This document shows positions 1 through 64,000 of a stretch of 64,000 nt of DNA, in pieces. Position numbers and translations under genes: made by a program. Under the pieces are notes generated by a model. The model saw only the letters and a program-made list of their open reading frames with translations. It was not told the origin of the DNA and did no database searches. The stretch is from Hemiscyllium ocellatum (Eukaryota). Each line of letters begins with the position of its first letter. The stretch's first letter is position 1. The DNA lies in NCBI RefSeq assembly GCF_020745735.1, contig NC_083402.1:20660004-20724003 (forward strand). Direction: 5' to 3'.

Positions 1-489
1 AGAAAAATAATGACAGCCTTTTCCCTAAATGAATGCTTGTTTCACTCAGAGGAAAACAGAGTACAATAAATGATAGGCACAACAAAACACATAGTTATGG
101 TTTCAAATAGTCAGGGGAAGCTAATGTAAGTGTACAAATTGATTTGCAGCAAGTAAGTGAACAAGGACAATAAAACCAAGGAATTGATGGGAACCAATGT
201 TTTCTGTGTACAAGTGTCCAGCTTGCTAGGAATTAAACTGGAATAGATGCCATGATATCAGGGTCACCATACAAACTTGGATAAATCCTGGATGAGAGTG
301 AGGAGCAAACTTACAAGGATATACATCTCTATGATTAAAATGATAAACTGTGCATCATGTGGAAGAGAATGGATAGTTAAAACATGAAGTTATAGAGAAA
401 AAATATGGCCAACAAATTTTGTCCATGATTTGTCAGGTATCTTATTGTACTCAAGAAACCATACCCAAGGAGTGGGTAAGGGAAGATGT

Positions 490-915
490 CATAGAGAGGT
501 ACAGCACGGAAACAGACTTTTTAGTCCAAATCAATGATACCGACCAGATACTCTAACCCAGCCTAGTCCCATTTGCCAGCACTTGGCATACACCCCTCTA
601 AACCTTCTATTCATATACCAGCCAGATACTTTTTAAATGCTGCAATTGTACTAGCCTCCATCACTTCCTCTGGCAGCTCATTCCATACACGCACTCGCCT
701 CTGTGTGAAAAAATTGCCCCTTAGGTCCCTTTTATATCTTTTCCCTCTCACCCTGAACCTATGCCATCTAGTTCTGGACTCCCCCAACCCAGTGAAAATA
801 CCTTGTCTATTTATCCTATCCATGCCCCTCATGATTGTATAAACCTCTATAAGGTCACCCCTCAGCCTCTGATGTTCCAGAGAAAACAACCCCAGCTTAT
901 TTCACCTCTCCCTAC
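490..915 (-). mobile_element. CR1 3' fragment
   Basis: LFSLEHQRLRGDLIEVY...NFFTQR..VWNELPEEV. Confidence 0.9.
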
Positions 916-2514
916 CTAGTAATTTACAAAGAAAGGGGCAGAAATTTGATGGTGGAACCAAAGGCTGGGACAGAGATTTCTGTAGCTTGTAAAACATCAC
1001 AATGTCCACACCAGAAGAGAGAGGAATGAAACACCTAGCAACGTCGAATAAAGGAGAGTCACAATGACAAAGGGAAAAGAGATCATGCTTGAGAAATGTA
1101 TTGGAGTCCTCAGTGAATGTAGTGGATGTACATAATTACTTCAAATTTCTACACAGAAATAGAGCATTAGGTTCAAAAGGTTCTGTGCTGGTGTAATTAT
1201 TCCACACAAGCTCCCACCCATCTTGATTCACTGCATTCTGTCAAAATGATTTCCCAATCTGATGTCTATTAAGTAATTACTTAATGTTTCTTGTTTGGTG
1301 TTTCTGTGCTATTGGACAGTAGTAAAAACACAGCAGTGGAACCATTCGGGCCAAAGGAGCCGCAAAGTCATAGTCAAAACAAAACTAGAGACTGAAATCA
1401 AGAAATATTTCTTCATAAAATAGATGGCGAGAAGTTTGTTATAATGTCTCCCCTTCAAAAATGGCAAATGATGCTAGATCAATTGTTCATATCAAAACAG
1501 AGGTCAGTTAACTTTTGTTATCCTTTTAGTCCAAGTGTAGAAATGTATATCCTTGTAAATTTGCCCCTCAATATAGTCCAGGATTTAGCCTAGTTTGTAT
1601 GGTGCCCCTGATATCTAGGCATTCATTCCAGTTTAATTCCTAGCAAGCTTGTACACAGAATTTTAAAGCATCAGTTATTGATCAATCCCCTAGTTTTACT
1701 GGCTTGTTCACTTCCTTGTTACACATAAAACGCAAAGATAAATACATGGAGCTGAGTCATAAATTACCCATGGCCTCTAGGATGGACAGGCTCAAGGGAG
1801 GAAATAAATTCAACCTTTTATCCTAGATCCTATATTTCATGCCAGTGTTTATGCTCACATCAGTGTCATTCCATTCTTGTTTATCTAATCCCATTGCAAT
1901 AGCCTTTTATCTCTTCTTCCTCAATAATTATCTAGCTTTCCATTAAGTGTATTTAAGTCTCCTTAACCAATACATGCAGCAATGGTTTTCACGTTTTAAT
2001 CAGTCTCTTGAGTTAAGACATATGTTCCAACATCCTTCTTGGGTTCAGTAAATCCATGAACTCCAATTCTGGACCGGTTTATAAGGGGAAATGTCTTTTT
2101 CATCACTGTCCTACCACAACTCTTCATAACTTTAAAGATCTCAAGTGAGGTGACTTATATATTAATCCTGGAAAAAGTTGTTAAGATCAGAATCACTCAG
2201 AAGGGAAAAAGGGAGAAATTGGTGTAAATGGGACAGTATCAGTATGGAAACTGGTAACTAATGAAGATTTTCATGGGTCTCTTATAAGGCTTTACTATTC
2301 TCCTGGTTTGTGAGTGAGGAATCAATTACCTTCAGTGAAGTGGAAGAACAGAGAAATTGTTATATATAGGACAATGTCAGTATGGAAACTGCTAACAGAT
2401 GGAGTTTTTCAGGAATCAGGTATAGGGTTTTTCTGTCTAAGAAAAAGAATAAAAGAAGCCTTGATTCACATAATGCCTTTCACAATTACTGGATGTCTTA
2501 ATGCACTCACACAT

Positions 2515-2870
2515 AATATAAGAACATAAATACCAGGAGCAGGAGAAGGTAATTCAGCTCCTTGAGCCTACTCTAAAGTTTTGGCTGATCTCATCTCAGC
2601 CTCAACTCCAGTTTCTCACCAACTTTCCATAACCCTTCAAGCTGTTACTCATTAAAAATCTGTCTGTACCTTTCTTAAATTTACTCAAAGTCCCAGCATC
2701 TACTGCACTCTCGGGTAGTGAATTCCACAGATCCATCACTCTTTGAGAGCAGAGATTTCTCCTTAAGTCTATTTTACATCTGCTACTCCTTACCCTAAAA
2801 CTATGACCTCTCGTTCAAGACTGTCCAATACGAGGAAACATCCTTTCTGCATCCACTTTGTCAATCGCCT
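2515..2870 (-). mobile_element. Older CR1 3' fragment
   Basis: Decayed FSQRV..LWNSLP region plus 3'UTR. Confidence 0.75.
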
Positions 2871-3009
2871 CAGGCGTTAATTAGGCCGCTGAAATACTTT
2901 CAAACTGGAATTGCTCTTGCAAAGAAGGAAATGAAGCAGCCAATTGATGTAAGGTATATGATCGGTTCAGAATGGACTACAGCTAAAATGAGAAAGAGAA
3001 GTAACAGTT

Positions 3010-3335
3010 TATAGAATCCTGACAGTGGGGAAGCAGGCCATTTGGCCCATCACGTCCATGCTGGTCCTCCAAAGAGCATCCCACTCAGACCCACTCAATC
3101 CCTGTAACTCTACATTTCCCATGGCTAATCCACCCAGTGCCTTGCACATCCATGGACACTATGGGGAATTTAGCATGGCCACTCCACTTAACCTGCACAT
3201 CTTTCAACTGTGGGAGGGGACTGGAGCATGCAGAGGAAACCCATGCAGACACGAGGAGAATTTGCAATTGGAATCAAATCCCAATCCCAGGTGCTGTGAG
3301 ACAGCAACGCTAACTACTGAGCCAATGATGCCACC
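3010..3335 (-). mobile_element. HE1-type SINE (older)
   Basis: Same head, core and tail on the minus strand. Confidence 0.8.
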
Positions 3336-5028
3336 CTCAGAAACATAATCAGCAAGATTTAATGCAGGTAATGGGAAGGAACTATCCCAAGTGTAGAGAG
3401 TTACCTCTAAAGATCAGGAAACTAGACTGGGCAGCAACAAATTTCATTTCTCAGTATATAAATATAAAGCATTAAGACCGTGAAAGAGGTTTAATTCGTG
3501 AAAATATAAACCTACCAGAGCAGTCCACAAGGTTTAACACAGGGGAATACTCTGTGGATAGGTTGATTATATAACTAATAGGACATTATATGGCAGAATG
3601 TTATGCCTCTCTTCTGCTCATGATTATTTGCAAATGTAGTCATTACCAGACCATTTTTCTTCTAGCTAGTTGGCATGCATTTTGAGGGCTTTTTTAAAAA
3701 AGAGGTGACAATATGTCTTGAGATTCCTCCAAAATAAAGCAAAGTCTTTCATTGTAATTCACCTCTTCCTGGGTGTCTACGTCTGACCTGCACTGTAACA
3801 TCCACTCCAAGCGCAGGAGGATGGGTTGACAGTGCACCTTCAATTCAAGCAAGGACCGAGAGCAAACGGAGGAAATCAAATTGAACAAAACTTGATAAAG
3901 AAATGTGGTGGTGGTGGAAGTTGTGAGGGATGGAGGGAGGTCTTGGTGGGGACAGGATAGATCCATCTGGAATATACAAGGGTTTGAACAAAACAGGAAA
4001 AAGTAAATTCAGCGAAAAGGTGAATCTATTTATAGGAGGAGTTTTTTACACTATTAAGGGGCACGTGAATGTAGAAAATAAATTTGTCAGAGATCTTTGC
4101 AAGGAGAGTTGGTGGGGTAACTGAACCCTTTATATAAGTATCAGTATGAATATTAATTTTATGCAATCCTCCAGTGTTTCAATTCAAGGTTCCACCTGGA
4201 TTCTGGTTGAATAAATTTGTTGATTTGTTGATTAAATAATGGTATTTGTACTTCCAATATCAGATGAAAGATTTGAAAAACTGTCAAGTTTACATTAATG
4301 TCCATTACTTCCTATTTCAGCATATTGTTGTAGAGAGTCTTGATCAATAGACAAATAGAACCTTAACATTTTCAGGCTGGTCGATAGCTGGAAGATCATT
4401 TGTAAATTCAGTCAGAGGGACGATGAGAAGCATTTTTCTTAATGCTGTGAATATCCTAATCTGGAATGCACAGCCCAAAAAAGGTGGTGGGAGCACTTCA
4501 AGACCATCTTTCAAAAGGGATTTGGATATGAAGCAAAGATGCACAGATAAAGTCAGGTCACAAATTAACCATGGTCTCGTTGAATGATGGAAGAGGTGCC
4601 GGGGAAAAAAATTGACTTAACCTTTTTCTATATTCTTATATTTCATTCCAGTACTTATGCTCCACATTAGCATCATTTCATCCTTGTTATCTAATCCCAT
4701 TGCCTTTTATTCTTTCTTCCTCAATAATTATCTAGTTTTCCAAAAAGAGCGCTTGTTATTATTAACCAACACGTGCAGTAATGCTTTTCACATTTCAGTC
4801 AGCCTCTAAGTTAAGCAATTTCTCCCAAAATTCCTTATTGGTTCAATGGACTTATGAGCTTTAATCCTGACATGTTCCCAAATGGAAATATCTTTTCCAT
4901 TTCTGTTTTACCAAAACTCTTCACAACTTTAAAACCTTAAGCAAGATGATTTATGTTTAATTTCTGGAAAATATTGTTAAGATCAAATCAGCACCAAGCC
5001 ACCTGATCTTCCATGACATTAGGAAGGA

Positions 5029-5129
5029 ACCTCATTCCTGATGAAGGGCTCTTGCCCGAAATGTCGATTCTCCTGCTCCTCGGGTGCTGTGTGACCTGAT
5101 GCATTTTTCCAGCACCACATTTTCAACAA
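5029..5129 (+). mobile_element. Solo PLE terminus
   Basis: cctgatgaagggctcttgcccgaaatgtc; flanked by attagRaagga direct repeats. Confidence 0.75.
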
Positions 5130-5598
5130 ATTAGAAAGGATCATGGTGATTTGGTGGATTGGAGAATTGGTTGGCTTAATCAAAGTGGAAATTAGATCAC
5201 TCCGAAGGGAACAAGGGAGAAATTGGTCTACATGGGACAAGATCAATATGGAAGCTAATGGAGCCTTTCCAGGATCACGTCTAAGGGATTGCTGTTTGCC
5301 TGAATTTTTTTTTAAAATTGCAGGTTAAGAGCTAGGCAGTGCAACAATCAGATAGCTCTTCATTGAGCTGACTCAGGTACAATGAGATAATGGCCTTCTT
5401 CTGTGCTGTGTGGTTCTAGGAGGGATCAGTGAGGCTCAACACAAAGAAATGTGCAGCAAGAAACTCTGAGAAAATGTGACAATTGGTTGAAATCCTACCA
5501 CGTCCTTGGGTGCACTTACTTATTTGACTTTGTGAAATTGAATTTAGTTTCCCTGGAAATGGCTAAGTAGATTAGGTTCCAGGAGAGAAAAGACGCCG

Positions 5599-5880
5599 TG
5601 GGCAGCACGGTGGTACAGCAGTTAGCACTGTTGCCTCACAGCACCAGAGATCTGGGTTCAATTCCCACCTCAGGCGACTGACTGTGTGGAGTCTACACAT
5701 CCTCCCCGTGTCTGCGTGGGTTTCCTCCGGGTGCTCCGGTTTCCTCCTACAGTCCAAAGTTGTGCGGGTTAGGTAAATTGCCCGTAGTGTTAGGTTAGGG
5801 GGTATGGGTGGGTTGCGGGTCGGTGTGGACTTGTTGGGCCGAAGGGCCTGTTTCCACACTGTAAGTAATCTAATCTAATT
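5599..5880 (+). mobile_element. HE1-type tRNA-derived SINE
   Basis: A/B-box head (ggtggtacagcagttagc...gggttcaattccc), V-like core, CR1-like tail and (TAATC)n. Confidence 0.9.
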
Positions 5881-7372
5881 AGCTTTTAAATTTCAAAAGA
5901 ATTGCAGATGCTGTAAATCAGAAACAAGAACAGAAATTGCTGGAAAAGCTCAGCAGGTCTGGCAGCATCTGTGAGAAAAAACTTTAGTCACCTTTCAAAA
6001 GTTATTGTTTCCAACATCCTTCTAGACAATGTATTCCTGATAGTAACCCTATTAGTCTTTTACAAGTTGCCTAATGTCTGTGCCTTTTAAGTACTGAATG
6101 TCCAGTCAATGAGTACATCAGGTCAATTCCTCACCCTCCCCCCAACCCCACCAAATCAGAAGCTGCCTCTCAGTGTCCAATGCCTGGTTCAAAGAAACAG
6201 GACCCAATGCATGTACAGAGCAATCCTGTCTCTCTACATTCCAATGGAGTCGAAGATATCAAATGTCCACATCAGTCCTCTACGTTTTCACTGACAGGAA
6301 AGTCAAGGGGAGGACATAGCCCGGCCCGCCATGATTTGACTGAACTGGAAAACAGGTACAAGAGGATGAATGGCCTATTCTTGTTCCTATTTCTTATGAT
6401 CTCATGTTCCTCATCTTCAGCCAGCAAATGAATATAATGGCAAAATTCTAGATTAGAGTGGTGCTGGAAAAACACAGCAGGTCAGGCAGCGTCTGAGGAG
6501 CAAGTAAATCGATGTTTCGGGCAAAAGCTCTTGGACTCCAGGGTGAGGATGGACATTTGATCATAACAGGAACCACTCAGCAATTTATTGACAATGAGAC
6601 AGTCTTTAATAGAAACAAAACAACATTTTCTAATCTCCTCAATACATCAAACAAGATGGATCTTTTGTGCAGACCGTCAACTTTTAAGCTGAGCCTCCAA
6701 ATGTAGTTCTTTATTTCATATGCAATTAATGCCGCTGACCATCCCACCACTATCCCACCAATGCCGACAACCAGCGACCCCCAGTCTGCCACATGAAACC
6801 ATTATCTCTGGTGGCTTCAGCCATGTTTTGAAGAAAGCTATCAAAACATTGTTCCAGATTCCTTTGAATAAATCCCAGCATCAAAGGAATGAAGTTCAGC
6901 ATTTCTGTTAGAAGATTCAGCGCTTTGACTGGATTGATTTGACACATTGCTGAGAGGGCCACTGCTTTATTGAAAATGACCTGTGAGATGGGGCTCCCTC
7001 AATCATCAAAAGCAACAGTTACTCTCTGGATATCAATGCCTTTGGCAAACCAGGCTTTAAACACATCAATGAACAATGCCAGAGAGCAAAGAGAAAGACA
7101 AATAGAGGGAAAAGAATCTTGCATTCACAAGACATTATTTCTGATTCAGCCAATATGAGGTGAAAAGGTAAACACATTATTTGTGATGGATGAAGGAGAG
7201 ATTTGAAATAACCTGGATTGTGTTCTACAACTATTCACCATGGAGTATGGTAAGGGACTCAATGATATATTTTACTGATAACAATACTGAGAAAACAATC
7301 CAACTTTGGGGCCAAAAGAGAAAATGCTGGAAAATCTCAGCAGGTCTGGCAGCATCTGTAAGGAGAGAAAAG

Positions 7373-7411
7373 AGCTGACGTTTCGAGTCTAACTGACCCT
7401 TTGTCAAAGCT
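7373..7411 (-). ncRNA. Minimal hammerhead ribozyme motif, U3-A8 core variant, in a PLE terminus
   Basis: AGCT-TTGACAA-A-GGGTC-AGTTA-GACTC-GAAA-CGTC-AGCT. Helix I has 4 bp, helix II has 5 bp, helix III is the palindrome ACGT, and the triplet is GUC. Confidence 0.65.
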
Positions 7412-7599
7412 TTTATCCAATTTTGAGGGATGGGTTTGGGTGGACTGCCCCTTCAGTGGATGGAATCAAAGGGCTGAATGGCCTGCTTCCACACTTTAGG
7501 GATTGTATGATTTTATGAACTGAAACATTGTTGTTTCTCTTTGTCCTTCTTTCCTTAACTGAATAGGGCGTAGTGGCAGATATGGAATGAGGTATCTCA

Positions 7600-9110
7600 C
7601 TCTGGTTAGAGATAAAAGCACTGCAGATCATGGAATCCATGGTAGACAGGCAGGAGGCTGGAAGAACACAGCAAGACAGACATCATCAGAAGGTGGAGAA
7701 GTCAATGTTTCCAATGTAACCCTTCCTCAGGACTGGGGATGGATGTGGAGAGAGGAGCTGCAGAAAAAGAGGGTGGTGGGGGCAGGGTGATGAAGTGGGG
7801 ATAGGCGATGACAGATAGAGGGTACGACCTGGTTGGTCAATGAGAGGAATGAATCCAGTTGGTGGCAGAGAGGAGTGGAAGGTAGAGGGGCTGGGAAGGG
7901 AGTCGGGAATGGGAAAGGAGGTTATTTGAAATTGGAGAAATCAGTGTTGAGATCTCTGGGCTGTAGGCTGCCCAGGTGGAAAATGAGGTGTTGTTCCTCC
8001 AATTTGCAGCTTGGTTCATTGTGGCAATGGAGGAGGCCAGGGATGGTCATGTTGGAAAGGGAGTGGGAAGAGAAAATAAAATGGGCAGTGACGGGGAGGT
8101 CAGGTCAGCCCCCCATGAGCCTGGCTTCGATGCTCGGCGAAGCATTCCCTAAGTTTACGTTTAGTCTCCTAGATGTAGAGAAGACCACATCGGGACCACC
8201 TGATGCAGTAAACTAGGTTGAAAGAAAGGCAGGTAAATCTCTGTATCATCTGGAAAGACTGTTTGGGGTCTTGAATGGAGGTGAGGTGGGGTGGGTGGTA
8301 TACTGGAAGGTTTTGAATCTTTTCCAATTGCTGGGGAAGGTACCTGAGGGTTCAGGGGTGTCAGTGGGGAAAGTAGTGCAAACCAAGGACTGTCAAAGGG
8401 AACAGTCCTTGCGGAAAGCAGAGAGGGTCAGGGAGGGGAAGATGTTCTTGGTGGTGGGGTCTAGTTGAAATTGGTGCAAGTGTTTAAGGATGATGCGCCA
8501 GATGTGGAGACTGGTGAGGTGGTAGGTGTGGACAAGGGGTCTCTGTCTTTAGGGCGTCGGGAAGGGGGAATTTAGAGCAGTGGAGTGGGGAATGGAGGTG
8601 GTGTGGCGGAGGGCTGTCTGGATGACAGAGAGAGGAAAAGCACGTTGTTCAAAATAGGTGGACATCTGGGATGCTTGGGACTGAAATGTCTCCTATTCTG
8701 AGCAGAGGCAGCAGAGGCGGAGGAATTGAGAGAATGGGATGGAGTTCTTGCAGGATACTGGGTGAGGAGGTGTAGTCCAGGTAGTTATGGGTGTCTGTGT
8801 GTTTATAGTAAATGTCCACCTGGAGACAGTCACCGGAGATAGAAATGGAGAGGTCAAGAAAGGGGAGGGATGTGTCCAAAATGGACCAAGTGAATTTGAG
8901 GGCAGGGTGGAATTTGTGGACGAATTCGATGAACTGCTCCAGTTCAGTCTGGGTACAGGACGCTGCATCGATGCAGTCATTGATGTAACAATGGAAGAGT
9001 TGGGGCACAGTGCCTGTGTAGGTACTGAAGAGGGACTGTTTGACAGAGCCAACAAAGAGGTAGGCATAGCTGGACCCCATTGGGAAGCCGATGGCCACCC
9101 TCTGGTAGCT
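7600..9110 (-). mobile_element. Decayed Penelope-like element (RT domains 4-7, GIY-YIG, terminus)
   Basis: ORF 8649-9119: PMGSSYAYLFVG, YINDC (YIDD), HPALKFTWSI, LPFLDL, YYKHTD..NYLDYTSS. The terminus resembles the other PLE ends. Confidence 0.9.
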
Positions 9111-12100
9111 GAGCTTCATTTGTTAGCCCGTGTAGCAGGAGTGCTCAATCACAAGGGATCATCAGAAGCAAGGTAGATTATATCGCACTCAATAGTTACA
9201 CACACCAACAGTTCCAGCAACTGTCATGTTGCACTGATCCTAGTTAACTCCCAGCTGAGGTTAATGGCAGCATTTCTTGCTGATGTCAGGCTGGCAGGGG
9301 TGGGGGGGTGTGGGTAGCTAAACAAGTTATATGGTGCCAACTCTCTATGTTTCACATTGGGACTTTACCGTATTGGAAGCTGTGCCACTGTGTCCATAAC
9401 TCACATTGGCAAGGCGCTTGCTGCCCCTGACTTGTGTCATGGGGAGTGGTTGCGAGATTCGGAATACACAGCCACAGTCCATCAGAGAATAAAGGAGGTC
9501 CCTCATAAAATAGAACAACTTGCTTTGAAACCACTGTTCACAATCCCTATGTCAAGTTTATGAACATTTCTGTTAATAGCAGAATAATAACACATCAGAA
9601 TCAGCCATTGACCCAAAATATCTCTACATTTGTTTCTTCACATGAACTTCCTTTCACACTTCTTTGTCTAAAAACAACAATATGCCCTTCCATTCCATTA
9701 CCCCTCGTGTACTTAATGAGTTGACTTATTCCATCAATGCATCTTCGCTATTGATTCAACTACTTAAGGTGACAAAGTTCCACAGTCTAATATTTCATTG
9801 GATAAGGTTCCCTGTGACTTCAAATGAAGTCCTTACAGCATTCATCCAGAAATTCAAGTTGTTAACGTACCGACTTTCAGCTCTTCACTCAGGTTATCTG
9901 GACAAGCATGTGTGTCAGGTTAAAATGCAGAAGTTGCCTTGGGACTGTCTGGATCATATTTTATTCAGACAATCTCTGCAGGGAATCAGCCCTGATGGTG
10001 TTGTGTACTTCCTAAATATGGCATCCTTAAGGCTTTGATGCTAGTTCTGGATGTACATTTGCACAGACAGTACCTTAAATGCTTACTCAGTTGTTCGCCA
10101 CTATTGTGCAAGGAACTGCCCCAGAGTGAGATGACCATAAAAATCTTTTTTTTCTTCGAATGGAAATAAATAACTCTTTCTTTCTCATGTTTCCATAAAA
10201 TTGGAGCAGAAGGTTAATGTGCTGAACGCCAGTTGAACCCCATGTACATATTCATGTTGAAGAGAGTGAGTTTGAGGAGTGGCATAGTGGCCCTAACTAG
10301 TCAGGGGAGACCCTGACAATTCACTAGCGTTAGGAATAAGCTGCTGCTTAGGTCATGCTGCTAGGAAGGAATACGGTTTCAAAAACACAGCAGCACATCA
10401 AACCTTAATGTGCTTTGCAATCAGTTAATTACTTTTGAAGTGCAGACACTCTAATTGTGTGGACAAATATAATAATTAATGTGAACCTCAGAATAGCTAA
10501 CAAATTGATCTGGAATTTTCATGAAAATTCTCTTATCGCCTGCCTTATTGCAAAGATAAAATGCATTGACACTATTTCTCTTGTGCATCTATTGAGTTCT
10601 CATTCAGGCTATGGAGAAAGATCATGAGAATGCATCAGGACAATATGTTTTTGATTGGTATGCCTGGTCCCTGCGGAGAAGGAGTGATTCGTACCTTACT
10701 CTAATAATAGCTCCAATAGGTCAAAGCTGTTTCAGTTTTAGTAATATCAATTCAATATTAATTTATTCAGTATTTTATTGTTCATACTATTTATTCTGTA
10801 ATTTATTCTGGAATCCAAGATGGTGCCAGATCGAGGCAACATTATTCATTTTTCATTGTACCTGGGATCAAGCAACAATATATAAAATAAATAAATGAGG
10901 ACATACTCAAGGAGATATGCCATGATGACATTAGATTGTGTGGAACTGGAACCTGAGTGTATGACGTTACAGAAATGCCCTCTCTTAACCTCTTAACAAC
11001 AGTGGTTGATGTTCAAGATACCTAAGATAGGTATCTAGCAACATCTCAATTACTCTAATATTATTTGACAAGAACACAGAAATCTTAACAGGAAGTCAGA
11101 TTTTTAAATGAATGATTTTACTGAATTATTCCTCTGAAAAATGGAGTACTTAGTTAAATAGTACTTTATTACATATCTTCACTGATGGGATGTAGGCATT
11201 ACTAGTTAAGCATTTATTGTCCATTTCAACTGCTCTTTAAAAGGTGGTGGAAGCTGCCTTCTTGACCTGCTGCAGTGCTCGATGTGTAGGTCACCCACAG
11301 TGATGTAAAGGAGAGAATTACATTACCTTGAAACAGCAACAGTGGAAGAACAGCAAAATAGTCTCAAGTTAAGGTGATGTGGGGCTTAGAGGGAAACGTG
11401 CAGGTAATGGGGATACGTGCAACTGGGTTCAGATAAGATTGATTAAACTGGGATGAGTTTGCATTCATTACCATAATTGGAAATTTGTACTGATAAAGGA
11501 AATACCACACTCCTGTTTATTTGGGATGCAGCATAAAACAACTCTCAAAACTGCGAACTGAACTACAATTTTGGATCACACAGATATCTGCACAACTTTG
11601 TGGCTGGTGAGCAGATTCACTTCCAGATCAACCCTTAATTCTGCTTCTGACCCCAGCCTGATTATACTTCAATTCTCGGGTTTGGAATTATATCTTCGGC
11701 TAGGGCTGTGGGACCTTGTAACCGTGAATGGAAGAGAAATGTCTCAGTCTAAATCAAGTAGGGAGGAAGAGAGGGGCACCATATGAGTCAGGGAACCAGG
11801 AAAAGAATAACAAGATCAACCAAGTGAAAGAGTAGCAAGTTCTGCCATGATCCACAGATGGAGCGATTGTGTTAGCATGAAGGGAGAATTGAAATATTCC
11901 TCTGTGAAAGTCATATAAAGATTTACAAGTTATTTTTAGAACTTTCCAATAATATCCCACAATTTCTACTAATACAGTGGAAAATCTCACAATTTTAACA
12001 GAATTATGACTGAATGCAAAACAGAAGGGGACCATTTGGCCCATCGAGTCGGTGTGCTTTGTCATTGTTCAATGCAGTCGGTCCCATTTACCCTCTTTTC

Positions 12101-12600
12101 TTTCACTTCTTTTACTTTCTTTTCCCTTGTATTTTACAAATAATCAGGATATATTTAGAACAAGTCTCCACAAATCATGGCTAATAAATTCTCCAACTGA
12201 AATAATAGCAGATGATTTCTCCAACAAAAAAGTATGGGATAGTTACATTTCATAAATGATGTATGAAAGAACAGGACAGTATCTATTACAGTAGTGACTA
12301 ACAGAGGTGACTGGTAGAAGAATTGCCCATTTTCTCCATTTGCGTTTCATTATAAGCCACGCACCATCCTGAAATGGAACTGTTCCTGCACTGTCAATGG
12401 TTCAAAGTCCTGGAATACCTCATGGCATTGTGAGTGCACCTTCACCCCAAGGAGCACAGTGGTTCAAGCAGCCAACTCACTACCACTTTCTCTATGGTAG
12501 TAGGGGTAAGCACTAAATGTTGGCATTTCCAGCAACACTCATATTCCATGAATGAATAATCAAAGAGTCTCCCATTTTGGTCAAGACTATTTCCAGTCAT

Positions 12601-12803
12601 AGGGTAAAAAATGAGGTCTGCAGATGCTGGAGATCACAGCTGAAAATGTGTTGCTGGTTAAAGCACAGCAGGTTAGGCAGCATCCAAGAAATAGGAAATT
12701 CGACGTTTCGGGTGATGAAGGGCTTATGCCCGAAACGTCGAATTTCCTATTTCTTGGATGCTGCCTAACCTGCTGTGCTTTAACCAGCAACACATTTTCA
12801 GCT
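12601..12803. mobile_element. Fold-back PLE-terminus insertion with perfect 75-bp inverted arms
   Basis: Arms 12638-12712 and 12729-12803 are exact reverse complements. TSD ctatttccagtcat at 12587-12600 and 12802-12815. Confidence 0.9.
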
Positions 12804-13359
12804 ATTTCCAGTCATTAGTGGTCAGAGGAGAAGGCAATATAGACTGGAATGCCAATTGTACCACCCAAAGGATCATGGCTCTGTTATCTCAGGTAACTTG
12901 GCTATGACATTATTGATTGATTCTATCTCTTTGCAGAATACCAGGTCAACTATCGTCTTCTCTCTGGGTGGCATTAAAACAGGGTCCTCCAAGAAACTAT
13001 GAGGAAAACATTCCATGAATTCTTCATCATGGCTACCTTTGCCCTTCTTACTGCCCAGGCTATATGTAGATGTTACAATACTTTATTAGCATGCTCTTAA
13101 TATTTCTTTCTATATGTTTGGCATTAGGAGGTTGATATACCATTCCCTCAAGTGAGTTCTTGCTTTTATTCTTTCTCATCTCAACCCAAACTATTTCCAC
13201 ATCCTGAACTTAGATCATCATTCTCTAATGTGCTCGTACAATTACAAACGAAAAGAACCACTTGCGCTTTGTTTTTTACTTTATTGTCTTTTTCAAATGT
13301 TCTGTACTCTTCAAAATCCTGGTCCCAGTGTGTGTCATTTTGAAGCCATGTCTGTGTAA

Positions 13360-13716
13360 TCATAGAATCGCTACAGTGTGGAAGGAGGCCACTCAGCCCA
13401 TCGAGTTCATGCCAACCCTCTGGAGAGCACTCCACCCAGACCCAGACATCCCCCCCACCCTAACCCTGCAACCCTACATTTCCCATGGCTCACCCACCTA
13501 ATCTGCACATCCCCAGATGCTATAGGCAATTTAGCACAACCGATGCACTTAACCTGCACATCCTCAGACTATAGGAGGAAACCGGAGCACCCAGAGGAAA
13601 CACACACAGACATGGGGAGAATGCGCAAACTCCACACAGACAGTTGTCCAAGGATGGAATCAAACCCGGGTCCCTGGCACGGTGAGGCAGCAATGCTAAC
13701 CACTGAACCACCACAC
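13360..13716 (-). mobile_element. HE1-type SINE
   Basis: Same head, core and tail. Confidence 0.85.
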
Positions 13717-14819
13717 TGTAATGACTACCAAATCTTTCTCATTCATTTCCATTAGCACTTTCAAATGAAGTGTTTTGTCTTGAATGCAAGTTTTGGATGC
13801 AGTTTCTCAAAATTAGGCTTATGGTGTTGAGCGTAACATTGATAGCAATTATGCATAATTGACAAAACACAAAGTAGGAATAGATGGAACATATTCAGGT
13901 TGGTGGGCTGTAACTAGGAAGATACTACAAGGATCAGAGCTTGAGACTCAGCTGTTAACAATCTGCATTCACAGTTAGGTGAGAGGATTGAGTGCACCAC
14001 ATCAAGATTTACTGAGGATCCAAGTTATAGGGTAAAATAAGCTATGGCCAGGATGCTAAGAGTTTGCAGAAGTATGTAGAAGTATTTCATGAAGTACATG
14101 GTAGGTATGTAAAGGGCAAATGTTCTACAATTGGTTGAGAAATAAAAAGAAACAGTATATTTTTGAATGGTGAGAGATTGGGAAATGTCTGCATTCAGAT
14201 GGATCCTGGGTATCCTTGTTCATATGCCACAGAACATGGTAGGTCACCATGCAGAAATAACAAACAATCAACAAGGTGTGTCATCTCATGTAAAGCACCC
14301 CATGTGCCAGGAATGCAGGTGTCTTTCTTGGTAAGCTCACAATGTGGATTGAGGATTTATTGTCTATGAAACTTCATTGATGAAATTTACTCCTAGATGT
14401 ATTAGTAATGAGTAAATAATTAGCGATCATGCACAAGTGACCATTTCTCTCTCCATTGGAGAGACAGTTGATTGTACATAACTTGAGGGGAACGACTCAG
14501 CAAGGGTTGGGCAAGGTGAGGAAGCAGGGCTTTCATGAACGCTACATATACAAAATTCAACCAATAATCTGAGTCTGAGGATCTCTACTGCTTTATTGTG
14601 TCTGTGTGTAGGAGGGATGATCAGATGGAGGAGATGAATTTATTGATTTAATCAAGTGAAAGGTATACACAATGCAGCAGGTAATAGGATCTGCTTTTGT
14701 TCCTAATTCACAGGTGGGAAATAACATTGGCAGGGACTGTGAAAATAAGGGTTTGTACTAATATTTTAGATGTTTTCTAGATTTGATAATTCGGTGTGAG
14801 AAATTCAATCATCCAGGAA

Positions 14820-15225
14820 TAAGTGGATAGGTGGAAAGGAAGGAAGACGGACAGGTAGGACTGGTCAAGGGGGCTGTGCTGGGTTGGAGGCTTGGGACTA
14901 GGAAAATATGGGGAGGCGCTTTATCTTCCGGCTCAGGAGCCTGCAACCACATGGGTTCAATGTGGATTTCACCAGTTTGCTCACTTTCCCTCCCCCCAAT
15001 TTATCCTGCTCCCAAACCTCCAACGTGGCACCGCCCCCTTGACCAGTCCTATTTGAGCACCTTCCTTCCTTCCCACCCATCCGCTCCACCCTCCCCTTTG
15101 ACCGATCACTTCCACCTGCATCTTCATCACCCATCACATTCCCAGCTACCTTCCCCCCAGCCCCACCCTTTCTCGTTTATCTCACAGTGCCCAGTGGCCC
15201 ACCAGCCTCATTCCTGATGAAGAGA
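14820..15225 (+). mobile_element. PLE 3' fragment with an inverted 5' piece
   Basis: C-rich PLE 3' region ending ttcctgatgaag. 14820-14900 is the reverse complement of part of the downstream copy. Confidence 0.7.
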
Positions 15226-15470
15226 CTTAGATGGCATGGTTGCCTGTTGCGGACTAAGGGAGGATATACGGTGATGCAAGTGATGGATGTTCAACTGTTC
15301 GGAAGAAGGAGAAGTAGAATACTGAAGATTAGCTGGAAAGAGGCAGTGATGACAAACATGTATGCATCCAGACTGAGAGGAATTAATGGCTGACATGAAG
15401 AGATGGAGGAAGTTGATCAAGCCACATAGTGGTGACCCTAAAAAAGCTAAAGTAATAATAATAAGAAGAA
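15226..15470 (+). mobile_element. RTE-clade LINE 3' fragment
   Basis: RLRWHG.L.R....Y....M.....GRRR resembles the RTE C-terminus (LRWFGHV.RR...Y.....L...L.GRR.RGRP), followed by WRKLI...DP and a TAA/GAA tail. Confidence 0.6.
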
Positions 15471-17514
15471 AAATACAGATACGTAAGGACTAAATCCTTC
15501 TGCTATACTGCATCTGTTTTCTTCCAAAAGCTTTGTTCACATTATAAAGCATGGGGAGAGAACATTTCTTGTGATGTAGCAGAAAATTGAAAAGTCCAGC
15601 TTGAGATCTCAATGGGGGTCAGATACATCATCCCTATCTTCTGATTAGCTAGTTAGCTTTAATTCCTAAGACGATGTAGCTTACACCCATTTCTATCACA
15701 CAATGAGCTAGGTGTTGTTGTTAACATATGTTCTTCCCCTTGTTAAGATGGACTAACGGTTCATCATCTATCACACTATAATAAGCCATCAGGTTGAGTA
15801 TAGAAAGAAGGATTGGTACTCTACCTCAACTATTGGATGGTTGATGATGATCCATAACACACAAGGCAAGTCCACCATGACAGGCCTAACTAGCCCCCTC
15901 TTTGGATTTTACCATGCCAGTAACCCAGAAATCTCTAAAATACAGTCCAGAAAAGAAGTCCATTTTATCTGCTTACTAAAATAGGATAAGGCAAGCAGAG
16001 CACAGGCCTGAAGCCCAGTTTCTGCCCAACCTCATTGCAAGTTTCATCGAATCCTGACTTGACAAAGTGTGATAGCCTGAGACTACTGACACGCTCAGCA
16101 AGTTTCAAAGTAACAACTGATTGCAGCATCCCATCCACCCTAGGTTTATGATGGAGCATAACATTGTTAACATGTTATGGCACCAGAGACAGAAAGGCAA
16201 TAATGGTTGCTTCCAATTGAGGTGACAAAAAGTATACATTGGATTTACAAAATGTAAGTTATTTAAATCAGAAAATTGCAAATTAATTATTCTTATGCCA
16301 GGAGCAGTTTGGAATGAGCTCTGGAGGACTTCCACTATCGATTATTACATGGCCGCAGTTTGGGAGATGACATATTTTAAAGTGCTTATAAATATTTTAT
16401 AACCATCTCCTGTAAGCAGCAGGCAGATGGGATGCTTTTTGCAGTACAATTCACTTTGGGTTCTTCCCATTCTTTATACTGTTTCCATTCACCTCTTTCC
16501 AAAAAAAAAACTCTGCATCACTAAAATACACTCAGTCACTGAAACCATCCCACCTTGGGCTGCGCTGACTGGTGTTTCCAAAGCTTTGGGAAAAGCTCCA
16601 ATTTTAAAAATGAAGACCCCTTAAATACATATGATGGCAAGACTGTCTATTAACTTCTTGGGCGATGAGAAGCAACTCTCACTCTATTTCTGTGCGACAA
16701 TGGTTTCTGATTAGTGTGGTGAATCTTCAAACAGCTGAGCACAGGGAAAATTATTGAAAATTGCATTTCTTTAGGTTTTCATTGTTGAGGAGATCTAAAA
16801 TCTGTCAAATTTAAAGTTAAAATATTTCTTTAAAATCACTGACTTCGCTTTCTCGCAATCCATTTTCTCTCTCAATTTTCTTCGAATAGCTGACCCAACA
16901 CTCTGATCTACATTTGCATCTCAATCACTGTGCTGTTAAGATTTACAGTCCTTCCCACCTGGTTAAAGAGGCATAAAGTTGTTTGCCATGTTCATTCAGA
17001 AGTCAGTTGCCATATAGAGCGCACTGCAACATTATCAGCTTTAATGTCCAGCGATTTGGCACATAAATATCATGGAGATCAAACAGGGTAAATCAAAGTC
17101 TAAGTAATGGCAAATGCAATTTGTTGACCAGTTGCAGCAAATTTTAAACATTTATCTACAGATTGAATTGAATTTGACGGATTGTCCTGAATAACATATC
17201 AGTGCAAATATTGATATTCAGCGGCAAGTCTCATATTGTAGGTGCATTAGGAGTGAAGGGGATAATTTGTCAAGAGATTTCTTGGATGAATTGCAATGTG
17301 GGGCAATGGCTGTTTCTGATTTTCTTTCTCTTTCTTTTCCTCACAAATTTCTTGCTGTCTTAGTGATGCCAAAGATCAGTCTCCCATCATTGCAACGGAG
17401 TGCAGTACACAGCAAAAGACAGCAAATCTAACATGGACGTATATTGCAAAACTGAACCTGGAAACTGCAGAAAGGAAGTATCTGTTCATGGTTGATGATG
17501 CTTCTGAAGCCATG

Positions 17515-18880
17515 ATAGAACATATAATAGTACAGCACAGTACAGGCCTTTCAACCCTCTATATTGTGCCGGCCTTTTATCCTAGTCTATGTTCAGACTA
17601 ACCTACATACCCTTCATTGTATCAACTTCCATGTGCTGATCCAAGAGTCGCTTAAAAGTCCCTAATGTATCTGACTCTACTACCACAGCTGGCAGTGCAT
17701 TCCATGCACCTACCATTCACTAAGTAAAGAACCTACCTCTGATACCTCCCTTAAACCTTCCTCTAATTACCATAAAATTATGCCTCCTCATGATAGGCAT
17801 TCCGGCCATGGGAAAAAGTCTTTGGCTATCCACTCTATACATGCCTCTCATCATCTTGTACACTTCTACCAAGTTGCCTCTCGTCCTTCTTCATTCCAAT
17901 GAGAAAAGCTCTAGCACCCTAAACCTTTCTTCATATGACATGCTCTCTAGTCCAGGCAGCATCCTAGTAAATCTCATCTGTACACTCTCTGAAGCTTTCA
18001 CATCATTCCTATAATGAGGCAATCAGAACTGAACACAATATTCCAGGTATGGTCTAACCAGGATTCTGTAGACCTGCAGCATAACCTCACGGTTCTCAAA
18101 TTCAATCCCCCTGCTAATGAAAACCAACACACTAAGCCTTCTTAACAATCCTATCAACCTGGGTGGCAAATTTGAAGAATCTATGGACATGTATCCCAAG
18201 ATGCCTCTGTTCCTCTACACTGCTAAGAATCCTACCTCTAACCCTGTATCGTACATTCAAATTTGACTTTCCAAAGTGAATGACTTCACACTTTTCCAGG
18301 TTGAACTCCATCAACAACTTATCAGCCCAGTTCTGCAACCTGTCAATGTCTCTTTGCAACCTACAACAGCCCTCCACACTATCCACAACTCCACCAATCT
18401 TCAGGTCATCAGCAAACCTACTCACCCACCCATCCGCTTCCTCATCCAAGTCATTTATAAAAATCACAAAGCGCAGAGGTCCCAGAACCAATCCCTGCAG
18501 AACACCACAGGTCACTAATCTCCAGGCTGAATATTTTCCATCTATCACCACCCTCTGTCTTCTATGGCCCAGCCAATTCTGTATCCAAACAGGTTTCTCT
18601 GTATCCCATGCCTCTTACTTTCTGAAAGAGCCTACCATGGGGAACCTTATCAAAGGCCTTGCTAAAATGCATGCCCACCACATCCACTGCTCATGTTTTA
18701 CCACATCCTCAAAGAACTCAATAAGTCTTGTGAGGCATGACCTGCTCCCTCACAAAACTGTGCTGACTATCTCTAATCAAAATATGGTTTTCCAAGTAAT
18801 CATAAATCCTGTCTTTCAGAATCCTCTTCAATACTTTGCCCACCACAGTCATAAGACTGACTGGTTTGTAATTCCCAGGA
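17515..18880 (-). mobile_element. CR1 RT plus 3' fragment
   Basis: PGNYKPVSL, GVLQGLVLGP, FADD. Confidence 0.92.
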
Positions 18881-19273
18881 TCGGCATCTGTGTCTGTGAT
18901 GGAAGCAATGCACCTTTTCACTCTTTTCCTTGTGACCTGATTTTGAAGAATCCCTGTTCCCACACTCCCCAGCCCCACCCACAACCTTCTTTATTGTTCG
19001 TTGGATTTTCTGAATTAATTGGAGGCACTTAAGTCCTCACACAGTATGGTATGAAATGCCAACTGCACACTTGTAGCCTGTGTTGAGCATGTTAAAAGTG
19101 TTAAAAGTCAATGTTGAGCAATTAAATGCTGTATGAGAAACAGATAACTGTTTTCTCCCCTCAATAGGCAGTTCCCTAATGGATATATTTAAGCACCCTG
19201 ACTCCTAATGTTTCCCACTTTGCCTTAAAACTTCGCTCCCCAAGAAAATTGGAAATGGTCAATAATATCCAGT

Positions 19274-19566
19274 TTAGATTAGATTACTTACAGTGTGGAA
19301 ACAGGCCCTTCGGCCCAACAAGTCCACACCGACCCGCTGAAGCGCAACCCACCCAGACCCATTCCCCTACATTTACCCCTGTCCCTAACACTACAGGCAA
19401 TTTAGCATGGCCAGTTTACCTAACCTGCACATTTTTGGACTGCGGGAGGAAACCCACGCAGACACGGAGAGAATGTGCAAACTCCACACAGTCAGTCACC
19501 TGAGACGGGAATTGAACTCAGGTCTCTTGGCGCTGTGAGGCAGCAGTGCTAACCACTGTGCCACCT
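19274..19566 (-). mobile_element. HE1-type SINE (young)
   Basis: (TTAGA)n tail, core, tRNA head. Confidence 0.9.
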
Positions 19567-19871
19567 TCAGGTTGTTCCTCAAAGTCTACACGCAGGGTCC
19601 TGGTGCAGAAGAGATCAAAATAATATCAAGTAGTGAACACATCTTAGGCTTCAGGACATTTAAGTTGGAATCTTGCTACCACCTGTTTGGCTCTGAGTAC
19701 TCTTTCAGCCATTAATGTAGAATGCGTCACCCTGAAGTAATTGATACTTTGCTGAAAATTTGGCCACATATTTGCCTGAACTTCCATTTGCCCTTTATTT
19801 GGTTCAACATGACATTCCCTTGGAATCTGGATCTCTGTTAAATGTCAATTTAGAGACCACTGGAAGAAGAA

Positions 19872-21175
19872 TATAGAACATAGAACAGTACAGTGCAAAA
19901 CAGGCACTTCAGCCCTCGATGTTGCACCAACCTGTGAACTAATCTAAGCCCACCTCCCTATACTATCCCATCATCATCCATGTGCTTATCTAAGGATTGT
20001 TTAAATCTCCCTAATGTGGCTGAGTTAACCACATTGTTAGGCAGGTCATTCCAAACCTTTACCACTCTCTGAGTAAAAAAAACTGCCTCTGACATCTGTC
20101 TTAAATCTGTCACCCCTCAATTTATAGCTATACCCTCTTGTACAAGTTGACATCATCATCCTAGGAAAAAGACTTTCACTGTCTACCCTATCTAATTTTC
20201 TGCTTATCTTGTATGTCTCTATCAAATCCCCTCTTAGTCTGTTCTCTCCAATGAGAACAGACCCAAGTCTCTCAGCCTTTCCATATAAAACCTTCTCTCC
20301 AGACCAGGCAACATCCTGGTAAATCTCCTCTGCACCTTTTCCAATGCTTCCACATCCTTCCAGTAATGGGGCGACCAGGACTGTACACAATATTCCAAGT
20401 GCAGCCGTACTAGTATTTTGTACAGTTGCAGCATGACATTATGGCACCGGAATTCAATCCCTCTAGCAATAAAACCTAACATACCGAATGCCTTCTTAAC
20501 AGCACTATCCACCTGGGTGGCAACTTTCAGGGATCAATGTACATGGACTCCAAGATCCCTCTGCACATCCACACTACCAAGAATCTTTCCATTGACCCAA
20601 TATTCTGCCTTCCTGTTATTTTTCCCAAAGTGAATCACCTCACATTTATCTGCATTGAACTCCATTTGCCACCTCTCAGCCCAATTCTGCAGTTTATCCA
20701 AGTCCCCCTGCAGCCTACAACATTGTTCCACACTGTCCATTACTCATCTGCAAACTTACTAACCCATCCACCTATACCTGCATCCAAGTCATTTATAAAA
20801 ATGACAAACAGCAGTGGTCCCAAAACAGATCCTTGTGACAAACCACTAGTAAATGAACTTCAGGCTGAATATTTTCCATCAAACACCACGCGCTGCCTTC
20901 TTAACAAAAACCAGTTTCTAATCCAAACTGCTCAATTACTCTCAATCTCATGCCTCTGCATTTTCTCCAACAGCCTACCATGTGGAACCTTATCAAAGGC
21001 TTTACTGAAGTTCATGTACACCATGTCAACTGCTCTACCCTCATCCACCTACTTGGTCACCTTCTCAAAATACTCAATGAGGTTTGTGAGACATGACCTG
21101 CCCTTGACGAAACCATGTTGACTATCTGCAATCAAGATGCCGCTTGCTAGATTATTATAAATCCTATCTCTTATA
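19872..21175 (-). mobile_element. CR1 RT plus 3' fragment
   Basis: WQMEFNADKC, HLEYCVQSWSP, RGDLIETYK. Confidence 0.92.
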
Positions 21176-21349
21176 AGATTTAAGAGATTAAATTGTCAAA
21201 TAAGATTTGAACCAGACATCTTCAGGCAGCTAAGATTGTAACACATCTACAGCATTTCTCAAAGTTTTCGAGGGATTAAGAAATTGATTAAAAGTTAGGA
21301 AATAGGAACATTGAATTGTGAAATAGTCAGAACTTCCCAGAAGCTGAAC

Positions 21350-22155
21350 AAAGACCAAAGAACAGTACAGCACAGGAACAGGCCCTTCAGCCCTCCAAGT
21401 GTATGCTGACACATTTTGCCTTCCATACTAAAACTGTCTTATTATTCATGTATTCATCAACGTATTTCTTGAATGATACTATTGTGTCTGCTTCCACCAC
21501 CTTCTCTGGCAGTGCATTCCAGGCACTCACCACCCTTTGTGTGAAAAAATTGCCCCAAACATCTCTTTTAAACATCCCCCCCCTTGCACCTTGAATTTGT
21601 GGCCCCTAGTAATTGACCCTTCCACCCTGGGAAAAAGTCTCATGGTTTCCACTCTATCCATGCTATTAACAATCTTATAAACTTCTATTGGGTCACCTCC
21701 CAACCTCCTGCGTTCCAGTGAAATCAAATCTACTCCATCAAACCATTTTTGTAGCGAAAATCTCACAAACCAAGCCTCTGCTGCTCTGTCAGAATTCATC
21801 CCCATGCATTACACATTAAGTTAATTAATGATTACTTTTTGGTGGAATTTGGTTTGCTTTTTTCTCTTATTCTTAAATCTTTTCTGTACCCTCTCCAAAG
21901 CATTAGAGAAGGTAGTGTGGTTACCAGAACTGTCCAAGTGTGGTCTAACCAAAGTTCTATGAAGCTGCAGCATAACTTGTATATTCCTATACTCAATGCC
22001 CCTTCCAATGAAGTCAAGCATGTTTGACTACCTTATCGACCTGCACTACCACCTTTAGTGATCTGTGGACCTGCAGACCCAGATCCTTCTGCAGATCAAT
22101 ACTCCAAAGGGCTCCGCCATTTACTGTATAATTTTCACCTGTATTTGACCTTCCA
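21350..22155 (-). mobile_element. CR1 3' fragment with a templated 104-bp insertion
   Basis: FIGRGIEYR, LERRRLGGD, FFTQRVVSAWNALP. Confidence 0.88.
21774..21877. repeat. Inverted copy of 23544-23647
   Basis: 104-bp reverse-complement match, roughly 90% identical. Confidence 0.92.
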
Positions 22156-24024
22156 GTATAATAACAGGAGCATATGTATGATCTTTAAAATTTCTCCAGT
22201 ATTGAAATTGTAAAATGTATATTTTGTTTTGTTTTTATATCTATGCATCAAAATCTAAGCAGCATATGGTTAGTTGTCTGATGATGTGTCTGTCATGAAC
22301 TATTATCCATCTTCAACACTTTTACATGATTCTTTGCAGAGGATACAAAAGAGATTTATTAGGATAGTACAAGGGTTGTACAATTTCACCTATGTTGAGA
22401 CACTAGAGAAACTGTTGTTTCTTAAAGCACAGATATTTTAAGGAGCCTTTAATAGGTATCATTTAAATCATAAGCCGTACTGATAAACTAGACAGGACTG
22501 CTTCAATTGGTTGGGTTAGGAACCAATGGACACCAATGGGAAAAGCACCTCAGGTGAGACAAGGAGAATAATTTGGATCCAGGGAATTATTATGATCTGA
22601 AAGACAGCATTTGATGGTGAGAGCAATTTTAACAATAATGCTGAACAGAAGATTGGGTGCAGTTTCACGAAGAAAAAAAAATGTCTGCTGATGAGGAAAG
22701 AACAGAGGAGTGACTCTAAGCAGCAACTCTTTCGAGAGCTAACACTAATGTGCAAGCTAACGTGTATTTATTGAATCATTCAGTCTCCTTCCTCTAATTT
22801 CTTATGTTCATTTGCTTGTACTCCTGATTATGCAAACTTTTGATTACCAGAAATCAGCTTGCATGGAGAACAATACAAAAATCATTTGTAATGAGTCAAA
22901 ATAAATATTATTTTGCTGCTGAGACTGTCCTTTGTGTCAGGTAGTGATTATAAGGGGTTATAAAGGTATTTAATGGTTGCACTTAGGAAAGGCCACAGTC
23001 ATTTATTAGGAATACAGCTGCATTATGCTTGGTCGTTCCGGACAACCGCTTAATAGAGACAGAGGGTAATTGAAACTGACAGTTAATCATAAACAATAAT
23101 TCACAACTAATTTCTCCAATGGTACCACACAATGCAAGAGCATGCCTCGCATGGTTCGAGATCTGCAGTACTGGAGACTGAATTCCCTCAGGGAGTAATG
23201 GCATTTAAATGTAATCTTTCTTCATAGTCGACGTGGAGGTTCCTTTTAAAAGGCTTCCAGTTCTAATATGTGGGTTCTAATGCTTTTGCGTGTGCAGGAT
23301 GAATTCAAATTACACAGGATGCAGTTCCGCACTTGAAGGAATTATTTAATCCACCTTGACAGACAAGGAGCATTAGAATAGATAAACTGTTGGTGGAATT
23401 TCAGCTTCAAGGAACAAAGTGGAAAAAATAATGGGCAATCGCTCTTTCCATCAAATCGCACGCGCATTGTCATGAACAGCCATGGACTTGATAATATGAT
23501 TCTTCACACTCCCCAGGCATTTATCACACAAAAGTGTTTCCACTTTGAGAATAAGCGAAAAAAGCAAACCAAATTCAACACAAAAGTAAGCATTGATTAA
23601 CTTAATGTGTAATGCATGGGTGTGAATTCTGACAGAGCAGCAGAGGCCAGAGGCCCAGACTATACTTCTGGAAGGAGACAATCCTCTCTTGGCTGTTTTG
23701 GGAATCTCCAGCCACACTTTAGACCCATGGTAAAACTAATGAGCTGCTGTCAGGACTCCAGTCATATTAAGGCGTGTCAACCTACCTCTGGCTCTTCTGT
23801 GCCAATGGCGCTCCAAGGAGAAGTGGCCACTGTTGGGACTGCAGCTGCTGACGAACATTGACACTATTGGGAACATTGTGCAGCCACCAAGTACTCACTT
23901 AGAGACAATCCACCTCCCTCAAGTATGCGGGAATGTGTCAGGATTCACTGGTTGCACTCAAGCTGTGGAGTAGTCATGTTTCACTGGAAAAATGCCAGCA
24001 GGGAAACTATGCTGCAACTTTTAT

Positions 24025-24721
24025 AGTGTCATACAGTCATACAGCATGGAAACAGACCCTCAGTCCAACACGCCCGCAGCAACCAGGCATCCCATCTGAC
24101 CTCGTCCCATTTTCCAACATTTGGCCTATATGCCTCTAAACCCTTCCTATTCATATACCCATCCAGATGTCTTTTAAATGTTGTGATTGTACTAACCTCC
24201 ACCACTTCCTCTGCCAGCTCATTCTATACACACACCGCCCTCTGCATAAAAAGGTTACCCTTCTGGTCCCTTTTAACTCTTTTCCCTCTCACCTTAAACC
24301 TCTAGTTCTGGACTCCCCCATCCTGGGGTAGAAGACTTAGATTAGATTAGATTAGATTAGACAGAGTGGAAACAGGCCCTTCGGCCCAACAAGTCCACCG
24401 AAGCACTACCCACCCAGACCCATTCCCCTACATTTACCCATTCACCTAACACTACGGACAATTTAGCATGGCTAATTCACCTAAATAGACCTTATCTATT
24501 TATCCTATTCATGTCCTTCATGATTTTATAAGCCTCTATAAGGTGAGCCCTCAGCCTCCGACGCTCCAGGGAAAACAGCCCTAGCCTTTTCAACCTCTGT
24601 CCATAACTCAAATCTTCCAGTCCATGCAAAGTCCTTGTAAATCTTTCTTGCAGCCTCTCAAGTTTGACAATATCCTTCCGATAGAAGGGCAAACAGAATT
24701 GTAGATATATTCTAAAATGAC
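24025..24721 (-). mobile_element. CR1 3' fragment abutting or interrupting the myosin fragment
   Basis: PFYRKDIVKLERLQERFTR...LFSLERRRLR. Confidence 0.9.
24337..24485 (-). mobile_element. 5'-truncated HE1-type SINE nested in a CR1
   Basis: (TTAGA)5 tail plus partial core. Confidence 0.85.
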
Positions 24722-24900
24722 CTTTTCATTGATGTAGTTGGTCCACTACATGACTACTCTGATGAATTCAGTTCAAACATTTCAAAACCAGCAATATCCA
24801 AAATGCCTAGGAGAATGGCTCTGAACCACTTTGCCCAACACAAAGCCTTGTTGATGCGGTGAATGACTCGATGAAAGAGACATTCATGAGCAACGTTTGC
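24722..24900 (-). pseudogene. Decayed processed fragment of a non-muscle/smooth myosin II heavy chain (MYH9/10/11/14-like) motor domain, switch II region
   Basis: Translates [50 protein letters not shown](frameshift)-NYINEK. This is gap-free colinear with [58 protein letters not shown]. It carries a stop and a frameshift. Confidence 0.88.
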
Positions 24901-25822
24901 TCAAGCTGATCGACCACTGAAGTGGTACGGTTGATCTTTTGGATTAGACAGCCAACCTCCATCTTCTCTAGCACAGGCAGGTTGCCAATGGTGGGCAAGT
25001 GAAGCTCTCTTCGCCCCATGCCTTCCCTTGCCAATTTAGCACCTCCCAGCCAAACCCCATTGTCTCTTACTCCATCCCTGGTGGACTGAGAAAATCCAAC
25101 ACTCAGTGAGCTTAAGTTAAACGGCAATGGTCTAATAAACAGTGCAAAGATGGTTCCAAACACAATAAAAGGTCTGACTGCAGCTCAAATTGTGTAAAAT
25201 CCTTCAGACAGCCTTTTCATTTCCCCCGCTGTTAACAAGGAAGAGCTTGCCAAAATCTGAAATTAATAGCCCACCAGCTCTAGCAGTATAACACAGGAAC
25301 ATATTTAAGGATGTAACACCTCCGCAGTCTCTGGTCACATTGCTACTCCCCCGTGCATTACATTTATCATTTTCACCATTTTCTAAACTCCTCAATAGAT
25401 CCACCCATTGTAAAATAGTGATATCCATGTCAGTATCCGCAAATTTGATTCCATTGGTCAAGTTTATTTGCAGGAGGTATTTTAACTGTCTGACGTAACA
25501 TGACATGCGCAGCTTAATGATATGAAGGAACAATACAGGAGGGAAGATCTCAGAATTCACCATACATGTAGTAGTATTGTCAATGGATTCCTCAGACAGG
25601 CACTCACAATTCAGGTATAAAAGGAAATCGCTACCACGCAGTCATAGAAACATAAAATCCCTACTGTGCAGAAAGTGGCCATTCAACCTATTGAGTCTGC
25701 ACCAGCCCTCCAAAGAGCATTCAACCCAGACCCAGTCCCCCTCCCTATCCCTGTAACCCAGCATTAACCACGGTTAACTCACATAGTCTGCACATCCCTG
25801 GATATACTACAATTTAGCCTGG

Positions 25823-26040
25823 TTTAGGTCAGAGTGGTGCTGGAAAAGCACAGCATGTCAGGCAGCATCTGAGGAGCAGAAAAATCAATGTTTCGGGCAA
25901 AAGTCCGTCATCAGGAATGAAGGGCTTTTGCCCAAAATGTCAATTTTCCTGCTCCTCGGATGCTGCCTGATCTGCTGTGCTTTTCCAGCACCACTCTGAT
26001 CTAAACTCTGGTTTCCAGCATCTGCAGTCATCACTTTTGC
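25823..26040. mobile_element. Fold-back PLE terminus inserted into a SINE
   Basis: Inverted gtggtgctggaaaagcacagc arms. TSD ctacaatttagcYtgg at 25807-25822 and 26041-26056. Confidence 0.85.
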
Positions 26041-38900: not shown

Positions 38901-39619
38901 GTTCAAGGGCAATTCAGGATGAGAACAAAGGCAGAAATTGCTGATGGAAGCTTACATTCCAAGAGTGGTTTAAAAAAAGTGCTACTGTATATTCAAAACT
39001 GTGGAAAAGACAGTTTGAGGACTGGCATATTATGATTGGACGTGATTCAAATGTCCAAGGTGCTACAGCATAGATACAAAATTGGCCTGCTACTTTATCT
39101 GAGGAAAAATGCAGCCACCTGCTTCTGGAATTATTTGAGTGTCAGACCTTCTGGTGTAAGTTGAATTAAACTGAACCAGCTGTTCTTCCAGTTTCAATGG
39201 AGCCATAGCTGTAGCTAGAGCTACAGATTTAGATCTAGGTTTATTTAATATTGTCTCTTGCACCTAGGGACAGTGAAAAGTGGATAACGTCGCCCCGTTC
39301 CAGCACCATCTTTGACTGTAGAATGCATTACTGAATAAACTGTACGTATGGTAAAATACTGAATAAATTAACATTAAATTAATATTACTGTAACTGAAAC
39401 AGCTTCAAAAGTTCATGTTTCCCTCCCAGTAGACTTCACCTTCTCTGTTCCTCCAGTTGCTGTCATCTGACATCAAGAGGGTCAAGTATTGTGCTTTTCT
39501 CCTGCCGCCACCAGTGCTGTCGCTTCCACCTCCACCACCTTCCAGTTGGAGACAGTCACACTGCACAAGACCTACAAGTCCTCCAATGCTGGACATCAAC
39601 TGACAGGTCCTCGCTTCAA

Positions 39620-39710
39620 GTTGACCAACAGGACCCTGGTTTGGAGTTGACCAACGAGGTCCTGGTTTGAAGTTGATCAACAGGGCCCTGGTTTGGAGTT
39701 GACCGACTGG
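39620..39710 (+). repeat. 26-bp minisatellite, about 3.5 copies
   Basis: gttgaccaacaggaccctggtttgga units starting at 39620, 39646 and 39672. Confidence 0.85.
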
Positions 39711-39989
39711 CTCCAAGTTGACGGACAGAGTCCTGGCTCGCCTTCCAATGCTGCCACCCTGGATGGAGCCAGGATGGAGATACATAGGACCCTGGCCTCC
39801 CACAGGAGGACATCAGGAGGAGACCCAAAGGCACGCAAAACAAAACAAAGTGTGACTGAGTTACCAAGCTGGAAATACGACAATGAAGCCCAACCCGCTG
39901 CATGAGTCCATGAGCAGCCAAGCTCAGGAACCAAACACCTGTTGTCCCTGCCACCATAATTGTTGGTTTTTACAGCTGAGTCAATTAGG

Positions 39990-40245
39990 TGACACAATGG
40001 CTCAGCAGTTAGGACTGCTACCTCACCATGCCAAGGATCCAGGTTTAATTTCACCCTTGGGCAACTGTCTGTGTGAAATTTGTACATTCTCCCTGTGTCT
40101 GTGTGGGTTTCTTCTCATAGTCCAAAGACGTTAGGTGGATAGGCCATGTGAAGTGCAGGATTACAGGGTCTAGATGAGATGTTCTTCCAAGTATCAATGT
40201 GGACTTGATCGGTCGGTCTGATTCCACACTGTAGGGATTACGATT
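39990..40245 (+). mobile_element. HE1-type SINE (older)
   Basis: Degenerate head, core and tail. Confidence 0.75.
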
Positions 40246-40774
40246 TTGAATACCTAGCTGAGTTTCAGAAGCTTATGAATGAATGAGACCGTTGGGTCGT
40301 TGGATAAGGGGAAATGGTAAAGTAGTAGCAAGCTCACGCAGCTAGTGATCCAGAGGGCTATATTAATGTATTAGGGACATGAGTTCAAATCTCACTCTGG
40401 TAGCTGGTGGAATTTAAATTCAGTTAACCAAATCTGGAATGGTGACCCAAGAAACTATTACTTATTGGTTTTGTCTCTTTAGGAAATTAAATCTGCAATG
40501 TTTACTGCTATGTCCAGACTCACAGTAAAATGGTCGATACTTAACTGCCCTAGCAAGTCATTCGGGTAAAGGGTAATTAGGATGGACAGAAACTCCATGA
40601 TTGGTAAGGTTAATGTTTGATTGGCAATTTTCTGAGGTTATTGAAGGATTATCTTCAGTATGGTTTCTAAATGGATGTTTGATGGCCCCATCACTATTGC
40701 ATTCATCCTGAGGTCTGTTGACTGGGTGCATCACTATGCAAATACATAGGACTTGTGGAGTCATAGAGTTGAAG

Positions 40775-41400
40775 AGTCACAGAGATGTACAGCATGGAGA
40801 CAGACCCTTTGGTCTAACTTATCCATGCCAGCTAGATATCCTAACCTAATCTAGTCCCATTTGCCAGCATTTGACCCATAATCCCTCAAAAGGCAAAAGT
40901 GAGGACTGCAGATGCTGGAGATCAGAGTCAAGATTGGAGTGGTGCTGGAAAAGCACAACGGGTCAGGCAGCATCTGAGGAGCAGGAAAATCAACGTTTCG
41001 GGCAAAAGCACTTCACTGAGAAGGAACATTCCTGATGAAGGGCGTTTGCCTAAAATGTCAATTTCCAACTCCTCGGATGCTGCCTGACCTGCTGTGTTTT
41101 TCCAGCACCACTCTAATCTTGACCTATATCCCTCTAAACCCTTCCTATTCATATACCCATCCAAATGCCTTTTAAATGCTGTAATTGTACCAGCCTCCAC
41201 CACTTCCTCTGGCAGCTCATTCCACATACGCACCACCCTCTGCATGAAAAAGCTTCCCCTTAGATCCCTTTTAAATCTTTCCCCTCTCACCCTAAACCTA
41301 TGCCCTCCAGCTCTGGACTCGCCTAACCCAAAACAAAGACCTTCTCTATTTACCCTATCCATGCCACTCATGATTTTATAAACCTCTATCGGGTCACCCG
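40775..41400 (-). mobile_element. CR1 3' fragment
   Basis: MDRVNREGL...WNELPEEVVEAGT. Confidence 0.88.
40888..41120. mobile_element. Fold-back PLE terminus inserted into a CR1 3' fragment
   Basis: Inverted arms. Imperfect TSD ttgacccataatccctc / ttgacctatatccctc. Confidence 0.85.
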
Positions 41401-42527
41401 AGGGCCCATGTGCAATTTGATAAGGCCCAGGGACAAGAGGGGGAAAATGAACAGGGGTTAGGAGTTAGGAAAGGTCTTGGCAAATGTAAGGCAGTCACGG
41501 TGGGTTATGTGTTCTATGCCAGAGCATGGACTGGTTATGAGGTTGAGGAGGTGAGAGTTGGGACAATCTCCAGAGAACAGTACCAAGCTTTGGATGCTCT
41601 GGCATCTACCAGTGCTGACAGTGGCTCAGACCTGGTATGAAGTGAGCAGACCTGGAGCATTCCAGGTCAGATTTGGTTGGAATGAAAATCTGACAGTTTT
41701 GAGAAGAGGTGACCAGTCCAGTCCGCAGAAGTCATGAACTGGCTTAAGTTGTAATTCTTGAACACACCTCAAATCTTTAGTCCTTTGGTTCAAAAACAGT
41801 GCTCTGACAGTAGCAAATAAGCAACATGAGTATAGGAGAATGATATCCTTTCCCTTTCTGTGAGAGGCCTCTAATAGCATTCTGGATATCCACCTCTTGC
41901 TAAAATTGATAGCTCAGTGATTTGAGACAGCATAGCCACAAACTTATATTCTACTATATAATGCTATGATCTGGACACATCAAATATTTTCTTTATCGCT
42001 CTGACAGGGGAGGTGATGGCCTCAGGGCAGTATCACTGAACTGTTAATCCGGAGGCCCAGGTAAAGTTCTGGAGACCCAGGTTCGAATTCCACCACAGCA
42101 TGATGGAATTTGAATTCATTAAAAATCTGGAAGGAAAAAGTCCAATGATGACCATGAAGCCATTGTCAGGGATAAAACCGAGAGTCAACACGTTGTTGTA
42201 GGTCTGCCGTTACATGTAGGCCTGACCAGGTAAGGATGGTAGATTTCATTCTCCAAAGGATATTAGTGAAACAATTACCATTCATGCTCACTGGCCTACA
42301 TTGTCTTCTGATTCTAAGTTGAACATCTTTGTTTCCAAATTCTGGAATGACCTAATGCCTTCTTCATTCTGTGACCTCCTCCAGCCTCACAAATGTGAAA
42401 GCTATCTGCATTTCTCTAATTATGACCTCTCTGCTGTCCATTACTCATCTTTGGCCAAAGTCAGGGAAAGCCATGGCCTCGATACCAAATTCTCTGCATC
42501 TCTTCCTCCTTGAAGGCAGTCCAAGGT

Positions 42528-42846
42528 TTAGATTAGATTACTTACAGTGTGGAAACAGGCCCTTCGGCCCAACAAGTCCACACCGACCCACCGAAGTGCA
42601 ACCCACCCAGACCCATTCCCTCACATTTACCCCTTCACCTAACACTACGGGCAATTTAGCATGGCCAATTCACCTAACCTGCACATTTTTGGACTGTGGG
42701 AGGAAACTGGAGCACCCAGAGGAAACCCACACAGACACGGGAGAATGTGCAAACTCCACACAGTCAGTCGCCTGAGGTGGGAATTGAACCCGGATCTCTG
42801 GCACTGTGAGGGAGCAGTGCTAACCACTGTGCCACCGTGCTGCCCA
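42528..42846 (-). mobile_element. Full-length HE1-type SINE (young)
   Basis: Complete head (gggcagcacggtggcacagtggttagc), core and (TTAGA)n tail. Confidence 0.92.
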
Positions 42847-44131
42847 TATTGTAGTCGTCAATTGTAAGATTTCCTTATGTGGCCGAGTAACAAATGGTGT
42901 TTGATAATGCTCCTATGAAGTGCCCTGAAACAGTTTTTCTATGTTAAATCACTACGTAGTTGCAAGTTGTTGTTTATGGAGACTATCTTATTTTCATTTA
43001 TTGTGAATCGGCTCAGTACAGTTTAACTTCCAATTAAGAGCAAAGTTATCCATGCCCAGATTCGTGATTGATGTCTACAATCTGCATAGCAGATATGGCA
43101 CAGCGTCTGACATTCACTTCCTCCTGTTGGCAACTGCCTGCCCTGTGCTTGACACCTTCTCCTCGTGACATACAGCACTGAGCTAGCACTTCAGATTCTG
43201 AGAATTCTTGGTGTGAACTCCTACTTTACCACATTATAGTGCAGTGGTTTCAACACCAACATGTTCTCCTGTTTAGTTCTTTTTTTTTAACTATAGCATA
43301 TAGTTTGAATACTACACAAGTTCCTTATAATTTACTGAGGGATCATATGAACTCAGAATCTTACTCTTGTATAATAAATATTCACCATAATAGAGGCCAA
43401 AACATGTCCCAATAAAAATGAATGGATGAGTATGAGTTCTCATGCATTCACTAGGCAGACTGGTCTCCCTCAGTGCCAGATTGATGTTACTTTTCATATC
43501 AATTCTTTGAAGTGAATGAAGGGAAGTACAATTCTAATGAAAAGGAAGAATGTCTGGGCTTGAATTTCAAAGGGAAAAACTCCCATAAACATCCCACAAT
43601 TATTATGGTTGCATCACGCTCTATTTTCAAGAGGTTTCCTTGTAATGACTGGAACTAATTGACTCATACAAGGTAAAGATTTCAAGGGGTGTGGCCAAAG
43701 GCTGAGATCCCCTACTCTGGGCTTTGCTGTCTGTTTGCTTCAGTCAGAAACAGTTGAAGCTGATTATGAGTTGAGTTGTGCTTCTAAAAGGGCAAAAGTG
43801 GATCCCAGCAGAAGAAGCAAGGATAAAGTCCTTTTGGGACTCATGGATGACAGTGCGTAGGCTGGAGCGAAGACAAAAAGACAGTTGGAGGCAACCTTTC
43901 TTTCCCGACTCACGCTTAGATTGGCTTGGAAGTTTCCAGCTATCAAGAGCATCATGGGCACTGGACTTGCAGCTAAATTAGTATTTGCATCTCCCTATCT
44001 GAGATATCACCTTTCTGACCCTGAGAATTGCAATCAACACCATAAGTTTTTTTATCGATCCATTGCAATTTATTCACCAAGAAAAGGAATTGAGCATGCA
44101 ATGAATTCATGAAAAGCAATATATAAATGAA

Positions 44132-44256
44132 TTGGAGGTGCCATGTTGGATTGGGGTGTACCAAGTTAAAAATCACACAACACCAGATTATAAACCTAGT
44201 GTGCTTCCAATTAAACCTGTTGGACTATAACCTGGTGTTTTGTGATTTTTAACTTT
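44132..44256. mobile_element. Short fold-back terminus of the second PLE family
   Basis: aaaatcacacaacaccag...ctggtgttttgtgattttt. TSD tatataaatgaa at 44120-44131 and 44256-44267. Confidence 0.8.
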
Positions 44257-44817
44257 ATATAAATGAAAGTACTTTCATCCTTTGGTTTTCCCTTGTCTGG
44301 TCAAAGCCATCTTTCCTTTCTCACTTTGTGTTTGTATCTTTACCTTTGTTTTCAGCAGAAGTCCCATTATGTTATGTTGGCTGTTAAATAGTTCTCCCTG
44401 CTCTTTCCCCTTTATCTCAGCGATTCCTTTCTCCTTCCGGTATCTCTGTGTATCACTTTCATACTCACTGTTATTTATTGTTGAATCTGTTTCCATCTCC
44501 CTTCAGCTGGAGCATTCAGTTCTAGAATAGGGCTTCTTTTCTTAGCACATTATTCTCCTCATTTCATTGGACTAAAATGAATTGATCTTCAGCAAACTTA
44601 ATTTGGTAAAATTCTTCTACTCTTGCACTCATACTTACCCAATACGTAATGTTCTTCCTCTGATTCAGAGGCTAGAAGCTTCCATCAGTGTCACCCAGCA
44701 ACTAGAAGGTACAATGGTCTCAGTCCAGTGACGGCTATCCCTCAGCTTCTTCCCTTCCCCCTGCACTGAGACTCCTTGCGTCTGTCCAGTTCTTCTCCCA
44801 AGACAACATAGTTGTAG

Positions 44818-45295
44818 ATTCATAGTGTTGTACAGCATGGAAACAGATCCTTCAGTCCAACTCATCCATGCCAACCAGATATCCTAAATTAATCCCATTT
44901 GTCAACATTTGGTCCATATTCCTCTAAACTCATCCTATTCATATACCCATCCAGGTGCTTTTTAAGTGTTGTAATTGTACCAGCCTCCACCACTTCTTCT
45001 TACAGCTCATTCCATACACGCACCACCCTCTGCATGACAAATTTTCCCCTTAGGCCCCCTTTTATATCTTTTCCCTCTCACCTAAACCTATGCCCACTAG
45101 TTCTGGACTCCCCTACCTTGGGGAAAAAAACCTTGGCTATTCACCCTAGCCATGTACCTAATGATTTTTTAAACCTCAAAAGGGTCACCCCTCAGCCAAT
45201 GATATTCCAGGGAAAACAGCCCCATCTGATTCACTGTATATCCTCTCACTGTAGCTCAAACCCTCCAACCCTGGCAACATACTTGTAGACTTCTT
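44818..45295 (-). mobile_element. CR1 3' fragment
   Basis: Same family as 490-915. Confidence 0.85.
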
Positions 45296-46984
45296 GAAAA
45301 AAGTGTAATAGGGTAGGAAGGCGCAGGGTTCAAATCTCTGTTCCCCATTATTGTACTTTTCTGAATGAAAAACTTTCATGTTGAGGTTTGGTGAAAATTG
45401 CTGCTCGTTTGAGGGAAAAAAAACACCTGCTAAGTTCAGCGGCATAATGTTTAGAGAATACTCAAATCGCTCTCTAGGATTGCAGTAAATGAGACTATAA
45501 TATCCAGTTAAGTCTACCAAACATTTGAGCAGCTGTTATAATGGACTTAAAGCAGAGTGATCTGAAGACAACATTATTGAGAATGACCCAATAATACAAA
45601 CAGCTGCTCTGCTTGTGTACCTATGATTCAGGTTGATCGCCTATAGAAAATTATTTTTCAATATCTAAAGCCTTTTTCCTTTTTGATTTCTAAAGTGAAA
45701 AAAACTTGGCACAGAACATCCCCGAACGTTGATGGATTGAAACTCTTGTGGGAACCCCTTATTGCAAATGGCTCTCGGGTTCGAAATTCAGTTTGGTGAC
45801 TGTCATCCCTCAGCTCTTGTAATGTTCTTCCTTTTTACCCTAGGTTTTGTTCTAAAAGTTGAATATAAGCAATAAAGCAGAATATTTCTGCTGTTAAATC
45901 ACACAATGTATGGGATGAACTCACTTGGGGCATGCATGTTAAGATGACAGCTGCTTTTTCTTAAATTTACTGTTGATAAAGAGCAGTAACATAAGTCAAG
46001 ATAATAAATGTGTTTCCACCAAGTCTATTTCTTTTCCCCATGGCTCACTTCTAATGAGTGAGCACAGCAGTTCATGGAGGCACTAGCCTAAATGATTTAT
46101 CAAAAGATTCAATTGCATCATAAAATTCAGCATCACATTAAGCAAAACATGGGTGTATACATTTTAAGTAGAGTGATTCCAACATTTATTACCCCATATT
46201 ATTAGCTATCATGAGCCAAAATGGCAGCTATGTATTTGTTGCTATCATATTCTTCCCTTGTGTAATTCTCCTCTTCTTATGCATCAAAAAAGACCTTACA
46301 CTGAACACAGGACAGAGTACAGCCAGTCTTTCACCCCAAGGCAAATGAGCAATTAGGAAGACAGAAGTTGGATGCCAAATTTAGACTAAAGACCTCATAT
46401 CTGGAGCACAGAGCAAGAGAGAAAGAAACAACAGCCAGACCATTAATTGACGGCCAGCATTCACTAGTATGAAGGGGCTGGTGACGGTAACCCAGAATAA
46501 AGCTCCTGAGCTGGACATTCATTAAACAACAAACATTCCTTTGCCAAATGCTTTTGTTTCTTCTCAAGAGCCCCAGCATTTTCACATTTTTTTTGTTTTT
46601 CTAAACAAATCACATCTTCAAATTGGAGACAGAAATCTGTCCAGAAAAATGTAATCACTGGGAGAAAATAAATGATATGGAAAAGGTGATGTAGAGATTT
46701 AGAGAAAATGTTTTTCTAACAGGGTAATTTGAAATATGTATACAGGTATATGACTACTCCTGTCTACAATTTATCTCTTTGTAAATTCACTTTACTGATC
46801 TAAAAAATAGGAAAATAGAAATTCTTTTTCATTTGAATTTAGACACTCATGATGTGCTAAGATAGTCATAAGAAAGCATGAATTAGATTACAGCTAACAA
46901 AGACAGTTCAAATACAATCCACCCAGCGCAAATATTTCAAGCATTTTAAAATCAGAATTCTTACAACCATAAATCTGCATAATA

Positions 46985-47090
46985 AAGAGACACAAACATA
47001 CACACACGTACATACACATATGTAGGAACATACATGCATGCACACACATACACATCCGCACATGTGATACAAATGCACACAATTCACAGA
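46985..47090. repeat. Degenerate (CA)/(TACA) microsatellite
   Basis: cacacacgtacatacacata... Confidence 0.75.
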
Positions 47091-47246
47091 CATTTAAGCA
47101 GTTTGTGAAAGAAACAGAGAACAGACTAACTCACAGCTTCCAACTAATAACACATTTAGCTTACAAATTTACCATGCATCTTAGCCAGATAAGAGGAACA
47201 GGAAAACAAAAATCATGCTTTTTGAAGTGTTTGTTTTAATCAATAC

Positions 47247-47283
47247 CTTTCTGTGTTTGCCCTTCTTCCATATTCTCTTCCAT
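47247..47283 (-). CDS. gpm6a: First coding exon of neuronal membrane glycoprotein M6-a (shark DM-beta), partial CDS
   Basis: Minus strand reads ATG GAA GAG AAT ATG GAA GAA GGG CAA ACA CAG AAA G|gtattg = MEENMEEGQTQK-G, matching the vertebrate GPM6A N-terminus (MEENMEEGQTQKGCFECC) as I recall it. It has a phase-1 GT donor and lies in a TE-free island. Too short for the ORF track. Confidence 0.95.
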
Positions 47284-47340
47284 TGCTGTCTGCTGTCAGT
47301 CCGAGATGCTGCACAGAATTAAACAAAAGCTTCAATTAGG
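47284..47340 (-). other. gpm6a: gpm6a proximal 5'UTR containing a candidate 3' splice site 25 nt upstream of the ATG
   Basis: Minus strand: cCTAATtgaagcttttgtttaattctgtgCAG|catctcggactgacagcagacagcaATG. Branch-like CTAAT at 47335-47339, a U-rich tract, and AG at 47309-47310. Confidence 0.55.
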
Positions 47341-48273
47341 AGCTTAGGAAGCGAGAGAGAGAAAAAAAATTTCCTCTGGATCTTCCTTGTATCTGTGGCT
47401 TGGGCAAGTCCTCAGAGCTTGGCTCCTACTCTCTCTCACTCCCCTCCTTTGCCTCGAGATTGCTTGTCAAGTGTAATTTCATTCAAATTACTCTTCCGTG
47501 AAGATTATCAATTTTTCTCCTGAATACTGCCCATTGTGTACCACTGTAAGCATATATTGAGATGACTGAGCTTGCTGAATACAGACACAACTTTGAATTG
47601 TGCTTTCCTCTTCAGAATGATTTCAACAAATTGTGTTTTGTGCAGAATTTTGGTGACTTAGACGATGAGGAGGCTTTTTAGCATGGAGCATTTCTGGAAG
47701 GGGTGTGCCATTAACATGAGAAAAGACCACCAACCCATCTCCCCCTCTTTCCACAGTGGGAAAGCCCGATTGCCTGTGGGCTTTTGTGCTGATCATTCTT
47801 ACCCAGAGAAATATAGGGATTGTGTGCGTGTGTATGTTTATGTATGTGTGTGTGCCTGTTTTTCTACAAAAAGAAAGGAACGCAAACTTGTAAAAGGAAA
47901 GTGTTTAGCTTGATCTGTTTGAAATTTGATAGCCATTGCTGGTGTCAAGTAATCCAGATCTCCATTGACAAGCTTATAAACCTCTCTAAATTGAACATCA
48001 TTAGTCTGTCGACACCATTACTGAATTTGAATAACTATTGCCTATTGCCAGTCAGGTTGCAGAGATAACTCCATGTGCTTGGAGCATCTGTTAAAAATGC
48101 ACATAAGCTGCTTTTCCTTGCTGATTAGAACATTCTAATGGTACCTTGTAACACCAAAACTGGGTACATACATTACACCTCGATTAAATAACCACCTGCA
48201 TATAGGTAGCATTTTACCCCACAACAGCAAATGAATTCTGCTACATATCTGCGGGTTGTTTTGGAAAAATATA

Positions 48274-48475
48274 ATGCAAATTTCACCACAGGGTGCCCAG
48301 TCATTTGGGGAGCATTCTGTAGTGTGCATTCAAATGCAAATGACAGGGTATAATTTGGAAATAGATTCGCAATTTTACACTTTCGCCCAGAGTAATGGTG
48401 AGATGATAGATTGCGAATAAAATCAGTACCTTTGAGTCGAAAGAATGATCATTTTGTTTCTGTGCAATGACGTCA
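48274..48475. promoter_or_regulatory. Candidate upstream regulatory module of gpm6a (two octamers plus a CRE)
   Basis: ATGCAAAT at 48274-48281 and 48334-48341, and TGACGTCA at 48468-48475, about 1.0-1.2 kb upstream of the ATG in TE-free sequence. Confidence 0.35.
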
Positions 48476-48830
48476 ATGCTGCAGAGGGTGTGGGTTTCAA
48501 ACACTCCTTATATAATCAGTATTACAAGGTTAAAAATAATACACGCAAAGGGTGGCCATCTGAAGAATTTGTTTGTTAGTAAGGGAGAGCCACAGTTAAT
48601 TATTTCAAATGTTTTCATGGTGGTATCCCTTTACAAATGTTGATACCCATAGTAGCACATATCCTTATCCCCACTACATTCTCAAAAATGTTTAATGTCG
48701 GCCACATGTAAGTGAAGGTTGTGCTGTAGGAAATACAGCTCTATGTGTGTGCAGTATCTAAACCTAAATGGTAACTCATCAACAGTCATGTGATACCACA
48801 ACAACCAGTGGTAGAAGATCTGATGGTTGT

Positions 48831-49011
48831 AGGAGAAAGTGAGGATTGCAGATGTTGGAGATCCGAGTCGAAAAGTGTAGCTCTGGAAAAGCACAGCAGG
48901 TCAGGCAGCATCCGAGGAGAACGAGAATCAACACTGATGTCAACATGTTCATTCTCCTGCTCCTCAAATGCTGCCTGACCTGCTCTGCTTTTCCAGCACC
49001 ACAGCTTTCAG
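48831..49011. mobile_element. Fold-back PLE terminus
   Basis: Inverted arms. TSD tctgatggttgt at 48819-48830 and 49012-49023. Confidence 0.85.
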
Positions 49012-49244
49012 TCTGATGGTTGTGACTGCATTCCAGTTCATGTCCCAAGTAGAATCCTTCCCCAATCCCAGGCTTTTTGCCAAACCATATTGGAAGCCTA
49101 AGGTCAGATGAATGCAAACTTCAAAACAATAATGCATGAGTAATACATGATCAAACTGACTGATCTGGATAAAGTATTCAGATTAGTATTTTCACAGTTT
49201 TACACAGAAAGAAAGCCTAATTCTGTCAGTAATTTGGTACAGCA

Positions 49245-49865
49245 CTCAAAGGACCAAGAAATGACTTCCAGACTACTCAGACCCCTTGGCATCATGGTAG
49301 CCCACAAACCTACCAACACACATAAACAGTGACTGATGAACCTAAAGGATCCATTAGGTACCACCAGCAAAATTAACATCATTTACAAGATACCATGCAA
49401 GAACTGTAAAAAAAACTACATTGGACAAACTAGCAGGAAACTTGCCACCAGGCTACATGAACACCAACTGGCCACCAAAAGACATGACCCACCCTCACTA
49501 GATTTTATACATACAGACAAAGATGGGCATCACTTTGACTGGGACAACACACACATCCAAGGACAGGTGAAACAAAACATGTACAATAATTCTTAGAGGC
49601 GTGGCATTCTAACCAGAACTCCATCAAAAAACACATTGATTTAGACCCTATCTACCTTCCCTTGAAAAAAAGAACTGGAAATGATGTCACCCACCTTAAG
49701 AAACCAAGATCTATAAATAAAGAGGCAGGACATATCACTAGCACTTCACCAGAGACTCTCACTGATGATGTTACTGACTATGGTGACGAAACATCTGAAA
49801 ATAAACCGTCAAGCTCAGCGAGCTAATTTACATACTTATCATCAACCTCCGCTTGAAATCTTCTC
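49245..49865 (+). mobile_element. Penelope/Poseidon-type PLE 3' fragment (GIY-YIG plus terminus with hammerhead)
   Basis: LRPLGIMVAHKPT, NIIYKIPCKNCKKNYIGQTSRKLATRLHEH, HFDWDN, LEAWHS. Confidence 0.9.
49759..49798 (+). ncRNA. Minimal hammerhead ribozyme motif of the Poseidon-type PLE
   Basis: TCA-CTGATGA-T-GTTAC-tgactatg-GTGAC-GAAA-CATC-TGA (CATC is probably a CpG-decayed CGTC). Confidence 0.7.
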
Positions 49866-49929
49866 AAAAATCATTAACCATCAACAAGTCTCAGTTCGCC
49901 AAAATTATTGTAACATTAAGTAATTGAGA

Positions 49930-50245
49930 ATGGGGAGGCAGTGGCTTATTAGTCTTGTCACTGGGTTGTTAATCCAATGACCCAGGAAATGTTCTGGGTT
50001 TGAATTCTGCCACCGCAGATGGTGGAATCTGAATTCACTAAAAATCTGGAATTAAGAGTCTACTGATTCCATTACCAATCATCAGGAAAAACATCCAACT
50101 CATTCACTAATATGCTTCAGGAAGAGAAACTACCATCCTTACCTAGTCTGATCTACATGTGACTCCAGATCCACAACGGTATGGTTGAGTCTTAACTGTC
50201 CTGTGAGCAATAAGTATTGGCCCAGCCAGTGACCCTCATCCCAAT
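49930..50245 (+). mobile_element. Second tRNA-like SINE family (other copies at about 38760-38965, 40340-40590, 42010-42170 and 51320-51510)
   Basis: Shared ggtggaatttgaattc...aaatctggaat...ttcactaa...cttacctggtct...gactcttaactg body across the copies. Confidence 0.7.
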
Positions 50246-50713
50246 AACCATAACTCAAGAAGACCTTCTTCAGTAATTGAATAGTTGATAAATTTGGGCT
50301 ATTGTTAATCTGACATTGAAATACTTTTGGATTTAACTTAAAGCATTTAAACTAAATCAGAAATTTAAATATTGTATTATATAGTGTCTCTCAGCAGATG
50401 TGCATTTTACCTTTAAGTTAGAATCATTACCATACTTTGGAAGAATCTAATACCATAAAACTGTTAGTCTCCATTTTCCTGCACCTTGACATGCTGAGGG
50501 AAGCATGCTACAGTCTATCTGACCTGCTTAGTTTGAGCCCAGAGATGCAAATACCTGTGAAAGTAATGGACATATGTAGATACCAGGAACTGTCATTAAA
50601 AGTATATTGTGTTCTTCATTACCACATGCCCCGCGTCTTCTCCTTATGGGAGCTAAAGTAAGTATCACAGACCAATAATGGGAGACCATCAATATATTTC
50701 ACCACATCAAGTC

Positions 50714-50840
50714 CTGAAGAAGGGCTTATGCCCGAAACATCGATTCTCTTGCTCCTCGGATGCTGCCTGGCCTGCTGTGTTTTTCCAGCACCACATTTTT
50801 CAACTCTGGTCTCCAGCATCTGCAGTCCTCACTTTCTCCT
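50714..50840 (+). mobile_element. Solo PLE terminus
   Basis: ctgaagaagggcttatgcccgaaac... TSD accacatcaagtc at 50701-50713 and 50841-50853. Confidence 0.85.
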
Positions 50841-51659
50841 ACCACATCAAGTCTTTCTGCCACCTTGCATTATGAATTATACTAGGTATTTTCAGTGTGT
50901 GCAGTCTATACTGCAAAATCTATCAAAATTTTGATTGTATCTTTTTTTCATTATATATGCTGACACCATAGGGTTTACGCCTTATGGGAGATAGCAGATG
51001 AGAAAAAGCAATGGGGGCAATGATCCCAATTACTTCCAGCAGAGCATAGTCCTTGTTCAAACAGTCAGGAAAGTGAGCTGTCAGCAGAATGGGTAGTTCA
51101 TGATGTTAATCAGTGTCAAACCTTTTCTTTTAAGTACACAACCTGCCATTTTAGACTTTAAGCGTCTGTCCATACTTTATGTGAACTACTCCTAACTGAA
51201 CATATATTGAACAGCTCAAGGGAACCTCCATCTGTGACTTCCACTCAAATTTCAATTGCAATCATTTTGATTTTCTTTTGTTGCTGCAGATTTAGTGGCA
51301 GAAATGTGGTCATATTACTGAATTAGTGTCCAGAAGCCTAAGGTAATGCTTAAGTGACAGAGGTTCAAATCCCCTTTCAGGAATATGATGAATTATAATG
51401 CTCAACTCAGTAATTGTGACCATGATGGCTATTAATGATTGTTGTAAAAATCCAACTGATTCACTGACGACTTTCAGATGAAGAACTCCACCAGCCTTGG
51501 CCAGTCTGGTAGAGAGTGCTGTAGCTGGTTCTTTACTACCCTTTGAAATATGCCCAATGGTGCAGGGTACCATCAGCACATTGCTCTGTTGCTGCCCATC
51601 ACACTGAAGGCAACACCTGTGCATGCAGCTTTAGTGTTGTATCTAAAAAAAGATAAACT

Positions 51660-52070
51660 TGCAGATTGACGGACCGTTCTATGAGGAGAGATTGATTTGT
51701 AAGACCTGTATTCACTCGAGTTTAGAGGAATAAAAGAGGATCTGATTGAACTGTATAAAATTCTAAGAGGCCTGAACAGACTGGACGCAAGGATGATGTT
51801 TTCCTCGTCAGGGAATCTAGAACCTGGGGACACAGTCTCAGGATAGAAGGCTGTCCATTTCAGACTGAGAGTTTTTTCACTCAAAGGGTACTGAACATTT
51901 GGAATTCTCTACCACAGAAGGTTATGGAGACCAGGTCACTGCATAGATTCAAGAAAGAGAGGAAGCAGGAATATGACATTGAGATCAAGGATCAGCCATG
52001 ATCATTCGAATGGCAGGAGCAAGCGCATCGGGCTAAATGGCCTACTCCTGCCCCTTCATCCTATGTTTCT
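51660..52070 (+). mobile_element. Older CR1 3' fragment
   Basis: YEERL..LYSLEFRG..DLIELYKIL plus 3'UTR. Confidence 0.8.
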
Positions 52071-52363
52071 TTTTGAGAATTGTCTTTTGGGGTAAGGAAA
52101 TACCCAAAGCTTAGAAGAAATCATTTTTAGTTTCAGCTTGGGACAGTTTTCAGAAGTTTTAACTGAAGATCGATGTGTAAACTGGCTGTTGATGAAAAAG
52201 GGTTGCAGTTATGACTGTTTATGAGATGATTATTTTAAAACTTCTGGGCAGGAACTGCCTGGTTAAAAATGTGAAGGGGTTATTTGAAGCTGAGAAAGAT
52301 TAAGTTCAGATGTATGAATCCTCCAGAAAGAGGCTATCAGATTTTCTGACCAGGAATTGAAAT

Positions 52364-52553
52364 AGAAGAAAGTGGGGACTACAGATGCTGGATATCAGTA
52401 TCAAAAAATGTTGTACTAGAAAAGCACAGCACGCCAGGCAGCACCAGAGGAGCAGGAGAATCAGCATTTCAGGCTTATGCCTGAAACATCGATTCTCCTA
52501 CTCCTCGGATGCTACCTGATCTGCAGTGCTTTTCCAGCACCACACGTTTTGAC
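52364..52553. mobile_element. Fold-back PLE terminus
   Basis: Inverted arms. TSD ccaggaattgaaat at 52350-52363 and 52554-52567. Confidence 0.85.
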
Positions 52554-53937
52554 CCAGGAATTGAAATCACACATAAATGAAACCATATATGGGATAGGGA
52601 AGAGAACTGTCTCTGTTATTTGAGTACTGTAATGGGCTACTGTTGGGACGAATATGATTGTACTTTATCCTGTGTTTCTAAATATTTAAATTTACTCATG
52701 TATGCAAATAGTTTCATTTATTATATTTTATCTTCATTTCTTTTGTATAATAAACTTCAATCTATTCAGTCTGAAGCACTGAATGCTTATGTTTCAGTGA
52801 AAGATCATTTCATTAAAACCAAAATTACAAAATCTGATCAATCAATCCAGATTTTATACTGGGATCTGCCTGCACATTGTACTTTATACATTGAGCCTGG
52901 TATGAAATTGACAGCTGAAATAAACTTTCTTTTCAATATTCCTGATTCCACACTTAAAATTAAGAAATAAATGCCTTTGATAACTTACCTAAGATACTGA
53001 CAACAATAACACTATTAAAATAGTTGACATCAGAAAAATCAAAGGATCGCCTGTGAAACCAAAGACTGTGTCCATTGATAATTCATCTCCTTTGCACCAC
53101 CAGTCTCACTTGCAACCTCCAGTAAGTGCTTGCAATTATCTCATCAACACTTGCACTTGGCCAATTTCCCATTTATTGGCTAAGTTCAAATGTAGGCCTT
53201 GGCTCAATCTTATGTTAATTTTGACTTAACACTTGCTGCTTCAATTGGATTTTATTACTGGTTTGGAAATTCTTAGCTGTGACTAAGGTATTCATAGTTA
53301 GCTATGGGTCCATTCTTGTATTTGTAACAGAATCATAGAATCATAATAGCACAGAAAGAGGCCATTTAGCCCATCATGTTCATACTTGCTCTCTGCAAGA
53401 GCGATATACCTTCTATATATCGATCTGAACAACTTGTTTTCTGTGGTACCATTAATATGGTAGAACATCCTAAATTTGACACTATAGGGGATGTTAAGGT
53501 TGGTAACTTCCAGCTTGAATATACTGGTGAAGGGATGGAATCAGTTTTATTTAATTAAGGGTTAAATTTTCAGAGAAATTGTGAAAGTAGATTAGAAATA
53601 CAGATATACGAAGGGAGGGAGAAGTGTCGGAGTGACACGATTAGAAATACAGACAATGTCTGTTAAAACTGTGGGAAGACAATGGATAATGTAATATGTA
53701 TGATGTAATGTTTTGTATAAAGCTTGGTGGTGTTTGTTGGTTTCACACTTCATGCGATAAGCTTTCCCTGGGCTTGCATGATATTAAATGATAACAGACC
53801 TGATGCCTGACTTCTCATCAATATGTTGAGTTGTCTGATAACAGTGGTACATTTTAAAGAGTGTATCAAAAGCAAGGTTAAAAGGCAACAAGGTTTTAGG
53901 AGGGAAATTTTGCAGCTGAAGATATGAATGTCAATAA

Positions 53938-54105
53938 CAAAAATAGGAATTTGCAGAAAAGCTCAGCAGGTCTGACAGCATCTGTGGAGAGAAATGAGTC
54001 TTAAGGTATTGGGTCAAGTGACCCTTCCTCGGAGTTCTGAAGAATCAATTTATATTTTGATCTCTGATTTATACCGCCTGCAGTTCTTTCAGTTTTTATT
54101 TAACG
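53938..54105. mobile_element. PLE terminus insertion
   Basis: gctcagcaggtctgacagcatctgtggagag. TSD tgaatgtcaataa at 53925-53937 and 54106-54118. Confidence 0.8.
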
Positions 54106-57004
54106 TGAATGTCAATAATATTCTGATTGAATTAGACATACAGAAGATGAGGACAGGAGGAGTACAGATATCTCAGAGGGGTGGAATGCTTCACAGAGAT
54201 AAGAATGGGTGAAGTGTGAATCAAATATTAATATTTAGACTTCTTGCCCCACCTGACATTCATTAATTTTGATTGTCAAGACTACACCCACATCACTTGA
54301 ACTGTATTAAAGCATGCATGTGGCCTCCCATAGCAGATGAGCTTCTGTTTTGGCAGGGCTAAACTTGTCATATCAGGTCTAAATATAACTAAATTCTTAA
54401 TCATCTTAATGGATTAATTCCTCGGACTTGAGGTGCAGAGTTATTTCTGATAACCAGAAAATTTCATTGAGATGGCATTCTCGAAGGCATGACAACAGAT
54501 GCTTTAAGACTTCCAGTGCTTGAAGTGATAAAAATAGCATCAGTTAGTATGCTGCATATTAAAGTGATTATACGATGTGTTTTGAATGCATTATATTTAC
54601 CAAGGATGAAGCAGAGGTTTTTTTTAAACAGGAATTTGGCACTCGATATCGAAACTTACAGTACAGAAGACCATTCAGTTTATTATCCTCATGTTCGCCC
54701 TGTGAATGAGCTATTCAGACTCCCATCTCTGACCTTTTCCCCATGACCCTTAAAAAAAATATTCCTTATGAAGCATGTAATTGTGATCCTACGCCCTTAC
54801 GCATTTTGGAAGTTGTTTCCTCTACTGTTTGTAATAGAATGTTTCATGTCCTATCATCCTCATGCAAAAATATTCCCTTTGGTGGTGATTATGTAATTGT
54901 ACATAAATGCATAAAATATAAAGTGCAGAATGGGCCTTCATGTTTAAGTAGCCTGTGTTGGTGTTTATACTCTACACAAGTCACCTTCCATTCCATTGCT
55001 TTAATCTCAGCATTTCAGCACACCTTTCTGTTCACATTTTGCTCATGAACCCACCCAGATTCCCCGTGAAAGTGTTGATGAGTCTCAATCATAGATCCTT
55101 TCATTTAACTCGTCCGTGCCAACCATAATCCAAAACTGAACTAGCCCCACTTGCCTGTGCTTAGTCTATACAAGGCCAAATATTTCTTATTTGTATATTT
55201 ATCTAAACGTCTTTTAAATTTTGTAACTGTGCCTGTATCTATCACTTCCACACGTGAACCATTCTCCATGTAAAGATATGTCTTTTTAAAATCTTTTTCC
55301 TCTCACCTTAAAAATATTCCCCCAGTCTTGAAATCCCCCACCCTCAGGATAGACACCCGCCTTATCTATACCCCTCATTACTTTATAAACCTCAATAAAG
55401 TCATCTTATGTTCTCAAAGATTTCTGAATAAAGGCATTTCTCCTTTTATCTAATAGTTTGATGTAGGGTTGAGTTCAAGATAGACTAGCTAAGGAGAAAG
55501 CACAGTCAAAAATTGCCTTTAGGCTTCGACTTCAAAGTAACATTATTTAATTTACTTTGATACCGCATTACATGGTAATTATAGATACACCACATGCTGA
55601 TCTTTTTTAGATAAGGAATTATTTGTTTTCTTCATGCATTCATGTACATATTCTCTCATGTCTCTCTCAGTCTGGAGTCTGGTGTTTTTTAGTTGGTCCA
55701 GTTTACCCTGCTGCAGTCCAGAGCAACTCCAACACTTTTATATTCCATGATGTGCTGTTCTATGGTATCATCACAAGGACTTGAAACTGCTACATGACAC
55801 CTTCTCCGAAAGCCTTTCTCCCCTTACGCAAACACTGTTTAACAGTTATATGCATTCTCAAATAGCTTACCTGGGAAAGTTCTTCTTAGAACTTTTACTG
55901 GACTTTTTTTTCCCCCATAACTGTTCTCCTGTCTCCCCCAATCTTTTAACATCATTCATTTATTTCAAGAGATACATCAGTAAAGTCTATGATCAGATAT
56001 ACAAACACTTGAGATAAAGTTGGAAATCTTGAATTTTTTCTGCTGGCTCCTGTTAGATCAGAGATTTCAGCTACCTGATAAAGAAAGTTGAGTTGGTGTA
56101 ACTGCAGATGCAGGAGATCAGAGTCGAGAGTGTGTTGCTGGAAATGCCTGAAATGTCGATTCTCCTGCTCCTCGGACGCTGCCTGACCTAGATGGGAAAT
56201 TAAACCACTGTGAGGATTCAAAGAGGATGCAAGTGTTTGAGAAAGAAGGTGACAGTTGCCAGGTGGGAAGTGAACATTATTGAAAATGTTGGAAGAATTG
56301 GAAAGATTTTACATGTTTGAGAATCAATGGGCTTTGCAGGTTCTTGCGCAAGAATCACAAAATGCTAATGTGCAGGGACAAATAATCAGGAAAATGCAAG
56401 TAGTATGATAATCAGTAATTCTGAATACAAGAGTAACTTTGCTTTGCTGGAATTATGTGGCTTAGCTAAGAGCACACTGAGAATATTGTGCAGTGTTAGC
56501 CTTATTAAAGGAAGGAGAGGGTTACTCTGAATCTTCACCAGATCAATTACTCACAAGACTGTCTTACTAAGACAGATAGAGTAAATTGGGCCTATGATCT
56601 GCAAAGATCAAAAAAAAATCACAATAAAATGTATAATATTTTTCGACAGCTTGGCAGGGTTTATGCTGAGATTCTCAAAGTAGAGTGTCTAATCAGAGGA
56701 TAAAGTGAAAAGTGTGACAAGAAGGAATTTATTGCCTCAGCAGATAGCAAATCTTTGGAACTTTTTACTCCCAATGGTCTGAATGTTCATTCTGAAAGAG
56801 TATATTAAAAACAAAAATCAACAGGTTTGGACGGAAAGGGAATAGGATTTGTGGAAGCACAGCTAAACTGCTTGAAGACTAACCATCCAGAATTATCACC
56901 CCCTTAGCCAAGCTGTTCAAGGAGAGCAACAACACTTGCATTTAACCAACAACTTGGAAAACTGCCCAAGGACGTCCAGTGGGCAAAACTCAGGATGTAG
57001 GACA

Positions 57005-57415
57005 AGACTTTGGGAAGCTCAGAGGAACAGACAGATCCTGCAGTGCTTGTCCACAGGTCCCTGAAGGTGCCAGGACAGATTAATAGGGCAGTTAAGAAGG
57101 CATACAGAATGCTTGCTTTTGTCGGTCATGGCATGGATTGTAAGAGCAACGAGGTCATGTTGGGGCTGTACAAAAATTGTGGTTAGGCCATGGCTGGAGT
57201 TCTGTGTGCAGTTCTGGTCACCACACTATGGGCAATTGTCAGCAGTGGTAGTAGAGTCAGATACATTAGGGACATTTAAGCAACTCTTGGATAAGCACAT
57301 GGAAGACTGTACACTGAAGGGTATATTGGTTAGCCGGATCTTAGGGTAGGATTAAAGGTCTGCACAATATCAAGGGCTGAAGGGCCTGTGCTGTGCTGTT
57401 CTATGTCCAATGTTC
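57005..57415 (+). mobile_element. Internally deleted CR1 3' fragment
   Basis: VRPWLEFCVQFWSPHY plus tail agggctgaagggcctgtgctg. Confidence 0.8.
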
Positions 57416-58434
57416 ATGTATGTAGTAGTATGTTTTTAACAACACAGAATTAATGGGCCAAAGGGCCTCTGCTATACTGTATGATTCTATGATCCTTAAT
57501 CAAGTGCAGCCAATCACCACTTCTTCAGTCTACTCCCAATCATCAAGGAGATGATGGCAGTCAGTGTTATCACCAAGAAACTACTTACACTCAGTTTGGA
57601 TTTTGCCAGGAGCATCCAATTGCAGACCTCAGCTCAGCTTTCATTCAGACCTGGGCAAAAGAGTCAAACTAAAGAGGTGGAAGTGATTGCTCTCAAGATA
57701 AAGGCAGCAACTGATCAAGGCTGATATCAAGAAGATCTCATTAAATGACAAGCAATGGAAAACAAGAGGGGGGTCCTCTACTGGCTGCGGATATGCTTAG
57801 CATAAAGAAAAATGGAAGCTAATTATCTCAGGCCCTGTGCACTGCTCATGTGAGAAAATAGCACACTCAATATCACTTGTCCAGTCTGAAATTCTTAATA
57901 CATTTAGCTGAGGGAGTGACTTTATCTCACTCCGAATGCATAAACAATCCTGAACAGAAAGACGCCAGGGCAGAATAGAAAATACTGATTACAAAAATTG
58001 CACTCTCAGTATGAAAGTCACTACTTAGAGTAAAAGAAAGATTTTTTAGAATGGAGATAAGGTGAAACTTCTTCAACCAGCGAGTGGTAAATCTATGGAA
58101 TTCATTGCCACAGAAGGCTGTGGAGGCCTGGTCATCGAGTATACTTACAACGGAGATGGATAGATTCTTGATTGTAAAAGGGATTGAGGGTTAAGGGAAG
58201 AAAGCGGGAGAATGGGGTTGAGAAACTTATCAGCCATTATTGAAAGGCGAAGCAGATTTGCTTGGCTGAATGGCCTAATTTCTGCTCCTATGTCTGCTGG
58301 TCTTACGGTTTTATTTCCCTGAACCGATACCAGGGAATCATCTGGTGTGACCCCTTATCAATGCAAGTGTTTAGGCAGAACCAATGAATGACCCTTAGAG
58401 GGGCATGAACAGAGAGGGAGGTCTATCTTGCGTA

Positions 58435-58560
58435 AGTGATGAAGGGCTTTTGCCCGAAATGTTGGTTCTCCTGCTCCTCGGATGCTGCCTGATCTGCTGT
58501 GATTTTCTAGCGCCACACTCCCGACTCTCATCTCCAGCATCTGCAGTCCTCACTTTCGCC
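58435..58560 (+). mobile_element. Solo PLE terminus
   Basis: tgatgaagggcttttgcccgaaatg...ccagcatctgcagtcctcacttt. Confidence 0.8.
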
Positions 58561-58984
58561 TATCTTATGTTCCCGTCCTATGTTCATTGGACAAAGGGAT
58601 CAAGCAGGCGATTTACTGGTTCTCATAAATAGGATATATTTGTACTGCAGGTACAGCAGGCAGTGAAGAAAGCTAAGGACATGCTGGCCTTCATAACAAG
58701 AGGAATTGAGTATAGGAGCAAAAGTCCTTCTGCAGCTGTACCGGGCCCTGGTGAAACCCCACCTAGAGTAGCGTAGGTTCACAAGATCAATTCCTGCAAT
58801 TGGAAAGACTGGGCTTGTATACACTTGAGTTTAGAAGGATCTGATTGAGGGGATCTGACTGAGATGTAAAAGATTATTAAAGGATTGGACACTCTGGAGG
58901 CAAGAAATATGTTTCCGCTAATGGGTGAGTCCAGAACCAAAGGACACAGTTTAAAAAGAAGAGGTAGGCCATTTAGAACACAGT

Positions 58985-60170
58985 TTCTCAGCGGCAGCAG
59001 CAACTGGAAGGGTGGGAGCTTGGATCAGGGGCCGGCTGAGAGCGGTGAGTCATTGATTTGAACATTCAAAAACTTACAACGAGCGCGGGAGTCCTCCATT
59101 TCTGATTTTCAGCGGCAGCAGCAACTCGAAAAGCGGGAGCTTGGACCAGGGGCCTGCTGGGAGCGGTGAGTCACTGATTTGTGCTTTTAAATTTGAAGTC
59201 AGAGAGCAGAGGTTTCTGGGAAAGGAGGGACTTATTTTTATTTCCATCCAGCTATATAAGTCAGTGTTTTCTAAACCCGAGACCCTACTATTGTAGGACC
59301 TCCCACCCAACCACCTCCCCTAACATTAAAGACTAGGTACATATCAGGTAAACGCCTCTTCTTTTTTACTTTATGATAAGGGGATGAGCAGGGATGGCAG
59401 TGCAGGGAAAGCAATTGTCCGCCTGCATAATGTTTGAGTTGAGGGACGCTATTAATGTCCCATCCAAGTACATCTGCAGGAAGTGCACCCAACTCTCGCT
59501 CCTCCAAAACCATGTTAGGGAACTGAAGCAGGAGCTGGATGAACTTCGGATCATTCGGGAGGCAGTCGCTGTGATAGGTAAGAGTTATAGGGAAGTAGTT
59601 CCTCCTAGGCATGAAGGAAGCTGGGCGACTGTTCGAAGAGGGGAAAGAAACAGTCAGTGGAGGGATCCCCTTTGGTCATTCCCCTGAAAAACATATATAC
59701 AGTTTTAGATACTGTTGAGGGGGATGACTTACCAGTGGGGCCCAGGTGTCTAGCACAGAGCCTGTCCCTGTTGCACAGAAGGGAAGGAGGGAAAGGAGGA
59801 GAGTGTTAGTTATTGGGAACTCAATAGTTAAAGGGTCAGATAGAAGGTTTGTTGGGAACGAACGAGACTCACGGTTAGTGTGTTGCCTCCCAGGTGCCAG
59901 GGTCTGTGATGTCTCGGATCGTATCTTTGGGGTCCTGAAGGGAGAGGGTGACCAGCCTCAAGTCATTGTCCATGAAGATACCAACGACACAGGTATAAAG
60001 AGGGATAGGGATGTGAGGCAGGATTTCAGGGAGCTAGGGTGGATGCTGAGAGCTTGGACAAGCAGAGTTGTCATCTCTGGTTTGTTACCCATGCCACGAG
60101 ATAGCGAGACAAGGAATAGGGAGAGATATCAGCTGAATATGTGGCTGCAATATTGGTGCAGGAGGTAGGG
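58985..60170 (+). mobile_element. CR1 5' end: 5'UTR with duplicated module plus decayed ORF1 (CxxC finger, leucine zipper, esterase), 3'-truncated
   Basis: ORFs 59394-59687 (YICRKC, RELKQELDELRIIRE) and 59746-60168 (VLVIGNSIV, VCCLPGARV) are homologous to the ORF1 at 32353. Confidence 0.9.
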
Positions 60171-60412
60171 TTTCAGGAGAGAGATTTTTGAGGAGAGAGA
60201 GTTAAGAAGAGCAAAGGGCAGCAGAAATGAAACAGATTGAGTTACGATTAGAAGCAGAAGAGAGGGAAAAAGAGAGAGTGCAGAAGAGAAAGAAGAAGTA
60301 GTTCAAAAACTGACACTTAAAAAGGAAAGTCAACTTAAAAAGCTGAAGATAAAGGCTGAAGGTAACCTTAGCGAGGAAGAGAGTGAGGATGAACAAACCC
60401 ATGGTAGTCAGA

Positions 60413-60605
60413 GTTATAAATCACACAACACAAAGTTATAGTCCAACAGGTTTAATTGGAAGCACTAGCTTTCGGAACGCCGCTCCTTCATCAGGTGGTT
60501 GTGTAGAAGGAGCAGCGCTCTGAAAGCTAGTGCTTCCAATTAAACCTGTTGGACTATAAACGGGTGTTGTGTGATTTTTAATTTTGTCCACCATCATCTC
60601 CAAAT
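60413..60605. mobile_element. Fold-back terminus of the second PLE family, inserted into the Gypsy gag
   Basis: Inverted arms at about 60417-60490 and 60505-60580. TSD catggtagtcaga at 60400-60412 and 60606-60618. Confidence 0.9.
60463..60497 (-). ncRNA. Minimal hammerhead ribozyme motif of a second PLE family
   Basis: CAC-CTGATGA-A-GGAGC-GGC-GTTCC-GAAA-GCTA-GTG. Helix III is the palindrome AGCT and the triplet is CUA. Confidence 0.75.
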
Positions 60606-61898
60606 CATGGTAGTCAGAAGCCGAGTGAGAAACGGTTTATGTATGTTCAAGCATTGCCTAAATTTGGAAGCCTTTTTCATCTCATTTGAAAAAGTGGCTA
60701 AACAGATGCATAAGCCAGTGGCAATGTGGGTTTTGTTGATCCAAACGAAACTGGTAGTCAGGGCTGATGAGTTATTCACATCAGTATCAGAGCAGGTATC
60801 TGGGGAGTATGAGGAGGTGAGAAAAGGCCATTTTAAGTGCATATGAGCTTGTACCAGAAGCAATAGACAATGTTTCAGGAATCTAAGGAGGGACCTTGGT
60901 CAAACCTATATTGAGTTTGAAAGGATCAGAGTAATTTCAATAGATGGATAAAAACTCCACTCACTGAATTGTTAAACAAGGGGAAGATATTTCAGTGGAC
61001 AACAGAATGCCAAAATGCATTTTACAGCTTAGGAACTGTGTTAACCACTACCCCAGTATTAGCCACACTGGATTACATGAAACCTTTCGATGTGGCTATC
61101 GGTGTCAGTGATGTGGGTTTCAGTGCGGTGCTCCTGCAGGAGGAAGACGAGGGAATAGACAGACCCATTGGGTATTTTTCCAGGAAGTTGAACATTTACC
61201 AACAGAAATATTCAATGGTGGAGAAAGAGACTTTGAGCTTGGCTTTGGCATTACAATATTTCCGTGTTTATATTACCAGCAATGCATCTGAGACAACCTT
61301 ACACACTGATCACAACCCATTGACATTTGTGGAAACATTTGAGGACAAAATTGCCAGACTGTTTAGATGGAGCTTGTTGTTGCAGCCATTCACTTTGACA
61401 ATTGCGCATGTGGCAAGTCACGAAAACTTGATTGCTGATGCGTTATCGAGACTCGAACGAGATACGGAGGCATTCAGTGAGGGGTATGCCACGGCTTGAA
61501 TTCGCATGTGATTGTGCATATTTTCATGTGTGTAGTTAGTACAGTATATATGTGTGTTTTGGGCTACTAACCAATTTGTTTTTGATGGGTTTTAAAAACG
61601 AAGCCATCTTTTGGTATTGATGGATTCACTTTTTTTTAAGGGGAGAGGTGTCACAAAGCTGGTTCCTTTTTTTCTAAAAAGCTGTTCCTTTTCTCAAAAA
61701 TAATATGTTCTTGTTTCTTTTTCAGAGGGGTCATAAAACCCTCCTGGGTTTGAGGTGGCTAGTTTGGTACAGAGATGAAAAAGGATTTTGAGAGGCCTTT
61801 TGTTCATATGTAAACAGATGAGACTTCAGGCCGAAGTGGTCATGGTTTAGAAGTGACCTGTATAATGAAAGGGGAGTGGTCAGCTCTCTAGCTAAGCA

Positions 61899-62696
61899 AA
61901 AGGGCACTACCTGGTCAGGTCCACACCCCCCCCCACGACCCACCCTCCCATCCTGGCACTTTCCCTTGCCACCACAGGAACTGTAAAACCTGTGCCCATA
62001 CCTCCTCCCTCACCTCTATCCAAGGCCCTAAAGGAGCCTTCCACATCCATCAAAGTTTTACCTGCACATCCACTAATATCATTTATTGTATCCGTTGCTC
62101 CCGATGCAGTCTCCTCTACATTGGGGAGACTGGGCGCCTCCTAGCAGAACGCTTTAGGGAACATCTCCGAGATACCCACACCAATCAAGCACACCGCCCC
62201 GTGGCCCAACATTTCAACTCCCCCTCCCACTCTGCCGAGGACATGGAGGTCCTGGGCCTCCTTCACTGCCGCTCCCTCACCACCAGACGTCTGGAGGAAG
62301 AACGTCTCATCTTCCACCTCGGAACATTTCAACCCCAGGGCATCAATGTGGACTTCAACAGCTTCCTCATTTCCCCTTCCCCCACCTCATCCAAGTTTCA
62401 AACTTCCAGTTCAGCACTGTCCCCATGACTTGTCCGGACTTGTCTGACCTGCCTAGCTCCTTTTCCACCTATCCACTCCACTCTCTCCTTCCTGACCTAT
62501 CACCTTCATCTCCTCCCCAACTCACCCATTGTACTCTATGCTACTCTCTCCCCACCCCACCCTCCTCTAGCTTATCTCTCCATGCTTCCAGCTCACTGCC
62601 TTTATTCCTGATGAAGGGCTTTTGCCCGAAACGTCGATTTCGCTGCTCGTTTGATGCTGGCTGAACTGCTGTGCTCTTCCAGCACCACTGATCCAG
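61899..62696 (+). mobile_element. Penelope-like element 3' part (Zn-finger linker, GIY-YIG endonuclease, pLTR with hammerhead), Neptune-type
   Basis: PGTFPC...CKTC, NIIYCIRCSRC.LLYIGETGR.LAERFREH, EERLIFHLGT. 14-bp TSD tctctagctaagca at 61885-61898 and 62697-62710. Confidence 0.92.
62604..62639 (+). ncRNA. Minimal type I hammerhead ribozyme motif in a PLE pLTR
   Basis: attc-CTGATGA-A-GGGC-TTTT-GCCC-GAAA-CGTC-gatt. Confidence 0.75.
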
Positions 62697-63449
62697 TCTC
62701 TAGCTAAGCAGTTCAGTCCAGAACTAGTTAGGAGTTCAGCTGTGAGGAAACAGGCTGCTAGGCTCTCTCTCTCTCTTTCTGCCCTTCTAACTTCCATCTG
62801 TAAGCATTTGTTTCATTTTTACTGTGTTTCGGGAGGGGGGTGGGGTTTGCTTATTGAGACTGTTGTGTGTATTCAGAACAACGTAATTGAGTCTAGTTTG
62901 GATAGACTGAGTTCTGTGGGGGTTCTTTATGCTATTCTTTGTGTTTCATTGTGTAATTTTCTGAATACATTTTTGTCTGTTTTAAAATGTAGTAGTCAAC
63001 CTAGCTACCTTACTCCAGGTAATTTTCACTGTACACTTACCAAAACAAATTGCAAAGTTATGGTCCAGGCTGCCAGCTTAAGAATGCTTTGAGTGGCCTG
63101 TCCTAGTCCATAATAAAAGTATCAAAAAAAGTCTTGAATACCTCTAAAAGAAAACATGCAGACCTGAATCAAGGCTGCGTAAGTAGAAATGTGTGCCATC
63201 AACATAATTCCACTGTTTTTAACTCTGTATTCCATCCAATAACTCAACAAGTGTCATTGGTTTAGATAGCTTCAGTTTGGCAGAATTCTTGTTGATGAGT
63301 CTGAACATTGTGAATTCAAGTCCTATACTGAAGACCTAAGAGCAATATCTAGCCTGACACTTCAGGACAATACTGCGATGATATTGTGCATGCTTCATGC
63401 AACATGCTCAATGATTTTTCATCTGAAGTGAAAGCAAATAACAGCAGGG

Positions 63450-63785
63450 CACAAAGAACAAAGAAAATTATAGCACAGGAACAGGCCCTTCAGGCCTCTA
63501 AATCTGCGCCAATCCAGATCCTCTACCTAAACTTGTCCCTATTTTCCAAGAATCTATATCCCTCTGCTCTCTGTCCATTCATGTATCTGTCTAGATCCAT
63601 CTTAAATGACGCTATCACACCCACCTCTACACCTCCGCTGGCAATGCATTCCAAGCACCCACCACTCTCTGCCTAAAGAACTTTCCACACTTACCTTCCT
63701 TAAAATTGTCCCCTCTCGCCTTGAAATCGTGACCCCCAGTAATCGAGTCTCCAATCCTGGGAAAAAGCTTCTTGCTATCCACCCT
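63450..63785 (-). mobile_element. CR1 3' fragment
   Basis: RVVGAWNALP region and tail. Confidence 0.85.
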
Positions 63786-64000
63786 GGTAGAACTTGACCC
63801 AGGTTCAAGTTCTACCAGTTCCAGTGATGTGCAATAACATTCCTGAACATTGGAACATTATTTCAATGAGCCACCATATACTGCAGCACAGAGCAGGAGA
63901 AAAAAACACCTTACAACATATTCAAAAAGAATGGATACCCAATGAACACAGTCACCAATTTCTCAGCAATAAACCCCAACAAGCAGACAAAACGCATCCA

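Follow-up and report, generated by a model that had tools for sequence, protein, structure and literature searches.

A probable processed fragment of an MYH10-like myosin II mRNA, later split by a CR1-like LINE, in a shark genome

The window analyzed here (the whole 64-kb stretch of DNA) carries on its minus strand what is, with a probability of roughly 80%, a non-functional processed fragment of an MYH10-like non-muscle myosin II mRNA that was later split by a CR1-like LINE. The myosin-derived DNA consists of a 5' part at 24722-24939 and a 3' part at 23943-24017, in all ~293 nt or ~94 parent codons (MYH10 K414 to ~N507); the parent mRNA we take to be several kb long. The LINE lies between the two parts, at 24018-24721 of the same strand, and is itself interrupted by a shorter element.

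In a three-frame translation of 23950-25250, positions 24757-24900 of the minus strand gave 48 stop-free residues, which matched the Pfam domain PF00063 (Myosin_head) with an E-value of 5.2e-10 and 38.7 bits, the curated cut-off being 33.3. In PDB, the top match of these residues was non-muscle myosin IIB (MYH10), residues 427-472, with an E-value of 8.5e-9, followed by MYH11 (4.5e-7), MYH9 (9e-7), MYH14 (1e-5), and MYH7 (2e-4). Moreover, in the PDB alignments HRINKAL and the E-L of FE-LNS are MYH10-like and not paralogue-like. As the best PDB match and the MYH10-type residues agree, the parent was probably of the MYH10 type. The second R of the MYH10 motif DRTKR is a further position that fits MYH10: the piece has W there, which is one CpG transition away from CGG. 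In L002, a genomic contig with an MYH10-type gene, the same R is encoded by AGG; the single-transition route to W presupposes CGG in the parent.

The complete 5' part corresponds to MYH10 K414-K482 and covers the relay and switch II region with HRINKAL...NYINEK; in addition to Pfam and PDB, it was placed by frameshift-aware and DNA alignments against the MYH10-type coding sequence of L002. An earlier sequence-only reading had described ~60 codons similar to the switch II region of myosin II within 24003-24965, and had considered them an internal piece of an mRNA rather than its 3' end. The similarity is significant, with the minus strand as its coding strand, and so the piece is real, while its extent has to be corrected to 23943-24939 and ~94 codons. 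Its internal position is also upheld by the match to K414-N507. At 23943 or just below it, no A-rich tract was seen, the nearest one being at 22222-22236, 1.7 kb away. A tblastn search of the 64-kb window with a 246-aa partial MYH10-type protein from the exons of L002, a query whose coverage effectively ends near parent residue 565 and leaves the rod outside, revealed no other myosin piece, and the alignment against the parent coding sequence did not extend upstream past KEQ. Since the neighboring parts of the motor domain are equally conserved, the ends of the piece are real breaks and not fading similarity.

The copy has decayed considerably. It contains two in-frame stops on the minus strand, TGA at 24901-24903 in place of a parent Leu codon and TAG at 24754-24756 in place of a parent Gln codon; the latter is followed by a 5-nt insertion at ~24741-24747, which shifts the frame before NYINEK, and WTNYINEK is read only after this frame change in the three-frame translation of the minus strand. 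Compared with the MYH10-type coding sequence, the residue is kept in 38 of the 69 in-frame codons. Of the five Arg codons, four have become TGT, CAT, TGG, and TGG, the pattern expected of C-to-T and G-to-A changes at methylated CGN codons. The CpG-type decay, stop, and frameshift proposed from the letters alone are thus all present, with a second stop in addition. When only first and second positions of codons other than those for Leu, Arg, and Ser are counted, 24 of 106 sites differ from the parent type (p 0.23), yielding a Jukes-Cantor distance of ~0.27 substitutions per site with wide errors. With two stops, a frameshift, and only ~94 codons, the piece cannot encode an uninterrupted motor domain. 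It is an old and partial processed pseudogene that is now dead, and neither a function nor a regulatory context could be recognized for it. Its short length is the sole point in favor of a chance resemblance or of a live myosin exon, and we regard both as having a negligible probability: chance resemblance is ruled out by the E-values of 5e-10 (Pfam) and 8.5e-9 (PDB), and a live exon by the two stops, the frameshift, and the absence of splice sites at the ends of the piece.

The RNA origin of the copy is indicated by the loss of an intron. The parental exon-exon junction FEIFE/LNSF (here and below, the slash marks a junction) is contiguous in the window as TTTGAA/CTGAAT, with no extra base. 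The codons for E and L occupy 24769-24774 of the minus strand, the junction falling between 24772 and 24771, and the residues around it read FEMFE/LNS. By contrast, MYH10-type genes carry an intron here, and therefore the copy appears to be derived from RNA. In three MYH10-type genomic contigs, L001, L002, and L003, we found canonical GT..AG introns of ~0.4 kb exactly at FEIFE/LNSF. In the 9.6-kb contig L002, the structure is KEQ/GTAAGT...TTTTCAG/ADFAVEAL...FEIFE/GTACTT...TTTTTGCAG/LNSFEQ...IERP/GTAAGT; the intron of L001 at this position is ~407 nt long, and L003 has an exon-intron layout resembling that of L002 there.

A library-wide HMMER search with the 48-aa query yielded 29 proteins, mostly short ORFs and fragments, with no full-length myosin among them. 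In 24 of the 29, the MYH10 exon ADFAVEAL...FEIF, ending in E, Q, or K, is followed by V and then by unrelated residues, which most simply would be the ORF caller reading through the GT of a splice donor; fifteen of these run-on ORFs also show Q/ADF, indicating a CAG acceptor, where the exon starts. One of the run-on ORFs, P0001, belongs to a sarcomeric-type myosin, and hence this intron position is older than the myosin II paralogues. The intron between FEIFE and LNSF, which the sequence-only reading had expected, is thus observed in L001-L003 and seen in the 24 ORFs, and its absence from the window supports the proposed mRNA origin. The shark's own parent gene presumably has this intron as well, given its wide conservation in other vertebrates.

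A second junction, KEQ/ADF, was probably also spliced in the copy, as the DNA alignments weakly suggest. It would lie within 24925-24939 of the minus strand, between 24931 and 24930, where the window reads AAAGATCAA/CCGTAC against AAAGAACAA/GCAGAC in the alignment; AAAGATCAA shares eight of nine positions with the 9 nt that close the preceding exon. For this anchored upstream extension, only 9 nt long, P was 0.07 with linear and 0.01 with affine gap costs.

These junctions bear on whether the piece could have arisen with no RNA intermediate, by duplication of a stretch of myosin-gene DNA or from a parent lacking these introns. Such an origin would suit a short piece without poly(A) or a clear target-site duplication, and the parental intron is deduced from other vertebrates. 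On the other hand, the FEIFE intron is found at three MYH10-type loci and in the 24 run-on ORFs and predates the paralogues, no additional base is present at the junction in the window, and KEQ/ADF appears to be spliced too. Hence, we consider such an origin highly improbable.

The element separating the two parts of the copy, at 24018-24721 of the minus strand, is a 5'-truncated CR1-like LINE that retains the last ~115 codons of ORF2, the 3' UTR, and a tail of 8-nt repeats. Its segments 24021-24336 and 24483-24717 have four to five further copies within the window, to which they are 75-87% identical (blastn). The C-terminus of its ORF2 is 55% identical (E-value 2e-20) to that of a nearly complete element located at 32.3-35.7 kb, which carries the Exo_endo_phos (3e-19) and RVT_1 (1e-35) Pfam domains. 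As in other copies of the window, the 3' end is formed by 8-nt repeats, TGTATGAC TGTATGAC ACTAT. The element therefore has the features expected of a CR1-like LINE: it is homologous to the 3' region of a LINE encoding endonuclease and reverse transcriptase, is truncated at its 5' end, terminates in 8-nt repeats, and is flanked by a short duplication of its target. To judge by its tail and a motif, it probably belongs to the CR1 rather than the L2 clade. Nested within it, at 24344-24484 of the minus strand, is a short CR1-like tail element of ~140 nt that ends in (TAATC)n and has copies at 19271-19423 and 42528-42677 with 82-85% identity. The CR1 homology picks up again on either side of this nested element (blastn).

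The LINE begins directly after AAT GAA AAG, the last codon of which corresponds to K482, on the same strand as the myosin piece. It is flanked by two copies of a target site AAAAG, the first at 24722-24726 and the second at 24018-24022, the latter being included in the coordinates given for the LINE. When 24018-24721 is removed, the frameshift-aware alignment continues as NYINEK LQHSFPAGIFPV-KHDY against NYTNEK LQQLFNHTMFILEQEEY in the parent: it resumes exactly at the next codon, in frame and colinear, and runs for 25 more codons. This 3' part, at 23943-24017 of the minus strand, comprises equivalents of L483 to ~N507, and the DNA alignment reaches GAGTGGAAT (E-W-N), ending at 23943.

We assessed the continuation by anchored tests, in which the alignment was forced to start at the first base after AAAAG and random segments of the same window served as the null. 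The P-values were 0.0003 (linear gaps) and 0.003 (affine gaps) for DNA, 0.003 for ungapped protein alignment, and 0.006-0.01 for protein alignment with gaps and frameshifts. Unanchored local DNA alignments of each flank alone were not significant (P 0.17 for the 3' part and 0.45 for the other flank), and when mismatches were penalized more severely (2,-3,-4), the 3' extension did not reach a positive score. For this reason, the evidence for the 3' part is its colinearity at a position fixed beforehand. The main elements of this arrangement had been noticed from the letters alone: a same-strand CR1 right after NEK, a repeated aaaag, and, on the far side, KLQHSF, corresponding to K LQHSF after the second AAAAG. 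All three were found in place.

The same junction could be read in another way. Reverse transcriptase of the CR1 could have switched to a myosin mRNA at K482 and copied it back to K414, so that both parts arrived together as a CR1-mRNA chimera. The two sequences are on the same strand, with the myosin piece directly 5' of the 5'-truncated CR1 and a possible microhomology of 2-3 nt (AG/AGG) at the junction; such an event would account for an internal mRNA piece lacking poly(A), and both L1 and fungal LINEs are known to form chimeras of this kind (PMC4476161, PMC2104539). However, a chimera predicts that unrelated target DNA lies past the CR1 and that no duplication encloses just the CR1. Instead, myosin resumes beyond the CR1 at the very next codon (P 0.0003-0.01), AAAAG flanks the CR1 alone, and the CR1 appears to have roughly half the divergence of the myosin piece. 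This makes a chimera quite improbable, and the junction of myosin and LINE is an insertion scar rather than a switch point.

The difference in divergence also bears on the order of events. The branch of the CR1 was ~0.145 in a least-squares star decomposition of the pairwise distances among six CR1 copies that ignored subfamily structure, compared with 0.27 for the myosin piece, a gap of ~2 standard errors. By this measure, the CR1 would have roughly half the divergence of the piece that it splits, the direction expected if it is younger. The colinear continuation, the AAAAG flanks, and the lower divergence together favor insertion of a CR1 into an older retrocopy, which is the order that the sequence-only reading had preferred over a chimera.

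The most plausible history would thus comprise four steps. A reverse transcriptase would have copied a stretch of a spliced MYH10-type mRNA into cDNA, which would have integrated in the minus strand long ago. The copy would then have drifted neutrally under CpG methylation. Later, a CR1-like LINE, truncated at its 5' end inside ORF2, would have inserted between K482 and L483 by target-primed reverse transcription, duplicating AAAAG. Finally, the short CR1-like tail element would have inserted into the CR1.

The ends of the retrocopy were less informative. Comparison of both ends revealed no convincing target-site duplication around the whole copy; the only repeat common to them is AATCC, which is at the chance level, and a divergence of ~27% would hide a short duplication. 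The flanks at 22024-23543, 23648-23942, and 24940-25647 have no match elsewhere in the 64-kb window, the flank ORFs have no Pfam match, a search of the protein database with a flank ORF of 118 aa found no relative, and positions 22000-27000 have no match in Rfam. No LTR-like direct repeats were seen in the flanks, these tests being insensitive to old elements. The sequence-only reading had placed the piece inside an intron of gpm6a; a motif scan for gpm6a found nothing.

The flanks are relevant to the possibility that the piece is cargo of a transposable element, picked up by an LTR retrotransposon through template switching or carried by a multi-copy repeat family. LTR-mediated retrocopies are typically partial, doubly truncated, and devoid of poly(A) and target-site duplications (Tan et al., 2016; PMC5131818); the piece described here is likewise partial, doubly truncated, and devoid of poly(A), with no clear target-site duplication. 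Still, the flanks match nothing else in the 64 kb and have no Pfam match, the flank ORF lacks a relative in the protein database, and no LTR-like direct repeats are seen, all of these tests being insensitive to an old element. We regard such cargo as improbable.

Given a processed fragment split by a CR1, the way in which the piece itself was made can be stated only tentatively. A short cDNA, either a product of template switching or one that was captured at a break, has the largest share of our belief, a little under half. A longer retrocopy of which deletions have left a remnant is somewhat less probable, and carriage by an LTR or another element whose flanks are no longer recognizable is the least probable of the three. 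We consider it rather unlikely that the piece was made otherwise than by poly(A)-primed retroposition of the L1 type. Were this so, the enzyme might be the reverse transcriptase of a stringent-type LINE or an LTR element switching templates, or the cDNA might have been captured in the repair of a break; internal fragments of this kind would then be the retrocopy class typical of CR1-dominated shark genomes, and a genome-wide count could show which enzyme makes them.

Processed pseudogenes had been described by the earlier reading as uncommon in CR1-dominated genomes. Retrocopies are fewer outside therian mammals, yet they are not rare: chicken has 70-720 of them, coelacanth 472, and zebrafish 195-652 (PMC5470649), and these reports of hundreds of copies in chicken, coelacanth, and teleosts weaken the argument from rarity. 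The limit that CR1 elements set on the formation of retrocopies has been attributed to their specificity for their own 3' ends (PMC5470649). The locus provides one data point on how poly(A)-less mRNA pieces enter genomes whose main LINEs recognize their own 3' ends, and the nested series of retrocopy, CR1, and short CR1-like tail could date CR1 activity through orthologous loci of other sharks. A single locus matters little by itself and becomes informative only within a genome-wide survey.

Compared with known systems, the locus resembles a processed pseudogene (PMC5470649) in its spliced-mRNA source, its position away from other myosin exons, its neutral decay, and the later insertions of transposons. 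Unlike an L1-type pseudogene, it comprises ~290 nt from the middle of the mRNA and lacks both poly(A) and a clear target-site duplication. Partial LTR-mediated retrocopies (PMC5131818) are likewise internal, doubly truncated pieces without poly(A), and they lack a target-site duplication, of which the locus shows no clear example, while no LTR-retrotransposon sequence was recognized in the flanks here and the only adjoining element is the later LINE. Similar to the U6/L1 chimeras (PMC4476161) and the tripartite chimeric pseudogenes of Magnaporthe (PMC2104539), a piece of RNA origin abuts the truncated 5' end of a same-strand LINE; unlike in those chimeras, myosin resumes beyond the 3' end of the LINE, which has an AAAAG duplication of its own. 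Finally, the piece is colinear with ~414-507 of the MYH10 motor domain (PDB 4pd3, 9z3w) and has kept LDIAGFE (switch II), HRINKAL, and FE-L, but 38 of the 69 scored residues survive and the frame is broken by two stops and a frameshift, so that it is not a gene. The locus is an ordinary genomic fossil of a known type, a partial processed pseudogene with nested LINE insertions.

The CR1-like LINE that splits the decayed MYH10-type mRNA fragment (24018-24721, minus strand) itself contains a short CR1-like 3' tail of ~140 nt at 24344-24484, ending in (TAATC)n. We found further copies of this tail in the window at 19271-19423 and 42528-42677, and an inverted one at 5774-5879; the tail may represent a SINE-like or tail-only subfamily. 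In a near-intact LINE at 32353-35672 (plus strand), Pfam identifies an endonuclease domain (Exo_endo_phos, E 3e-19) as well as a reverse transcriptase ORF of 516 aa (RVT_1, E 1e-35); this element is possibly a recently active relative of the scattered CR1 copies in the window. There is also an inverted pair of 104 nt with 91% identity (23544-23647 and 21774-21877), the latter member of which adjoins a CR1 3' fragment (21527-21805). For an A-rich tract, AAAAACAAAACAAAA, at 22222-22236 on the minus strand, 1.7 kb 3' of the myosin fragment, no connection to the retrocopy could be demonstrated.

Among the database proteins matched by the myosin fragment, P0001 (a sarcomeric-type myosin), P0002, and P0003 have the switch II exon region duplicated internally. 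Such duplications probably reflect errors in the assembly or the gene models, or else tandem exon duplicates. Intron run-on artefacts of the MYH10 exon ADFAVEAL...FEIFE are numerous in public ORF collections. In P0004-P0029, this exon is identical at the protein level across more than 20 unrelated genomic contigs, in some of which the final residue is Q or K, not E. Judged by these protein sequences, conservation of the MYH10 exon is very strong.
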